From a virus (taxonomy: Duplodnaviria; Caudoviricetes): a stretch of 64,000 nt of DNA. Shown in pieces: positions 1 through 64,000 of the stretch. The notes under the pieces are model-generated. The model saw nothing but the letters and a program-made list of their open reading frames with translations. It was not told the origin of the DNA and ran no database searches. Positions within the stretch are counted from its first letter, which is position 1; the number at the start of each line of letters is the position of its first letter. The translations under genes were made by a program, and so were the position numbers. The stretch is taken from the IMG/VR virus record IMGVR_UViG_3300033066_001351, positions 1-64,000 of that record. One strand, written 5' to 3'.

Positions 1-78
1 CGGCGCCTCGGTGGCCGGTGGCGGATGCAGCGCCATAGTCGCCGGTGGCGGATGCGGCGCCTCGGTGGCCGGTGGCGT
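1..78. repeat. 27-bp tandem repeat encoding 9-aa GAASATG[DH][YR] units
   Basis: GCCGGTGGCG recurs every 27 bp. Confidence 0.8.
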
Positions 79-418
79 GCTTGGTTTTCTTTCCCCCGCG
101 GTCCAAAGCCACCTTCACGGCGCGGTCAATCATTTCGTGCAGACTGATCTCGGCAACGATGGTTATGTCGGACGATGCAACCTTGCTGTCGCCATCTTCT
201 TCGCGCGACAAGGCGCCCGATTGCAGCACCTCGGCAAACCGGGACGTGCTGGGAGGATAGTATTTGAATACGTCCAGTGGATGTTCGCAGGCGTGAAAGC
301 CTGACTCGCACACTTTGACGACGCCGTGGAGGGAATAGGACTTGCCGACTTCATATTGGAAGTCGCGGCACGTCATGTCCTTGTTGAAACCCTTATAGGA
401 CTTGATTGGGTCGGTCAT
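1..418 (-). CDS. Conserved phage protein (KGFNKDMTCRDFQYEVGK family, DUF7666-like) with C-terminal GAASATG repeats; runs off the window start
   Basis: Manual translation from ATG at 418 (GGAG RBS upstream): MTDPIKSYKGFNKDMTCRDFQYEVGKSYSLHGVVKVCESGFHACEHPLDVFKYYPP...ATGHRGAASATGDYGAASATGHRGA. Not in the ORF track because no stop lies in the window. Confidence 0.85.
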   Translation of the reverse strand, partial: MTDPIKSYKGFNKDMTCRDFQYEVGKSYSLHGVVKVCESGFHACEHPLDVFKYYPPSTSRFAEVLQSGALSREEDGDSKVASSDITIVAEISLHEMIDRAVKVALDRGGKKTKHATGHRGAASATGDYGAASATGHRGA

Positions 419-463
419 TGGTTTGGTGCTCCTGCGTGTTGGTGTAGGATTGGTTCGGCTGAC

Positions 464-500
464 TTGACCAAACATACCGACATCAGGTATATAATGTCAA
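464..500. promoter_or_regulatory. Overlapping divergent sigma70-like promoters
   Basis: + strand TTGACC...TATATA; - strand TTGACA-18bp-TATGTT; lies between divergent genes. Confidence 0.5.
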
Positions 501-524
501 CTAAATTGTTGATTGAAAGTGACC

Positions 525-740
525 ATGCAAATCACGGACCTTCAGGTGGAACTGCGGCGCCGATGCGATGCCGCGGGATCCATGCGTGCCTTTTCCCGAC
601 AGATAGGGGTGTCGGTAGAATTGATCCGGCTAATCCTGGCGGGACGCCGGCGCCCAGCGGGGAAGGTCCTCGACGCGCTGGGATACGAGCGCACTGTAGA
701 CTACCGACGGGTAGAAACGCAAACACCGCCGCCCTCGTGA
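525..740 (+). CDS. Cro/XRE-like helix-turn-helix protein
   Basis: GSMRAFSRQIGVSVELIRLILAGRRRPAGKVLDALG HTH pattern; 71 aa. Confidence 0.75.
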   Translation: MQITDLQVELRRRCDAAGSMRAFSRQIGVSVELIRLILAGRRRPAGKVLDALGYERTVDYRRVETQTPPPS

Positions 741-858
741 AAGGATCGGCGGTGTCTGGGTGCTTTAGGACGGTGCTTGCTGTGGTCGTGGGAGGCTGTC
801 AACCCAACCATACACAGCAAGCACCCGAGTTGTCAACCTTTAAGCGAATGGTGCTTTT

Positions 859-3333
859 ATGACTGATGATAGTTTTTTCGCCTCCTTTCCCCAAGGTATC
901 CTGCCGGTCCTGCGGACCAATCGCTGGATCCAGTGGTCGGGAGCGTGGAACCCTAAAACCGGGAAAATGCAAAAGCGGCCTTGCAATCGCTACGGCGTTC
1001 TCACCGGATATAACAAGGCCGATAATCACAGGTCCTTCCAAGAGGTGTGGACCGACCTATCCAGCAGTCCCTACGGCGCTGGGAATGTAGACAACCCGGT
1101 GATGGGCGCCGGTTTCGCGCCGGCCAAAAGCAACCGGTTTCTGTTTATTGACATCGATGGTTGCCGTGATCCGGCCAGTGGCAAGTTGACGGATACCGCG
1201 GCTGCTATCGTGGAAGCCTGCAACACCTATACAGAGGTGTCACCGTCGGGCACGGGTTTGCGCATTGTCGGCGCGTCAGATGGGTGGCCTGGTGCCGGGA
1301 AAGCGTCTTACCGATGGGCTGACGGCCTAGAGGGAGAGGTGTACTACGGCACCGGCTTTGTGACCATCACCTTCAACGTGCTGCCGGGTTACGCGGACAA
1401 GTGGAGTGCCATCGGCGCCGTGGGTGCGGCCTTGTTGGCTGAGAACGTCGGGCCGCGGCGGGACGATGCAGTGCCGAGCGAGAACAAGACGTCCAACCCA
1501 AACAAGACCGCCCCCATTCATGTGATCCGCGAAGCGCTGCAGAATATCCCGAACACTGGAATTAATTGGGATTACTGGAAAAGTTTTATCGGAATTTTGG
1601 TCTACGCATCGTCGGAAGGATCCGGCGAAGGTTTGGACGTATGGCGGGAGTGGTCGCGCCAACTGCCTGAATATCAGGAAGGTGATTGCGAGACCGCGTG
1701 GGAGGAGTTGGACGCGCGGCCCCCGACCACGGGCGGCTTTGGTTCACTGCGGGCTGAGGCGCAGCGATGCGCCAAAAAGACGGGAACGCCATTGGTCGAA
1801 AAGGAGTGGCTGAAGCATCACCGCATTGAGCGCCTTGGCGCGTTGCCGAAGTTTGAAAGCATGAGCGCATCGCCGCCGCAAGGGAATGACACGGGTGCGA
1901 CGACGACGGCGACGGCGACAACGGCACCAGGGGACATGCCAACGGTTGAGTTTGGCGTGGGGGACGCCGGATCGAACGAGGGAAGCGGCTGGACGTCCAT
2001 CGACACAGGTGACGTAGGCGACTGGCAAGACATGCTGCTTATGAGTAGCAGAACGAAGGAGCCAAAGCCTAACCTCCTGAATACCCAAACGATCCTGCGG
2101 TACGCAACCCCGTGGATGCGTGACGGCGGTATGTTTTATGATACGTTCGGATACCGCACCATCCTGGTAACACCGCCGCCGTGGGTGGAAGCCGGGAGCG
2201 AAGAATGGAAAACGCGCGAACTGGCGGAACACGATACAACCTACGCAGCTATATGGATGCAGCGGTTAGGGGTTGATATCTCAGCGGAGTCCGCGTTCAA
2301 GGTTATTCAAGGAGAATCGCAGCGGCTCAAGCGCAGCACCTTGCGCGACTACCTGGAATCGCTGGAATGGGACGGCGTGCCGCGGTGCGACACATTGTTG
2401 ATTGATTACCTCGGCGCCGAGGATACGGAGATCAATCGCATATTCACGGCCAAGACGCTTATATCGGCGGTGGCCCGCGGTTATAACCCCGGTTGCAGGG
2501 TCAAGACGGTGTTGACCCTTGAAGGCGATCAGAACATCGGCAAGAGCAAGTTTTGCGCGTCATTGGTGCCAAACCCGTCGTGGTTCACGGATACATGTCC
2601 TGATATCCAGAACAAGGACGCCGCGCAACAACTCATAGGGATATGGATCCAAGAGCACAGCGAAATGGCGACCATGTCAAAGACAGACGCCGCGCGCATC
2701 AAGGCGTTTGTGTCCACGGGAACCGACCGATACCGGCCCACATTCGGCAAGGTCGCCGCCGACTTCCCGCGGCAGTGCATTTTCATCGCCACGGTTAACC
2801 CCGGATCAAACGGCTATCTGAAGGATGAGACCGGCGCCTCGCGGTTCTGGCCCGTGGCCTGTGGGGTGGACTGGGACGCCGGTAGGACGATGGACGGCGC
2901 CGCGTTGACGGCGGCTAGGGACCAACTATGGGCCGAGGCAGTGACCCGCTACAAGGCCGGCGAAACCTGGTGGCTGGATGAATTGGCGCCGGTGGAAGAA
3001 CAGGCACGCGCCGCTGGGCAGAGGTATGAGGTGGACGTGTGGGAAGACCGTATAGCGGTGTTCCTAGCCACGCATCGGGCGCCGGTGACAGTGGGGGATG
3101 TCCTTAAAACGTGCGTTGAAAAGCCTGTGGGGCAGTGGACTAAAACGGATGAAATGCGGGTGGCGTCCATCCTGAAACGCCTGGGCCGTGTTAAGAAGCG
3201 CATAATGAAAGACGGTATTCAGTTAAGCAGATATGTGGACCCGACATGGGAAGGGGACGTTGTGCAAATGCAACCAAATACGACGAAATCGGCGTCCGAG
3301 GTGGCAGCGTGGGCGGAACCGTCTAAAAAATAA
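859..3333 (+). CDS. DNA primase/helicase (AEP-like primase N-terminus, PriCT-2, VirE/VapE P-loop ATPase)
   Basis: FIDIDGC...YTEVSPSGTGLRI primase motifs; W-rich PriCT-2 region; LEWDGVPR, LEGDQNIGKS Walker A, DETGASRFWPV, RDQLWAEA. Confidence 0.9.
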   Translation: MTDDSFFASFPQGILPVLRTNRWIQWSGAWNPKTGKMQKRPCNRYGVLTGYNKADNHRSFQEVWTDLSSSPYGAGNVDNPVMGAGFAPAKSNRFLFIDIDGCRDPASGKLTDTAAAIVEACNTYTEVSPSGTGLRIVGASDGWPGAGKASYRWADGLEGEVYYGTGFVTITFNVLPGYADKWSAIGAVGAALLAENVGPRRDDAVPSENKTSNPNKTAPIHVIREALQNIPNTGINWDYWKSFIGILVYASSEGSGEGLDVWREWSRQLPEYQEGDCETAWEELDARPPTTGGFGSLRAEAQRCAKKTGTPLVEKEWLKHHRIERLGALPKFESMSASPPQGNDTGATTTATATTAPGDMPTVEFGVGDAGSNEGSGWTSIDTGDVGDWQDMLLMSSRTKEPKPNLLNTQTILRYATPWMRDGGMFYDTFGYRTILVTPPPWVEAGSEEWKTRELAEHDTTYAAIWMQRLGVDISAESAFKVIQGESQRLKRSTLRDYLESLEWDGVPRCDTLLIDYLGAEDTEINRIFTAKTLISAVARGYNPGCRVKTVLTLEGDQNIGKSKFCASLVPNPSWFTDTCPDIQNKDAAQQLIGIWIQEHSEMATMSKTDAARIKAFVSTGTDRYRPTFGKVAADFPRQCIFIATVNPGSNGYLKDETGASRFWPVACGVDWDAGRTMDGAALTAARDQLWAEAVTRYKAGETWWLDELAPVEEQARAAGQRYEVDVWEDRIAVFLATHRAPVTVGDVLKTCVEKPVGQWTKTDEMRVASILKRLGRVKKRIMKDGIQLSRYVDPTWEGDVVQMQPNTTKSASEVAAWAEPSKK

Positions 3334-3780
3334 AGCGTTGAAAGGTGCACTAGTGGGGTGCACTAAAGGTGTGCAACCCCACCAAAAGGTGTGCCCCGCG
3401 GGCCGAACCAAAGCGCTTAAATGTTTTATATATTTATAGCGCTATGTTTTAATGTTTTGAATTTTTAGCTATTTGCACACCTCTAGTATACCTTTACGGT
3501 AGTCTGAAAACAGGTGCACTAGTTAAAAAGTGCAGTAAAAATCTATAACTTGCATACATAGTATACCTAGTATACCTATTCATATAAAAAGGTAAGGATA
3601 AATTATAGTATGATAGGTATGTATATGTATATTGACAAAAAGGGGTATATTTATGAAAGTAAGATGCTCTCTCCCAGAGAGAGTATAGGGAATCGGTGCA
3701 CTAGGATGACTAGGTGCGCAAATAGGTGGGTTGTCACAAAAATAAAACACCGCTTTTGCAATAAACCTTCGGCCACGCAC
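3334..3780. other. AT-rich non-coding region with iterons; putative replication origin
   Basis: GGTGCACTA at 3344, 3357, 3513, 3695; TAGTATACCT at 3484, 3559, 3568; directly downstream of the primase. Confidence 0.6.
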
Positions 3781-3785
3781 GGCGA

Positions 3786-4019
3786 CTATGGACCGGGCGC
3801 GTCTTTCGATCTAAGTATCCCCTTACCGCTACCCCGCACCCTTTTCACGGCATCCGCCAGAACCTCTATCGAGACGTTCGCGCCTCCCATAGCGACCATA
3901 CGAGACAACATGAGCATTTCGTCTTCGCTCAGGTTGTCGGCGTAGCCGTCCCGCCGCAGGAGGCGCCGAACCGCTCGGGTCCGGTTCTCCCTTGGCTCGG
4001 GGTTTCGCGTCACGACCAT
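3786..4019 (-). CDS. Hypothetical protein
   Basis: 77-aa ORF abutting its upstream gene. Confidence 0.55.
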   Translation of the reverse strand: MVVTRNPEPRENRTRAVRRLLRRDGYADNLSEDEMLMLSRMVAMGGANVSIEVLADAVKRVRGSGKGILRSKDAPGP

Positions 4020-4022
4020 GAC

Positions 4023-4307
4023 TCAAGACCGCCACGGCCATACGCGACCGCCAGACGGACCCTTTAATGGCGCCGCTTCAAGGTAGGCGATCATCTCCTC
4101 AATCTCGGCCAGGTCCGTCTCGGGATCCTCGTTAGCCAGAGCGGCAACCCGGCACTCGCACGACAGCCAGGAAATGCACGCGCGGCAGTGCTCCTCGGAT
4201 TGAGGCAGGCCGGTTTCGTCAAAGCCGTACATGCAGGCGCCCGGATCGCCCGCGCTCATGTAACTGCCCCAGTTGGCCGAGGCGACGAAAAACTCGAAGG
4301 GGGTCAT
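4023..4307 (-). CDS. Hypothetical early protein
   Basis: AGGAG RBS before ATG 4307; own promoter upstream. Confidence 0.7.
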   Translation of the reverse strand: MTPFEFFVASANWGSYMSAGDPGACMYGFDETGLPQSEEHCRACISWLSCECRVAALANEDPETDLAEIEEMIAYLEAAPLKGPSGGRVWPWRS

Positions 4308-4329
4308 CGGTTTCACTCCTGTTCAACAC

Positions 4330-4363
4330 CGTCAACATACGATGACAGTTTACCCACTGTCAA
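4330..4363 (-). promoter_or_regulatory. sigma70-like early promoter with TGTCA-N8-TGACG operator
   Basis: - strand TTGACA-18-TATGTT; palindrome 4330-4347. Confidence 0.65.
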
Positions 4364-4370
4364 CGTTTAT

Positions 4371-4895
4371 TTACACAGTCGCGAGCGGAATCTTGCGGGG
4401 CCGTCCGCGCCCGCGCTTGACGACGGGCGGCGCGTCGGGAGCGGGGGGCGACTGGATCAGCCGCGGGCGCCCTGGGCCACGCTTGGAGGGCTGCAGGTAG
4501 TCCACAGCCTGCGTAGGGTCCAGAGGCGCCTCTGGCGCCGTGTTGACCCATGGTAGCCGCCCGAACCGCTTCTTGGGCTTCGTGACGGGCATGTAGACGG
4601 GCGGAAGCGACATATGCGCGGGCCGAGGTGGCGCATCGGCGGCAATCAGCGGGATCGGTGCGCGCCGCAGCGGCGCTCCCGTCATGCCGTCCGCGCGGTC
4701 AAGTGCGTCAAGAGCGACGTGCAACAAGCCGCGAAGGCGTCCGCGCGGGTGGCGCGGATCGGCGTCCCCATCTTCGATTTTGACCCATGCCCGCATATCG
4801 ATTTTCAACAGGCGTGCGGCACCGGCGCGAGTCAGGCCGCGGCGTTGGCGCCAGGCGGTGCAATAGGCGGCTAGGGGGAGGTGCAAGTTTTCCAT
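4371..4895 (-). CDS. XRE-type HTH protein with two C-terminal AT-hook motifs
   Basis: WRQRRGLTRAGAARLLKIDMRAWVKIEDG HTH; KRGPGRPR and KRGRGRPRK. Confidence 0.7.
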   Translation of the reverse strand: MENLHLPLAAYCTAWRQRRGLTRAGAARLLKIDMRAWVKIEDGDADPRHPRGRLRGLLHVALDALDRADGMTGAPLRRAPIPLIAADAPPRPAHMSLPPVYMPVTKPKKRFGRLPWVNTAPEAPLDPTQAVDYLQPSKRGPGRPRLIQSPPAPDAPPVVKRGRGRPRKIPLATV

Positions 4896-4942
4896 GAAAT
4901 GCCTTTCCGGCGGCTGTGGTGGGGCTGTGGCGGGTTGATACG

Positions 4943-4967
4943 AAAAAGGGGAGCCATGCTCCCCTTT
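4943..4967 (-). terminator. Intrinsic terminator
   Basis: - strand AAAGGGGAGC-ATG-GCTCCCCTTTTT. Confidence 0.7.
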
Positions 4968-5008
4968 AGGCGATTGTGGCGTGTGGGGGCTTGTGGGACG
5001 GCTTAGTG

Positions 5009-5146
5009 CTAGTCGCGTTCCCGCACAACGGCATAACGGTGTCGGGTCCAGCAAGCCCGGTAACGGCGCGCAACGCGCTCGGCCTCCCGGCGACTGGTGT
5101 AGGCAGGAAACTTGCCGGCGGTATGGTCAATGGCGATGGTCCACAT
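5009..5146 (-). CDS. Small hypothetical protein (45 aa)
   Basis: MWTIAIDHTAGKFPAYTSRREAERVARRYRACWTRHRYAVVRERD; GGAG RBS; below the ORF-track cutoff. Confidence 0.55.
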   Translation of the reverse strand: MWTIAIDHTAGKFPAYTSRREAERVARRYRACWTRHRYAVVRERD

Positions 5147-5157
5147 GGTCCGCGCTC

Positions 5158-5340
5158 CTATTCTGCGCTGTCAAGGCTGCACAAGGACTGGATCCACCAA
5201 TCAAGCCCTTGATTTATGGTGTCGTCACGTTCCGCGGCTTCCTCGGCCTCTATTGAATTATTGAAAGGGCCGTACACGGTGACTTCTTTGTTTTTATTTT
5301 CAGCCAGGATAACGCATAGGCGTTTGGTGTTGTTTGACAT
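5158..5340 (-). CDS. Hypothetical protein
   Basis: AAGGA RBS; MSNNTKRLCVIL...VYGPF. Confidence 0.6.
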   Translation of the reverse strand: MSNNTKRLCVILAENKNKEVTVYGPFNNSIEAEEAAERDDTINQGLDWWIQSLCSLDSAE

Positions 5341-5365
5341 AACGCATTTTTCCTTCTGTGTTGTT

Positions 5366-5842
5366 TCAGCGAACGAGGTACGTAACCCCGTCAAAGTCAA
5401 TCTCGGTGTAGTCCACCTTGAGGTTGTTTGCCGTGGCTTCCCAGTCGATCACGATATAGCTGGGGAGGTCGTCCGGTAGGTCGCCAATGTCGGAAACCAG
5501 ATCCTTGCAATAGTCCGTGAAATACGATTCGCGGATCAAGGTAGAGCCGCAGGTCCAGTCATCCCCGCATTCTTCGCCTTCCTTCGCGAGGGCCTGCAGC
5601 GCCTTCAATTCATTGGCGTTGTCGTTATCCCAGTCGTTCAATGCGGTTTCCGCGTAGGCCACGCCGGTTTCCAGCAAAGTGCGAATCTCTGGCGTGTCAT
5701 CCTCCGCGGTGTCAAGTTCATCCTGTGCGGCGCTGATAGCGTCGGCCAGGTCCTGCCGCTCGGACTCCAATTCTTCCAGGCGTTCGATGATATCGCGGGA
5801 GTCGATCACGTCGTCGGAATTTGTCGGGGTATTGCGGGCCAT
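5366..5842 (-). CDS. ArdA-like acidic antirestriction (DNA mimic) protein
   Basis: Very D/E-rich; C-terminal LPSYIVIDWEATANNLKVDY resembles the ArdA YIDxEAxARDL motif. Confidence 0.65.
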   Translation of the reverse strand: MARNTPTNSDDVIDSRDIIERLEELESERQDLADAISAAQDELDTAEDDTPEIRTLLETGVAYAETALNDWDNDNANELKALQALAKEGEECGDDWTCGSTLIRESYFTDYCKDLVSDIGDLPDDLPSYIVIDWEATANNLKVDYTEIDFDGVTYLVR

Positions 5843-5875
5843 CGGTTTTGCTCCTGGGTTTGTCTGACAAGAACG

Positions 5876-5904
5876 AATTTAGCGGGGCGAAGGGGCGGTG
5901 TCAA
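5876..5904 (-). promoter_or_regulatory. sigma70-like promoter
   Basis: - strand TTGACA-17-TAAATT upstream of the ArdA-like gene. Confidence 0.65.
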
Positions 5905-6015
5905 CGGAAAAATACAGTAGGGGTTGATTTATTTTGGCGCGGTGTCGGGCTTGTGTATGACGGCGCGAATACGATTTAGGCGACTGCAAGGAATCCTGAT
6001 AGGATTTAGCGGATG

Positions 6016-6060
6016 AAAAAGATTCGCCCGCTTACATGGGTGAATGTGTAAGCGGGCGAA
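6016..6060 (-). terminator. Intrinsic terminator
   Basis: 14-bp stem TTCGCCCGCTTACA/TGTAAGCGGGCGAA followed by TCTTTTT on the - strand. Confidence 0.65.
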
Positions 6061-6103
6061 GCGGTTTAGGTTACAGGCTCAGGCTTGCATATGGCGGCGG
6101 CGC

Positions 6104-6586
6104 CTAGCGCGGTCCGCGGCAAGCGGCTTGTACGATATCGGCCAGGGCTTCCTCGGCGGCGTGAATTGCTTCGCCCAGCAATTCATTGGCGCAATCGTCC
6201 AGATAACTGTTGTTCCGCTTTCCGTTGGCCTGCGGATAGTTTGTCTCAATACCCCACAAACTGGCAGCGTGTTTCATGAATACGGTTTCGCCGTAGGAAG
6301 CGGAAATAACAATTCCGCAATAAAACCATTCATCGTTTTCCCACGCTTTCATAACACGCTTCGCGTGAGCCGTGTGGCGCGCAAGTGTGGACTTGCTTTT
6401 TGACCCGATATATCCCGCGGAATTTGGATCTTGGCTGGGCCAAAAGCCATCGTTGCGCTCATCCGGTGACGCCGAATCGCTGTCGTGTTCGACGGTTGCG
6501 GTATAGGTGATTCCGTTAACGGTAACGGAAACGGACTCGCCAGGAATCACGAACGAATCGAATTTTTCAGAGAATTTCGCGGCCAT
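6104..6586 (-). CDS. Hypothetical early protein
   Basis: 160 aa; shared AGGAGCAAAACCGATG leader. Confidence 0.8.
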   Translation of the reverse strand: MAAKFSEKFDSFVIPGESVSVTVNGITYTATVEHDSDSASPDERNDGFWPSQDPNSAGYIGSKSKSTLARHTAHAKRVMKAWENDEWFYCGIVISASYGETVFMKHAASLWGIETNYPQANGKRNNSYLDDCANELLGEAIHAAEEALADIVQAACRGPR

Positions 6587-6663
6587 CGGTTTTGCTCCTG
6601 TGTTTGCCTTGCTGTATCAGAGGATAGGGTTTTTCCTCTGATACCGCAAGAGAAACTTGCGTG

Positions 6664-6957
6664 TTAGACGGTGAAAATTTCGTCGGCTTGGCACCAGAAA
6701 TAGGTATCAGCATCAAGGCTTCCGCCGCCCCACTTGCCGCACCAGTCCATCTCCGCGGCCAACCGGCGGCAAGCCTCTTGATGTGGTGCGCTGCTTGCCA
6801 TGCCGATATTGCCTGTCGCATCCTGTAGCGCGTTGAATGTCCAGACGCGGCGAATGCCAGACGTAGTTACGGCGGCGATACGCGATGGCTGCGTATTTGT
6901 CGGGCCGAGATATTTGGTGCGGATACCTTGGTAGGTACGGATTGAGGGGTCGGCCAT
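6664..6957 (-). CDS. Conserved phage early protein (TKYLGPTN family)
   Basis: IRTKYLGPTNTQPSRI motif; shared leader. Confidence 0.8.
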   Translation of the reverse strand: MADPSIRTYQGIRTKYLGPTNTQPSRIAAVTTSGIRRVWTFNALQDATGNIGMASSAPHQEACRRLAAEMDWCGKWGGGSLDADTYFWCQADEIFTV

Positions 6958-6980
6958 CGGTTTTGCTCCTGTGTTTGTAT

Positions 6981-7013
6981 TGTCAACATACGCTGACAAT
7001 TCTTACCAGTCAA
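6981..7013 (-). promoter_or_regulatory. sigma70-like promoter with TGTCA-N8-TGACA operator
   Basis: - strand TTGACT-17-TATGTT; palindrome 6981-6998. Confidence 0.7.
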
Positions 7014-7022
7014 GTGTTTTTA

Positions 7023-7295
7023 TTAGTCTGGGCGGCCTTTATCGTGGCCCCCACCGCCATACGTGACGGGCAAGCCGCACGTCTTTTCGAGTGCGGTCAA
7101 AAGCCTGTCGTTGAAATTGTCATACAGCGCGCGGCCAAGTGATGTTCCGGCTTCTACCGCGTCGCAAACATCGTTTACGCGGCCGAGATACAACGAAAGC
7201 GCATAATGGTTATAGAATTTCTTTTTGGACTGGCGTGTATCAAACACGGTAACAGCGTGTGACAGTGTGCGGTGCAGTTTCACGGTATCAACCAT
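7023..7295 (-). CDS. Hypothetical early protein
   Basis: 90 aa; GAGGAG RBS. Confidence 0.75.
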   Translation of the reverse strand: MVDTVKLHRTLSHAVTVFDTRQSKKKFYNHYALSLYLGRVNDVCDAVEAGTSLGRALYDNFNDRLLTALEKTCGLPVTYGGGGHDKGRPD

Positions 7296-7315
7296 TGGTT
7301 TAGCTCCTCTTGATT

Positions 7316-7349
7316 TGTCATCTTATGATGACAGTAACAGCCAAGTCAA
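7316..7349 (-). promoter_or_regulatory. Promoter with TGTCA-N8-TGACA operator
   Basis: - strand TTGACT -35 box with degenerate -10; palindrome 7316-7333. Confidence 0.6.
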
Positions 7350-7385
7350 GAAAAAAGTTTGGCGACTAGCCAAGATTGCGGCGGG

Positions 7386-7441
7386 TGTTTCTAGGGTAGG
7401 CGAAAGAGGCGGAATGGTTCCGCCTCAATCGTATGCCCTAG
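7386..7441. repeat. 56-bp structured direct repeat, copy 1
   Basis: Identical to 7998-8053; CTAGGG...CCCTAG outer stem and GAGGCGGAA/TTCCGCCTC inner stem. Confidence 0.9.
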
Positions 7442-7749
7442 TAAGGGAGGACGATGCCGGGAATATTCGGGCAAGCCGCGGTTCCCTTCTGTGCGTCGGA
7501 ATTGACCAGCATGTTGACCCACATGTGATCTCGTTCATCAATCCGACTCGGGCCGTAAACATGGGTAAGGCCGAGATCATCGCGGTTGCCATGTTCCACC
7601 CGAAGCATCGTGCGTGCCGTCCGGTCGGGATGGCGCTTGGCTTGGTTGGCATGTGTGCTGGTCGGGTAGGCGTAAGCCGTGGTGCGGCAGCACATGCATG
7701 CGGCCATGAAAGATCCGTCGGAACCGGTGCGGTAGAGAATGGTTGCCAT
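7438..7749 (-). CDS. Hypothetical early protein
   Basis: AGGAGCAAAGCCTATG leader; MATILYRTGSDG... Confidence 0.75.
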   Translation of the reverse strand: MATILYRTGSDGSFMAACMCCRTTAYAYPTSTHANQAKRHPDRTARTMLRVEHGNRDDLGLTHVYGPSRIDERDHMWVNMLVNSDAQKGTAACPNIPGIVLPY

Positions 7750-7760
7750 AGGCTTTGCTC

Positions 7761-7985
7761 CTATACAGAAAACACAGCGGTCAACATGCCGGTGCGGAAC
7801 CGCGGCGCGGCTTGACCGTCTACCGCGTACCATCCGGCTTTGTTCATTTTGCGATACACGGTTTCCGGCGCGTGTTGGAAATAGAATTTCCCGCCTACCG
7901 GAATTGCGCGATACAGGCAATTTCCCATGCCAAACACGATTCCCGCCGCCGCGGCGTCTATCGCGCGTGTTTCGTTGTCGTGCAT
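7761..7985 (-). CDS. Hypothetical early protein
   Basis: AGGAGCAAAACACATG leader. Confidence 0.75.
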   Translation of the reverse strand: MHDNETRAIDAAAAGIVFGMGNCLYRAIPVGGKFYFQHAPETVYRKMNKAGWYAVDGQAAPRFRTGMLTAVFSV

Positions 7986-7997
7986 GTGTTTTGCTCC

Positions 7998-8053
7998 TGT
8001 TTCTAGGGTAGGCGAAAGAGGCGGAATGGTTCCGCCTCAATCGTATGCCCTAG
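7998..8053. repeat. 56-bp structured direct repeat, copy 2
   Basis: Identical to 7386-7441. Confidence 0.9.
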
Positions 8054-8063
8054 CGGGATAGGG

Positions 8064-8300
8064 CTAGGTGAGAGGAAACCCTGCCGCATCCGCCGCAGCG
8101 CGTGCATCCGCTTCCGTATCCCACGATAACTCGCGAAACACACGGCCTTCGCGCTCAGCAATCAACCGTGCGATACGCGGACCGGATCGCGCGGCAGTTT
8201 CGCAATCTTCGGCGCTTCCCTCAAAAGCCAGCGCGAGAGGAACGCGCCCGACAAATCCGAACCGGCCCGAAGGATACTTGATGATGTTGAGTCCGCGCAT
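8064..8300 (-). CDS. Hypothetical early protein
   Basis: GAGGAGCAAAGTCTATG leader. Confidence 0.75.
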   Translation of the reverse strand: MRGLNIIKYPSGRFGFVGRVPLALAFEGSAEDCETAARSGPRIARLIAEREGRVFRELSWDTEADARAAADAAGFPLT

Positions 8301-8354
8301 AGACTTTGCTCCTCTTGCGTTTCGCCTGGCCTGTCAACTAGGCTTGGCGTCCAT

Positions 8355-8390
8355 GGCTGTCAATATATAATGACAGCCGAAGCCTGTCAA
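8355..8390 (-). promoter_or_regulatory. Leftward early promoter with extended GGCTGTCA-N8-TGACAGCC operator
   Basis: - strand TTGACA-17-TATATT; palindrome 8355-8378; at the early/terS divergence. Confidence 0.75.
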
Positions 8391-8409
8391 TAACTATTTT
8401 AGGTGGTCC

Positions 8410-9213
8410 GTGGCTTTATCTCCTGAGAAACGCGCGTTCGTTCAAGGCTTCATCGACTCGGACGGGTCACTGACAGAAGCCTTGCGCGCTCAAAAAGACC
8501 CGCTCAAAATTGAGGCGCAAGGCGGCAACACCGATCCAGCTTTGCCCATTCGTATAGCAGACGACATAACCACATACCGTGATGAGAATAAACTTCTAAA
8601 TTATTACGAGGAAATAGACGAAACGACAGGACTTTCTAATCAGGACGTAAAAATCGCCCAAGCCCATGCCGAAACTAGGAATATAAACACAGCCTTGCGG
8701 CGAGTGTTTGGGCAAAACGTCCCAGCGGGGTATAAGGAAAAACTTCTAGCCTCGCAGCATTATGTTAGACATACTAACAAAATTGTTAGAGAGTTAGAGC
8801 GGGACGCGCTCTTGAAAGCCCAGCAAGTGCTGCTGGAATTGGCATACGTGGCGCAATCCGACATCAGAAACGTTGTGGATGACGATGGCGTACCAAAAGC
8901 GCTGCAGGACCTCGACACGGCAACCGCCCGCGCGGTTCAGTCCGTCGAAATTGTTAGAAGACTTGGCCCCAAAAATGAAGATGGCACTAACGAAGTGGAG
9001 TGGCTGTATAAGTATAAATTTTGGGACAAACTGCAGGCTCTTGACAAACTGGCTAAACATTTAGGCATTTTGGCCGATCGTCCAGAAATTGATCCGCTGA
9101 CCTTGAGCGATCAAGAGCGCAAACGGGAGATGCGCAGAATGATCTTGGCTGAGCTAGGTGACATGGCGAAACCCACACCGGCGACGATAACACCGGACGG
9201 ATCCGACGCCTAA
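8410..9213 (+). CDS. terS: Terminase small subunit
   Basis: VLLELAYVAQSDIRNVVDDDG...KYKFWDKLQALDKLAKHLGI is a typical TerS C-terminal pattern. Confidence 0.8.
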   Translation: MALSPEKRAFVQGFIDSDGSLTEALRAQKDPLKIEAQGGNTDPALPIRIADDITTYRDENKLLNYYEEIDETTGLSNQDVKIAQAHAETRNINTALRRVFGQNVPAGYKEKLLASQHYVRHTNKIVRELERDALLKAQQVLLELAYVAQSDIRNVVDDDGVPKALQDLDTATARAVQSVEIVRRLGPKNEDGTNEVEWLYKYKFWDKLQALDKLAKHLGILADRPEIDPLTLSDQERKREMRRMILAELGDMAKPTPATITPDGSDA

Positions 9214-9314
9214 CGCGCCTCTGTGTTCGCTTGCTACAGCAATGGGAAAATTGCTTGGCGATGCGTGGCGTGCTACAGCCTGCGCAACGCACGCGAACAA
9301 AGGAACAATGCAAC

Positions 9315-9971
9315 ATGACGGTATATGGTTATACGCGCGTCAGCACGGCAAGGCAGGCAAGCGAAGGTGAAAGCCTAGAAGTGCAGCAACGCGCCATCGC
9401 GGGATATGCCATGATCCATGGCGCGACCGTGGCGCACATATATAAGGAGGAGGGGGTTAGTGGATCGGTCCCACTTCACGAACGGGAACAGGGTGCCAGG
9501 TTGCTATGCGTGCTGCAGTCCGGGGATATGATCGTGACCGCCAAACTGGATCGTATGTTCCGCTCCGCGTCAGATGCACTTCAAGTGCTCGACGGACTGA
9601 AACGCCGCGGCGTATCGCTCCATATGATTGATCTCGGCGGCGACGTGGCAGGCAGTGGCATAAGCAAGCTACTCTTTACGATCCTTTCCGCCGTGGCTGA
9701 GGCGGAACGTGACCGGATCCGCGAACGGATCAGCCAAGTCAAAAGCGATCAGCGCGACCGTGCTCGATACCTTGGCGGCAAGGTTCCCTATGGATACGAG
9801 CGGGATGCATCGGGCGGTATCGTCCCATCCGATACCCACGACGATATCGCGCGCATCCACGCCATGCGCCAGGCTGGTCACACATTCCGTGCGATACAGG
9901 ACGCACTCCGACGCGATGGTGAGGCGCCATCCATCGCGGCCATCCACAGGATAGCCAGCCGGTCCCGCTGA
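9315..9971 (+). CDS. Serine recombinase (resolvase/invertase family)
   Basis: VYGYTRVSTARQ catalytic Ser motif, EGVSGS, GDMIVTAKLDRMFRS, AEAERDRIRER. Confidence 0.92.
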   Translation: MTVYGYTRVSTARQASEGESLEVQQRAIAGYAMIHGATVAHIYKEEGVSGSVPLHEREQGARLLCVLQSGDMIVTAKLDRMFRSASDALQVLDGLKRRGVSLHMIDLGGDVAGSGISKLLFTILSAVAEAERDRIRERISQVKSDQRDRARYLGGKVPYGYERDASGGIVPSDTHDDIARIHAMRQAGHTFRAIQDALRRDGEAPSIAAIHRIASRSR

Positions 9972-9980
9972 TCCGGTCCG

Positions 9981-10005
9981 GTCTAGGGCGGAAACCGCCC
10001 TAGAC
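9981..10005. terminator. Perfect hairpin after the recombinase
   Basis: GTCTAGGGCGG-AAA-CCGCCCTAGAC; no clear U-tail. Confidence 0.45.
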
Positions 10006-10221
10006 CGCCGGCCATCCGGCGACACATCGGGCACCCCCACCCCCAAAATTTCCAAGCGAAAAAAATTTCCGCCATGCCGCGTAGGGTCAGTCTCACCACT
10101 TTGGCAAATCCCAAAACGCTTAAATGTTTGATACAAACCCACCCCCTTCTATACAGGCGTTTTGACCTTCTCAAATTTGAAATTTTTTCAAAATCAACAT
10201 TTTGGACCCCATCTGTTCCCG

Positions 10222-10250
10222 TTGACACTCCCGCGATGTCCCCGTATTCT
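10222..10250 (+). promoter_or_regulatory. sigma70-like promoter
   Basis: TTGACA-17-TATTCT. Confidence 0.65.
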
Positions 10251-10286
10251 TCAACCTTACAAACCATCTAAGGAGACCCCTACTCC

Positions 10287-10625
10287 ATGGACGACAAAAT
10301 CCTGAACCCGAGCCAACCCCTCCACCTGACGACCGTCGCCCCCGACCTTGACCGCGCCGCCCTCGTTGCCGACACTCTGACAACCGCAGTGACAGAGATC
10401 ATTGAAATCTTCGGCCCCGACCTTGCCGGCTTTTCGATCGTTGTTTGGGATATGCGTGCTTCCCCCGCTTCCTATGTGTCTGCCGACCACGGTATGGTGA
10501 GCGAGGCGTTCGTCCCCACCTTTTCGCACGATGTCCTGAACCGTCACTTGACGGCGTCGCTACTGGATCCGATGAACCACACCTTCGGCATCGATGATCC
10601 AGACGACACGACACCGGCGTCATGA
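10287..10625 (+). CDS. Hypothetical protein
   Basis: TAAGGAG RBS; first of a coupled run of ORFs. Confidence 0.7.
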   Translation: MDDKILNPSQPLHLTTVAPDLDRAALVADTLTTAVTEIIEIFGPDLAGFSIVVWDMRASPASYVSADHGMVSEAFVPTFSHDVLNRHLTASLLDPMNHTFGIDDPDDTTPAS

Positions 10626-10825
10626 TCTACGACGATATCCGCCCTTGCTACGGCGACTGGCTCTCCCCTACCTGGCAGCGCTGCTTTGCGTGGCTTCCAA
10701 CGCATACGTATGATGATGGCACGGTGTGGTTTCGCACCGTCTATCGCCGACGGCGTGTTCTCAACTACCGCTATCTGCCAGGTGGTGATTCATGGTGGGT
10801 CTACAGAAGGTACGCACCTCAATGA
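10622..10825 (+). CDS. Hypothetical W-rich protein
   Basis: ATGA overlaps at both ends; WQRCFAWLP motif. Confidence 0.65.
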   Translation: MIYDDIRPCYGDWLSPTWQRCFAWLPTHTYDDGTVWFRTVYRRRRVLNYRYLPGGDSWWVYRRYAPQ

Positions 10826-11013
10826 CCAACGAGCAACTTATCAAAATCCTGGTGTCTGAAAGCCCAGTCAACCGCGCCCGGACGGTTCTCCTGCAATACA
10901 TCCCTATGATCAGGTCTTCCTACTCCACGGCGTCGCCGATCGATCAACGGCGCCTAGAAGTGGAAGCCATCCATAAGATCGCCGCCGAACTTGGAGTTAC
11001 CACCGATGAGTGA
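10822..11013 (+). CDS. Hypothetical protein
   Basis: Coupled ORF. Confidence 0.55.
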   Translation: MTNEQLIKILVSESPVNRARTVLLQYIPMIRSSYSTASPIDQRRLEVEAIHKIAAELGVTTDE

Positions 11014-11524
11014 AAACCAATTCAATCTGACGGATGCGATGCAAACGTTGAACACCGAAGTTAGTCGCGATTTTGGCATCGATATATCTCGCAAGGCGTT
11101 CGAGGCGCGGCAAAACGAACTTAACCAGTCGGCGCAGCAACTCGCCGGCCAACAGTCGTACGACCTTGGTGCGACGACGTATAATACCCCCGTCACCGCC
11201 GAAGCCGAACGCGATTTCTTCGGCACGTACGAGGAACCAGGTACGCCTTACGATTTCAACACGCAGACGCGTCAACGTCCGCGGGCCGCAGAAGTTGATC
11301 TCCTTCGCACCGAGATCAACCGCCTTCGCATCGCACTTAGCCAGGCAAAAGCGAGCCTTGACCGCGTTACCGACACTCCCATCAGCCGCCTGTCCGCCTC
11401 GTGGGAGCACCTTCCGTGTCCCACGTCCAACACCCGTACGTCCAACCAATCACCTTTCCCCTTCGGCGCCCTTCGCCGCGGTAACAGCCAAGCGATTGGT
11501 TTGTCCAGTCATTTGCCGTACTGA
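11006..11524 (+). CDS. Hypothetical protein
   Basis: GGAG RBS; coupled ORF. Confidence 0.6.
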   Translation: MSENQFNLTDAMQTLNTEVSRDFGIDISRKAFEARQNELNQSAQQLAGQQSYDLGATTYNTPVTAEAERDFFGTYEEPGTPYDFNTQTRQRPRAAEVDLLRTEINRLRIALSQAKASLDRVTDTPISRLSASWEHLPCPTSNTRTSNQSPFPFGALRRGNSQAIGLSSHLPY

Positions 11525-11937
11525 TGGAGAAGCAATTGTTCAACCCCGCACTCCACAACGGCGACGAGACAGGCAGCCCCTTCGTCACCTGCCGCAATTG
11601 CTCCGGCAACGGGTGGTCCAATCCGACCACGCGCTGTCCGACGTGCGGCGGCTCTGGCGTCAATCAAACCACTTTCGTATATCCACCTCGCAACCAAGCC
11701 CCCATCAAGGACGTCAACAACACCTACGGCCCCGGCACCTTCGGCTGCCACGAGGCTATGCACACGGCGTCAATCGCCCTAGACATGGTTGACAGCAATC
11801 TTCGCGATCATCCAGCCGTCCAACAAAACGAAACCTGGATGCGTCTCGCTAACGACGCGTGTAAGGCGCTCTTCGATCTCTACCAAGCCATCGGCATCAT
11901 CCATCTCAAGAACGACGTCAAGCCTCTTCGCGACTGA
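11524..11937 (+). CDS. Hypothetical protein with DnaJ-type zinc-finger (CxxCxGxG) pair
   Basis: CRNCSGNG and CPTCGGSG; C-terminal GTFGCHEAMH...LFDLYQAIG. Confidence 0.7.
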   Translation: MEKQLFNPALHNGDETGSPFVTCRNCSGNGWSNPTTRCPTCGGSGVNQTTFVYPPRNQAPIKDVNNTYGPGTFGCHEAMHTASIALDMVDSNLRDHPAVQQNETWMRLANDACKALFDLYQAIGIIHLKNDVKPLRD

Positions 11938-11954
11938 ACCAAAAGGAATCCCTC

Positions 11955-12179
11955 ATGCCCAACCAGCCCGATCTCTATTCTTTCTGGGGCCTCATTGCGT
12001 CCACCGACGAAGAAGCCCCCGTCAACAACGCTCGCCAGACTATCGCGGATCTGAAAGGCGGGAAAATTCCGCAGACCGTGGTCCGCGATCTCGGCGACGC
12101 GGTGAAGCAAGCCACCCGCGACAGCGCCGTTGGTGGGTCCATTGGACGCACGTTCACGGGAGGGATTGGCCGCTCGTGA
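11955..12179 (+). CDS. Hypothetical protein
   Basis: AAGGA RBS. Confidence 0.55.
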   Translation: MPNQPDLYSFWGLIASTDEEAPVNNARQTIADLKGGKIPQTVVRDLGDAVKQATRDSAVGGSIGRTFTGGIGRS

Positions 12180-12379
12180 CACCACACGACCTGGCGAAAG
12201 CCTTGTGCCAGCGGGCCGGGTATGACCCCGAACAGCGCATAACACGGTCTATCCCCCAGCAGATACACTCCCCATACGGCGTCGCGTATGTCGTGCCAAA
12301 CTCGTCCGACCCGGCGTGGACGCTGTGGTTTGACGAGGCTTCCAGAGCGTTGGAAATACTTGCTGATGATAAAATCTGA
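12176..12379 (+). CDS. Hypothetical protein
   Basis: GTG start overlapping the previous stop; overlaps terL start. Confidence 0.55.
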   Translation: MTPHDLAKALCQRAGYDPEQRITRSIPQQIHSPYGVAYVVPNSSDPAWTLWFDEASRALEILADDKI

Positions 12380-15092
12380 TACGGTCCTGACGCCTGAAAA
12401 CATCGCGATGCTAGACGACGCCGATCTTGCGGCGTTCGCCCATCGTCGTGAGTGGTTGAAGAGTGCCTTCAGCGACACACGCGGGGCAGGCAAAGGCAAG
12501 CAAATACCACCGGATAGCGGGTGGCAGATAACACTTCTTCGCGCTGGGCGCGGGCTGGGAAAAGGGTTGACACTCAATACGCGTATTCCTACGCCGAGTG
12601 GGTGGACAACTATGGGTGAAATCGCCCCCGGCGACGAAGTGTTTGATGAATACGGTGTCCCGTGCCGTGTTACGTTTGTGACAGAGACCTATATTCCAAA
12701 AAAAGCGTATAGGTTTACTTTTTCAGACAACACTGTTCTGGAAGCGTGCGACGAGCATCAGTGGGTTACGTGGACCCATGCAGACCGCAAGGCTTTTTCA
12801 CGCTCTCCTTACGAGGATACAACACGTTTCCCTGATAATTGGCCGCAGTGGCGTTTGAAACGTAAGGTAAACGGCTACGGCGAGCCGAAAACATATGATG
12901 ATAGCCCCGGACCGCGTATCCGCACGTCTGAAGACATTAACCGTACCCTCGTCTACGGCAAACGTGGTGATACCAATCATTGTATCCCCCTAGCGGCGCC
13001 GTTAGAACTTCCTGACGTCGATTTGCCGCTTGATCCCTACGTGCTGGGCTACTGGCTCGGCAACGGGAACAACGACACGGGAGAACTGTGCGCGGGGAGT
13101 TACGCTGGAAACTTCGATCACACGTTTATCAAAAGTCAAGTTGAGGCCGCTGGTTACGAAACAACCGAAAAATTGGTATTTGACCGCGGCTCGTCCATAA
13201 TCCGCGCGAAAGGCTTAAAGAAACAACTACGTAGTATGTGGTTGCTCAACGACAAACACGTACCTGACGTATATCTTAGGGCGTCTATACCGCAAAGACT
13301 GGCGTTGTTGCGCGGGTTGATGGATAGTGATGGCTACACGGCGTCAAACTACTGCGAGTTCTGTTCTACCACCGCGGCCTTGGCCGACGCCGTTCTGGAA
13401 CTGGTTAGGTCTCTCGGGTGTCGCCCTGTCTTGTGCGAAGATAGAGCGCGCCTGAACGGCGTCGATTATGGCCCTCGCTATAGGATTACGTGGCGACCCA
13501 CGTTCAACCCGTTCCTGTTGCCGCGGAAAGCGGACCTTATAGTTTCCACACCGTCGTCGCAGGCACTGCGCAAGTGCCATCGGATGATCGTGAGTTGCGA
13601 ACTTATAACGCCTGCGCCAATGCGCTGTATATCCGTGGACAGTCCTAACGCCATGTACTTGGCCGGCGGTGGTATGATCCCAACCCACAATACACGCGCT
13701 CTTACGGAGTGGTTGTTTTGGGAAATGTGGCGCTGCCCGGACCTTATCGGGCACGCCATATCACCAACGTTGTCCGATATTCGCGGCACTCTTTTTGAAG
13801 GTAACGCGGGGTTTTGTTCAATAATTCCGGCGGAATGTCTTAAAGGTGGGTCTCTTGAGAAGGCGTATAACAAGTCAACACACGAACTACGCCTAGTAAA
13901 TGGATCACTAATACGCGGTTTTTCTGCTACAGATGATGGTTCTAGACTTCGCGGACCACAATGCATGGCATTGATTGGGGACGAAATTGCACAGTGGGAC
14001 AAACCAGCAGGCAACTTAGAGCAAGTAATTAGTAACGCTTTATTTGGACTGCGTTTGAAATACCCCGACGGCACGCCGTCCCGCGCCATGTTTGGCACCA
14101 CGCCACTGCCTATCCCATTCCTCAAGCGCTTTGAAAAGCGCGAAGGCGTCAGGCTTGTTACCGGGTCATCCTACGAAAACATGGAGAACCTGGACGATAA
14201 CTTCCGGGTCCAACTTCGTGCCATGGCCGGCACCCTTCTCGGGCGCCAGGAAATCGACGGCGCCTACATCGATGAAGAGTCCGATCGCTCCATTATCAAG
14301 CGGCGTTGGATCAATTTGTTCCCATACTATATGCCCGACGGCGTGACCAAGCGGAAACTACCGATGTTTTCGTTCATCATCGAGGCTTACGACACGGCGA
14401 CGTCAGAGCACAACGTAGACAAGAAACGCCAGACCACCGACCCGTCCGGGTCCATCGTCCTCGGCGTGTTCAACGTCAACCAGTATTTCACCGAGGCCGA
14501 ACGGCGACGGATGAACTGTAAATCCAAGTATGCCGCGCTCCTGTGCGATGCTTGGACGGAACACCTTGGCCTGCCGGAACTGCTTGAAAAGGCCCGCAAC
14601 CAGCACCGTATCAAATGGGGATCCGATCCGGCGAGGCGTCCCGACATCACTCTTATCGAAGATAAATCAAGTGGTCCGTCTCTGCGTCAGTTCCTTGTCA
14701 AGTACGGTGTCCCGTGTTATGCCTACAATCCAGGAAAAGAGAATAAGACCACACGGCTGCACGCCATATCGCCACTTGTCAATCAGGGGATGCTGTTCGT
14801 GCCTGAGTCCGACATCTCAAAACGTCCGGATCGGAAGGGATTGCCGCGGGATTGGGTAGAGCCGTTTCTTGAGCAAGTCTGTGCCTTTTCCGGCCCCGGC
14901 TCCACCGAACACGATGAATTTGTTGATACTTTCAGTTCGGCTATGTCTTATCTCCGGAATCGTGGTATTCTGGACGCTACCCCCGATGAGCCTTATATAG
15001 ATCGGGATGAGAAGATAGACGCGGATCGCGGCGAAGCGCGGCGCATTCATAACTCAACCAGACCGCGTATCACGCCGAACCCATACGCGTAA
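12366..15092 (+). CDS. terL: Terminase large subunit (intein-containing)
   Basis: AGRGLGK|T Walker A, RLRGPQ, IGDEIA Walker B, GTTP, AYDTA, LIEDKSSG, EHDEFVD nuclease motifs. Confidence 0.95.
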   Translation: MIKSDTVLTPENIAMLDDADLAAFAHRREWLKSAFSDTRGAGKGKQIPPDSGWQITLLRAGRGLGKGLTLNTRIPTPSGWTTMGEIAPGDEVFDEYGVPCRVTFVTETYIPKKAYRFTFSDNTVLEACDEHQWVTWTHADRKAFSRSPYEDTTRFPDNWPQWRLKRKVNGYGEPKTYDDSPGPRIRTSEDINRTLVYGKRGDTNHCIPLAAPLELPDVDLPLDPYVLGYWLGNGNNDTGELCAGSYAGNFDHTFIKSQVEAAGYETTEKLVFDRGSSIIRAKGLKKQLRSMWLLNDKHVPDVYLRASIPQRLALLRGLMDSDGYTASNYCEFCSTTAALADAVLELVRSLGCRPVLCEDRARLNGVDYGPRYRITWRPTFNPFLLPRKADLIVSTPSSQALRKCHRMIVSCELITPAPMRCISVDSPNAMYLAGGGMIPTHNTRALTEWLFWEMWRCPDLIGHAISPTLSDIRGTLFEGNAGFCSIIPAECLKGGSLEKAYNKSTHELRLVNGSLIRGFSATDDGSRLRGPQCMALIGDEIAQWDKPAGNLEQVISNALFGLRLKYPDGTPSRAMFGTTPLPIPFLKRFEKREGVRLVTGSSYENMENLDDNFRVQLRAMAGTLLGRQEIDGAYIDEESDRSIIKRRWINLFPYYMPDGVTKRKLPMFSFIIEAYDTATSEHNVDKKRQTTDPSGSIVLGVFNVNQYFTEAERRRMNCKSKYAALLCDAWTEHLGLPELLEKARNQHRIKWGSDPARRPDITLIEDKSSGPSLRQFLVKYGVPCYAYNPGKENKTTRLHAISPLVNQGMLFVPESDISKRPDRKGLPRDWVEPFLEQVCAFSGPGSTEHDEFVDTFSSAMSYLRNRGILDATPDEPYIDRDEKIDADRGEARRIHNSTRPRITPNPYA
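12564..13691 (+). mobile_element. Class 3 intein (376 aa) with LAGLIDADG endonuclease domain, inserted in the TerL P-loop
   Basis: Starts GLTLNTRIPTPSGWTTMGEI; block B DEHQW; YVLGYWLGNG and LLRGLMDSDG; block F MRCISVD; ends IPTHN|T. Confidence 0.92.
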
Positions 15093-15110
15093 CTAAGGTA
15101 TAGATCAGTC

Positions 15111-17735
15111 ATGGCGCTTCCTACGACCCGCAATCAACTTCCGCCCGATCGTCGTGCCGGTCAGGACGACGAGGGGGACTACTTGGCTGCGGCGACGCCA
15201 TTGACGCCAGCCGATTCAGGAGAATTTGTCTCCGTTGACCCTGATCCGGACGAAATTCAGATCGAACCGGCGGATGATGGAGGTGTTTTTGCTGAAATTC
15301 CCGGTGAAACGGAAATTTCCATCTCCATTGACGTGGAAGACGTTTTCTACTCCAATCTGGCAGAAGTTCTCTCCCAGCGGACCCAAGACTCTATCACCGC
15401 CGACCTGATTGAAAAGATTGAGGACGACAAGGAGTCACGTAAACTCCGCGACAAACAGTATGAGGAAGGCATCCGGCGTACCGGCCTTGGCAACGATGCA
15501 CCCGGCGGCGCCGAGTTTGAGGGTGCCTCCCGTGTCGTGCATCCGATGATAACGGAAGCCTGCACGGACTACGAGTCCCGCATCATCAAGGAGTTATGGC
15601 CGCCGTCGGGTCCGGTGAAACCTAAGATCATCGGCGCGATTACGACCGATAAGGTTCTGCAGGCAGATCGTATCACTAGCCACATGAATCTACAACTCAC
15701 GTCGCAGATGAAAGAAGCCCGCTCGGTCGTGGAAACGACCTTGACGCAGGTTCCTTTGGGCGGGTCGCAGTTCATCCACCTGTTCTACGACGCCCGTCTC
15801 AGGCGTCCGAAGATGGAGTTTCGGTCGGTAGACAAACTGTACGTCCCCTTCGCGGCGGCGGATTTCATGTCCGCCGAACGCCAGACGTACACGGACACCA
15901 TCACGGAGATGGAATTCCGGCAGCGCATCCGTCAGAAGATGTATGTCGATGCCGACGCCAAGGTGCCAGGCACTGAACCCGACGAAAGCCGTGCCCAAAA
16001 GGCGTCCAACAAGGTTGAGGGCAAGGAAGACTCGGGGATGAGTGTGGACAACCCACGCGAAATCTACGAGACGATGGCGTATATCGAGTTCACGGACGAA
16101 ATGGCCGATGATCTCGGTGATTGCGTCTGCGGCGACGAGGAAGTCGGTGGATTCTACCCGTATCTGATCAGCATCGACGTCACGACACGCAAAATGCTGT
16201 CGATGTATCGCGACTGGGAGGAAAACGACGCCACTTTCGAGCCGATCCAGCACAATTTTGAGTTTCCCTTCATCCCGTGGCGCGGCGCCTTGTCCATTGG
16301 CTTGCCACAACTGATCGGCGGCCTGTCCGCCGCGGCGACGGGCGCTCTGCGGGCACTTTTGGACTCGGCTCACGCCAATAATGCCTTTGGCGGCCTGATT
16401 ATGAAGGGCAGCGGCGTCGGCGGGCAGACGATCCGGCCTCAGATTGGCGAATTTGCCGAGATTGAGGGGGGTGTAGAGGCAAAAAGCATCAAGGATGTTG
16501 TTTTGCCGTTCTCGCCGACCCAGCCGTCCGGTGTCTTGTTTCAGTTGCTTGGATTTGTGGTCGATGCGGCCAAGGGTGTCGTCCGGACATCCATGGATGA
16601 GGGTCCGAATAACACGCCGGTGCCCGTCGGCACCCAGATGAGCCGTGTTGAAGAAGGTTTGGTGGTGTTTTCCGCCATTCACGGACGTGCTCACGCGGCT
16701 TTTAACCGGTTACTGGCCGGATTGCATCGCCTGAATCGCCTGTATTTGCCCGAAGAAGTCAAGATCGACGCCGAAGGCAAGGAACTGATCGTCCGGCGTA
16801 GTGATTATGACGGCCCGTGCGTGGTTCAGGGCGTTTCCGACCCGACAATCTACTCCGATCAGCAGCGTTTCGCGCAGCTTAACTACATCCAGCAGCGTGT
16901 CGTCGTGGCGCCGCAGCTTTGGAAGTTGCGTGAAGTGGAACTGGCCGGCCTGAAACTGATGAAGTGGCCCGATCCGGAGTCGCTTCTGCAGGATCAGCCG
17001 GAACCGCAGGAACTGAACCCGGTCAACGAGTCTTTGAGCATGTCGCTCGGACAACCGGTGATGGTTTTCCCCGATCAAGACCATATGGCCCACCTGCAGG
17101 TCCACTTGGACTACACGAAAAGCCCGATGTTTGGGATGAACCCGATCATCGCGCCGAAGTACCTGCCGATGGCGTTGAGCCACATCGCCGAACACATTGC
17201 ATATCTCTATGTGGAGAAGACGGTTGACGTGGTGCGCAAGGCCACCAACCAGGATCCGGCGAAACTCATGTCGAAGGACCCGAAGGTCAAGCGTGAGTTT
17301 GACGCGTTGTTGGCAAGTGCTACGCAGGTCGTAGTGCCAGAGGTTGAACAGATGTTGGCGCAGGTGCCGCAGGTGTTGCAGCAGGCCCAGCAGATGATGT
17401 CTACCCTCGCGCCGAAGCCTCCAATGGACCCGTCCGCGGCGGCGGTGCAGGTTGCGACGATGGATAACCAGCGCAAGACGCAGGAAGGTCAGTCGGACGC
17501 GCAACTTGAGGCGCAGAAACAACAGCATAACGATCAGCAGGAACAGGCCCGTATCGCGCTGGAGTCGGAGAACATCCAGCAGCGCCGCGAGGGCCAGGAA
17601 CTGCAAGCCAAAGTAAAATTGATCACCAATGAACAGGACGCCGAGACGGCGAGGGATATCGCCTCCATGCGGGCCACGACAGGCTCGCCGGGGCATTTCT
17701 CGACGGGCGCGTCATTGTCAGACGGGAAAATCTAA
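15111..17735 (+). CDS. Portal protein
   Basis: 874 aa directly after terL; FEGASRVVHPMI, LRALLDSAH, PVGT, VSDP, PDQDHMAHLQVH; Q-rich helical C-terminus. Confidence 0.9.
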   Translation: MALPTTRNQLPPDRRAGQDDEGDYLAAATPLTPADSGEFVSVDPDPDEIQIEPADDGGVFAEIPGETEISISIDVEDVFYSNLAEVLSQRTQDSITADLIEKIEDDKESRKLRDKQYEEGIRRTGLGNDAPGGAEFEGASRVVHPMITEACTDYESRIIKELWPPSGPVKPKIIGAITTDKVLQADRITSHMNLQLTSQMKEARSVVETTLTQVPLGGSQFIHLFYDARLRRPKMEFRSVDKLYVPFAAADFMSAERQTYTDTITEMEFRQRIRQKMYVDADAKVPGTEPDESRAQKASNKVEGKEDSGMSVDNPREIYETMAYIEFTDEMADDLGDCVCGDEEVGGFYPYLISIDVTTRKMLSMYRDWEENDATFEPIQHNFEFPFIPWRGALSIGLPQLIGGLSAAATGALRALLDSAHANNAFGGLIMKGSGVGGQTIRPQIGEFAEIEGGVEAKSIKDVVLPFSPTQPSGVLFQLLGFVVDAAKGVVRTSMDEGPNNTPVPVGTQMSRVEEGLVVFSAIHGRAHAAFNRLLAGLHRLNRLYLPEEVKIDAEGKELIVRRSDYDGPCVVQGVSDPTIYSDQQRFAQLNYIQQRVVVAPQLWKLREVELAGLKLMKWPDPESLLQDQPEPQELNPVNESLSMSLGQPVMVFPDQDHMAHLQVHLDYTKSPMFGMNPIIAPKYLPMALSHIAEHIAYLYVEKTVDVVRKATNQDPAKLMSKDPKVKREFDALLASATQVVVPEVEQMLAQVPQVLQQAQQMMSTLAPKPPMDPSAAAVQVATMDNQRKTQEGQSDAQLEAQKQQHNDQQEQARIALESENIQQRREGQELQAKVKLITNEQDAETARDIASMRATTGSPGHFSTGASLSDGKI

Positions 17736-17905
17736 TGGACCTGAATGAGTGGCAACAGACCCAGTCTATGGATGTGGTGCAGGCGGTAGACCACCAGGCA
17801 CGCCTGTATTACGCCAAGATGCCCCTTGATCTACGGCGTCCTGTATCGGCGCTATGGGAACTGGCGGCTATCCAGCATGATTGGGCGACGCTCAACAGGC
17901 GCTAG
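17735..17905 (+). CDS. Small hypothetical protein (56 aa)
   Basis: TAATG coupling to the portal stop; MDLNEWQQTQSMDVV... Confidence 0.5.
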   Translation: MDLNEWQQTQSMDVVQAVDHQARLYYAKMPLDLRRPVSALWELAAIQHDWATLNRR

Positions 17906-17975
17906 GTGGACCCGACCGAAGGTATTTGATAAGATAGCGTAAAATGCCATTACATTTTAGCAAGGTAGCGTCAAT

Positions 17976-18326
17976 ATGACGAGTCTAACAGCCCCTTATG
18001 CGGCTCTAACGCCGTCCGCGAACAGCGCATCGTCTTTTGTTATGAAGGCGTTGGCGGGCGGCGTGGATTTTTTTCAGGTCAATACCGGTGCAACTGCTGG
18101 GTATGTGATGCTGCATGACGCGGCAGCCGCACCATCGAACGGCGCCGTGACGCCGCTTCTGTGTATTCAGGTAGCGGCCAATTCGACGGTGTCCGTCGGT
18201 ATTGATCCACCATTGAAGGTGACGACCGGCGCCGTGTTGACGTTCAGCACCACGGGTCCGACGACATTGACCTTGTCCGCGACGGCGTGGTTCTCGGGGC
18301 GGATGTATAGCCCGCAATACGGTTGA
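17976..18326 (+). CDS. Putative virion (beta-sandwich) protein
   Basis: A/T/V/G-rich composition; location in the structural module. Confidence 0.7.
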   Translation: MTSLTAPYAALTPSANSASSFVMKALAGGVDFFQVNTGATAGYVMLHDAAAAPSNGAVTPLLCIQVAANSTVSVGIDPPLKVTTGAVLTFSTTGPTTLTLSATAWFSGRMYSPQYG

Positions 18327-18338
18327 GGGTAGAACGAC

Positions 18339-19154
18339 ATGACAATTACCGTAAATGCAACGACGGGTACGCAGGTAACTTCCAAATCTGTGTTTCTGGT
18401 CAACGCATCGTCCTCACCTTGGACTGTACCGGCGGGTGTAACACTTATCTACATTGATGCCGCGGCTGCTGGCGGTGGCGGCGGTGGTGGACAAGCATCC
18501 GCGAATACCGCAGGCGGTGGTGGCGGTGGCGCTGGTGACGCCATCATGGGATTTCCTGTTACTGTGGCGCCTGGTGACAAGCTGACGTTCTCGATTGGCG
18601 CGGCTGCTGGTGGCGCCGCGGCGGCGGGGACGGGCACAACCGGATCCAATACGACGATCACACTTCCATCAACCAACGGTGGCGGCACTGTCACACTTTA
18701 CGGTGGCGGTGGTGGTGCTCCTGGTGCTGCTGGTACAGGAGGTGCTTCAGGGACTGGTGGCGGTCAGCCACAGGTTGTCGGTGGTGGTGGTACAGCGGCG
18801 GCAGGCGGTGCTAACGGTGTTAACAGCGCGGTTACAACTTTCATAGCGACATCTGGTGCCTTGGTATATGGCGGGTCCGGCGGCGGCGGCGGCGCAACAG
18901 CGGGAACTGCCGGATTTGGATCCAAGGTTGTAGTCGGCGGTCGCTCTGCGTTTGGCCTTGGTGGCACGCAGGGATCAGGCAACGGCGCGGGCGGCGGTGG
19001 AGCGAACAACATTTACGGTCACGGCGGCACGGGCGGAACGGTCGGCAACCCTGGTGTCGCGCCCACATTTGGTTACGGCGCTGGCGGTGGCGGCGGTGGC
19101 GCCAATGCTGCCGGGTCGGCAGGCAGCCCCGGCTTCATCCGTATCCGCTACTGA
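18339..19154 (+). CDS. Glycine-rich virion/fibre protein
   Basis: WTVPAGVT..I...AGGGGGG and GAGGGGG...GSPGFIRIRY glycine-rich domain. Confidence 0.8.
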   Translation: MTITVNATTGTQVTSKSVFLVNASSSPWTVPAGVTLIYIDAAAAGGGGGGGQASANTAGGGGGGAGDAIMGFPVTVAPGDKLTFSIGAAAGGAAAAGTGTTGSNTTITLPSTNGGGTVTLYGGGGGAPGAAGTGGASGTGGGQPQVVGGGGTAAAGGANGVNSAVTTFIATSGALVYGGSGGGGGATAGTAGFGSKVVVGGRSAFGLGGTQGSGNGAGGGGANNIYGHGGTGGTVGNPGVAPTFGYGAGGGGGGANAAGSAGSPGFIRIRY

Positions 19155-19807
19155 TGCAAGAACACGCTCGCCCTACATTGGACGCTCTCCTGTCAGGAGA
19201 AAAGACCGAAATGACGCGGGAAGAACTTCTCGCGTTCATGTCGGGCGAAGCAGCACCGCGTCTGCGGCCCTACAACGGTCCCTCTGTGCCGCCGAACCCA
19301 CACGATCTTCCGTGGCTCGTGGTCGGCAGTTCGGCGGCGGTCTACGCCGATCTTCGTCACGCGCCGCCTTACGGCCCAACGGTCGCGGTGAACCGGGCCA
19401 TGTTCGATCTGCCTGTAAAGGCGGATATCGGATGCACCTTACACCACGAGATCACGCGGGAACTGTCGCAGCACTATGACGGGCGGCTGTTTTGCACTCG
19501 CGGCACCGACTATGTGACCGATGTTCTTCCGGTAAGGGAAGAATGGCGCAATGGAACCAGCGGCTTGTACGCGGTTCAGATCGCTTTGCACTTCGGCGCC
19601 CGTCGCGTTATTCTTTGCGGGATCCCTATTGACGACAACCCGCACTACAATATGGAACGTGGGTTGTCTCGCGGCATCCAGGAAGTGGTGACGATGCACC
19701 GCGAACCGTGGATAAAGCACGCGAAAGAGTTGCGCGCGGCGGGGGTTCGGTCCATGTCTGGTTGGACCCGCGGGCTATTGGGCGGTCCAGACGACTACAA
19801 CATTTAA
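19154..19807 (+). CDS. Conserved phage protein, possible Maf/GT42-like glycosyltransferase fold
   Basis: LVVGSS, VAVN, TSGLYAVQIALHFGARRVILCGIPID, HY. Confidence 0.6.
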   Translation: MQEHARPTLDALLSGEKTEMTREELLAFMSGEAAPRLRPYNGPSVPPNPHDLPWLVVGSSAAVYADLRHAPPYGPTVAVNRAMFDLPVKADIGCTLHHEITRELSQHYDGRLFCTRGTDYVTDVLPVREEWRNGTSGLYAVQIALHFGARRVILCGIPIDDNPHYNMERGLSRGIQEVVTMHREPWIKHAKELRAAGVRSMSGWTRGLLGGPDDYNI

Positions 19808-19827
19808 GGATTTCACTCGTGGATAAT

Positions 19828-20004
19828 ATGTCAGGTCATCTCTCCCGTCCTTCGGCCAAGGGCGCGTCGCCGTCGGAACCGGCCAAGCCGCCCGTCCCAC
19901 AGCGTCACTTGAACCGTCTCGGCAAGTTGGACGTGTCCAACCCGTATGGCAACGGGAAGCCGTCAACGAAGAACATGGTTGGCAACGACAAGTCGCGCTA
20001 CTGA
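19828..20004 (+). CDS. Small basic hypothetical protein
   Basis: MSGHLSRPSAKG...; 58 aa. Confidence 0.5.
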   Translation: MSGHLSRPSAKGASPSEPAKPPVPQRHLNRLGKLDVSNPYGNGKPSTKNMVGNDKSRY

Positions 20005-20005
20005 C

Positions 20006-20230
20006 CTATTTGCCGGTCGCGACTTCAGTCATCTGTGACTTCGCCCACGCTTCCAACACGGCTTTCTCATAAAGGACCGTCCGGTGCATGAATCGCACGT
20101 AGGGCGGTCCTTTTCGCATGGTGGCGAGCCGCGCCAGCGTCCGCGGCGCCACGGGATAGCCCATTTTTGACAGGTATGCCGCAGCTTCCTTGCGGTTCAG
20201 CCTGTCACCTGAAATACCATTTGATACCAT
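20006..20230 (-). CDS. Excisionase/AlpA-like winged-HTH protein
   Basis: LNRKEAAAYL...PRTLARLA...GPPYVRF...VLYEKAVLEAW. Confidence 0.8.
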   Translation of the reverse strand: MVSNGISGDRLNRKEAAAYLSKMGYPVAPRTLARLATMRKGPPYVRFMHRTVLYEKAVLEAWAKSQMTEVATGK

Positions 20231-20321
20231 AACTACCGTATATACCTTATGTGCGCGAGATACACTATAAGCATGATATGGTATTGCGCGCGACCAATCA
20301 ATGCTTCATGTATCCAAATGT

Positions 20322-20498
20322 ATGGAAACACGCATCATTAAGTTGATTGAGACGGAAATGGAGCGCCAGGTGGCGGGGCTTCTAGGCTCTGACCCCCGCG
20401 ATCCATGCGGCATCGCGATAATCAAAGGGACCTACGCCGGTCTCAAACACGCGCGAGAGATAGTTATCAACTCTCAGCGCCACGATATGGACGAATGA
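20322..20498 (+). CDS. Small conserved protein preceding phage GroES
   Basis: IKGTYAGLKHAREIV pattern; synteny. Confidence 0.65.
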   Translation: METRIIKLIETEMERQVAGLLGSDPRDPCGIAIIKGTYAGLKHAREIVINSQRHDMDE

Positions 20499-20520
20499 CA
20501 CACATGAGGAATGACGCCTG

Positions 20521-21006
20521 ATGTCAACTTTTGACGTGACGCCGAACCAGATTGAATTTTCCTACCAAGACTTGGAGGAAGCCTTTCCGAACGTGGACCC
20601 CCAGCACGCGCCGCACGGCGAGTTCGTTGTGGTCCAGTTCCGCAGCCCGAAGAACAAGACCAAGGGCGGCATTATCCTGGTGGATGACTCCAAGCAGACA
20701 GAACAGGACAATACGCAGGTCGCCAAGGTCGTCGCTATTGGCCCCATCGCGTTCCGCAATCGTCAGACCGGCGAAGAGTGGTTCGGCGGCGCCTGGTATA
20801 AGGTCGGTGACTACGTTCGGGCGCCCAAGTACGGCGGCGACCGCTGGCGCGTGAAGGCCAGCAAGGTCACGAAGGGTAAGAAGGTTGGCGGGATTGAAAT
20901 CCCCGACAAGACTGAGGAAATCGAGGCTGTTTTCGCTCTGTTCATGGAAAAGGATTTGCGCGTCAAGGTTACGGCTGATCCGCGGACCGTGAAGGCTTTC
21001 ATTTAA
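20521..21006 (+). CDS. groES: Co-chaperonin GroES-like protein
   Basis: PHGEFVVV...KTKGGIILVD...AKVVAIGP...WYKVGDYVRAPKYGG. Confidence 0.9.
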   Translation: MSTFDVTPNQIEFSYQDLEEAFPNVDPQHAPHGEFVVVQFRSPKNKTKGGIILVDDSKQTEQDNTQVAKVVAIGPIAFRNRQTGEEWFGGAWYKVGDYVRAPKYGGDRWRVKASKVTKGKKVGGIEIPDKTEEIEAVFALFMEKDLRVKVTADPRTVKAFI

Positions 21007-21028
21007 CAAATTGGTGGTATAATCCAGC

Positions 21029-22222
21029 ATGTCCGATCGAATTATGCGTGAAAGCGCAGACGAAGACGAACGCCCGACACGACAGTCCCGCGGAGGCGTC
21101 ATTGTTGACGCCGTGGACGACGGTCCGATTGAAGACGATTTTGAAATTGTCGATACCGATTCGTCGCTTCAGCCGCTTGAGGCCGATGAGCCGGAGGCCC
21201 GGCTTACCGAACAGGAAGCCGCGGACAAGCCGCTCATTGATGCCGGCGGCGAAGGCCCTGAAGAACAGCGCACCCAGCGTCGTAATCGCGCGGAAGAGCG
21301 TCGGCGCCGCAAGGAAGGCCGGGAGCGTACATTCGCCGAGAACGCGACCCTTCGCGCTGAATTGGCAAATCTCCGCAAGGAGATGGAAGGCATTGCGCCG
21401 CGTCTGAGCCAGATCGACCGCAACCGGATCGAAGATCAGGTCGCGGCGACGGATCGCCAGATGCAGGAAGCGGCGACGCGTGCCGCACAGGCCCGACGTC
21501 ATATGGCGGAAGCCATTACGTCCGCCGATGCCGACGCCCATACGGTGGCGCTGGAAGCGTGGGAAAACGCGCGTTCGGAAGGTCAGCGACTGGCCGAACA
21601 AAAGGCCAAGTTGTCGGCGGCTATTTCCGATGCACCGCGTGACAACGGGCGCGAAGCCGGCGGCTACGTTGAACAGCCCCGCCGGGAAGCGCAGCCGGAA
21701 CGTCGCACGGCGCCGCTGCCGGCGGCTGTCATGGACTTCGTGGAGGACTTCCGCGAAAAGCACCCGTGGCTCAAGACCAACGCGAACGGCCAGCCGGCGG
21801 ACTTCGACTCCAACATCATGTTGCAGATCGACAATGCCGTTGCGTCCGAAGGGTTTGATCCGCAGACGCAGGACTACTGGGACGAGATTGATGAGCGGGC
21901 GCGGCAGTATCTGCCCCACCGGTTCAACAACGGCGCCCGTGGTCGTGCGGCGCCAGCGCGTAGCGCACAGCCTACTCAACCCGCTCAACAGGAGCGTCCT
22001 CCGGTGATTAGACGTGGTCCTATGACGCCTGGATCAAGTGAACGGGCACCCCAGCCCGGCTCGGACCGAAAAGTGTACTTGAGTCCTGAGCGAAAAGATG
22101 CTTTAATTGCTGCGGGTGCCCTCGGACCCGACGGTCGTACTGTTGAAAACAAGGATATGTACACAAGGTACATGCGCGGTTTTCAAAAATACGACCGTGA
22201 AAACGGGAATGCTGGTCGATGA
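21029..22222 (+). CDS. Putative scaffolding protein
   Basis: Acidic N-terminus, coiled coil, KHPW, YWDEIDER, VYLSPE; upstream of MCP. Confidence 0.65.
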   Translation: MSDRIMRESADEDERPTRQSRGGVIVDAVDDGPIEDDFEIVDTDSSLQPLEADEPEARLTEQEAADKPLIDAGGEGPEEQRTQRRNRAEERRRRKEGRERTFAENATLRAELANLRKEMEGIAPRLSQIDRNRIEDQVAATDRQMQEAATRAAQARRHMAEAITSADADAHTVALEAWENARSEGQRLAEQKAKLSAAISDAPRDNGREAGGYVEQPRREAQPERRTAPLPAAVMDFVEDFREKHPWLKTNANGQPADFDSNIMLQIDNAVASEGFDPQTQDYWDEIDERARQYLPHRFNNGARGRAAPARSAQPTQPAQQERPPVIRRGPMTPGSSERAPQPGSDRKVYLSPERKDALIAAGALGPDGRTVENKDMYTRYMRGFQKYDRENGNAGR

Positions 22223-22842
22223 AAACGGAGATCGAGACGTTGGACGAACAAAATGAGCGTGGTGGCATGATGGATGAGGCGCCGGTTCGGCGTAACTCAC
22301 GCGGAGCCACCCGGCGCTTGAGTTCGGCCCCCGATGAGCGTTTGGGTGTCGATAACGGCTTTCACGTACGAGATGGCGACGATGATCGCGACACGCTTGA
22401 GGACGAACGGTTCGAGGCATTCCGCGATTCAGTAACACATTCGGTGTTGCCGAATTTGCCCAATATGGCCGGCTACCATGTATGCTGGTTGACGACGAGT
22501 AACCTACGCGATTCCATTATCAATCGTCAGCGGATGGGCTACGAGCTAATTCGCGCCACTGACTTGCCCGGTTACGACTGGAGCCAGTCACAGATGAAGA
22601 CGGGTGATTACGCGGGTGTTATCGCCGTGAACGAGATGGTGGCTGCCCGGATTCCGATTTCGCTCTACAATCGCTTCATGCGTGAAGTTCACCATGACCA
22701 GCCCCTCGCCGAAGAGGAAAAGCTGTACAACACGGTGGCCGCAATGAAGGACGAAGCCGAGCGTATGGGATCCTACATTGAAATGGGTGATGGCACAGCG
22801 GGTGTGGTCCAACGGGCCAAGCCGATGGTGTTCACAGAGTAA
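22219..22842 (+). CDS. Conserved head-module protein
   Basis: LPNMAGYHVCWL...MGYELIR; synteny. Confidence 0.75.
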   Translation: MKTEIETLDEQNERGGMMDEAPVRRNSRGATRRLSSAPDERLGVDNGFHVRDGDDDRDTLEDERFEAFRDSVTHSVLPNLPNMAGYHVCWLTTSNLRDSIINRQRMGYELIRATDLPGYDWSQSQMKTGDYAGVIAVNEMVAARIPISLYNRFMREVHHDQPLAEEEKLYNTVAAMKDEAERMGSYIEMGDGTAGVVQRAKPMVFTE

Positions 22843-22894
22843 TACCCTTTCGGTTTTGGCTCTTCGATAAACCCTATCGTGGAGTTAAAACACA

Positions 22895-23485
22895 ATGGCT
22901 ACTACTGCCACCCCGTATGGGTTCCAGCCGATCAGTCATCAGTTCGGAACCCCCCGTACGCTGCGTATGCCGCTTGGTATTGCGAGCGGCCAGAGCGGGA
23001 ACATTTTCAAGTACCAGCCGGTTAAGCTGGTAGCCGGGTATATTTCGCCCGTCACTGCTGCTACCGATCAGATTTTCGGTATCTTCGCTGGTGTGTCGTA
23101 CACGCCGGTTGGGGGTCAGCCGACTGATCAGCCGATGTGGCCGTCGCTTCAGACCTACGTGTCCAATCAGGACATGTTTGTCTATGTGTGGCCGGCGTGG
23201 GATGCCGCTCTGCGCCTTCGCGTGCAGGCCAACGGCGCCGTCGCACAGGCTCTCATGGGCAGCCAGTTCAACGTGTCATCGGTCGCAGGCAACAGCACAA
23301 CCGGTCTGTCGCAGGCCGCGGTTGACGCTGCCGGCGTTACCACGACCTACCAGGGTCAGTTCTTCCTTGAGGAGTTCTACACTGGCGTGGAAGATGCCGA
23401 AGGTGGTGGCGATCTGTACACCGATCTGATCGTTGGTGTCGCTTACCCGCAGGTTGGCCCTGGCAGCCAGAAGTCGATCTACTAA
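22895..23485 (+). CDS. Capsid decoration/minor head protein
   Basis: MATTATPYGFQP...IASG...NIF..QPV...GIFAGVSY; precedes MCP. Confidence 0.7.
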   Translation: MATTATPYGFQPISHQFGTPRTLRMPLGIASGQSGNIFKYQPVKLVAGYISPVTAATDQIFGIFAGVSYTPVGGQPTDQPMWPSLQTYVSNQDMFVYVWPAWDAALRLRVQANGAVAQALMGSQFNVSSVAGNSTTGLSQAAVDAAGVTTTYQGQFFLEEFYTGVEDAEGGGDLYTDLIVGVAYPQVGPGSQKSIY

Positions 23486-23500
23486 AGGTCTCAGCAACAT

Positions 23501-24244
23501 ATGTCTCTCATCATGTACTCGCTCATGGATACCCGACCCGATTACCCGTACGAACCTTTTTATGTTGGTATTGGTACTCGCGGGCGTCCGTTGCAGCATG
23601 TACGTGCGGCCAAATCCAAGCGGAAGCACTACAATCCAAGGGTGCAAGAAGTTATGGAGCAACACTTTGCGCTAGGGGTAGTTCCCGAATGCAAAGTGTT
23701 GGTGGTATGCCCTGATCGGGAATACGCTTGGCTTATAGAGAAGGCGTACATTGCGAAGTTAGGCCGGAAAGGGATTGACGAAGGCGGCATTCTTTGTAAT
23801 CTAGGCGCCGGAGGCGAAGATACTGGTAGCGATTTGCCGCATGTGAAAGCGGCTCAAAGCGCTGCCACAAAACGTCAGAACGCCTTGTGTTGGTCTGATC
23901 CCGAAAAGCGTGCGAAGCGTATCGCCGCTATGAAAGGGAAAAAGAAAACACTGACACCTGAAGCGCTAGAGGCGCGTCGGAATAACGCAAAGAAGTCAGC
24001 AACTCCTCACGCTAAAGCGGCAAAAAGCGAGGCTGCTCGCCGTATGTGGGCTGATCCGGAAAAAAGAGCACGTTTGAGCGAAAGCAAGAAAACGGCGTGG
24101 TTGGACACTGACAAACGAGCCAGTATGCTTGATGGTCGGTCTGCCGGCATCTCTAATTCTTGGAAAGACCCCGGTATCCGTAGCCGTCGTATTAACGGCA
24201 TTCGAAATGCGCTCGAAGAGCGTAACGTTACAGGAGACGAATAA
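23501..24244 (+). CDS. Free-standing homing endonuclease (GIY-YIG-like with NUMOD-like repeats)
   Basis: IMYSL...PFYVGIG..GR...H, IEKAYI..LGR, LCNL..GGE; basic WxDPEKRA repeats. Confidence 0.8.
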   Translation: MSLIMYSLMDTRPDYPYEPFYVGIGTRGRPLQHVRAAKSKRKHYNPRVQEVMEQHFALGVVPECKVLVVCPDREYAWLIEKAYIAKLGRKGIDEGGILCNLGAGGEDTGSDLPHVKAAQSAATKRQNALCWSDPEKRAKRIAAMKGKKKTLTPEALEARRNNAKKSATPHAKAAKSEAARRMWADPEKRARLSESKKTAWLDTDKRASMLDGRSAGISNSWKDPGIRSRRINGIRNALEERNVTGDE

Positions 24245-25158
24245 TGGCTATTCCGATGCGATCAACGGATTTCAGATCGATAGTAGAACCAATTTTGAAC
24301 GAAGAGTTCGATGGTGTCTACGACCAGCGTGTGGATGAGTGGCGCGGGCCGTTCCGTGAAGTGACCGGTATTCCCCGGTCGTATCACGAAGAGCCGGTCC
24401 TGTACGGGTTCAGCGCGGCGCCGGAAGTTCCGGACGGCTCGCCTCTGACCTATCAGGCTGGCGGGCAGTTGTTCATCAAGCGCTACCAGTACCGCGTGTG
24501 GGGCCTTGCGTTCGCTCTCACTCAGGTGCTTATCGAAGACGGCGATCATATCCGTATTGGTCAGACGTACTCGAAGCATCTGGCGCAGTCTCAGATTGAG
24601 ACGAAGGAGACGCTGACCGCGAACAATCTGAACCGCGCGTTCAGCGGCTCGTACCCCGGCGGCGACGGTGTGTCTCTGGTTGCTACCAATCACCCAATCG
24701 TGAACGGTACGTTCAGCAACCAACTTGCTACTGCTGCCGCGCTGAGCCAGACGTCGCTGGAACAGATGCTGATCCAGATTCGTCAGGCGGTGGACAACAA
24801 CGGCAAGAAGATCCGTCTTCAGCCGCGTGCCATCACTTGTTCGCCCGCCAACGTGTTCCAGGCCGAGACTATCCTGAAGTCGGCTCTGCGCACTTCGACG
24901 GCGAACAATGACGTGAACCCTGTCGTCACTATGGGTATGCTGAAGGAGGGTCAGTTCAATATGTCCCGCCTCACCAGCAACACGGCGTGGTGGGTCAACA
25001 CGGATGCCCCCGAAGGTCTGAAGGTCGTCATGCGTCGCGGTCTCAAGAAAGCGATGGAGGGCGATTTTGAGACAAATTCGATGAGGTACCAGTCCACGGA
25101 GAGATACGCAACTGGCTGGACAGATCCACGCACAGTGTTTGGTACTGCTGGGTTGTGA
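24244..25158 (+). CDS. Major capsid protein
   Basis: 304 aa; GGDGVSL..TNHP, LSQTSLEQMLIQI, GDFETNSMRY..TERY..GWTDPR..FGT. Confidence 0.92.
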   Translation: MAIPMRSTDFRSIVEPILNEEFDGVYDQRVDEWRGPFREVTGIPRSYHEEPVLYGFSAAPEVPDGSPLTYQAGGQLFIKRYQYRVWGLAFALTQVLIEDGDHIRIGQTYSKHLAQSQIETKETLTANNLNRAFSGSYPGGDGVSLVATNHPIVNGTFSNQLATAAALSQTSLEQMLIQIRQAVDNNGKKIRLQPRAITCSPANVFQAETILKSALRTSTANNDVNPVVTMGMLKEGQFNMSRLTSNTAWWVNTDAPEGLKVVMRRGLKKAMEGDFETNSMRYQSTERYATGWTDPRTVFGTAGL

Positions 25159-25162
25159 CCAC

Positions 25163-25219
25163 TTGACTCTGTCCTGTTTATAGCATATACATCTCTGTAT
25201 AAGCGCTTAAACAGGACAG
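25163..25219 (+). promoter_or_regulatory. Internal promoter embedded in an RBS-sequestering hairpin
   Basis: TTGACT-17-TATACA; CTGTCCTGTTTA (25169-25180) pairs with TAAACAGGACAG (25208-25219). Confidence 0.65.
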
Positions 25220-25229
25220 GTTAAAATAC

Positions 25230-26213
25230 ATGGTTGCGATACCGTCGGGTAAAAAATGTATGGTTGTGGGCTGTACGTCCCTAGCGCACGTAAGAGATAT
25301 GTGCGGCATGCATTATGAACGCTGGCGTAAACACGGCCACACAGGTGATACACGACGTGTAACACCTGTGTGCAGTGTAGACGGATGTGACGCGCTAAGC
25401 ATTGCTAAGGGTTTGTGTTCTAAACACTATTATAGGGTGAAACGTACCGGCACTACGGATATGTCGGACGCCGACCCGTTGATTTGTTCGTTTGAAGGAT
25501 GCGATAAACCTCATGCGGCGCACGGTTTTTGCAATACACACTACAGACGACTGCATCGTCACGGTACGGTAGCACCTACACGCCCCGCTGATTGGGGTGC
25601 GCGAGAAAAACACCCTTTGTATAGGTGTTGGAACGCCCTTATACGCTATAACGCCAAGGTTACGTGCGAGGAGTGGAAAGATTTTTGGGCTTTTGTTGGT
25701 GCGGTAGGCGAGCGACCCTCACCTAAACATACCATAAGTCGGGTAAACGAAGATACATTTTTTCAGCCGGGTAACGTATTCTGGCGCGAACCGAGACGGG
25801 ATACAAAAACACAAGAAGCCAAAAAACAAGCGGCTGATTACGCACGAATATGGCGTATCGCAAACCTAGATCGCACTATTGACGTAGACCTACGTAAAAA
25901 ATACGGCATCGGCCTTCAAGACTATAACGCCATGTATGAAAATCAAGGCGGCCTGTGCGCTATATGTCGGTGTCAAGAGACTCGTGTGGACCACCGAACT
26001 GAAACTACATCACGTATGGCGGTAGATCACGATCATAAGACAGGTAGATTACGAGACCTTCTATGTCATGCGTGTAACACAGCGCTTGGCGGCTTCAAAG
26101 ACGATCCCGATCTTCTCCGGAAGGCGGTGGACTATCTGGAATTTCATGCTAAAATAGCGCATAGAAGTTCGGAATTTTCAAGCGTGCAAGAGGGCACGAA
26201 AACACTGAACTAA
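25230..26213 (+). CDS. Endonuclease VII-family HNH homing endonuclease with N-terminal Cys/His repeats
   Basis: Three C..GC......G.C..HY.R repeats; QGGLCAIC...VDHDHKTGRLRDLLCHACNTALG. Confidence 0.9.
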   Translation: MVAIPSGKKCMVVGCTSLAHVRDMCGMHYERWRKHGHTGDTRRVTPVCSVDGCDALSIAKGLCSKHYYRVKRTGTTDMSDADPLICSFEGCDKPHAAHGFCNTHYRRLHRHGTVAPTRPADWGAREKHPLYRCWNALIRYNAKVTCEEWKDFWAFVGAVGERPSPKHTISRVNEDTFFQPGNVFWREPRRDTKTQEAKKQAADYARIWRIANLDRTIDVDLRKKYGIGLQDYNAMYENQGGLCAICRCQETRVDHRTETTSRMAVDHDHKTGRLRDLLCHACNTALGGFKDDPDLLRKAVDYLEFHAKIAHRSSEFSSVQEGTKTLN

Positions 26214-26227
26214 CGGAGATTTTTCAC

Positions 26228-27046
26228 ATGGCTCTCGATATTTCTACGACGAATTTTCCGAACGGTCTAGCGACGCCGACGCTCAAGGGTATTGACACTT
26301 CCAGCAACCCGATTGCGATCGCCGTTACCGGCGGCTCGGGTGCGGCTGGCACCAGTACGACAGCCGGCGGCGCTGGTATGGCAGCCTCTATTTCCGGCGG
26401 CGCTGGTGGTGCGAAGACTGATACCGGTGCTGCCGCTGGCGGCGCGGGCGGTGCAACGACTGTCGGTGCCGGTGTTGGCGGGGCGACCGCTTCGGCGGGC
26501 ACTGACGCGGGTGGAGCCGGTGGAAATATTGCTGTTACTGCGGCTGCCGGCGGGGCGGCCAGTGCAGGCACGGGCAATGGTGGCGCGGGCGGTTCTGTTG
26601 TAGTCACGACAGGGGCTGGCGGCGCGTCCACAGGTGGCACCGCTGGTGTGGCCGGTATGATGTTTGTTCGCGGCAACCAGTCTCGCACGCAGGGTGCGCC
26701 GACGGCGCAGACTGTCTCGGCGACGTTGACCGCTGCTGCACTTCTGTCTGGTATCATCACCGGCAACCAGGGTGCTGGCGCGGGCGCATCGTATCAGTTG
26801 CCACTCGGCACCAGCCTTGAAGCTGCACTTCCGACTACCGTTGCTGTCAATGATTCCATTGATTTCTTCATCATCAATACCAGCACGGTCGCCGCGGAAG
26901 ACATCACTGTCACGACGAATACCGACTGGACACTGGTTGGGTCCATGGTCGTTGAAAGCCGCGATAGCGACCGTGCCAACAGCAGCGGTCATTTCCGTGC
27001 TCGCCGCACGGCGGCGCACGTTTTCACTCTTTACCGCCTCGCGTAA
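26228..27046 (+). CDS. Virion protein (G/A/T-rich)
   Basis: TNFPNG N-terminus, LTAAALLSGII, FTLYRLA end. Confidence 0.75.
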   Translation: MALDISTTNFPNGLATPTLKGIDTSSNPIAIAVTGGSGAAGTSTTAGGAGMAASISGGAGGAKTDTGAAAGGAGGATTVGAGVGGATASAGTDAGGAGGNIAVTAAAGGAASAGTGNGGAGGSVVVTTGAGGASTGGTAGVAGMMFVRGNQSRTQGAPTAQTVSATLTAAALLSGIITGNQGAGAGASYQLPLGTSLEAALPTTVAVNDSIDFFIINTSTVAAEDITVTTNTDWTLVGSMVVESRDSDRANSSGHFRARRTAAHVFTLYRLA

Positions 27047-27079
27047 TAGGCTATTTTGGTAACAGAAAGGCAGTAAGGC

Positions 27080-27748
27080 ATGCGCCCCGTAGTAACCACC
27101 ATCATTATTGACGCCCCGGTGTCAAACGGAATTGCTACGGCGCAGTCCTTGGCTTCTGCCGGATCCCTGACGTTGAACGGCTCCAAGGTAATGGGCGGTG
27201 TCGCTATTCTCGGCACCGCCTCTACCGGCGCCCGGCGCGTCATCATTACCAGTGTCGGAGACGACAGCACTCTGACTTGGACCATCACCGGCACCGACCG
27301 CAACGGTCAGACCCAGTCCGAAGCGCTAACCGGCGCCACGGCTGGTGCCACTGTCCAATCAGTTCTCGACTACCTGACGGTTACATCCATCACCAGCAGC
27401 AAGTTGACTGCGGGTAATGTCACCGCCGGTACGAATACCGTGGCGTCGGGTCCATGGGTTCCATGGGATAAATACCCGTCCAATTTTCAGGTGAGCCTCT
27501 ACTACAACCCGCTCACCGGCACCAATGTGACGGCACAGGTTGATGTGACCTATGACGACGTCTATGGCACGTTTCTTCCTTCCGGCGTCACCAATCCACG
27601 CCCTTTCACGCTGCCAACCATGACCGGCGTCACGACTGTGGCGGCAGGGTCTATCGTCGCCCCCGTGAGCGCGTCGCGCCTCACCATTACCGCTGCCGCT
27701 GCAAGTGCCGGCACCGGCCAGCTTACTCAAACGCAGCAGGGGAATTAA
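27080..27748 (+). CDS. Virion protein
   Basis: T/G/S-rich; TITGTD.NG..QSE.LTG motif. Confidence 0.75.
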   Translation: MRPVVTTIIIDAPVSNGIATAQSLASAGSLTLNGSKVMGGVAILGTASTGARRVIITSVGDDSTLTWTITGTDRNGQTQSEALTGATAGATVQSVLDYLTVTSITSSKLTAGNVTAGTNTVASGPWVPWDKYPSNFQVSLYYNPLTGTNVTAQVDVTYDDVYGTFLPSGVTNPRPFTLPTMTGVTTVAAGSIVAPVSASRLTITAAAASAGTGQLTQTQQGN

Positions 27749-27751
27749 CCC

Positions 27752-28987
27752 ATGCCTCCTCGTTATATGCCCGACGGCGCGGACTTCGACCACAGTTACA
27801 CACAGAAGTTCATGGGTATGCCCGCTCAACAGGCTCGCGCCAAGGGCGGCATGAGTTCTGCGGCGCCCGACCTGAATATGCCTGGCGCCCGTGCGCCGCA
27901 GAACGTCGCGAAGATGCTGGGTGCCCGCGCCGCCATGTCCGGTCTCGGCAACGTGGCACGGCGCCGCGGCGCTGTTCCTCCGATGTCCGATGCACCTGCC
28001 GCCATGTCGTCGCTTGCCGCCGCGCCGCGCCCGCCTATCCGTGGCGCCATCCCGGCACCAGCAGGCTCGCGTGTCGCGGGTGGCGTTCCGGCGATGAAGA
28101 AGGGTGGTGTCCCTGCTTTCAATAGCAAGCGCATGGGTGACGACGAGCGGTCTGAAAAGACCAAGGACAATGAGCGCGCCGAAAAGCACTTCGCCGATGG
28201 TGGCGGCGCCGGGTCCTCGCACCGCAGCGAGACGTACAAGAGCCGTGACAAGGATGCACCCGACGGATTTGCCAAGGGCGGCTTTATCAAGGGCGCGATC
28301 AAGCATCCAGGTCGTATGACGAACGCCGCCAAGCGCGCCGGCGAGTCCACTCACGACTACATGGAATCACATAAGGACTCGCCTGGCTCCCTCGGCGCCG
28401 CGGCGCGTTTCGGCCTTCGTCTTACCGGCGGCGATTTGTCGCCGAAGAAGGTGATGAAGAAGGCAGACGGTGGCGCTGTCAATCGTCGGGCGCCTATCGA
28501 TTTGTCGCCTAAAGAAATAGAAGCTATGGAGAGCGGCGCGGATAACGCGGAACGCCGCGACCGGCAAGATTATCGTGGTAGACTGCATCGCGATATAACT
28601 TCGACATACCCTGATGTAGCGGCGCAATCCGTAGCACGAAAAAAATACAATCAACCCGACATGGGTGTATCTGACGACAGCCGTGTCGGGGATATAGGGG
28701 TGGTGTTCTCTAGTCGGGCTAAAAGCAAGCAAGATACAGAGACTCCCGGCTACGCCAAGGGAGGCAAGGTCAAGCGCTTCGCTACCGGCGGCATGGTCAA
28801 ATCACCCGGCCAGGTGAACGCCAACCTACCCCCGAACCAGCGTCCACCCGTGAACCCGATGCAGACGCGTACACCCGACAATATCACTCCCGGCGGCGTG
28901 ATCGCCTACGGCGTCCAGCCTTCGATGGAACGGTCGCCGGGCGATTCGCAGATGTATGGTAATGCACTGAAGAAGCGTGGTCGCTGA
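27752..28987 (+). CDS. Low-complexity basic protein with seven xxGG motifs; putative internal virion protein
   Basis: AKGG, MKKGG, FADGG, FAKGG, KADGG, YAKGG, FATGG; FIKGAIKHPG module. Confidence 0.7.
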   Translation: MPPRYMPDGADFDHSYTQKFMGMPAQQARAKGGMSSAAPDLNMPGARAPQNVAKMLGARAAMSGLGNVARRRGAVPPMSDAPAAMSSLAAAPRPPIRGAIPAPAGSRVAGGVPAMKKGGVPAFNSKRMGDDERSEKTKDNERAEKHFADGGGAGSSHRSETYKSRDKDAPDGFAKGGFIKGAIKHPGRMTNAAKRAGESTHDYMESHKDSPGSLGAAARFGLRLTGGDLSPKKVMKKADGGAVNRRAPIDLSPKEIEAMESGADNAERRDRQDYRGRLHRDITSTYPDVAAQSVARKKYNQPDMGVSDDSRVGDIGVVFSSRAKSKQDTETPGYAKGGKVKRFATGGMVKSPGQVNANLPPNQRPPVNPMQTRTPDNITPGGVIAYGVQPSMERSPGDSQMYGNALKKRGR

Positions 28988-29214
28988 TGCACAAAGAAGT
29001 AGCACTCGCCCAATCCAGCACTATTCTTGAGTGGGCCGATGTATGGGAGCGTGACGCTTCCATGGAAGACTCCGAAGGATACGCGTCCGTAGCGTTCTAT
29101 CTCTTTAAGGCCGCTACGGCGATGCAGCGTGTGTGGGATAAGGATGCACCCGAGATCAACGGCGTCACGGTGCTGCCGAATCCTGAAGCGACCGTGGATA
29201 CGAAGGATGGGTAA
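28987..29214 (+). CDS. Hypothetical protein
   Basis: Coupled at both ends. Confidence 0.55.
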   Translation: MHKEVALAQSSTILEWADVWERDASMEDSEGYASVAFYLFKAATAMQRVWDKDAPEINGVTVLPNPEATVDTKDG

Positions 29215-30302
29215 TGGCAACCAGCGGCACGGTCAGCGGATATACGTTCAATCTCGGTCGGGTTGTTGACCACGCCTATCGGCGTGCCGGTCTAATCCCC
29301 GAACAGGTTTCCGCAGAACAACTGGAAGTTGCCCGCGATCTGGTTTTCACGCTGACATCCGAATGGGTGGCGGCGGGTTTTCCATTGTGGACCCGCAAAT
29401 ACTATATGCTCAACACGCCGATCGGTTCCGCCGATGTGGACCTACCACTCGGCACCGTTGAGGTGCTGCATTCGTATTGGCGTATGTTCAACCCGTATCG
29501 CAGCACGGCGACCACGTCTGCCGGCAACGACGCCTCTGACCTGTTTAGCGGCGAACCCGGCACCGACGTCACGATTACAGGCCCGAACGCCGCGGTCCTC
29601 GTGGACTTTGGTTCACCGACCGAAGTGGACGATATCGGTGTCTTGCTTGGCGGCGTGTCGTCTCTGACGGCAGCGGTTCTCGTGCAGACATCCGACGACG
29701 GCATCACCTATACGACGTCACAGACGCTCGACAGCACGACGTTCCAAGTAGGAAAATGGTCCTATTTTGAACTGAACCCTACGATATCAACGCAGTATAT
29801 AAAGATTGTGTTCCCGACCGGGACGTGGGCGCTGCAACAGATGAACCTGTGCCTCGCCAACAATACCGATATTGAGACGGGTCCACTCAATATAGACGAC
29901 TACTACAATTTGCCGAACCGCGTGTTTCGCTCGGATCGCCCCAACTCATCGTTCTTTGACCGCACGTTGCCGACGCCCGTTTTGAAATCTTGGCCGGTCC
30001 TGAACCAACAGGGCTTCTACAACGGCACCACGACTGTCCTGTGCCGGCGGTATATACAGGACCCCGGTCAGTTGACGAACGATGTGGAGGTTCCACAGCG
30101 GTGGCTGGAAGCGCTTATTTGGCGCCTGGCATCGTTGTTGATCTATGAGGTTCCGGTGCCGGGGCAGGACGCACAATCGTGGAAAGTGCGAGCCGACTCC
30201 ATCGAGATGAAGGCCGTGAAGGCCGAGATGATTGCGTGGTCGGAAGAGCGTGTCCGGGCGCCGATCCGTTGGTCGCCTAACCTCCGGCCATATACAACGT
30301 AA
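29214..30302 (+). CDS. Head-tail adaptor/connector protein
   Basis: MATSGT, AYRRAG, G.PLWT, YYNLPN, VPQRWLEAL..RLA. Confidence 0.75.
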   Translation: MATSGTVSGYTFNLGRVVDHAYRRAGLIPEQVSAEQLEVARDLVFTLTSEWVAAGFPLWTRKYYMLNTPIGSADVDLPLGTVEVLHSYWRMFNPYRSTATTSAGNDASDLFSGEPGTDVTITGPNAAVLVDFGSPTEVDDIGVLLGGVSSLTAAVLVQTSDDGITYTTSQTLDSTTFQVGKWSYFELNPTISTQYIKIVFPTGTWALQQMNLCLANNTDIETGPLNIDDYYNLPNRVFRSDRPNSSFFDRTLPTPVLKSWPVLNQQGFYNGTTTVLCRRYIQDPGQLTNDVEVPQRWLEALIWRLASLLIYEVPVPGQDAQSWKVRADSIEMKAVKAEMIAWSEERVRAPIRWSPNLRPYTT

Positions 30303-30317
30303 TATAGTCTGGCGCTC

Positions 30318-30379
30318 TTGCGCTAATCAGTATAAAATGCTATATGCGGGACGTCGGTTGTTGATGCAACCGACGTCCC
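30318..30379 (+). promoter_or_regulatory. Putative promoter and perfect 13-bp hairpin upstream of a homing endonuclease
   Basis: TTGCGC-17-TATATG; GGGACGTCGGTTG-TTGATG-CAACCGACGTCCC. Confidence 0.5.
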
Positions 30380-30407
30380 TAACCTTTATCGAGTGGAGAC
30401 CTCGAAA

Positions 30408-31331
30408 ATGGCTTATGTCGCTATAGACGGTATCACGTACATTTACAAGATTGATTGTTGTGTTGAAGGCGTCGGGTCCTATATCGGACGGACTAACAAT
30501 GTTGAACGACGTTGGGGAGAGCATAAATCAAATAGTTCTGGCCGTAAACTTGTAAAAGCAATCAAAAAATACGGTAAAGACTGTTTTATCATTAACGTTT
30601 TAGAGACGTGTGATAATATAGAACAAGCAAAACAAGCAGAATTATTCTATATGAGAGAGTGCAATACTATATGGCCCGCGGGACTTAATGTTGTCGGTGG
30701 TGGAGAAGGCATATATTCCACTGAGAGTTATGAACACATTAAAGACGCAAGAACAAAAGGTTTGGTAGAACGGTGGAGCAGTGAAGCCAACAGAGAAAGG
30801 CAGTCCAAAACACTGAAAGCGAAAATGAACAGCCCCGAAATTAAACAGCAGTCGTCGGAGGCCGCAAAACGGCGATGGGCTGATCCGGAATATCGTAAAA
30901 AGCAAGCCGAGGCGCTGGAGCGTAACCCGAGGACCCACTCAGAGGCTACACGAAAGAAAATGAGCGAGTCTAGGAAACGTGTAGCGGCGGAAAAAGGGCT
31001 TACCCCTGGTGGCAAAAAACCCAAATACGGTAGCGTTAAAAACGGCGAGATAACTCGAAAAGAAATAGTGGCGCTGATACTTACGCCGGAAGAACGCGAA
31101 CGCCAAAGAATCTTAAAACTAAAGCACCGCGACGTTACCGTTAAAAACGCTACCGAAATGTCTAAAAAATACAACAAAGACCCTGAGACGATAGCCAAAA
31201 GGGCCGCGGGCCTACAAAGATACTACGCGCTACACGGAAAACCTCCTGTGACGCAGGAAACACGGGATAAGATGTCCTTGTCTCACACGGTTATATGGGC
31301 TAAAATGAAAGAGCAAAATAGCGAACGGTAA
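30408..31331 (+). CDS. GIY-YIG homing endonuclease with NUMOD3-like repeats
   Basis: YIYKI...SYIGRT...RRWGEH, AIKKYG, GLN...GGEG, HSEATRKKMSES; AT-rich codons. Confidence 0.9.
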   Translation: MAYVAIDGITYIYKIDCCVEGVGSYIGRTNNVERRWGEHKSNSSGRKLVKAIKKYGKDCFIINVLETCDNIEQAKQAELFYMRECNTIWPAGLNVVGGGEGIYSTESYEHIKDARTKGLVERWSSEANRERQSKTLKAKMNSPEIKQQSSEAAKRRWADPEYRKKQAEALERNPRTHSEATRKKMSESRKRVAAEKGLTPGGKKPKYGSVKNGEITRKEIVALILTPEERERQRILKLKHRDVTVKNATEMSKKYNKDPETIAKRAAGLQRYYALHGKPPVTQETRDKMSLSHTVIWAKMKEQNSER

Positions 31332-31333
31332 CA

Positions 31334-32035
31334 GTGCCTAAATATCTTGACACTTCTGGCAATTCTACACTGGGCATAGGCATCTGTGCCCGGTGTAGCC
31401 TTAAGTTCCCGTTAGGAGAACTGCATCCGGATCCTAATGCGCCGGGGCTACTATGTTGCACAGACGACCTAGATGTGCTAGATCCTTACAGGTTAGCACC
31501 AAAAAAACCCGACCCGATCACGCTGATGTATGCGCGGCCCGACGTGAAACTCTATCCCGGCCCAGTCCAGTATCCGGTCGATAGAATGCAGGCCGCACTT
31601 TCCGTCAATTCCGAGGAACGCACCACGGCGCAAGCCATCAGCGACGGCGCCGCGGGATTGGACGCCGAAGAAGCCATTGAAGGCGATCCTTTGGCCGCGC
31701 TTTACGCCGGACAGACGGATCCCCAAACCATCGTCGGGGCTACCTCCATTCTCGGCGTCGAAGTTGGCACGGACGACGGTATCGCCGTGGCGGCGGAAGT
31801 CACGCAGGCCAATGTCAGCACACCTTGGAAGGCGAACCGGTATTACCCGATCAACACACAGGTGACGCCTGTGAATCCCGTCGGTGAAGAAGCCGCTGGG
31901 CTGGAAATATACGTGTTTGCGTGCGTTGTTCCGGGCCTTAGTGGCGCTACGGCGCCTACATGGACGACTTATCCCGGCACCGTTGTATCCGACGGCACCG
32001 TGACGTGGATTAACATGGGACTATATCTCCCGTAA
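31334..32035 (+). CDS. Conserved virion-module protein (CxxC) with C-terminal W-rich small domain
   Basis: GICARCSLKF..EL..DPN.PGL..C...D..DPY; WKANRYY...G.SGATAPTW...DGTVTW. Confidence 0.7.
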   Translation: MPKYLDTSGNSTLGIGICARCSLKFPLGELHPDPNAPGLLCCTDDLDVLDPYRLAPKKPDPITLMYARPDVKLYPGPVQYPVDRMQAALSVNSEERTTAQAISDGAAGLDAEEAIEGDPLAALYAGQTDPQTIVGATSILGVEVGTDDGIAVAAEVTQANVSTPWKANRYYPINTQVTPVNPVGEEAAGLEIYVFACVVPGLSGATAPTWTTYPGTVVSDGTVTWINMGLYLP

Positions 32036-32075
32036 GGTAACATAAGTGTTACTCACATTGTGAATAGGTGAATCA

Positions 32076-34364
32076 ATGTCCGATCTGACGGTTGATGCGC
32101 AGTTGTCGGCCATACGGCAACAGATTGACACCGCCGTGCAGGCTTTGACACAGATGGCCTCGTCCATCGACACACTTGCCGCCCAATTCAGCATCCCGAC
32201 ACCGGACCCTTCCGCGGCGATTAACGCCCGGTTTGACGCGCTTGAGGCATCGCTTGCTGCCTTGCGCGCTGAACTTGTGAACCGTATCGCCGCGCTGGAA
32301 GCACGTCCTATCCCGGCGCCGGACCCTGATCCGGATCCCGTTCCAGACCCCGATCCAGTCCCCGACCCCGATCCAATTCCCGATCCGGACCCTATTCCTG
32401 ACCCGACGCCGCTCCCCAACCCTAGCGACGTGTCGCTGCTTATCACACTCGTCAACGAAACTTCGGCGACGCTTCCGGCGCGGTTCATAACTTTTGGGAA
32501 AACTTTCCTGAAAGGCCAAGTCCCCAGCACCTACCGCCTCGTTTGCTTCGCGAACGGCGGCCCTATCCTGAGCCAAATGGATGTGAAAACAACCTATCCC
32601 GATGGGTTTATCAGGCACGCCATCGTCACGATAAAACAGCCTGACATCGCGCCAAACGCTTCGGTGCCTGTGACATTCACCACGAATGAGGCCCCGGCTA
32701 CCGCGTCACCCGTCAATCTCGCCTCCCGAGTCTCTGACTTGGACATGCAAGTAGTCCTAACACCACGCGGCGGCCTTGGTGTTGCGGTAGGTATCGCGCA
32801 CGTGTTCGATGTAGGCCCGTATCTCCGTGGTGCCGTAACTTCCGGTATGGCGTCGCCGTGGCTGCATGGTCCATTGGTATCGGAATCGCGCGGATCGATC
32901 GCTATCGGCGGTTCAATGCGTATCGTGTTTGACGTCGCGGCCTACGTCGATGGGACCTACCGCACCGACGTGCAGTTCTGTAACGACGGAACTATGCAGC
33001 AGGTTGGCGGAAAAATGACCTATGATTCGGTCATAACGTGGGCAGGCGTGGCCGTCGATACGCAGATCGGATTAGGCCATTACCAATATCAGACGTGGCA
33101 CAAGACCTTGTGGAGTGGCGGGGAACCGCCCGTCACGCTGCGCCACGACATCGCAAGTCTGATCAAGACCGGCTCTATCCTACCGTTTCGCCTTGACGCC
33201 CCTCTCCCAGCGCAGATATTTCTTGATCAGGCGATCGGCATGTCCGCACCGGACTGGGGCCAGCCACTCGCGCCGAACGGCGTCACGAAATACATGCCAA
33301 CGACTGGTGGCCGCGCTGATATCGGCGCTACAACCCTCGGCGTCGCTGTTTGGTTGATCCGTCAAGACAAAGACAGTCAGAAATACGCGCTGGCTCAAGC
33401 TGACGCTTCCGGCGCCGTGCCTTGGCACTTCTTTGACGTCGCGGACAACCGCTATCTGACGCTGGACAAATATCCGACACTGTGGGCCGATGGCCGCGGC
33501 ACTCCAACCCTCACGCAGCCAGTAACGCCGCCGGGTGACGATCGTGGGTGGACGCCAGACACGTCACATCAGCCCGATTTGACTTACGTACCTTACATTT
33601 TGACAGGATCCCGGTACTATCTGGATCAAATTAACGCACAGGCGACCTTCAACACCTTCGTGACGTGGAATTTCTACCGCAAGGACGCACTCGGCATCAT
33701 CGCCAACGGGCAAGATCAGGTCCGCGGCCAGGCATGGGGTATGCGCGCTCTGGATCGGGCGGCGCACGCCAATCCCGATGGGTCCCGCGAGAAGGAATAC
33801 TATTCGCGCATATCGGTGAACAATTGGACTTTCCTGAACAACCAGATTCCAGCGTGGACCGCGCAACAGGGCGAGGCGTACGGTCAAGTTGCTGGTGGAT
33901 ACGGCGACGGTTTCCGAATGGCGCCGTGGCAGCAAGACTTCTTCGCGACGACCGCGGCGCAGTCCGCTCTTATGGGTATTTCCGGCGCCGCCAGTTTCTT
34001 GACGTGGATGGAAACTTTCCTTGTCGGGCGCTTTCAAGCCGCTGCAAAGGGCTTTTCTCCTTACGACGGCGTCGCTTACAACATGATAACGATAAAGGTG
34101 GATGGCGCGACGCGCACACCGTTGATGACGTGGGATGCTATCGGCAAGGAAATGGCGGCTTCAGGGGCGTCCAACTACGGGAGTTGGTCAAACGAGGGAA
34201 ACGTCTACGCCTACACGGCTATACCTGCGCTTATTTCGTTGCTGCATGTAGCGGACCGACCGGCTACTCGCACTGTGCTGTCGTGGCTCCTGAGCACTAA
34301 CCCGCCTCACGGCACGGCGGCTGAATTGGCGGGGATGCCGAACTACAATTTGGCTATGCCGTAG
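32076..34364 (+). CDS. Large protein: coiled coil, (PD)n linker, putative carbohydrate-active alpha/alpha-barrel domain
   Basis: DVKTTYPDGFIRHA, YMPTTGGRADIG, DTSHQPDL.YVPY.LTG..YYLD, QVRGQAWGMR. Confidence 0.7.
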   Translation: MSDLTVDAQLSAIRQQIDTAVQALTQMASSIDTLAAQFSIPTPDPSAAINARFDALEASLAALRAELVNRIAALEARPIPAPDPDPDPVPDPDPVPDPDPIPDPDPIPDPTPLPNPSDVSLLITLVNETSATLPARFITFGKTFLKGQVPSTYRLVCFANGGPILSQMDVKTTYPDGFIRHAIVTIKQPDIAPNASVPVTFTTNEAPATASPVNLASRVSDLDMQVVLTPRGGLGVAVGIAHVFDVGPYLRGAVTSGMASPWLHGPLVSESRGSIAIGGSMRIVFDVAAYVDGTYRTDVQFCNDGTMQQVGGKMTYDSVITWAGVAVDTQIGLGHYQYQTWHKTLWSGGEPPVTLRHDIASLIKTGSILPFRLDAPLPAQIFLDQAIGMSAPDWGQPLAPNGVTKYMPTTGGRADIGATTLGVAVWLIRQDKDSQKYALAQADASGAVPWHFFDVADNRYLTLDKYPTLWADGRGTPTLTQPVTPPGDDRGWTPDTSHQPDLTYVPYILTGSRYYLDQINAQATFNTFVTWNFYRKDALGIIANGQDQVRGQAWGMRALDRAAHANPDGSREKEYYSRISVNNWTFLNNQIPAWTAQQGEAYGQVAGGYGDGFRMAPWQQDFFATTAAQSALMGISGAASFLTWMETFLVGRFQAAAKGFSPYDGVAYNMITIKVDGATRTPLMTWDAIGKEMAASGASNYGSWSNEGNVYAYTAIPALISLLHVADRPATRTVLSWLLSTNPPHGTAAELAGMPNYNLAMP
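32311..32422 (+). repeat. Pro-Asp linker repeat
   Basis: PAPDPDPDPVPDPDPVPDPDPIPDPDPIPDPTPLPNP. Confidence 0.85.
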
Positions 34365-34458
34365 TCTTCATTTCGTGACAAAACCACGGCAAAGTTGCGC
34401 TATTTGGTGATTAGACGCTATATTAGAGACAGCCGTCGCTCAAAGGGTAAATTTCATT

Positions 34459-37200
34459 ATGCCGACGTACGCGTCTCTAGTCAAGATTTCAAATCTCCCC
34501 GCGGCGACGCTTCCTACGACGCCGGGGACGAACCTTGCCGTCTTGTCGCAGGGCAGCGACGGCCTCGCTTACAAAGTCAGCATCAATGATTTTGTAAGTG
34601 GCGCAACGGCGTCTAGTTTCACGATTGGCACAGCGACTGTAACGGGTAATGCGTCCGTCGGCGGGACACTGAGTGTAACCGGTACGTCTACGCTTGGCAC
34701 TGTTAACGCTTCTGGTGCTGTAGCCCTCAATAGCACGTTAAACGTAGTCGGCACGTCTACCCTTGGTGTCGTAAACGCTTCGGGGGTCGTTACCCTTTCG
34801 AGTGCTGGAGCAGCGTTGGTTGTAACCAACAACGCGACTGTCGGTGGCACGTTTGGTGTAACAGGCACGTCTACCCTTGGTGTCGTAAACGCTTCAGGGG
34901 TCGTTACCCTTTCGAGTGCTGGAACAGCGTTGGTTGTAACCAACAACGCGACTGTTGGCGGCACGCTTGGTGTAACGGGTGCCACTACGATGACCGGACT
35001 TCTTACCGCCAGCACGGGGGCGATAATTGGTTCAGATACGTTTGCCGGCGTAGAGTTAGCACTAAACGGTTCCGCGGCGTCTCTTCGGCCTATCCGGTGG
35101 CGCTCCGTTGGCGTAGATCGCATGTCGCTGGGTATGAACGGCGCGAACAGTGATCTTGTTATAGGTCGCTATTTTGACACAGGTGTTCTCATAGAGAATG
35201 CGCTTACCATATCGCGAGAGACGGGTTTTATTACAGCCGCCAAGTCAATTGGGTCTAGCACCCGTGTTACTACGCCGAAAATTCAAAATTCGTCAACGGC
35301 CACAACAGCCGTAACAAGTTTGTCTGGCGACGGTGCGGCTATTACGGTAGGGTACTCCGGCGCGGCACTGGCCGTAGGGACGCAGATAACACTTACAAAC
35401 AACACGCCCGCTACTTACGACGGGCTGTACGTTGTGGCCGCATCTCCCGCGCCATCGTCCGGCAGTTTTACTGTAGCGGGTACAGCAACCGGCACAGTGA
35501 CCGAACTCGGCGCGTTTATCACGTACAACAACAGCGCGCAAAGTTGGACTGGATCAACGTATCCGAACGACTACGCCGCGTTTATCCAACGGTACACGCC
35601 GTCTGGAACACCTGCATCCGGGTTGGTGGCGTATAATTATTACGCAATTAGCACAGATACAGTGGACGGTACGAATGCCGCAGCCACGCCTGCGGGCATC
35701 CGAGTCGATCACAATTTTGGCGGTGCGATTAAGGGCGGTCGATTTGGGTTGATATACAACCTGACGCAAACCAGTGCGACTGATGCGGGTCTCGGAACAG
35801 GGCCTCCCGGTGGTGATTTTATTCCAGGTACGTTTTTCGCAAATTTTGCGTTTAACAATGGCGGTACGGGTCATGACATCGGCGGTGGCCCTAACAAGGC
35901 TAAAGGCGGCGCTTACGCACTGTATCCCCAAATTGTCGCCTCCGCGGGCGCCACGTTCTGGGATCATTTTGTTGGCGCCGAATGGGATTTTCAAATTAAA
36001 GCCGCGCCTAATCATAAAATAGGACAGCATATCGTTCTTCTGGCGGGCGACAGTGCGCAAGGTGTGTATAACGACGTAGCCTTCGCTATTGCAGGCGATG
36101 AAGGCGTTCCGGGCTGGCGGTCTGGTATATCGTTTGGTGAGCGCACCGCGTCTATGGCGCTTGATCCTCTAGCGACACTGATCGAAATCCCATCCCGCCT
36201 TAACGCCAGCAACAGGAACAATTTGCTGCTGAACGGCGTCAACATTCAGTTAGCCAACATATCAGGGTCCGCGTTCACATCCGTAGGTTTCGGCGTTACC
36301 GGCGACGGGTCAATCAATACAGGCCCGCTCGCTATTTCCCGTACGGCGACTACTAGCGCGGTCGATTCAAAGCGATTCAAAGCAGCCATAAGCGGTATAT
36401 CGAGTGGTGGGGCCGGATATCAGGCGCTGCAGGAGATATACATTCTTGGCGGTATTATACGCATTGACACGGTAGTTGCTGGCGCTGTTACAGCCGCAAC
36501 CATCATTAAGGATATTTATCAGGATGCCGTGCCGTCCAACCCACAGGGCGGATCCGGTGGCGGCGGTGGCGACGGCACGGCAGCTTATTTCCCCGCCAAT
36601 CAGGCCAAGTTCAATTTCACTTGGACGCAAATAACGACGCTGCAACTTCAAGCAAGCGGTGGCGTAACCATCTTCGGCAACGCCACCACGCCGATTACAC
36701 CTACTTCGGCGGGTACAACCTACACGCCGAATGTGCAGATACTCGCGACCGGTGCCGCGGCGTCGTCCGCCACGGCGCGGTTCTCTGCCAATGCCAACGG
36801 TTCGCGTATCGCGCTGGTGAAATCGCGCAACGCGTCAATTGGCGGTCATACCGCGGTTCAATCCGCCGACGACCTCGGCAGGTTTGAGTGGTATGGCGAC
36901 GATGGAACGGATTACCTGGCGGGCGCCCGTGTCAGCGCGATTGTAGACGGAGCCGTCAGTGCCGGCGTTGTTCCGACTGCGCTGGTATCCTATACGGCGG
37001 CCAGCGGATCCACTCCCACTGAACGGTTCCGTATTGGTTCCGACGGTATTTTGCAGGGTGCGGCGCCTTCATGGTCTGCCAACGGCGCCGTGGCAACGGT
37101 CTTGACAGGTATCGGCCCAACAGGATCGCACACAACCGTGCAGGAATGGTTTACAGTAAAGAACGCGGCGGGAGTTACCCGCTATATTCCAGCTTTCTGA
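34459..37200 (+). CDS. Tail fibre protein 1
   Basis: VKISNLP N-terminus, GTLxVTG beta repeats, C-terminal ERFRI and RYIPAF. Confidence 0.8.
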   Translation: MPTYASLVKISNLPAATLPTTPGTNLAVLSQGSDGLAYKVSINDFVSGATASSFTIGTATVTGNASVGGTLSVTGTSTLGTVNASGAVALNSTLNVVGTSTLGVVNASGVVTLSSAGAALVVTNNATVGGTFGVTGTSTLGVVNASGVVTLSSAGTALVVTNNATVGGTLGVTGATTMTGLLTASTGAIIGSDTFAGVELALNGSAASLRPIRWRSVGVDRMSLGMNGANSDLVIGRYFDTGVLIENALTISRETGFITAAKSIGSSTRVTTPKIQNSSTATTAVTSLSGDGAAITVGYSGAALAVGTQITLTNNTPATYDGLYVVAASPAPSSGSFTVAGTATGTVTELGAFITYNNSAQSWTGSTYPNDYAAFIQRYTPSGTPASGLVAYNYYAISTDTVDGTNAAATPAGIRVDHNFGGAIKGGRFGLIYNLTQTSATDAGLGTGPPGGDFIPGTFFANFAFNNGGTGHDIGGGPNKAKGGAYALYPQIVASAGATFWDHFVGAEWDFQIKAAPNHKIGQHIVLLAGDSAQGVYNDVAFAIAGDEGVPGWRSGISFGERTASMALDPLATLIEIPSRLNASNRNNLLLNGVNIQLANISGSAFTSVGFGVTGDGSINTGPLAISRTATTSAVDSKRFKAAISGISSGGAGYQALQEIYILGGIIRIDTVVAGAVTAATIIKDIYQDAVPSNPQGGSGGGGGDGTAAYFPANQAKFNFTWTQITTLQLQASGGVTIFGNATTPITPTSAGTTYTPNVQILATGAAASSATARFSANANGSRIALVKSRNASIGGHTAVQSADDLGRFEWYGDDGTDYLAGARVSAIVDGAVSAGVVPTALVSYTAASGSTPTERFRIGSDGILQGAAPSWSANGAVATVLTGIGPTGSHTTVQEWFTVKNAAGVTRYIPAF
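34750..34977 (+). repeat. 114-bp near-perfect tandem duplication within tail fibre 1
   Basis: GTSTLGVVNASGVVTLSSAG[AT]ALVVTNNATVGGT[FL]GVT twice. Confidence 0.9.
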
Positions 37201-37226
37201 TTTTCAGGATCGTTTGAGGTATTAAA

Positions 37227-40200
37227 ATGACAACCACACCGGTCCTTATCCCCATTCCGAATCTAGGTGCTGGAACGGATCCGCCGAACCCGGCGGCTGA
37301 TCTTGTCGCCGTTTCGCAAAGCGGCGTCGCACGTAAACTCACCATCAATGAATTGCTGGATGGCGCGCACCCGGTCAACTGGACGGTTGATTATTTGACC
37401 GTTATTCACGACGCGACTGTTGGTGGGACTCTAGGCGTAACCGGCACAGGCACGTTTGCCGGGTCTCTTATCGCGGGCAACGCCGGAACAGCGCCGATCA
37501 CGCTGCAAAGCGGCATCATTAGTATGCCCGCCAGTCAGAGTCTACAGATTCGCTTGGCAACAGCGGGACAAACCGTCGGTATCGGCGCTCCCGCGCCCGG
37601 TCTCGGTCAGGCACTCACGATTACACCAAACACCGACGGCAACAACGCTTTTGGCGCGCTGCCCAACGATGTAGCGGTCAACAATCGTCTCACTTTCACA
37701 TCCGCACGCACCATCGGCGGCACGTACGCGCTGTCTGGTACCGTTACGCCTACTGCTATCACAGGTAACGGTGCGACGATTACAATCACATTCCCGATCA
37801 TTTCGGGGATTGTTCTGACGGTAGGTTCGTCTGTAACCCTTAGCGGCGTAACGCCGAGCGGGTATAACGGCACGCGCACTATTCTTACCGCGAGCAATAC
37901 ACAGGTAACGTTGAGCGGGTCCACAACCGGCACCGTCACTGTTCTCGGCTCCATGACGTATAATCTGCTGTCGCCGCAGGTTCTCAATGTCAGTTCCAGT
38001 TGGTCCGGAACACCGATTGCAGGTGTCCGGTTTGCGCCATATCGTTTTCTGATATCAAGCGATACGACAGCCACAGACGGCACCGGACAAGGTGCCGCGG
38101 CGATGGAGATTGCGCACAACTGGCTCGGAGCCGCCACAGGCGGGAAACTGGGTATGCAGGTGTCGTTGTCCCATACCGGGGCTACCAACGATACAGGATC
38201 ACAGCAGCATGTTGTTGCCAATTTGCATGGACAGTCGTTCTTCAACGCCGGCGGCACTGGCACGGGAAGTCTAGCTCACGGGACATTTTACGGTCTAAAT
38301 CCGCAAATTCGTCTCAATTCCGGCGCCACATATTGGAACCTTGTCAATGTTCTCGGCGAAGTTGATTTGGCGGTCAACGCGTCGCAGCAGAATATCAATC
38401 TCGGCGGCACGGTAACGGCGGGTAATGTCGTTACGCTGACTTTTGCCAGTGCTGATATCGTCGGTTCGCCCGTTGCGGTGTCATGGACCCTTGGTGCCGG
38501 TCAGACGTTGCCGATGGTTGCGAATAACCTTGCCGCCGCTGTTAACGCCAATGCCGCCCTCCGCAACGCCAAGATCGGCGCCACGGGGTGGGAGGGCGCG
38601 CTAAGAATATACTACTACACGCATATTTCTACCTTGACGATTACGCCGTCTGTGTCCGGTGGGGCGACTATTACCGCCGCTCTAGGCACTTTCACCAGCG
38701 GTGCGTCTACCAGTTTCAAAACGATGGCGTCGTTTATTCGTTTGGCGGACGATGACGCACCGGGTTCATCGGGCAGTGCCCTGATGATATTTGGCACACA
38801 GTATTCTCCGTCGCCGTCGGGTCAATTTGAAGCAGGCATCGCGTTCAACGGCCAGCCCGCATACCATGGGTCATGGTCGTTCACGCAAAACGCCACTCTG
38901 ATTGGGTCTAACCTGACGACAGGAGTTGGTAACCTCGACAAAAGTAGCCCAATTCTATCTAACACGGCTGGTTTTGGTGTTGATTGGCAGTTGGTGAACT
39001 TCACCCGTGCGACAAACGGTCGCGCGTTCCGTTCGTCCAATTTCGGCGTCGGCGGGGAAGGAAATATCTATAGCGGTGGCGCGGTTATCGCGCCCACGTC
39101 CGCCGGCTTGTCCATCGATGTAACCGGTCGCACGGCGTCTTCTGTGGCGCTCGCTGCCGGTGGTGGTGGTGGTAGCGGTCAGGTTATAGGCAACTATTTC
39201 ATCGGCGACATAGGGTTTGATGACTACAACGGTCAGTACCGGGTCACAGGCGTCAATGCCAGCACAGGCGCCGTAACAACCTTTGCGGTGGAGTCCCCGC
39301 CGTCGTATTCGTCTGGATCAGCGCCAGCCAACCCGATCACGGTCAACGGCGGATCGGGACGTAATTGGACGGTCAATGCGACGTGGCCGTCCGCGGCGTC
39401 GCTGTCATTTCAGGCTTCTGGGGGCAATTCCCTGTTCGGCGGCACTATCACCATCGGCAATACGACGCCGCTTGTAGGTGGCTCCAAGTTCTTCCGCTTC
39501 GGCTACGGCGCCACGAACCCACTTGTTGTTATGCAGTCCGCAGGCACCGATGCCGCTGGTTCGGGCCAACAGGTGCTGTCGGTTTCACAGCAGGTAAACC
39601 ATTCGGGAGCCGGCGCAGCCGCGGCTATCGGCGCGCTCTACAGCGCCAGTACAATCGACGGAGCGCCATACACTGACTACTACGCCGGTGCTATGACAAT
39701 GACCAACCGTGCGTTGCGGTTGGGCGGGGCTACCGCCGACGAAGCACAACACGGCACCTTGTTTACTCATCAGGTCAAAGACCTTCCTACCGGCGGCTTT
39801 AATCCCGGTGACATCATGTCGGACTCGTGGGTCCAGTGGTGGGTTATTCAGGACCGCACCAATCTGCCGTCAAGCACAGGCGGCGCGCTGGTTGGCGTCG
39901 AATTTGACATTTTCGGCAACAACGCGGACGACGCCGCAAGTAAGAAGCGTTTTGCTCGCCAAGTTGTCCTGAATAACTACGCCCATGACGCGTTGACTCC
40001 GTTGGAGTGGGGCTACGGCGACTATTGGAATAGTTTTACCGGCGGCATCAACGACACGTTCTTCAATGTTGTCAGTGCCTACTACGCTGGGTGGACTGTC
40101 GCCGGTATCGACATGTCACAGGGCACCGGATCCCGCGCCAACCCCTATATTGACGGCATCAACCGCGGCGTCGCGATCAAATTTGCCGACGGCGTGAAGT

Positions 40201-40667
40201 TTGGCTGGAACGGCGACGGGGCTACCGGTGTTTATACGACCCACGGCAGCAACCGACTGCAATTCTGGAACAACGGTTCCGAAATAGCCTCGATCAGCGA
40301 CACCGGCACCGGCACTTTCACTGGTTCGGTTGTTGTGTCGGGCTATGTGGACTATAGTGTCGGCAACGCTCTTACTGCTGCTGGCACGACAAGGGCGGAT
40401 GCGCTACAACTGGCAAAGCAGGTAAACCGTGTCACAACCGCCGCAGCAAGCACTGGTGTTGTCCTTCCTGTTGGTGTTGTTGGCATGCGTATCACTGTAT
40501 TCAATGCCGGGGCTAATCCAATCAAGGTCTACGCCTCTGCATCTGAAACAGTCGATGGAACTGCTGGTAGCACAGGCGTTACGTTGACAAACGCACTACG
40601 GTGCGACTATTTCTTCGTGGCAGCCAATACATGGGTATCGGCACAACTTGGAGCGGTGAGCGCGTAA
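37227..40667 (+). CDS. Tail fibre protein 2
   Basis: 1146 aa, G/T/S/A-rich; shares modules with fibre 1. Confidence 0.8.
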   Translation: MTTTPVLIPIPNLGAGTDPPNPAADLVAVSQSGVARKLTINELLDGAHPVNWTVDYLTVIHDATVGGTLGVTGTGTFAGSLIAGNAGTAPITLQSGIISMPASQSLQIRLATAGQTVGIGAPAPGLGQALTITPNTDGNNAFGALPNDVAVNNRLTFTSARTIGGTYALSGTVTPTAITGNGATITITFPIISGIVLTVGSSVTLSGVTPSGYNGTRTILTASNTQVTLSGSTTGTVTVLGSMTYNLLSPQVLNVSSSWSGTPIAGVRFAPYRFLISSDTTATDGTGQGAAAMEIAHNWLGAATGGKLGMQVSLSHTGATNDTGSQQHVVANLHGQSFFNAGGTGTGSLAHGTFYGLNPQIRLNSGATYWNLVNVLGEVDLAVNASQQNINLGGTVTAGNVVTLTFASADIVGSPVAVSWTLGAGQTLPMVANNLAAAVNANAALRNAKIGATGWEGALRIYYYTHISTLTITPSVSGGATITAALGTFTSGASTSFKTMASFIRLADDDAPGSSGSALMIFGTQYSPSPSGQFEAGIAFNGQPAYHGSWSFTQNATLIGSNLTTGVGNLDKSSPILSNTAGFGVDWQLVNFTRATNGRAFRSSNFGVGGEGNIYSGGAVIAPTSAGLSIDVTGRTASSVALAAGGGGGSGQVIGNYFIGDIGFDDYNGQYRVTGVNASTGAVTTFAVESPPSYSSGSAPANPITVNGGSGRNWTVNATWPSAASLSFQASGGNSLFGGTITIGNTTPLVGGSKFFRFGYGATNPLVVMQSAGTDAAGSGQQVLSVSQQVNHSGAGAAAAIGALYSASTIDGAPYTDYYAGAMTMTNRALRLGGATADEAQHGTLFTHQVKDLPTGGFNPGDIMSDSWVQWWVIQDRTNLPSSTGGALVGVEFDIFGNNADDAASKKRFARQVVLNNYAHDALTPLEWGYGDYWNSFTGGINDTFFNVVSAYYAGWTVAGIDMSQGTGSRANPYIDGINRGVAIKFADGVKFGWNGDGATGVYTTHGSNRLQFWNNGSEIASISDTGTGTFTGSVVVSGYVDYSVGNALTAAGTTRADALQLAKQVNRVTTAAASTGVVLPVGVVGMRITVFNAGANPIKVYASASETVDGTAGSTGVTLTNALRCDYFFVAANTWVSAQLGAVSA

Positions 40668-40831
40668 TGACACCAGAAGTAGCAAAAGCAGCCCTCATTT
40701 TCCTTTCGCGTACGGATTTGAAGGGCGCCGAGGTTCAGGCTTTCGTGCAGGTTTGTCAGGTACTTGAGACCTTGGCGAACCCGTCGCCGATGCCTGACAA
40801 CCCGATTACAGTCGATCACGTCGCCTCGTAA
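40667..40831 (+). CDS. Small fibre-associated protein (possible chaperone)
   Basis: FLSRTDLKGAEVQAF motif; TAATG coupling. Confidence 0.65.
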   Translation: MTPEVAKAALIFLSRTDLKGAEVQAFVQVCQVLETLANPSPMPDNPITVDHVAS

Positions 40832-40842
40832 GGACCAAAAGC

Positions 40843-41505
40843 ATGGCTACGACAGTCAATTACACGAGTCTTTTGGCTGACGTCAGCAATGCGTTGGAGC
40901 GTGGTGGCAGCCTCCTGACAGACCCGACGGTTTACAACCAACTGCCGCGCCTCATAAACGCGGCAGAACGGGCACTTATTCAGGACCTGAAACTTCTCGG
41001 CACTATCGAGGTGCTGGTGAACGCGCCGACCGGTCTGGCAACGGGGGTATCCGTCTACCCCAAGCCGGATCGGTGGCGTGCTACCGTCAGCATGAATTTC
41101 GGAACCGGCACCGACAAGAATGACCGGACGCCACTGTTCCCCCGTTCATATGAGTATGCCAGGTCCTACTGGCCGAACTCGACAACGACCGGCGTACCCA
41201 GGTACTATACGGACTACAATTTATCGTCGTGGCTCGTTGTTCCTACGCCGGATGACGACTATCCGTGGGAAGTTTTGGCCTACATGCAGCCCGTGTTGCT
41301 GGATGAGGAAAACCAGAACAACTTCTTCACGAACTACTGCCCGAACGCCCTCTACTACGGGACGCTGTTGCAAGCGGCGCCGTTTATCAAGGACGACGCA
41401 CGCATCGCGACGTGGGGCAACGCCTACACCAAAGAAGTATCAACACTGCAAGCGCAAGACCTACAGCGGATCATGGATAGAGGCGCTGTTCGGACCATGG
41501 TATAG
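40843..41505 (+). CDS. Tail adaptor (tubular protein A-like)
   Basis: YTSL, LINAAE, G.PRYY, VVPTPD..Y, P.ALYYG.L.QA.PF.K. Confidence 0.8.
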   Translation: MATTVNYTSLLADVSNALERGGSLLTDPTVYNQLPRLINAAERALIQDLKLLGTIEVLVNAPTGLATGVSVYPKPDRWRATVSMNFGTGTDKNDRTPLFPRSYEYARSYWPNSTTTGVPRYYTDYNLSSWLVVPTPDDDYPWEVLAYMQPVLLDEENQNNFFTNYCPNALYYGTLLQAAPFIKDDARIATWGNAYTKEVSTLQAQDLQRIMDRGAVRTMV

Positions 41506-41517
41506 GGATAAGTTAAT

Positions 41518-43341
41518 ATGTCTGGTTCTTCTTATACCAATGTTTTCGGTGGCTCCGTCGTTCGTCCCGCGGACCCGTCCTATTTGTCGCTGTCCATCAG
41601 CACCAACACGACTCTCGTGTGGCCGCTTGAGACGACAGAAGGTGAGCCAGTTGTCGCCAACGCCATTGACGTAACGGCGACGACAACCAGCCTTTCCTTG
41701 ACGATGCCGACCGGTAATACCGGTTCTACCGGCGTCGTCACGATGATCACGAATGTAGGGTCCAACTCGTTCAGTGTGCGGACGTCTACCGGCGTCCTGA
41801 TCGCGACGATCGCCACCACACAATCGTGGCTGATCAAACTCACGGACAACAGCACCGCCGCCGGGACCTGGCAAGCGCTGCAAATGGCGAGCACGACGTC
41901 CTCGGCCTCCGCGGCATCGCTTGCCGGCGCTGGTCTTGAGGCCAACGGCTCGCTTCTGCAGGTCGATTTTCCGACATCTTATTTGTCAACCAACACCAAT
42001 TTGACGACGGCGTATCGCGGTCGTTCGGTTGTGTGGACTGGTGGGGTTGGCACGCTGCAACTCGCGGACTATACGATCCTTGGCGACGGGTGGTTTTGCT
42101 GGATTGCCAATACTGGATCCGGCACGCTGACAATAACCACAACCGGCGGCCAGACCATCAACGACGCCGCTACTTTGGTGATGAACGCTGGAAATTCGGG
42201 CGCTATTATTGCGGGCGCCAGTGGCTTCGCGTCTTACGGCGCTCTTGTTGACGCGCTCGCCATTGTAAACGGCGGCACAGGAGCTACAAACTCCGACGAC
42301 GCTTTGACGAATCTTGGCGGCACGTCAATAGGCAAGTCCATCTTCACCGCGCCCAGTTCCGCCGCAGTTCTGGCTATCCTCGGCATCACGAACCTGACGC
42401 TGACTGAATCTACTGTTGCGGTAAACCAGTCGCCGAATGCAGGGGCAGGCAACACGGTGTTTGTCGCCACGGCGGCACTCAGTATCAATCTACCGTTGAG
42501 TACAACGCTGTCCACAGGGTATGTTCTCGGCGTGCGCGCTACCGGCGGCGCCGTGACACTGGTTCCCGCCGCGACTGACGATATTGACGCTTCCGGCGTA
42601 GGTCTTAGTTATACGATCCCTGATGGCGGCAGCACATACATTTTCACCGACGCCAACGGGAAATGGTGGTTGTTGTCTGGCCCCGCCATGCGCGGCACAA
42701 CGCTTACAACGACCGGAACAGCCTCGTTTGGCGGCGCCGTGACGATGGCGTCCACTGCTGATGTAGCCGGCAACTTCTCGGTAGCGACTACCAAGTTTAC
42801 AGTCGCGTCCGCCTCTGGCAATACACAAATCGGCGGCACATTAGGTGTTGTCGGCACAGCGACTTTGACCGGCGCACTGAATGTAAGCAAAAACGTCGCT
42901 GTTGGAGGCAGTTTTCAGATAGTTGCCGCAAGTGGCAACGTCGCATCCGGCGGCACTGGATCGTTTACAGGTGTAGTTACTGCGGCTAACGGCGTAGGTG
43001 CCGGACAAGTCGTAAACTACAGCCAGTTCCCCCAAACCGCGGGGTCGTTCGTAGGAACACCCGGCATCGTCGGTGGCGGGGTTGGGCACTATCATATGAC
43101 CGGCAACGGCACCACGGACGGCAGCGGGTTTGACACCATAACCTTCCCAAATGGTGGTTTTCCGACCGCGTGTACGTTTTTCCGCGCCGAAGCAACCGGT
43201 GCTGCAAATACGACCGCCATTCAAGCGTATTTACGATCTACACCCACTAAAACTACGGCAGAAATTCAAACGCAGACCGCAGGTGGAACCGGTGGTGCGG
43301 CAGCTACCAAGACGTATTTCTGGTACGCTTTCGGGTACTGA
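41518..43341 (+). CDS. Tail/fibre protein
   Basis: IVNGGTGAT...ALTNLG; ITFP..FPTAC...YFWYAFGY (gp53-like C-terminus). Confidence 0.75.
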   Translation: MSGSSYTNVFGGSVVRPADPSYLSLSISTNTTLVWPLETTEGEPVVANAIDVTATTTSLSLTMPTGNTGSTGVVTMITNVGSNSFSVRTSTGVLIATIATTQSWLIKLTDNSTAAGTWQALQMASTTSSASAASLAGAGLEANGSLLQVDFPTSYLSTNTNLTTAYRGRSVVWTGGVGTLQLADYTILGDGWFCWIANTGSGTLTITTTGGQTINDAATLVMNAGNSGAIIAGASGFASYGALVDALAIVNGGTGATNSDDALTNLGGTSIGKSIFTAPSSAAVLAILGITNLTLTESTVAVNQSPNAGAGNTVFVATAALSINLPLSTTLSTGYVLGVRATGGAVTLVPAATDDIDASGVGLSYTIPDGGSTYIFTDANGKWWLLSGPAMRGTTLTTTGTASFGGAVTMASTADVAGNFSVATTKFTVASASGNTQIGGTLGVVGTATLTGALNVSKNVAVGGSFQIVAASGNVASGGTGSFTGVVTAANGVGAGQVVNYSQFPQTAGSFVGTPGIVGGGVGHYHMTGNGTTDGSGFDTITFPNGGFPTACTFFRAEATGAANTTAIQAYLRSTPTKTTAEIQTQTAGGTGGAAATKTYFWYAFGY

Positions 43342-43347
43342 TAGCAC

Positions 43348-44928
43348 ATGTCCGCAAAACCCTTCGTCCTGAACTTCAAACCTGGTATCGCCCGTGATGG
43401 GACGCGCTTCGATTCGGATCAGTATTCCGACGGGCTTTGGTGCCGGTGGCGGCTTGGCCGTCCGCGCAAAATGGGCGGCTACAAGCAGATCACGGACGCT
43501 TTGTTCGGGACGCCGCGGCGTATCCACATGTTCTATCAGAACGGGCAGATCATATGCCACGTAGCGTCGGTTAACGGCATCCAGCAAGTCATATTCGCCC
43601 ATCAGACGGGCGAACTTATCAGTATTGCGGACCGCACGCCGTCCACCTTCACGGCGGGTATCAATATCGGCTTCACGATGGACGCCATATTTGATACCAC
43701 AAGCAATGTGACGCAGTTGATCGTGCATTTTGTCCCTGACATGGGGCAGATTGCCACGATCATCACGACGCTGCCGGTCATCGGTCAGATCGACGCCTCT
43801 ACACCGCTGACACCATTCTCGGATCCGGGTGCAAGTAGCGGTAGTTGGGCAGCACCCGCTATATCCGGCGGCATTGTATGTGTGCAGCCCTATGTGTTTG
43901 ACTTCGACTCCTACGGCCTTGTGCAGTGGAGCGCGCCCAACTTGCCGCTCTATCTCGGCGTCACAGGTGGTTCAACCGGCGCTGGTCAAGCGCGTATATC
44001 AGCGCAGAAGATCGTCGCTGGGGCACCCCTCCGCGGCGGTGGAACACAATCCCCCGCAGCACTGTTTTGGTCTCTGTCGGAAGTCATCATGGCTACCTTT
44101 GTGGGGTCCGCCAACGGCGTATTCCGCTTCAACACCGTGTCTCCGTCATCGTCTATCCTGTCCAGCCGTGCCGTCATAGAGTACGACGGCCTGTATTTCT
44201 GGGTCGGAATCGATCGGTTCCTGGTGTTCAACGGCACCGTTACAGAGGTGCCGAATCCGACGAATTTGGACTGGTTCTTCAACAACCTGACGCCGAACTA
44301 CGAAGATCGTGTTTTTGCGTTCAAGGTGCCGCGCTACGGTGAGATTTGGTGGTGCGCGCCCATGTTCGGCAATACCGAACCGAGCCACGCCGTCATCTAC
44401 AACATCCGCGAGAACTGCTGGTACGACACCGAGTTGCCGAACGGCGGCAGAGGTGCGGCTTTCTATGCGCAGGGCTTCCACTACCCCGTCATGGGCGGCA
44501 CGTTGGACCCCGTAGACGATAAATACTCGCTGTGGATGCACGAGTTTGAGTTTGACGAAGTCCGCGGCGACACAGTGACGCCGATTCGGAGTTATTTTGA
44601 GACCGGCGTCTTCGGCGGCCCGCGCAATGACCCGCCGGACGACCAAGGTTTAAGTTTCCATCAATTGGAGCCTGATATTGATCAGACCGGTGATATGGAG
44701 GTTTATTTGTTGGGTCAAGCCAATGCCCGCGCGCCTGTCGTCCAAGGCCCCGCCGTTCCCCTACTCGCCATACCGGGCGTTCCACAAGAACAATTCGTGT
44801 CATTTACGCCGACTATGCCACTGAGATTGGCGCGACTTCATGTAGAGTCCAATACTCTCGGCGGCAACTACATTGGCGGTCGTAGTATCGCTCACGCACA
44901 ACCCGGCGACGCCCGACTTATATCATGA
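43348..44928 (+). CDS. Tail nozzle / DNA stabilization protein (P22 gp10-like)
   Basis: FKPGI.RDGT, GRPRKMGGY, VQWS, YFWVG.DRF, YGEIWW, VIYN..E..WY. Confidence 0.8.
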   Translation: MSAKPFVLNFKPGIARDGTRFDSDQYSDGLWCRWRLGRPRKMGGYKQITDALFGTPRRIHMFYQNGQIICHVASVNGIQQVIFAHQTGELISIADRTPSTFTAGINIGFTMDAIFDTTSNVTQLIVHFVPDMGQIATIITTLPVIGQIDASTPLTPFSDPGASSGSWAAPAISGGIVCVQPYVFDFDSYGLVQWSAPNLPLYLGVTGGSTGAGQARISAQKIVAGAPLRGGGTQSPAALFWSLSEVIMATFVGSANGVFRFNTVSPSSSILSSRAVIEYDGLYFWVGIDRFLVFNGTVTEVPNPTNLDWFFNNLTPNYEDRVFAFKVPRYGEIWWCAPMFGNTEPSHAVIYNIRENCWYDTELPNGGRGAAFYAQGFHYPVMGGTLDPVDDKYSLWMHEFEFDEVRGDTVTPIRSYFETGVFGGPRNDPPDDQGLSFHQLEPDIDQTGDMEVYLLGQANARAPVVQGPAVPLLAIPGVPQEQFVSFTPTMPLRLARLHVESNTLGGNYIGGRSIAHAQPGDARLIS

Positions 44929-45167
44929 TACCTATTGATCCGCGCTTCATGTCTGCTGTATCGTGGGCCGATCAGACTATCCTTGTACTTTCGGACGAGG
45001 CCCCGATACCGCGACTTCTTAATGAGGACGATTGGAAAACATGGGCGGCGTATTTGATACTGACGCCGGACATCGCCAAGTTAGGACCAGCCCAACCACA
45101 AATGTTCAACAAATGGCGTGATTGGGCAGCGGCGTTTAACGAGACGATCCGTCTCGTAGACAATTGA
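44925..45167 (+). CDS. Conserved W-rich small protein
   Basis: IDPR, DWKTWA, FNKWRDWA. Confidence 0.7.
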   Translation: MIPIDPRFMSAVSWADQTILVLSDEAPIPRLLNEDDWKTWAAYLILTPDIAKLGPAQPQMFNKWRDWAAAFNETIRLVDN

Positions 45168-45279
45168 CAACCCCTTTTCTTTCACTGTAAATACGTGTTA
45201 TTCTAAAGATCAGCGTTGGTCCCTGCCGACCGGCGGATGCGTATTTCAAATCGCGTCTAGCCGAAAGGGCAGGACATTT

Positions 45280-45423
45280 ATGCAATCGTCTGATTTCAAG
45301 AGCATCGTAAGCCCGCTCATTCTGCGCAAGGCGCCGGACCGGCAGCCCTCAAAACCGAAGCCTCCTACCGACCGTAAAGGCACATCACCTTCGCGGCGTA
45401 GTTCGACGCGGAAGTCTTACTGA
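45280..45423 (+). CDS. Small ORF (47 aa) whose N-terminus resembles the MCP N-terminus
   Basis: MQSSDFKSIVSPLILRKAPDRQPSKPKPPTDRKGTSPSRRSSTRKSY; AGGA RBS; TGATG coupling to the next gene. Confidence 0.55.
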   Translation: MQSSDFKSIVSPLILRKAPDRQPSKPKPPTDRKGTSPSRRSSTRKSY

Positions 45424-47525
45424 TGGCGAGTTTTGATCCCCGTGAATTGGTGCCCCTGGATTCCAGCGGGTCGCCACTTGACACAACGAAAATTAACTGG
45501 AAGGCGCTTGACGATACGGCAGAACTGCCGGACTACGTAAAGCAAGCGCTTATCCAGTCTCAAGGTCAGACCGGGCTTACGCCCGAGATTATGAAAAGTG
45601 CCAAGATCGGCACATGGGACCTGAACGGACAGCAGAACTACGGCATCCAGATTGATCCCAAGACGGCGTATGTGCCGATCAAGGACGACAACGGCAACAC
45701 GGTTTCCTACGCCGACAAGGCGGGTAATATCGTCGGAAACGCCCCTGATTTGGGCTTTACTACCTTCGGCATCCCAATTCCCATGGCGCCGCAAGCGTCG
45801 GACTATCGGTCCACGTATATGCGACCGACGTTTAAGGGCGAGACCATCAATGGCGACCCGAACCAGCCTGCCGCCTATACTTTTGGCGCCGAAGGTGCCT
45901 ATCCCACCCAGACCATGGTGGATGCGGCTGTTCATAACGAAAAAGTCGCCGCAGAAGGACGAAAGATTCGTCCAGTGGATCTTCTGGCTCCTCTGTTTCC
46001 TGTAGCGCTTGGTCTTGGCGCCGGGGCACTTGGAGGGGCACTTGGGCTAGGTGAAGCCGGGACGGCTGGTGCTGGTGGCGCGGGATTGAGCGCCACGGAA
46101 GCTGCCGGTGGTGCTACTGGTATCGGATTTGGTTCGGCTGCCGAGGCGCCTGGTGCGCTGACGATTGGCCTTGCAAACGCTACACCTGCGGCAGAAGCCG
46201 GATTTCTGACGGCGCCGACGGCTGCCGAAGCAGCAACAGCCGGCGCGGCGTTTCCGTCAACGTCGTCTCTCGGCGGCGTGGCAACCGGCGCCGGTGCAGG
46301 CGCCGGAAGTTCGTCCGGTGGTATTCTCGGCACACTCGGCAGCGTAAATTCGTCCATCACGAGCGGTATCCAGAGCGCACTTGCTCCTATTCTGGGTGAA
46401 AATACCGCCGCAACGATTGCCCCTATCGCATCCAAGGCAGTTCTCGGCGCCGCGGGTAATGCCGCCGTGTCGGGGATTACCGGCGGCGACCCGATCAAAG
46501 GCGCCCTTACCGGTGCCTTGACAGGTGGTGCGCTCGGTGCTTTTGGTGGCGCTGGCGGTATCCTATCCAACTTGACGGGCCTTAGCCCGTCTGTCGCCGA
46601 TATGTTGATCGGTGGTGGTGCGGGTGCGCTGGGTTCGGCGGCTACCGGGCAGAACGCTATCATGGGTGGCCTATCCGGCGTCGGCGCTGGATACCTGAAT
46701 AACGCCTTGAGCGGCGCTTCGGACAGCGGCTCGGGTAATTACGGCAGCGGCTCCGTTGTTAACGGTTCGTACGTGCCACCCACTGGTGCCACACTGGCTG
46801 GTGCCGCGGCGCCTGTTGCGGCGGGTGGCGCTGGTAGTTCCATCTTCGGCGGCAAGGGCGGTCTGTCTGGCACGGCTCTTGCGCTAGGCGCGCTGGCCGC
46901 TGGATCCGGTATCCTTGGTAACAAAGGCAAGACCACGACACCGACTGGCAACAGCACGGCAACGCCGGGACCGGAAGCGGTTGCGGGGACGCTTGGGCCA
47001 TACTGGAACAAGGACCTGGCAACGGTTAGTAGCGGTCCGGTTCGCGCCGTCAGCAATCCGTGGAGTAGTTCGACGCCGTCGTATTGGGCCTACGGTGGTC
47101 CGGAACAGTCTTACTTCTCTAACAATTCGCTGAAAGCCTTTGGCTATGCCGACGGCGGCATGGTTCAGGACATGTACATCGGCGGCCCGCCACCTTCCTC
47201 AAGCAACATGGAGCCTCTTGCCGGTGGGTTTGCTTCTGGCGGCGGTGTTCTATCGCGCCCGGAAGTGTTCAGCACCAAGGGTGGTCGCCACTACGTCGAA
47301 GGCCCCGGCGATGGTCAATCGGATGACATCCCGGCGGCACTCAGCGACGGTGAATTTGTGTGGGATGCCAGTACGGTAGCCCGTATCGGTAATGGATCCA
47401 GCAAGCGCGGGGGTGCCATTCTCGAAGCGGCGCGTCACGCTATCGCGAAAGACGCGGGGAGTAAGGAAGTCGTGCAGAAGCCCATCAAGAAATCCCCGCT
47501 TCAATATATTTCGGAGGCCGCATAA
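45423..47525 (+). CDS. Putative DNA ejection/internal virion protein
   Basis: G/A-rich hydrophobic core; YADGG, FASGG, GPGDGQSDDIPAALSDGEFV. Confidence 0.75.
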   Translation: MASFDPRELVPLDSSGSPLDTTKINWKALDDTAELPDYVKQALIQSQGQTGLTPEIMKSAKIGTWDLNGQQNYGIQIDPKTAYVPIKDDNGNTVSYADKAGNIVGNAPDLGFTTFGIPIPMAPQASDYRSTYMRPTFKGETINGDPNQPAAYTFGAEGAYPTQTMVDAAVHNEKVAAEGRKIRPVDLLAPLFPVALGLGAGALGGALGLGEAGTAGAGGAGLSATEAAGGATGIGFGSAAEAPGALTIGLANATPAAEAGFLTAPTAAEAATAGAAFPSTSSLGGVATGAGAGAGSSSGGILGTLGSVNSSITSGIQSALAPILGENTAATIAPIASKAVLGAAGNAAVSGITGGDPIKGALTGALTGGALGAFGGAGGILSNLTGLSPSVADMLIGGGAGALGSAATGQNAIMGGLSGVGAGYLNNALSGASDSGSGNYGSGSVVNGSYVPPTGATLAGAAAPVAAGGAGSSIFGGKGGLSGTALALGALAAGSGILGNKGKTTTPTGNSTATPGPEAVAGTLGPYWNKDLATVSSGPVRAVSNPWSSSTPSYWAYGGPEQSYFSNNSLKAFGYADGGMVQDMYIGGPPPSSSNMEPLAGGFASGGGVLSRPEVFSTKGGRHYVEGPGDGQSDDIPAALSDGEFVWDASTVARIGNGSSKRGGAILEAARHAIAKDAGSKEVVQKPIKKSPLQYISEAA

Positions 47526-48755
47526 ATGAGCGGAACACTGAGCTTTCTCACACAAGGGGCGCCACAACCGGCGGTACCCACTGGTAGCGATACTGCAACC
47601 AGCATGCCCGTGTGGTTACAGCAGTTCGTTTACAATACTGCGAATGCCGCACAGGGTCTTGCGTCACAACCGTATCAACCGGTCCCGTTCAACCAGGTTG
47701 CTGACCCGTCCGCGGCGACGCAGCAAGCGTGGAACATGGCCTACTCCAACCAGGGCAATTATTTCCCTGCTTTGGGACAGGCCATCAACCAGACGAATAT
47801 CGGGTCCTCGCCAATCGCGACGCCGGGAGCAATCACGGCGCCGACCATTACGGCTGACCGTATTCAGAACCCACAGAACATTACGGCGGATCCCATAACC
47901 GCCAGCAAACTTTCGGCGTCTGATATCAGTCAATACATGAACCCCTACACCAATAGCGTTGTAGGGGCGCTTCGTCAGGCGTCCAATGAGAACCTGTTCA
48001 ACGACGTGTTGCCGGGGGTGCAGGACCGCTTTGTCAGCGCCGGCCAGTCGCGTTCGCCGCAGGAGATGAAGGCGACCGGCGATATGGTCTACAAGAGCCA
48101 GCAGGCTCTTGATCAGGCTATCGCGAATACCCTGAACCAAGGCTACAGCGGGGCGCTCAATACCGCCGCGCAACAGCAGGGCTTCACCACCGGCGTTGCG
48201 CAACAGCAGCAGGGCTTCAACACAGCCCTTCAGCAACAGCAACAGGGCGTGCAACTGGGTCTGGATACGAACCAGCAGCAGTTCCTGACGGGTCTTGCTC
48301 AACAGGAGCGAGATCGTCAGACCGCCTTGGACCTGCAGAACCAGCAGACGGGTCTCAATGTCGCCCAAGGCAACCGCACCGCGGCGCAGACCGGCGGCGC
48401 ACAGATGGGCCAGTTGGGAGCGCTCACCCAGCAGCTTGGCGCTGCCGATGTGGGTCTTGTCGGCGCGGCAGGTCAGTCGCAGGATCAGGTCAATCAGGCC
48501 AATGTCAACGCCGCACTCAACAACTTCTATGCGCAACAGCAGTGGCCGTATCAGAACCTCGGCTACGCGTCCAATATCATCCGAGGGCTGCCGGTCAACA
48601 CGAATACGCAGACCGTCGGGTCTACCTACAACGTCCCGTATCAGGCATCGCCGTTGTCGCAATTTGTCGGAACAGCACTCGGCGCCTCGTCGCTTGGCTT
48701 GAAGAAGGGCGGCATGGTAAAGATGGGCGTTCTAGCGAACCGGAGGGTTGCGTAA
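47526..48755 (+). CDS. Putative DNA ejection protein (Q-rich)
   Basis: YMNPY...V, 11-aa QQQGF repeats, QWPYQNL, C-terminal LKKGG. Confidence 0.8.
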   Translation: MSGTLSFLTQGAPQPAVPTGSDTATSMPVWLQQFVYNTANAAQGLASQPYQPVPFNQVADPSAATQQAWNMAYSNQGNYFPALGQAINQTNIGSSPIATPGAITAPTITADRIQNPQNITADPITASKLSASDISQYMNPYTNSVVGALRQASNENLFNDVLPGVQDRFVSAGQSRSPQEMKATGDMVYKSQQALDQAIANTLNQGYSGALNTAAQQQGFTTGVAQQQQGFNTALQQQQQGVQLGLDTNQQQFLTGLAQQERDRQTALDLQNQQTGLNVAQGNRTAAQTGGAQMGQLGALTQQLGAADVGLVGAAGQSQDQVNQANVNAALNNFYAQQQWPYQNLGYASNIIRGLPVNTNTQTVGSTYNVPYQASPLSQFVGTALGASSLGLKKGGMVKMGVLANRRVA

Positions 48756-48756
48756 T

Positions 48757-50760
48757 ATGGCTGGCGCACTTACCAGTAGCCTGGGAGTGTACGATGATTA
48801 CGTCCCCCCTCCCGGCGGCGATGACTCCGACGTGTCGTTTTTCCCGCCCGACATAGGCGACTATCAGCCTACGGGCGGTATGCCGACGCCGCCAGTGCCG
48901 GGCGCCGGTAACGGTGTGCTGTCCAACCCTAATGCTGGTGTGGGTGACGGCGGTGGCGACGATACGTGGGACAACACACAACAGGGCGTTCTAGCGGCAC
49001 AAAACCCGCAAGTGCAGATGCAAATGAACGCCATTCAGCAGGCACGGCAACGTATTGACGCCTATCGGGCGCAGCAAGACGCCGCCAAGTCGGGACAGAT
49101 CAATCTCCCGCTTCTGGCGGCTGCCGGTGCCATGTTGTCGCCGACGCGGAGTGGTTCCTTTGGCGAGTCCATCGGCAACGCGTTCAGCGCCGCGGCGCCT
49201 GCCGTAGCACGTCAACGCCAGACCGACGCCGCCGAAGAGGCCGCACGGGCCAAGCAAGACTGGAATATGTCGTATCAGGAAGCGCTTCTTGGCGACAAGA
49301 GTGCTGGCCGCTCGATTCAACAGCAGCGTTTGTCGCTGGATGACCGTATCAAATCCCGCACGCTTGAACTCAAGGCACAAGGTCTGGATGACACAGCCGC
49401 CTATCGCCAGGCGCGCATTGAATTGGGCCAAGGCCAGTTAGGGATCAACCAGCAGAACGCCAATACACGCGGCAATACGGCGGCAAACCAAGTTACCACG
49501 AATGCAAACGTGCAAGCGCAAGCCGAGATCGACGCCGAGAATGCGAAGCGTGCTGAATCGGGTCAAGAGCCGATGTCCGAAGCCGAGATGGCGGCGGCAC
49601 GGACTCGTTTCATCACGAGCGGCGCTCAAGGTCTTAAAACATCCGGCGCAGGCGGCTCCACGGCTATTCTGACACAGCAAGCCATGACGAAGGCGCGTGA
49701 GGCCATCACATCGCAAAACGCCGAACGTGTTGCGCAAGGCAAGCCTCCGCTGACGCCGGGTGAAGAAGCTGAAATCAACATCAGCCAGATCAAAGACGCC
49801 AAATCGGCGACGCCGACGGCGAGCGCCAAGTCCCAGATCATGTCTATGGCGATTGCCGCCGCGGACGATGACATCGCGCGCATGGATAACCCGACCGAAG
49901 AACAAAAGCGCGAAGCCCGCATCAAGCGCATCGGCGAATATACGAAGCGCACCAGCGTCTATGGTCAAACGACCAATGCGTTGAAGCGCGATGTCATGGA
50001 TAACTGGATTGCCGCCGATCCGACTATTGTCAGCGACCCGGCACGGTTTGCGATCCTGCAGTCCAAGGTTAACGGTGGGTTCATAATCAAGCCACCGCAG
50101 GCACTTGCGATCGAAGATCGCGGCCAGCAAACGGCAACGGCGCTCAACGCTCTACGGCGCGTACGCGAAGGTGTGTCGCAGGCGTACGCTTCCGCGGGTG
50201 CTATGGGCAAACCATTCAGGGCCGGCGAGACGCTCCAGAACATCCTTCTGCAGTCGCCTCAGACGGTTCGCGCGGATATCGAAAGCAACCTTGCTTTGGC
50301 TCGGGACCTTATCCCGACGATCATTCGCAACAAAGGTCCGCATCCGCAGGGCGCGCATGCCACGGCGGAACTGGAAAAGATCATTCGCGGCGGCAACTGG
50401 GGCGATACCTACCAGAACGTCATGTCGTCGTCTGAGTCTATGATGAAGGTTCTCGGCAGCGACTTGCGCAACCTGAACGACTTCTACAAGAACGGCCTTG
50501 GCCGTGATCTTGCTGTGTTCGGTGGCAACCCACAACAGCCTCCATTCTCGCCGCCTCAAGGCGGCGGAAGTGGTGGTGGTGGTGGTAATCCCGGCGCACC
50601 GCCTCCTGCCGTTGCACGCCCGGCGCCGCAAAGTGCCCCAGCACGTCAGGCGCCGTCCAACTCGCCGCCGGTCGATCGCCTTCAGGAAGGCGCCAATACG
50701 ACTTTCGGCAACGGACAAGTATGGACACTTCGTAACGGCCAACCGGTAAGGGTGCAATAA
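48757..50760 (+). CDS. Putative DNA ejection protein
   Basis: LAAAGAMLSPTRSGSFGESIG motif; helical A/Q-rich. Confidence 0.75.
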   Translation: MAGALTSSLGVYDDYVPPPGGDDSDVSFFPPDIGDYQPTGGMPTPPVPGAGNGVLSNPNAGVGDGGGDDTWDNTQQGVLAAQNPQVQMQMNAIQQARQRIDAYRAQQDAAKSGQINLPLLAAAGAMLSPTRSGSFGESIGNAFSAAAPAVARQRQTDAAEEAARAKQDWNMSYQEALLGDKSAGRSIQQQRLSLDDRIKSRTLELKAQGLDDTAAYRQARIELGQGQLGINQQNANTRGNTAANQVTTNANVQAQAEIDAENAKRAESGQEPMSEAEMAAARTRFITSGAQGLKTSGAGGSTAILTQQAMTKAREAITSQNAERVAQGKPPLTPGEEAEINISQIKDAKSATPTASAKSQIMSMAIAAADDDIARMDNPTEEQKREARIKRIGEYTKRTSVYGQTTNALKRDVMDNWIAADPTIVSDPARFAILQSKVNGGFIIKPPQALAIEDRGQQTATALNALRRVREGVSQAYASAGAMGKPFRAGETLQNILLQSPQTVRADIESNLALARDLIPTIIRNKGPHPQGAHATAELEKIIRGGNWGDTYQNVMSSSESMMKVLGSDLRNLNDFYKNGLGRDLAVFGGNPQQPPFSPPQGGGSGGGGGNPGAPPPAVARPAPQSAPARQAPSNSPPVDRLQEGANTTFGNGQVWTLRNGQPVRVQ

Positions 50761-53700
50761 TGGCTGCGGACCCATGGGCTGTCGTAAAGACCGAACCGGC
50801 GGCGGATGATCCGTGGGCAGTCGTCAAGACTGAACCGGTTCAAGCGGCGCCTAGCGCACCACAACGGCGTCAGCCTTTCATGCTGCCGAGCGCGGCGCCA
50901 CAAGAGGCGGCTACGGACGAATTGCCTGTGCCACCTGTTCCCCCCGAACAGGTCCCGACTGCTGTCGAAGAACAACTTCCGACGCCGCCTGTACCGCCCT
51001 ATTCCGAACAGGGAACCTACACGGAGCCGACGCCGGGGCAAGACCTTGGCTGGCCGCAACCGCCCTCAAACGAAGCGGTTCAACAACCGTACAACCCGTC
51101 TCCCGGCGTCCGCATGGTGGAAGGTATCCGCCGCGGCGTGACCGAAGGCGGTCCGCTCGGCATGTCCGAAGATACATTGCTTGGCAGCGGCGCCGCACGA
51201 CAGTTCGGCGAGACGGTGTTTGACCATCCCACCGGCAACGCGTTTCTGGATCCACTACTGTCTGGCACCAATAGGGCGCTCGCCCAAACCCCGGCGATGG
51301 CGTTGGACCTTCTTAGTCGCCCTGTCATGGGTGCTATTCGAGGCGGCGCAGGTTTGGTCGGCGGCCTGCTTGGCGGTAATGACAAAACGTCATCCGATAT
51401 GGCCGAACGTGACCTGAATGTTATCGGCGACATAACAGCGCTTCTCGGCAGCACGACGCCGTCTATGGCGGGTCCAAAGGTGTCTGGCGCCGTCACCGAC
51501 AAAGCATTCAAGAACGCAGGCAACACCATCAAGTGGCTTGGCGGCGCTGATCCGGAAGATTTGGCGATTGTCCGCAGCCTGGTGGACAAGGGTGTGAACG
51601 TGTCTCCCGCCTTCGCGCCGGAACTTCCCATTCTTCGTCGCTACGTTGATCTTGCCCGTGCTCTCGGCACCGATCCTACGGCGAAGTCCGCGACGGCGTA
51701 TGCTACGACCGAAGCTACAAACATACTGACGCGGCTGGGGAAGACGCCCGACGAAGCGCGGCGTATCATCAACGACCTGAAGACGTCCAACCGTCCCACC
51801 ATGGAGCAGTCAGAGGCCGCGCTACAAGGTGCCGCCGAAGACATTCAGTCAGGAATTGATACGCGCACTAACGCCGCGCGGGTGATGGAGAATGACGCCC
51901 GTCAAAACGAAATCGCAGGTGTTAGGGCTGAAGGAAAGAACGCAACCAACCTCAAACTTGAAGGTCTGGATGCGAGTCGTCGTACGCTTGAAGCCGAACG
52001 GGACGCAGCGCTTGCCAAGGTCAATAAAACCATTGACGACAGTTGGCAGCAATTTGACGAGATGCGCGACAAGGCGACGCCGGGGAATCTTGGAAAGGAC
52101 GTTCCGGACGCTCTGCAAGCGATTCGTCGCAACATGTCGGGCCAGTTCTCCGAGGCGTATGACGCTGTTCTGAAGCCCGTCGCCGATATCAAAGGCGACA
52201 CGACTATCGCCAACGCGACGATCGCCGATTTCTTGAAGGACATGCCCGAATCCTTTCAGGCAAGTCAGCCTCAACTCATCCGCGCCGTCACACAGATGGC
52301 CGAGGACGGCACGGCGACATTGCCTGAATTGCAGTGGCTACGCACGCAACTACGCGGCGCCGCGGGCGATCAGACACTCAGCCCGAACCTTAAGACGGGG
52401 CCGTTCAAACTTTTCCAAAATGTCGTAGACGACATGATCAACAACCCTGACGCGCCGACGGCGTGGCGTCAGGCTGCCGAAGATTTGCGCGGCGTTGATA
52501 AAGAATACGGCGAGCAAATGGCTATTTGGAAGAACCGCGCGGGCAACGCCATGGTGCGCGATATGCGCGACGGTGTGGCGCCTGATCCGGCAGCCATTGT
52601 CGAGACGCTGAACGAAAAGAACCAGACACAGCAGCGGCGCAAACTTCTCAACCTACTACCACCGGAGATAAAGGAGCGCGCCACTACGGCGACGCTTGAT
52701 AAACTGGTACGTGACTCGGTATCGACGGAGACCTACGGCTCCGGTGTCACCGGCCCCGCCATGGTGAACCCAAAGACGTTCCACGAGAACGTCGTGCAGA
52801 TGCACGCCGACGGCGTTTTGCAGGACTACCTCGGTAAGAAACAGGCCGATCAGGTCCTTGGCTTGGCTCGGCAACTTGCCCAGCGCAACGGTGATATTCC
52901 ACTCAACAACACGTCTCCTACCGATTTTGTGCGAGCGCTACAGCACGCCCGTGAAGCCGATGCGCTGATTGAAAAGACGGTAAAGGTGGATCCGGCCAAG
53001 ATCATGGCGGAAGAAGCCGCCAAGGTCGATGAGCGTATCAAGGAAATCAACAAGCGCCCGTCGGCGGTGCAAGAGGAAGCCAATCCCCTTGACTTCCTCC
53101 GTCAGTCGCGCGGTGCTACCGCGGCGGCGGAACACCTTCTGCAGCCTGACAACGTCAAGCAACTGCAGACCGTCATAAAGACGCTCGGTAATGACTCGAT
53201 GCCGGTTCAGTTGCTTCGTGAAGAAGCAGCACAAATGCTGCTAAAACCATTTCTGGAAGTCGATCTGAAAACGAAGCGGATCAACCCAGAAGCGGCGGCA
53301 GCCGGGTTCAAGAAGTTGTCGGATACGACACAAGAATTGCTGTTCCCGAACTTGGAACCCAATGCATTGAACACGCTTGCGCGTGAGATGCGCTTGATTC
53401 TCGGCACATCCGGCAACACGATGCCGGCGTTTGCCGCCAATACGATTTTGGGTCAGTCTGCGTTCAAGATGCCTACACACGGTCAGAGCAAACTTAACCC
53501 ATTCAACTACGGACGCATCGCTACGCAATACGGCTACGGCGCGCTGGCTAAGATCGTCACAAGTCCACGCTTTGTCCGTGTTCTGACGGGTGAGTTGTCA
53601 TCGAACCGGGATGTCTTTGTCGCCATGAAAAAGGCGATAGACAAGACCATAGATCGATCTGTCGATACAATGCGTATGGTGGGTGCCCCTCTCGCGGCGT

Positions 53701-54995
53701 CGAATAACCTGCAACAGCCCGCACAGGAAGAAGGCGCTGGCGCCTACAAGGACATCACGAACGAGTCGCTGGGCATCCCGGCCTTCCGCGAATACGCCTC
53801 CGGCGGTCTCGTGGAAGCCTCGCTGCCGATAACGCCCGAACCGCAGCAGGACATGGACGCCCAAGGGCAAGCCATGGCAAGCCCCGATGCGGCCAAGGAC
53901 GCCGTGTTCGTGTCCCGCGGGTCCCCGTATCCACAGAATATACCGGATAACGCCATTGTCGTGAAGCGTCCCGAAGGCGACCTTATCACGACCAATATGG
54001 AGAAGGCCCAAGCGTTCCGGAACGCGGCGCAATTGACCGACAAGGACATGGCCGCGATATTGTCGTATCCAGAAGCCAAGTCTGACGTCTCTGACCCGGT
54101 TGTAGCACAAGGTGTTACACCTGACGGTGGCGTGTCGGTGGAGATGTTGGCTTCTCGCGGCAACGAGGGTTCCGCCGTCGATGCAATAGGTCAGCAGGAT
54201 CCCCGTGCTTCCGTGCGTATTGTGACGCCGGATGATGCGCAGGCTCGTCGTGGTTTTGCCAAGGGCGGCCAGGCGGTCCCCTCGGACTTGATGGCCCATT
54301 TCCAAGCAGCCAGCGATGAGACCGGCGTCCCACTCAATTATCTTCTCGGGACGGCGCAACAGGAATCAGGGTTCAATCCGCAAGCCGTCTCCCCGACCGG
54401 TGCTCGCGGCGTCATGCAGGTTCTACCATCCACCGCGGCCCGACCGGGCTACGGCATGGAAGGCATGAACCCGGATGACCTGTTTGACCCCGGCAAGAAC
54501 ATTCGGTTCGGGGCGCGCTATCTTCTGGCTCGTGCTCGTGCCAATACCGGCGGCAATGTGGATTGGAACAACCCGCAGCACGTCGCCGCGGCGCTGCGTA
54601 GTTACAACGGCCCTGTTGGCGCCGGGGGTGATCCCAACTATGTCAACGCGGTGATGCGCAATGCTGGCGCTCCTGGTGCCCCCTCCAGTGGTGGTGGTGG
54701 CGGCGGTATGCCGTCAGACGCTGCACCGGCGCCGATGGAAGTGGTGGACAATACGCCGCCAATGCAACTGGACGAAGACGGTATGCCCGTTGTCCCCGAC
54801 GCACCAGACGCGCCGGACGCCGGTGCAGGAGACCCGCAGCAACTCCTTGGCGTCGTTCAAGCACTTGTGATGTCGGGCAACGCGAAGGAAGCAATTGCGC
54901 TACTTGTGAATTACGGCATAGACATGCGCGAAGCAGCGCGTATAGTGTGGTCGATCAATCGCAGCGCACAAGCACCGCAGCAATCTGCGGCGTGA
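50760..54995 (+). CDS. Large ejection protein with C-terminal lytic transglycosylase (SLT) domain
   Basis: AQQESGFNPQAVSPTGARGVMQVLPSTA...LFDPGKNIRFGARYL...ALRSYNG; duplicated DPWAVVKTEP at the N-terminus. Confidence 0.88.
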   Translation: MAADPWAVVKTEPAADDPWAVVKTEPVQAAPSAPQRRQPFMLPSAAPQEAATDELPVPPVPPEQVPTAVEEQLPTPPVPPYSEQGTYTEPTPGQDLGWPQPPSNEAVQQPYNPSPGVRMVEGIRRGVTEGGPLGMSEDTLLGSGAARQFGETVFDHPTGNAFLDPLLSGTNRALAQTPAMALDLLSRPVMGAIRGGAGLVGGLLGGNDKTSSDMAERDLNVIGDITALLGSTTPSMAGPKVSGAVTDKAFKNAGNTIKWLGGADPEDLAIVRSLVDKGVNVSPAFAPELPILRRYVDLARALGTDPTAKSATAYATTEATNILTRLGKTPDEARRIINDLKTSNRPTMEQSEAALQGAAEDIQSGIDTRTNAARVMENDARQNEIAGVRAEGKNATNLKLEGLDASRRTLEAERDAALAKVNKTIDDSWQQFDEMRDKATPGNLGKDVPDALQAIRRNMSGQFSEAYDAVLKPVADIKGDTTIANATIADFLKDMPESFQASQPQLIRAVTQMAEDGTATLPELQWLRTQLRGAAGDQTLSPNLKTGPFKLFQNVVDDMINNPDAPTAWRQAAEDLRGVDKEYGEQMAIWKNRAGNAMVRDMRDGVAPDPAAIVETLNEKNQTQQRRKLLNLLPPEIKERATTATLDKLVRDSVSTETYGSGVTGPAMVNPKTFHENVVQMHADGVLQDYLGKKQADQVLGLARQLAQRNGDIPLNNTSPTDFVRALQHAREADALIEKTVKVDPAKIMAEEAAKVDERIKEINKRPSAVQEEANPLDFLRQSRGATAAAEHLLQPDNVKQLQTVIKTLGNDSMPVQLLREEAAQMLLKPFLEVDLKTKRINPEAAAAGFKKLSDTTQELLFPNLEPNALNTLAREMRLILGTSGNTMPAFAANTILGQSAFKMPTHGQSKLNPFNYGRIATQYGYGALAKIVTSPRFVRVLTGELSSNRDVFVAMKKAIDKTIDRSVDTMRMVGAPLAASNNLQQPAQEEGAGAYKDITNESLGIPAFREYASGGLVEASLPITPEPQQDMDAQGQAMASPDAAKDAVFVSRGSPYPQNIPDNAIVVKRPEGDLITTNMEKAQAFRNAAQLTDKDMAAILSYPEAKSDVSDPVVAQGVTPDGGVSVEMLASRGNEGSAVDAIGQQDPRASVRIVTPDDAQARRGFAKGGQAVPSDLMAHFQAASDETGVPLNYLLGTAQQESGFNPQAVSPTGARGVMQVLPSTAARPGYGMEGMNPDDLFDPGKNIRFGARYLLARARANTGGNVDWNNPQHVAAALRSYNGPVGAGGDPNYVNAVMRNAGAPGAPSSGGGGGGMPSDAAPAPMEVVDNTPPMQLDEDGMPVVPDAPDAPDAGAGDPQQLLGVVQALVMSGNAKEAIALLVNYGIDMREAARIVWSINRSAQAPQQSAA

Positions 54996-55128
54996 TATGT
55001 AAGGATTGATTGCAAAACATGTCTGAGGCTAGTTGACACATGGTCCACAATCTATACTATGCCCCGAAGAAGCGCGCGCTCTCAAAAATCGTGAAAACAT
55101 CGTTTATTTGGCCGTTTGGAGACGAGAA

Positions 55129-55461
55129 ATGAGCGCGTCTTTGGCACGTAAGAGTGAGCCAGATCACAGGTTCACTCCATTGACTAAGGAAGGCGCTGAA
55201 GTAGTGGAACGTCAACTTGGCGAATTGATAGCCACCGTTAAAGCGCTGGGCGACCGTCTGGAGCGGATTGACACCGCTACAGGACATCGTCTCACAGAAA
55301 TAGAAAATTCCATGGAGAAGATACAACTTCTCATTGCTGAGACACATGGTATGACGAAGGTCCTACGATGGGTCACCGGGATCGTGACCAGTTTGTTCCT
55401 GTCCGGCGTTGCAACTTTGTGGTGGGCCGCCGACAAGTGGCAGTGGTTCACAAGGAAATAA
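55129..55461 (+). CDS. Membrane protein, holin/hemolysin XhlA-like
   Basis: Coiled coil plus one C-terminal TM segment (WVTGIVTSLFLSGVATLWW). Confidence 0.6.
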   Translation: MSASLARKSEPDHRFTPLTKEGAEVVERQLGELIATVKALGDRLERIDTATGHRLTEIENSMEKIQLLIAETHGMTKVLRWVTGIVTSLFLSGVATLWWAADKWQWFTRK

Positions 55462-55531
55462 CGCTCTAAACGCTTTACTTTTGCTACGGAAAGTGTCAAG
55501 TGGGTTGTATTGACAACCTACGGTAAAAAAC

Positions 55532-56560
55532 ATGTCCGTACCACGCATAACGCCGGCTCAAGCCAAGGAAGCCTATGATATCTGGCTTCAGAACGGTAAG
55601 AACACGACGGTCTCTGCACGACAGATCGGACTAAGCCGACACGCTTTTGATAACCGCCGGTTTCAGGATCCCAGGGCGTCCATGAAACCCGCCGATACAG
55701 GCTACACCAGTCCCTACATCCCCGATCCCGAAGAACCGCTGGAAGACACCGTACAGCGCATCATCGCCGAACGGCGACGCCATAAGACGCACCAGGCGGC
55801 GCTGGATTGGATGAAGTTCGAGGTGACGGAGAGCAAGCCGTTCGCGCTCGTATTCGTCGGTGATCCGCACATTGATACGTGCGACATGGACGTCCTGACC
55901 CGCGATCTCACGATCATCAATGAAACAGATCGTATGTGGGCCGTTGGTCTCGGCGACTGGTGCAACGGCTGGGTCCGACGCCTGCGGGATCAGTATGCCT
56001 TGCAGACTACGACGAAGAAGCAAGCCTACCGTCTCGTTCAATGGATGCTGAATATGCCGATCTGGTGGCTCATCATCCTCGGCAACCACAACGGGCAGCG
56101 GTGGCACGGTAGTGGATCGCCGTTGCAGTGGATGTCAAATACCGCCGCCGTGCAAGAACCGCAGCAGTGGCAGGCTAAATTCGCTGTGGCCTGCGGCGAC
56201 AAGACGTGGAAGATTTGGGCGGCTCACGACTTCCCAGGTCACTCACAGTATGCGGAAGATTTCGCACCCAATAAGCGTGCTATCCTGCACGGAGCCGCCG
56301 CTGACCTATACATCGCGGGGGACCATCACACGTACACGCTCCGTCATACGCAGCACTCTGTCACCGGACGCATGTATTGGTCTTCGCGGGCGCGGGGCTA
56401 CAAGCCTTTGGACCATTATGCGGAGGAACTGGGCTACCTAGAACAGTTCTACGGCAACTCTATCGTCGCCGTGTGCGATCCGCGGGACGGCACGATGCAG
56501 TGCTTCGGCGACGTGGACAAGGGGCGCCAGTATCTGGAGTTCCTGTTGGCTACGGCTTAA
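55532..56560 (+). CDS. Calcineurin-like metallophosphoesterase with N-terminal HTH
   Basis: VGDPH, GLGD, LGNH, AH, GDHH. Confidence 0.88.
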   Translation: MSVPRITPAQAKEAYDIWLQNGKNTTVSARQIGLSRHAFDNRRFQDPRASMKPADTGYTSPYIPDPEEPLEDTVQRIIAERRRHKTHQAALDWMKFEVTESKPFALVFVGDPHIDTCDMDVLTRDLTIINETDRMWAVGLGDWCNGWVRRLRDQYALQTTTKKQAYRLVQWMLNMPIWWLIILGNHNGQRWHGSGSPLQWMSNTAAVQEPQQWQAKFAVACGDKTWKIWAAHDFPGHSQYAEDFAPNKRAILHGAAADLYIAGDHHTYTLRHTQHSVTGRMYWSSRARGYKPLDHYAEELGYLEQFYGNSIVAVCDPRDGTMQCFGDVDKGRQYLEFLLATA

Positions 56561-56787
56561 CGGTTCCGGTTCTTCCACAACAGCGACAGCGGCCACCACT
56601 GTCGCCCGTCCTTATTGAAGTCCCACACGTTGCTGACTTCGCGAAGCACCGGCATCACTTCGTTCTCATGATGCAGTGCTTCGCGAATAGCAGCCCGTAA
56701 TTTGCGGTTAGCGAGCCGCTTATCGCGCTTCTCGCTACGCGCCAAGGTCCAACCGACGATAGGGGTGTGTCGGTGTGACCGGCTCAT
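56557..56787 (-). CDS. Basic hypothetical protein
   Basis: MSRSHRHTPI..SEKRDKRLANRK..W.F.KDG. Confidence 0.7.
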   Translation of the reverse strand: MSRSHRHTPIVGWTLARSEKRDKRLANRKLRAAIREALHHENEVMPVLREVSNVWDFNKDGRQWWPLSLLWKNRNR

Positions 56788-56788
56788 T

Positions 56789-57076
56789 TTACGGGTAGTA
56801 GCGAGACATGTAGGCCCGTCCCTCATCAGTCAATTCCGCCGTAAGGAGACGACGGTCTCGATTGCGGCGAAGCCGCTTGATCATCGGCGGAATAATCTCA
56901 AATTCCAGACGCCTCGCTGCCGCGGATGTGACAGGAAACGAACTGTTGAGTGACACCGCGATGGCGGACATTGTAGCAGGTCCATTCCACAATTTCATCA
57001 GGACCCCTAGCTGCCGAACGGTCAGAGGGATTTCGTCCTTCAGGGCAATCTCGACACCCTCCTCAAACGACACCAT
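56789..57076 (-). CDS. MarR-like winged-helix regulator
   Basis: LTVRQLGVL...TMSAIA..L..S...TSAAARRL...R.R..DRR....LTDEG. Confidence 0.8.
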   Translation of the reverse strand: MVSFEEGVEIALKDEIPLTVRQLGVLMKLWNGPATMSAIAVSLNSSFPVTSAAARRLEFEIIPPMIKRLRRNRDRRLLTAELTDEGRAYMSRYYP

Positions 57077-57078
57077 GG

Positions 57079-57330
57079 TTAGGTGGACCGCCCGTTCCGC
57101 ATCGTCTTGACGACCGGCGCCGTTTCAAGGGTAGCCCACCCATCGCCGTTCAGGGCCGACAGAATGGCTTCCATATTGGCCTTGGGGGTTTCATGCACGC
57201 GGATGATGGCATCGCCATTGCCGCCCTTGGACGGCGCCGTGAGATCGCGGGCGATGGACGTAGCGACGGTGAGCGACGACACGAACTTCGGCTTCTCGCC
57301 GTAGGACTGAACGCTGTAGACTGTCGGCAT
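57079..57330 (-). CDS. Hypothetical protein
   Basis: GGAG RBS; TTGACA upstream on the - strand. Confidence 0.7.
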   Translation of the reverse strand: MPTVYSVQSYGEKPKFVSSLTVATSIARDLTAPSKGGNGDAIIRVHETPKANMEAILSALNGDGWATLETAPVVKTMRNGRST

Positions 57331-57419
57331 ATTGATTGCTCCATGGATACGCGGTCAACCCAACAAGGTTGCCGGACGCATGTTTAGCCATAGTGGACGA
57401 TGAGTGTCAAGGGGTATTG

Positions 57420-58607
57420 TCAGCCAAACCTGGCTGAAATATCACACGACACGGCGATAGGCAGGCCCGCGGTCCAAGAGGGTTGCGACAACATGGCCTT
57501 TTCAAAGGTAGGAAGCAGTTTCTCGGCTTGGGACTTGGGGACTTCTGCTGTCACGGAGTCGTGAACGTGAAGGACTACTGGAATACCGGCGTCCTCCATG
57601 TTGCAAAGGGCCGTAGCGAGCATGTCGGCGGCGATTGCTTGGATTACATTTTCGTAATTTAATCCCCGCCAGGTTGTTCTCCTGAATATAGCTCTACCCT
57701 TGATTGCAATGGTTGTCAAGTCTAATTGATTTTTTGGACGCCCGTCGCTCCAGTAACCTTGCTCTAGCCGCGGTGCCCAGTAGCGTAGCAGCCTTCCGGA
57801 AGGAAGTCGGCAACACAGGACGTTTCCATCCAAACACCACGACACAAGATTTAACGGCTCCACGTAAAAAGTAGACCCTGGATAGGCCACGGCGTCGATA
57901 GCCGCTTGCATATTGTAATCCCAACATGCTACAAGGTATGTGTTGTCCTCGCGATAACTTTTCACTACGACTGCCGCATCTTCAAGAGATATGCGCAAAC
58001 CGTAGTTCATCGCAGCCGGAACAAAAGCATTCACGCCCCCAGCGAACGACAAAAAAAGCGTTTGGACCTTTCCGATCTGGCGCTGAGTTTTTGTAAGTTC
58101 TTCCGGTAGTTTTCCATAGTATTTAGCCGCCTGAACGCGGTAAATATCTTCGTTTCTTTTGAACACTTCTATCTTATCTGTTTGGTTTGCTAACCAGACA
58201 CTTGCGCGAGATTCGACGGAACTGTAATCTCCATTAAGTAATACTGATCCTTCCGGCGCCGTTAGTGTACGGCGCAGCATGCGGCCCGTGAAGGGAAGCA
58301 CTCCCTCCACGATTACGCGATCTTGTGCGTCTCGCCGTGTCATGGTGAAAAGCATTTCAGCCATATCACGGTCGCCGGAACGACCAACCTGTATAGCCGT
58401 ATTCAAGGCCAAGTCCTCGGCGGCCTTGAACCGTTCGGGTTCCTTCTTCGGACTGATGCCGGTAAGCAGTTCAACCTCGTCGGGGTTGGCGACGGCATCT
58501 CTCACAAAATTGTGAGGCTGCCACGCGGCGCCGGAATTGCTCACAATTTTGCCGTTTGCCATAAACCGATTGCGCGGCCCGGCATTCAGTATGTCATACG
58601 TTCTCAC
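57420..58607 (-). CDS. polA: DNA polymerase family A, C-terminal fragment (C-intein plus motifs A/B/C); start codon uncertain
   Basis: VRTYDILNAGPRNRFMANGKIVSN|SGAAWQPHNF; GDYSSVESR, RQIGK, ENVIQAIAAD, LHVHDS. Confidence 0.88.
   Translation of the reverse strand: MRTYDILNAGPRNRFMANGKIVSNSGAAWQPHNFVRDAVANPDEVELLTGISPKKEPERFKAAEDLALNTAIQVGRSGDRDMAEMLFTMTRRDAQDRVIVEGVLPFTGRMLRRTLTAPEGSVLLNGDYSSVESRASVWLANQTDKIEVFKRNEDIYRVQAAKYYGKLPEELTKTQRQIGKVQTLFLSFAGGVNAFVPAAMNYGLRISLEDAAVVVKSYREDNTYLVACWDYNMQAAIDAVAYPGSTFYVEPLNLVSWCLDGNVLCCRLPSGRLLRYWAPRLEQGYWSDGRPKNQLDLTTIAIKGRAIFRRTTWRGLNYENVIQAIAADMLATALCNMEDAGIPVVLHVHDSVTAEVPKSQAEKLLPTFEKAMLSQPSWTAGLPIAVSCDISARFG
58536..58607 (-). mobile_element. Split intein C-half (about 24 aa)
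   Basis: Block F TYDI, block G IVSN followed by Ser+1. Confidence 0.85.
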
Positions 58608-59484
58608 CGTCTTTAACGTTGGAATACTTTTTCCGGAGCCAGTCGCCTTTGGCGGCGCGGCGCTCAGGTGTCCAGTAGTTTTTGCGTCCTTCGGCAATGT
58701 TAGCGCTCCATTTTTCTTTATCAACGTTTTCTCGGGCTTTTTTGAGTTGTTCTGCAGCACGTTGTTTTTGCTCCTCTGTCCTATTAGCAAATTTTAACTT
58801 CAACGCTTTAGATATGTTTTCTTTTACTATTCTTTTTTCTTCTTCTGTACGGTTTTTCCACTGGTTTAGTGCTTTTTCTTTATGTAAAATAGTTGTTTTT
58901 TCTTTATCCGTTCTTTTGATGGCTTTTTCGTTTTTCTCTCTGTTAGCGATTATTTTAGCGGCTCTTTCAGGCTGGGCCATCAAATTGGCTAGGCGTGTTT
59001 GAGACGATTTCAGCGCCTGCGCCTTTACCTTTTCCGGGTTCTCTTGACGCCATTTTTCCGCGGCGGCCAACAATACGTCTATACGTAACATGTGACGACC
59101 GTTTTTGCACGCCAGACTGAGTTTAGCCTTAAACTCATCCAAGGCTACAGGATCTTGTTTTATTTTCGTCCAAAAATGTAATCCCGGACTATCTTTTTTA
59201 TTATCCCCTGATAGTATGTTATATCCTTTCTCTGGATTATTGGAACCATGCTCCACTATATACAGGTGTTCTCTAAGATGTGCTTCTTCTTTTGATAGTC
59301 CTTCTTCTAGGATTTCTATAGAAAACGCTTGCCGCCCGTGCTCTGCTATCGCCTTAGACAAAGGCCGCTCCAACGAACGCGTATGTGCTCCCCATCGTTC
59401 ATTCATTTTCATACTCGTCATGCCGACGTATATTTTTCCTTCGGGTCCGGTTATCCGGTATATTTTGTAACTTTTGGGGGACAT
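58594..59484 (-). CDS. GIY-YIG homing endonuclease between the split-intein halves
   Basis: KIYRIT...IYVGMT...ERW..H, AIAEHG, E..YI, GYN; K-rich tail; AT-rich; GAAGGT RBS. Confidence 0.9.
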   Translation of the reverse strand: MSPKSYKIYRITGPEGKIYVGMTSMKMNERWGAHTRSLERPLSKAIAEHGRQAFSIEILEEGLSKEEAHLREHLYIVEHGSNNPEKGYNILSGDNKKDSPGLHFWTKIKQDPVALDEFKAKLSLACKNGRHMLRIDVLLAAAEKWRQENPEKVKAQALKSSQTRLANLMAQPERAAKIIANREKNEKAIKRTDKEKTTILHKEKALNQWKNRTEEEKRIVKENISKALKLKFANRTEEQKQRAAEQLKKARENVDKEKWSANIAEGRKNYWTPERRAAKGDWLRKKYSNVKDGENV

Positions 59485-60791
59485 GTGGAACCTTCATAAA
59501 GGGGTAAAGATTTCTCAGCCGCTTCACTCAGCGGCATTTTTACAACCTCAGAAATATAGACTTTATGAGTTTGCGTTGCAACTACCCCGTCGTATTCCAT
59601 GACATCTTTTTCGCCGCTATATACAACTCCGTCGTGGCTGACCCACTCCACGCCATCCCACACCAGGTCATCCGCGGATACGTGTTCTATGCGCCGCTCT
59701 TCAACGACGCCTGTTGGCGTTTTAATAAGAATGAGAGACCCTTCCGCCAGACAAAAGCGAAATGTCTGCTGCGCTCCCCCCAACACAAGTGCCCCCCGTA
59801 GTCGTCCATCCGGATCGGCTGATTGGAGCATCTTCTTCAATTTCTTGACCGACGCCTTGGCAGCTTCCGCACGCCATTCCAACGCCTGGCGGCAATCATC
59901 GGGGATATCCGGTCGGGCTAGGATATCGGCGATGTCCGACTTCCGTAGCCGGTAGACGGCCTTTTTGCCGTCGTCCTCATCCTCGTCCTCTCCTTCTTCC
60001 TCATCCGCTGGCGAGGACCCCTTCAACGGCAATTCAACGCCGCGGGACATAAGCCACGTCTTCAACTGTTCGATAACCGACGTGGATCGAACGGCGCCGT
60101 TGGTAAGGGCTTTCATCGCGGCGTCCAGACGCGCCGTCTCTTCCTCGGCGATCTTGCGCAAGCCCTTGACGAGTTCAACGTCCATCAGGACGCCGCGATC
60201 ATTGATGCGGCGATCTATGTCCCGCATCCGATTCCACGGCGGCATCGTGAACCATGGTGGAAGACGCTTGAGCGTTTCTTCTTCCATCACAACATCTTGA
60301 ACGCAACGGTTACGCAACCATTTCAGATCGACGCCTCGGATTACCGGCGTCTGTTTCTTGTTGGTGATGCGGCGAAGTGTGTTGTTGTCCTTCAGGTCGC
60401 CGACATACGGCACACCGACGGCCTTGGCGCATCCATCCAGCGACCGCGGCAGGTTAGCAGCGGCAGCCAACTGCATGGAGTCTTGCCACTGGTGACGCTG
60501 GATAGGCGGGAAACCGTGGCGCTTTACGAGAATTTCGTCCCACGCGATAGCGTCAAATCCGAGGACATTCCAGCCCGACAGCGCGCCGCCGTTGATGACG
60601 TGTTCTACCAGGTCCTGCGGCGGCGCATCACCCATCACCCACACACTTGGATCGCTCGGGTTGCCGATCTCATGATAGGCAAACAGGATCACATCCGTGT
60701 CAGGATCCCGTAGGTACGCTTTGGACCCCACCGCTTTCAGATTGGCTATAGCGTGGGTCTCTACGTCAAGGGAGTAGACGGTTTCCGTCAT
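59451..60791 (-). CDS. polA: DNA polymerase family A (APSE-like), N-terminal fragment (3'-5' exonuclease plus N-intein)
   Basis: SLDVET, GWN..FD, LPRSL, QDV, INDRGV..D, DGRLRG...GAQQTFRF|C. Confidence 0.9.
   Translation of the reverse strand: MTETVYSLDVETHAIANLKAVGSKAYLRDPDTDVILFAYHEIGNPSDPSVWVMGDAPPQDLVEHVINGGALSGWNVLGFDAIAWDEILVKRHGFPPIQRHQWQDSMQLAAAANLPRSLDGCAKAVGVPYVGDLKDNNTLRRITNKKQTPVIRGVDLKWLRNRCVQDVVMEEETLKRLPPWFTMPPWNRMRDIDRRINDRGVLMDVELVKGLRKIAEEETARLDAAMKALTNGAVRSTSVIEQLKTWLMSRGVELPLKGSSPADEEEGEDEDEDDGKKAVYRLRKSDIADILARPDIPDDCRQALEWRAEAAKASVKKLKKMLQSADPDGRLRGALVLGGAQQTFRFCLAEGSLILIKTPTGVVEERRIEHVSADDLVWDGVEWVSHDGVVYSGEKDVMEYDGVVATQTHKVYISEVVKMPLSEAAEKSLPLYEGSTCPPKVTKYTG
59454..59753 (-). 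mobile_element. Split intein N-half (100 aa)
   Basis: CLAEGSLILI block A, DLVWDG.EWVSH.G, ATQTH block B, then stop. Confidence 0.88.
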
Positions 60792-61333
60792 AGCAAGCCC
60801 CTCCGCTTCATGGCGCCTTCGTATATTCTCAGCATGTCGGGTTCTACACGGGGTATTATAGCCGGCGGTACTTTTAACGGAGGTAAACGTATTGCGGTTA
60901 GGCCGCCTTCTGTTTCTCCGTCAGGTTCAAAACCTACTTTCATATAAGTCCAGCCCCACACAGGCTTTCCTTTTACCATCGTCGGCTTTACTTTTTCCCG
61001 ATTGACAAAAGTTATCATGCCTAGATCGGGAGGTTCGCCCATCATGTGTCGGGTGATGCCTACAGCTTCTGCTATCAATTCAGAAGCCTTTCCTACACCC
61101 TCATTGCGGAAGGCCGAACACACCCATGCACCGCCCCACCTATGTCGCACGTATTCAGCGAACGGCCACGACGTGACCCACAGCGCCTCGCAATCGTTTT
61201 CCTTTGCATATAGGACCATACAACGCCCCGGCGGCACAAAGCCCGGCGTTCCTATTTTTTGTCTGTTATAGTGGCGGTCCGCAACTAGGCGGCTACGAAC
61301 ATCTTGCCGATGTGAGAGGCGCCAAACCCCCAT
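60788..61333 (-). CDS. Mom-like/GNAT-fold putative DNA-modifying protein
   Basis: ADRHYNRQK, VPPGR, CSAFRNEG..ASELI, MITFV, G.TYMKVGF...G.T. Confidence 0.55.
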   Translation of the reverse strand: MGVWRLSHRQDVRSRLVADRHYNRQKIGTPGFVPPGRCMVLYAKENDCEALWVTSWPFAEYVRHRWGGAWVCSAFRNEGVGKASELIAEAVGITRHMMGEPPDLGMITFVNREKVKPTMVKGKPVWGWTYMKVGFEPDGETEGGLTAIRLPPLKVPPAIIPRVEPDMLRIYEGAMKRRGLL

Positions 61334-61401
61334 TTTATTGCTCTCCAAACAAAACGAGCGCCGCTTTCACGACGCTCGCATGTATCACGCTTTTTTCCGA
61401 C

Positions 61402-61623
61402 TTAGCGCGTTACGTGCTTTACGGCCCACATAACGGCTTCTTCCACCTTCGTCTTAGCCAACGACAACTCCCGGCTGCCGCCGACTGCATCGATCATTTC
61501 AATAAATTCAAGACCGACGTCTTTGATCGCCTTCATCTGCTGCTTCTCAGCGTCAGACAAAACACGATATTCGTGCCGCACTACGTTGTTCGCGACACGA
61601 TCGTCCGATGCACTGTCAACCAT
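61402..61623 (-). CDS. Acb2/Tad1-like helical hairpin protein
   Basis: YRVLSDAEKQQMKAIK...SRELSLAKTKVEEAVMWAVK. Confidence 0.65.
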   Translation of the reverse strand: MVDSASDDRVANNVVRHEYRVLSDAEKQQMKAIKDVGLEFIEMIDAVGGSRELSLAKTKVEEAVMWAVKHVTR

Positions 61624-61644
61624 AACTATGCGTCCTTTGTGCTA

Positions 61645-62490
61645 TCAACCAGCCGGCGGGAACGGATTGCCGCCCGCCGCAGGCGCAGCAAAAGCCGCGC
61701 CTGTAGCCGCACCAGTGCCACCCATCCAAGGGCTGCCACCAGCCGCGGCACCGCTCGGCGCCGCCGTGTCCGACTTCGGCAACGCACCGAAGGCGCTCTT
61801 GGCCGCCTTCATCGCGTCAAAGCCGCCCAACTTCTCGCCGTGGCGAGCGAACTGGACCGCGTTCAACAGGACGCCGATGCCGCGGTTCGGAATCTGCTGA
61901 CCAGGCTGTGGGAAAGCGAACAGCGTGATCTGCAGACGGCCATAACAGCCGCCGTAGAACAACTCCGGCTTCATCGGGCGGCCTTCCTCATCCAGAAGGA
62001 TCGGCTGCTGCGACTGCCCGGTCTTCTTGTTTGCGGCACCGATGTTTGCGTTCAACGTCATCAGGCCACGAAGATGACCGTTCTTCGCCGGGTCCCGCAT
62101 ATATGTGCTGTCGCCCTTCTGTAGCGGGTTGGACAGGCCGCCTTGGTCCTTGGGGACATACTGAAGGATTTGCGACCCCGTCATCTGAACCATCTCGTTC
62201 GGATTGGACGGGTTGGGCTTTGTCTCCGACGGCCACCGCGCGTCGGCAACCAAGCAGATGGCCTTCCACAGATCAGACACGAAATCCGGCGCCATGGCGA
62301 TGCCGCAAGAAAACTTCGGATCCGGTGAAAAAGAACTTGCGCGAGGCACCGCAAGTGTCGGATACATGAGGCGTCCGATCGGCGTCACCATACGGATGTT
62401 CTTAAACTCGGGGTCAAGAACAATGTCCTGCGGCGGGGGAGCACATGCAGCGCTGAAAAGATATTCGTCGCGGTTTGTCGTACCACTCAC
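61645..62490 (-). CDS. ssDNA-binding protein (Enc34/DUF2815-like)
   Basis: GRLMYP.L..P, PLQKGD, FYGGCYGR, GIGVLLNAVQF..GE.LGG. Confidence 0.85.
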   Translation of the reverse strand: MSGTTNRDEYLFSAACAPPPQDIVLDPEFKNIRMVTPIGRLMYPTLAVPRASSFSPDPKFSCGIAMAPDFVSDLWKAICLVADARWPSETKPNPSNPNEMVQMTGSQILQYVPKDQGGLSNPLQKGDSTYMRDPAKNGHLRGLMTLNANIGAANKKTGQSQQPILLDEEGRPMKPELFYGGCYGRLQITLFAFPQPGQQIPNRGIGVLLNAVQFARHGEKLGGFDAMKAAKSAFGALPKSDTAAPSGAAAGGSPWMGGTGAATGAAFAAPAAGGNPFPPAG

Positions 62491-62516
62491 TGTATTGATT
62501 CCTGTATGTTCGGTTG

Positions 62517-63830
62517 TCAGACTGTTTTCGGCAACGCGCCGAGAACGGGAGGAACGGCTTCCTTCTTGCCGTCGGCGCGCTTGATATATAGCGCACCTTC
62601 AGGGCGCTCCACAAGAGCGTCCATCTCTTTTCTGCGCGGTTTGTCAATCAGTTTTTCGATCTGCGCAGGCGAGTTCATCGTGTAAGGCTTATAAATGTCG
62701 ATGACCGACAGACCGAAGTCCTTGCGAAGCGTCACTTCGGCCGCCTTGGCGTCCTTCCACGCACGGTTGCCGGTCCGCTTGCCCATCTCCCAACCTGGCA
62801 CTTCCAGACCGGCGGACATCATATTGGCGGCGCGCTGTTCCACGGCCTCAATCCAGGCGTCATAAACATGACGCCGTTCGAGAACAATGGAGATCGCTTC
62901 CGGCCCCATGAGAACAACGTCGGGGAGTTGGGGCGTGTTCTTCAGGATAGGCGGCATCGGCGTCGTAGCGGCGACACTAGCGGCTATCATACTCATAGGC
63001 GCCGTGACGGAGGTTCCCGCCATCTGCAGGGCCGGGCACACCGATTTGGCGGGACACCACCGGCAATACTTGCCGGTAGGATCCACCTTCAACGGCGCGT
63101 CCGGTTCAAGCGCCGCTTCCATGGCGCCGACAAGTTGACCGACAAAGTCTCCCATCAACTCATTCGGATCAAACTCGGCGACCCGAATACGATCCTGTTC
63201 ATCCCGTGATCGGGGTTGAATGATCGTGGTTCGTACCTTGGACCAGCCACCCTCGATAGGGAAATTGATCAACCCCATCAGAGCGTAGTCTTTAAGCTGC
63301 GGCGCGTTCGCGGGAACCATAACACCTTGACCGTATTTCAGGTCCATGATGTCCAGTTCACGCGTTTGTGTATTCACCAGCGCCACGTCAGCGGTGCCAC
63401 GGTTCTGGCCCAGCAGTGGGTAGGACGCATCAAGCGGTTGGAGCGACAAGAAATACTCCAAGTGGACATTCGTCCACGGCGTGATGACGTCGTTGACGAT
63501 AGCCGCCGAGAAGTTGATCGCGTCTACCATTTCGGCGTCTACGTAAACTTCAATCGGTTTCCCCGACGCGTCCTTCTCCTCAAGGACAACACGCCGATCC
63601 GCCCATTCTTCCGGCTCGCGGACACCGGCAAGCGCCTCATTGAACACGAGATGCGCCGCCGTGCCTTGCAACGCGTAACTGGACGATTTGTTGTCACGCT
63701 TTACCGTGGAGCCGAGTTGGATAGACCCAGGACAATGTAGCCACCGGTCAGCGGCGGAAGGGCGAAACAGCGTTTCGCCCCCGTAAGCCACTACAAGCCG
63801 GTTGAAGGACTCAACCTGCTTGGGTGTCAT
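62517..63830 (-). CDS. DUF2800 Cas4-like PD-(D/E)XK exonuclease
   Basis: PSAADRWLHCPGS, GTAAH, GTAD, DLKYGQG, QL..YALM, IIQPR, CRWCPAK..CP. Confidence 0.9.
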   Translation of the reverse strand: MTPKQVESFNRLVVAYGGETLFRPSAADRWLHCPGSIQLGSTVKRDNKSSSYALQGTAAHLVFNEALAGVREPEEWADRRVVLEEKDASGKPIEVYVDAEMVDAINFSAAIVNDVITPWTNVHLEYFLSLQPLDASYPLLGQNRGTADVALVNTQTRELDIMDLKYGQGVMVPANAPQLKDYALMGLINFPIEGGWSKVRTTIIQPRSRDEQDRIRVAEFDPNELMGDFVGQLVGAMEAALEPDAPLKVDPTGKYCRWCPAKSVCPALQMAGTSVTAPMSMIAASVAATTPMPPILKNTPQLPDVVLMGPEAISIVLERRHVYDAWIEAVEQRAANMMSAGLEVPGWEMGKRTGNRAWKDAKAAEVTLRKDFGLSVIDIYKPYTMNSPAQIEKLIDKPRRKEMDALVERPEGALYIKRADGKKEAVPPVLGALPKTV

Positions 63831-64000
63831 TACAGCCCCACCTCCGCTGCCATTTCGGCTGCCAGGCGACCGCGAAGTTCCGCGGGCACCTGTTCCGCCG
63901 TCAACCACGGCGCCTTGGGCGACCCGTCCGACCACGCCGCGCGGCGAAGAACAGGGAAGGTAGCACCCGGCTTCTTCTCATTGGTGAGAGCCATGATAGC
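63830..64000 (-). CDS. C-terminal part of a hypothetical protein (partial)
   Basis: Open frame ...PWLTAEQVPAELRGRLAAEMAAEVGL*, TAATG-coupled to the exonuclease. Confidence 0.6.
   Translation of the reverse strand, partial: AIMALTNEKKPGATFPVLRRAAWSDGSPKAPWLTAEQVPAELRGRLAAEMAAEVGL

Follow-up and report, generated by a model that had tools for sequence, protein, structure and literature searches.

A family A DNA polymerase gene fractured by a putative split intein and a free-standing GIY-YIG endonuclease gene in an uncultured phage

In the genome of an uncultured phage (Caudoviricetes; IMG/VR record IMGVR_UViG_3300033066_001351), the polA gene is fractured into two parts with a homing-endonuclease gene between them, which raises the question of how this phage obtains a continuous DNA polymerase. 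The original prediction, based on a stretch of 64,000 nucleotides (positions 1 to 64,000 of the record; hereafter the window), proposed that a split intein joins the two parts by protein trans-splicing. Examination of the complete virus record (94,567 bp, or 94.6 kb), which represents a complete genome with direct terminal repeats (CheckV estimate, 100%), revealed that the fractured gene is its only polA.

Anatomy of the fractured polA locus

PolA-N, the endonuclease gene and polA-C are encoded on the minus strand as three successively overlapping ORFs (table 1). The endonuclease ORF is in the -1 frame and shares 34 nt with the end of polA-N and 14 nt with the start of polA-C. Its product matches PF01541 above the cut-off (E = 6.6e-7) and PolA-C matches PF00476 (E = 1.3e-18), in agreement with the proposal of a family A polymerase interrupted by a split intein whose halves flank a free-standing GIY-YIG gene.

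Table 1. Features of the fractured polA locus, in window coordinates.
Feature	Position	Strand	Description
polA-N gene	59451..60791	-	446 aa: 346-aa N-extein, then N-intein, then stop
N-extein	59754-60791	-	3'-5' exonuclease domain and front of polymerase domain; ends ..QQTFRF
IntN (N-intein)	59454..59753	-	100 codons; Cys1 codon 59753-59751; stop 59453-59451
GIY-YIG homing-endonuclease gene, free-standing	58594..59484	-	296 aa; Pfam PF01541
IntC (C-intein)	58536..58607	-	24 aa from GTG at 58607: MRTYDILNAGPRNRFMANGKIVSN
polA-C gene	57420..58607	-	24-aa IntC and 371-aa C-extein (57423-58535)

Between them, the two exteins carry all exonuclease and polymerase motifs. The N-extein contains a DxE exonuclease motif at residue 9, and PolA-N is 64–67% identical to metagenomic polymerases. 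Polymerase motifs A, B and C (DYSSVE, RQIGK..FAGG and VHDS) are all present in the C-extein, which aligns without any gap to residues 348–718 of an uninterrupted 718-aa polymerase (P0003; 71% identity), and the N-extein aligns to the part preceding residue 348. Overall, uninterrupted homologs are 67–71% identical to the split polymerase.

The exact junction could be read from two orthologs that lack the insert. P0003 and P0004 read straight through the proposed extein junction (..TFRW/TMRW↓SGAAWQPHNFVRD; the arrow marks the insertion point here and below), and no residue is gained or lost, so that the insert is precise and in frame, with gap-free flanking alignments. An empty-site allele was also found at the DNA level (P0004/L022). 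The insertion point lies within the codons of a conserved T-G-R-(W/F)↓S-G..Q..N motif of polA. Given the Cys1 codon (table 1) and the terminal Asn codon of IntC (58538–58536, with Ser+1 beginning at 58535), the interval 58536–59753 spans exactly the first base of the N-intein to the last base of the C-intein.

Across the inserted element, the polA frame contains 21 stop codons, which excludes a single indel as their cause. G+C content is 42.6% in the endonuclease gene, 58.2% in the N-extein and 56.8% in the whole window. The identical PolA-N protein is recorded in three member sequences on two contigs. A scan for promoters and terminators gave no signal above shuffled background, and a megablast search of GenBank phages with 25 kb of window sequence returned no relative.

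The two intein halves and the endonuclease gene

To characterize IntN, we used 100 homologous N-inteins. The first residue (block A) is Cys in the window and in all 100 homologs. Block B contains a TxxH motif (T60-Q-T-H63), of which Thr is kept in 96% of the homologs and His in every one. The family is large: at least 74 protein clusters (50% identity) terminate just past the N-intein, 74 of the 100 homologs ending within 125 aa after Cys1. IntN is acidic, with a net charge of -8 in the window phage and -5 to -12 across loci. The predicted length of 100 aa holds as the number of codons before the stop; the conserved part comprises only about 88–90 aa, and the last 10–12 residues are merely an alternative-frame reading of the endonuclease start.

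IntC is basic (+3 in the window phage, +2 to +4 across loci). In all ten loci that were read, block F contains the Asp (YDIL), and block G consists of the terminal Asn followed by Ser+1 (..VSN↓SG). Two residues depart from the common pattern: the usual His of block F is replaced, giving PRNRF, and block G has Ser as its penultimate residue. An Asp and a His in block F belong to the definition of intein features, and the block F His and the penultimate His of block G usually help Asn cyclization (PMC7765530). The original prediction regarded the Ser-Asn end as a warning sign. However, it is invariant in every same-site member read, including contiguous inteins. Active inteins without the penultimate His exist, so Ser at this position does not bar membership, and the Npu DnaE intein also ends in Ser-Asn.

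Considering the window alone, a longer IntC may be possible, as the polA frame upstream of GTG 58607 is open for 61 further codons and the Shine–Dalgarno sequence before this GTG is weak (AAAGACG). In six other loci (L004, L006, L013, L014, L016 and L021) an ATG or GTG occurs at the same position, and in L001 and L002 the start codon is two codons earlier; most loci have a Shine–Dalgarno sequence before the conserved start. In-frame stops are present just upstream in L001, L004, L006, L016 and L021. Together, the conserved start and these stops firmly support a predicted IntC of 24–26 aa across relatives and 24 aa in the window, close to the length originally suggested. Longer forms from TTG 58697 (54 aa) or GTG 58760 (75 aa), both with good Shine–Dalgarno sequences, were rejected because the upstream in-frame sequence is unconserved and closed by stops in the same five loci.

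Standard models did not recognize the intein. Pfam and NCBIfam scans of both halves and of a contiguous relative hit no intein family, even at E values of 1–10, and neither IntN nor IntC matched any PDB intein by sequence. A profile search of PDB with one of our alignments (A3) returned only Taq and Klenow polymerases, because whole proteins had been included in the alignment. For structure prediction, the contiguous relative P0094, a 127-aa intein at the same site with a nearly identical C-terminal end, stood in for the split pair. The AlphaFold2 model (pLDDT 88.2, pTM 0.81) had solved inteins as its top Foldseek matches, including those of Ssp DnaB, gp41-1 and Npu DnaE (probability 1.0, TM 0.6–0.69), and P0094 is accordingly modelled as an intein with a Hint fold.

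The endonuclease gene is present in a single copy in the genome. It has its own ATG, preceded by a GAAGG Shine–Dalgarno sequence that lies inside the IntN codons. The catalytic residues Y9, Y19, G21, R30, E72 and N89 are invariant in four homologs. Residues 8–256 align to TIGR01453 (E = 1.7e-11), with a score of 44.6 bits that is below the 56-bit cut-off. In the C-terminal region, a candidate DNA-binding region, motifs are conserved among homologs and no Pfam domain matches, and tblastn against GenBank phages yielded matches to the catalytic domain only.

Relatives at the same site and known systems

About nine further metagenomic loci (L001, L002/L003, L004, L013, L014/L015, L016 and L021) share the three-gene layout and encode a homologous endonuclease. 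Extein identity is as low as 30–37% in these loci, except for L001 (67–72%). Some relatives have different arrangements. IntN and a GIY-YIG domain share a single ORF in P0132, P0148/L021, P0202, P0212 and P0204; in L006, the halves are about 160 bp apart and the endonuclease gene is absent; and P0094, P0254 and P0224 are contiguous members ending in ..VSN↓SG. Five forms occur at one insertion site: contiguous mini-inteins, large contiguous inteins, split inteins with a free endonuclease in either alternative frame, split inteins in which IntN and the endonuclease form an in-frame fusion, and a split intein that has lost the endonuclease. The endonuclease is in the +1 frame in L002 and L004 and in the -1 frame in other loci, and the two halves are in differing frames among relatives. 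The significance originally attached to same-frame halves with a -1 endonuclease is therefore lost, and the matching frame of the two polA halves in the window is coincidental.

The same anatomy is known from the fractured genes described by Dassa, London, Stoddard, Schueler-Furman and Pietrokovski in 2009 (gp41-1, gp41-8, NrdJ-1, NrdA-2, IMPDH-1, DnaE, ligase and terminase loci; PMC2677866). In both cases, the host gene is divided between two neighboring same-strand ORFs that each carry one split-intein half, the ORF between them encodes a free-standing endonuclease of the GIY-YIG (or Vsr-like) type, the coding frames overlap, the intein halves have opposite charges, and the hosts are phage-type replication proteins from metagenomes. 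The original prediction overrated the novelty of this arrangement, which is of a known fractured-gene type; what is new here is limited to the host enzyme and the extreme shortness of the C-intein. Unlike the published set, in which family A DNA polymerase is not listed, the single PolA site also has contiguous mini-inteins, in-frame IntN–endonuclease fusions and an endonuclease-free split form. Our literature search found no report of a PolA split intein, but most subscription journals were outside its range, which lends the novelty weak support.

Among individual split inteins, gp41-1 (88 + 37 aa; PDB 6qaz) was the second-ranked Foldseek match to the P0094 model. It shares Cys1 and Ser+1 with the PolA intein and has an N-fragment of equal size (88 aa in L016). 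However, no sequence similarity was detectable between gp41-1 and the PolA intein halves. In addition, the gp41-1 IntC has 37 aa (bioRxiv 10.1101/546465) versus 24–26 aa for the PolA IntC, which lacks about 13 residues before the YDI strand and has Ser as its penultimate residue.

A second group of relatives is found in other phage family A polymerases. The original prediction placed the insertion in the region of the APSE-1 polymerase intein. The intein of APSE-1 P45 is indeed homologous to the window IntN (47.7% identity over 65 aa), but it is located about 290 residues downstream, between ..TYGGKS and CENICQA.., and it is an undivided intein within which an HNH endonuclease is annotated. 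The N-terminal regions of the inteins of APSE-1, a Streptococcus Javan prophage, a Ruminococcus phage and Sodalis phage SO-1 are all homologous to IntN (41–48% identity). These inteins are contiguous, occupy other insertion points and end in His-Asn↓Cys, whereas the PolA intein of the window ends in Ser-Asn↓Ser. The insertion points are TYGGKS↓C..HN↓CEN in APSE-1, RQIGKA↓C..HN↓CELG in SO-1, and ..ELA↓C..HN↓CGYGG in Javan255, the Ruminococcus phage and the second intein of L002.

The cyanobacterial DnaE inteins (Npu and Ssp), which are structural matches to the P0094 model (TM 0.66–0.69), are likewise naturally split at the endonuclease-insertion position. Their IntN is acidic and about 100 aa long, and their IntC is basic and has 35–36 aa. 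Unlike at the locus described here, the genes for the two DnaE halves lie far from each other and are not separated by an endonuclease gene, and the host protein is the alpha subunit of Pol III.

Proposed assembly of the polymerase

The locus is, with high probability, a fractured family A polymerase gene in which a class-1 intein is split by a GIY-YIG gene and its halves are joined by protein trans-splicing. This is also the explanation that the original prediction favored, and the sequence comparisons point to splicing as the best account. Seated in the codons of the T-G-R-(W/F)↓S-G..Q..N motif, the class-1 intein and the endonuclease gene would form a mobile cassette. One transcript would probably yield the three overlapping ORFs (N-extein–IntN, endonuclease and IntC–C-extein), whose translation may be coupled. 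IntN (acidic, about 90 aa) and IntC (basic, 24 aa) would then come together as a Hint fold. A Cys1 thioester, attack by Ser+1, cyclization of the terminal Asn and an O-to-N shift would be expected to follow and leave a peptide bond, giving a polymerase of 717 aa that reads ..QQTFRF-SGAAWQ... We infer that the endonuclease cuts intein-less polA alleles during co-infection, upon which the whole cassette would be copied in.

The alternative that survives best, although it is unlikely, is that the intein halves act as a non-covalent clamp that only holds the polymerase pieces together, comparable to intein-less split NrdA and split gp43. Both His residues that usually aid Asn cyclization are missing, and functional intein-less fractured genes are cited by Dassa et al. 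(PMC2677866). However, Cys1, TxxH, the terminal Asn and Ser+1 show little or no variation even where the exteins are only 30% identical, and a clamp would have no use for these residues. Moreover, the contiguous members with the ..VSN↓SG end must splice if a working polymerase is to be made.

Recoding is a still less likely source of a continuous product. A -1 slip at the heptamer C-CCA-AAA (59477–59471) would lead into the endonuclease frame and fuse IntN to the endonuclease, and a +1 shift near the endonuclease end would complete an intein that is contiguous, contains a GIY-YIG domain and splices in cis, much as IntN and the GIY-YIG domain already share one ORF in the five relatives listed above; the 61 open codons before IntC also fit such a model. 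The heptamer is missing in L001, L002, L004, L013, L014 and L016, the open stretch is unconserved and interrupted by stops in five relatives, and the frames of both the endonuclease and IntC vary. The endonuclease also has its own ATG and GAAGG Shine–Dalgarno sequence. Both the -1 and the +1 frameshift models were rejected, as they are unconserved across relatives.

It is highly improbable that the locus is a decaying pseudogene, in which the endonuclease insertion would have killed the intein and polymerase and the phage would use the host polymerase. The insert is low in G+C and looks foreign, but each half is still an intact ORF of full length, no exonuclease or polymerase motif is missing, the endonuclease catalytic residues are intact, and the layout is maintained in dozens of diverged lineages. 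Scarcely credible are the two alternatives that the original prediction had itself raised, a group I intron removed from the RNA, which the resemblance of the endonuclease to group I intron endonucleases (TIGR01453) might suggest, and stops created by assembly errors: an Rfam search of 57300–60900 found no family even at an E value of 1, the gap is filled completely by the endonuclease ORF, which runs into the genes on either side and leaves no room for a ribozyme core, IntC carries its own conserved start codon, and the 21 stops, the clear shift in composition and the recurrence of the layout in independent assemblies all speak against an error.

The phage most likely must stitch its polymerase together at the protein level, and an essential replication enzyme would then depend on post-translational ligation. 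A broader proposal, which we hold tentatively and with slightly less than even confidence, is that the TGRW↓SG PolA inteins constitute a widespread group of naturally split inteins that has so far gone undescribed. The 24-aa C-fragment would be the smallest known, the whole intein would have 112–124 aa compared with 125 aa for gp41-1, and trans-splicing would be active without the penultimate or block F His. Every stage between contiguous, endonuclease-bearing and split forms, IntN–GIY-YIG fusions included, would be preserved at one site.

Standard intein models miss this family, so that polymerases of this kind are labelled fragments or hypothetical proteins in annotations. A passage in a published study (PMC2664965) names shorter C-fragments as an explicit engineering goal. 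At 24 residues, a natural IntC is within easy reach of routine peptide synthesis, and its engineering value would hinge on splicing rate and extein tolerance. The five forms at one site also provide a natural series for testing the gene-breaking model of Dassa et al.

Organization of the fractured polymerase locus

All relevant genes in the window are located on the minus strand, where a GIY-YIG endonuclease gene lies between two parts of a family A DNA polymerase gene (polA). The original prediction of a split intein with an out-of-frame GIY-YIG gene was confirmed. The interval 58536–59753 coincides exactly with the element, its lower limit being the final base of the terminal Asn codon and its upper limit the initial base of the Cys1 codon. 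Within this element there are 21 stops in the polA frame, and polymerase motifs A, B, and C are all intact in PolA-C. Residues 8–256 of the endonuclease align to an I-TevI-type model (TIGR01453, E = 1.7e-11, score below the cut-off), and G+C content is 42.6% in its gene versus 58.2% in the N-extein. The endonuclease ORF overlaps the N-intein half (IntN) by 34 nt and the C-intein half (IntC) by 14 nt, and its GAAGG Shine-Dalgarno sequence is built from IntN codons. A G+C-rich 6-bp hairpin (GCCGCT..AGCGGC, 59518–59535) is present 33 nt 5' of the endonuclease ATG, within the IntN coding sequence; hairpins preceding the endonuclease genes of fractured loci were remarked on by Dassa et al. (2009; PMC2677866).

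Features of the window locus and architectures found at the same site in metagenomic loci (L) and proteins (P)
Feature	Coordinates	Strand	Description
PolA-N ORF	59451–60791	minus	446 aa; family A DNA polymerase front; ..QQTFRF, then Cys1, 100 intein codons, stop
Cys1 codon	59753–59751	minus	directly after ..QQTFRF
Endonuclease ORF	58594–59484	minus	296 aa; frame other than polA; GIY-YIG catalytic domain, PF01541, E = 6.6e-7
PolA-C ORF		minus	third ORF; ..YDILNAGPRNRFMANGKIVSN, then SGAAWQPHNF and rest of polymerase; PF00476, E = 1.3e-18
Contiguous mini-inteins			123–136 aa; P0254, P0224, P0223, P0138, P0121
Large contiguous forms			~405 aa, n = 2; P0172, P0125
N-extein, IntN, and GIY-YIG in one frame	L021 1111–3273 (P0148)		single ORF; P0132 (GIY-YIG residues 426–504), P0148, P0202, P0212, P0204, P0133
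IntN-HNH-AP2 fusion			n = 1; P0190
63-aa gene in the endonuclease's place	L006 5424–5615		halves ~160 bp apart; Pfam YozE_SAM_like match on record; strong Shine-Dalgarno

Two uninterrupted metagenomic polymerases, P0003 (718 aa) and P0004, read through the site as ..GGAQQTFRW-SGAAWQPHNFVRD.., so that joining the exteins restores the conserved segment exactly, as had been predicted. The N-extein is 66–67% identical to both, and the C-extein aligns to residues 348–718 of P0003 with 71% identity and zero gaps. In family A polymerases the insertion point belongs to a conserved motif, T-G-R-x-S..Q-N. The DNA of an empty-site allele is also available (locus L022). In this locus (4860–5160) the intein-less P0004 ORF is frameshifted ~80 codons before its end (..TLWRGL, stop), with the remainder intact in the +1 frame; either a genuine frameshift or a fault in the assembly could account for this.

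The virus record that contains the window (94,567 bp, direct terminal repeats) is complete according to CheckV's estimate. The phage depends on the fractured gene, its sole family A polymerase. Single copies of the endonuclease and of the N-intein are present in the genome.

Identity and size of the intein

Neither the intein halves nor a contiguous relative matched a Pfam or NCBIfam model, and no PDB chain matched the halves by sequence. We analyzed the contiguous 127-aa intein of P0094 (locus L005), which occupies the same site and ends ..YDILNAGPRNRFTANGRVVSN/SG (slash, splice junction). Its AlphaFold2 model (short flanks, 22 alignment rows) had a mean pLDDT of 88.2 and a pTM of 0.81, and the best Foldseek matches were the Ssp DnaB mini-intein, gp41-1, and Npu DnaE (probability 1.0, TM 0.6–0.69). 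Judged from this model, the element is an intein by predicted fold, even though none of the curated sequence models tried recognizes it. The last ~24 modeled residues form three strands, joined to the N-part by a 13-residue coil where the split forms break. IntN is acidic (net charge −5 to −12) and IntC basic (+2 to +4); Dassa et al. (PMC2677866) described split inteins whose halves are oppositely charged in this way.

The start of IntC is ambiguous from the window alone, because no stop interrupts the polA frame over the 61 codons 5' of GTG 58607 and two starts 5' of this codon have good Shine-Dalgarno sequences. Comparison with relatives settles it. A start directly before R-T-Y-D-I is found as ATG in L004, L006, L016, and L021 and as GTG in the window, L013, and L014, and L001 and L002 have ATG two codons earlier. 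In-frame stops are present just 5' of the start in L001, L004, L006, L016, and L021, and in loci with an open frame the translation there is not conserved. Because of this conserved start, the upstream stops, and the unconserved upstream translation, IntC is 24 aa in the window, in agreement with the ~24 aa originally proposed, and 24–26 aa in the family. IntN has 88–105 codons to its stop, of which the last ~10 simply reflect the endonuclease start read in a different frame; this gives a total intein length of 112–131 aa.

Distribution of the cassette and evidence for the proposed trans-splicing

The arrangement of three genes, including a homologous endonuclease (287–308 aa), recurs in L001, L002/L003, L004, L013, L014/L015, L016, and L021, and is a conserved, widespread cassette. 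A 90-aa N-intein query against 1.84 billion representative proteins gave 1,589 matches (E ≤ 0.001). Among the matches listed, at least 100 proteins have the N-intein at this site; 74 of 100 end no more than 125 residues after Cys1 and are therefore split N-halves. The replication module around the polymerase (DUF2800/PD-(D/E)XK nuclease, Enc34-type ssDNA-binding protein, polA, SNF2 helicase, and primase) is syntenic across very diverged phages (flanks of L001, L002, L004, L005, L021, and L022).

In the fusion ORFs, both the GIY-YIG forms and P0190, IntC is still encoded separately downstream; in L021, independent initiation of the endonuclease could still take place at an internal GTG. The halves in L006 lack an endonuclease between them, which shows that the split persists without it. 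Pfam analysis of the two large contiguous forms detected the polymerase domain alone and nothing in the insert; these two forms could be chance read-through of an out-of-frame gene.

The exteins of the closest relative, L001, are 67–72% identical to those of the window, and its endonuclease is less conserved (43%). In the distant loci for which each part was compared separately (L002 and L004), extein identity is only 30–37%, versus 51–61% for IntN and 69–83% for IntC. These patterns fit either constraint or some horizontal movement. Cys1 and the block B His are kept in 100% and the block B Thr in 96% of N-inteins (n = 100); the block F Asp, terminal Asn, and Ser+1 are kept in 10 of 10 loci. 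Such retention of catalytic residues across diverged exteins argues that selection acts on splicing chemistry and not on association alone.

The main alternative is a noncovalent clamp in which the halves associate without ligation. It is suggested by the absence of both helper histidines (as defined in PMC7765530), but the invariant nucleophiles and the contiguous members with the same Ser-Asn end speak against it. Alternatively, frameshifting at C-CCA-AAA (59471–59477, minus) might join IntN to the endonuclease. This heptamer lies in the IntN frame with the endonuclease in its −1 frame, CGG-AAA-AAG (58620–58630) near the endonuclease's end precedes the open polA frame, and natural in-frame IntN-GIY-YIG ORFs occur in relatives; however, C-CCA-AAA is absent in seven relatives and frame relations vary from locus to locus. 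An RNA intron holding the endonuclease gene is made unlikely by the lack of an Rfam match, by ORFs that leave no noncoding space, and by the conserved IntC start codon. A pseudogene or artefact is at odds with the intact motifs and many independent assemblies. The locus is not an indel artefact; the record of the identical PolA-N protein comprises three member sequences, which come from two contigs.

On the basis of sequence, we infer trans-splicing of the window polymerase. The three overlapping ORFs would plausibly be translated in a coupled manner from one mRNA, and the two half-proteins would associate via IntN and IntC. Splicing would follow the class-1 route (Cys1, Ser+1, and Asn cyclization) and yield a polymerase of 717 aa. 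Cleavage of empty alleles by the endonuclease would spread the cassette.

Comparison with known inteins

The locus has the fractured-gene arrangement of Dassa et al. (2009), whose hosts were gp41, IMPDH, DnaE, NrdA, NrdJ, ligase, and terminase, with GIY-YIG genes already included (PMC2677866); it differs in its host, a family A polymerase, which was not among them. A literature search of incomplete coverage found no paper on a PolA split intein. The particulars of note are the predicted 24-aa C-intein, the family size, and the variety of architectures that share a single site.

The original interpretation largely holds for a fractured polA with a split intein and probable trans-splicing, but not for insertion at the APSE-1 site. 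The APSE-1 P45 intein is homologous, but it is a contiguous intein with an HNH domain inside and lies ~290 residues downstream (..TYGGKS/C..HN/CENICQA). A third region, near ..GK..ELA/../CGYGG, holds the inteins of Javan255, a Ruminococcus phage, and SO-1, together with the second intein of L002. Related inteins thus occur at no fewer than three sites in phage family A polymerases. Among the sites compared, the Ser-Asn/Ser end and split forms were found only at the one studied here.

The second intein of L002 (6200–7140) is in the same polymerase, at ..ELA/C..HN/CGFGG. Its frame stays open, but the translation is Arg-rich and noncoding in appearance, and a 248-aa ORF in another frame inside it (6333–7079) could be another out-of-frame endonuclease.
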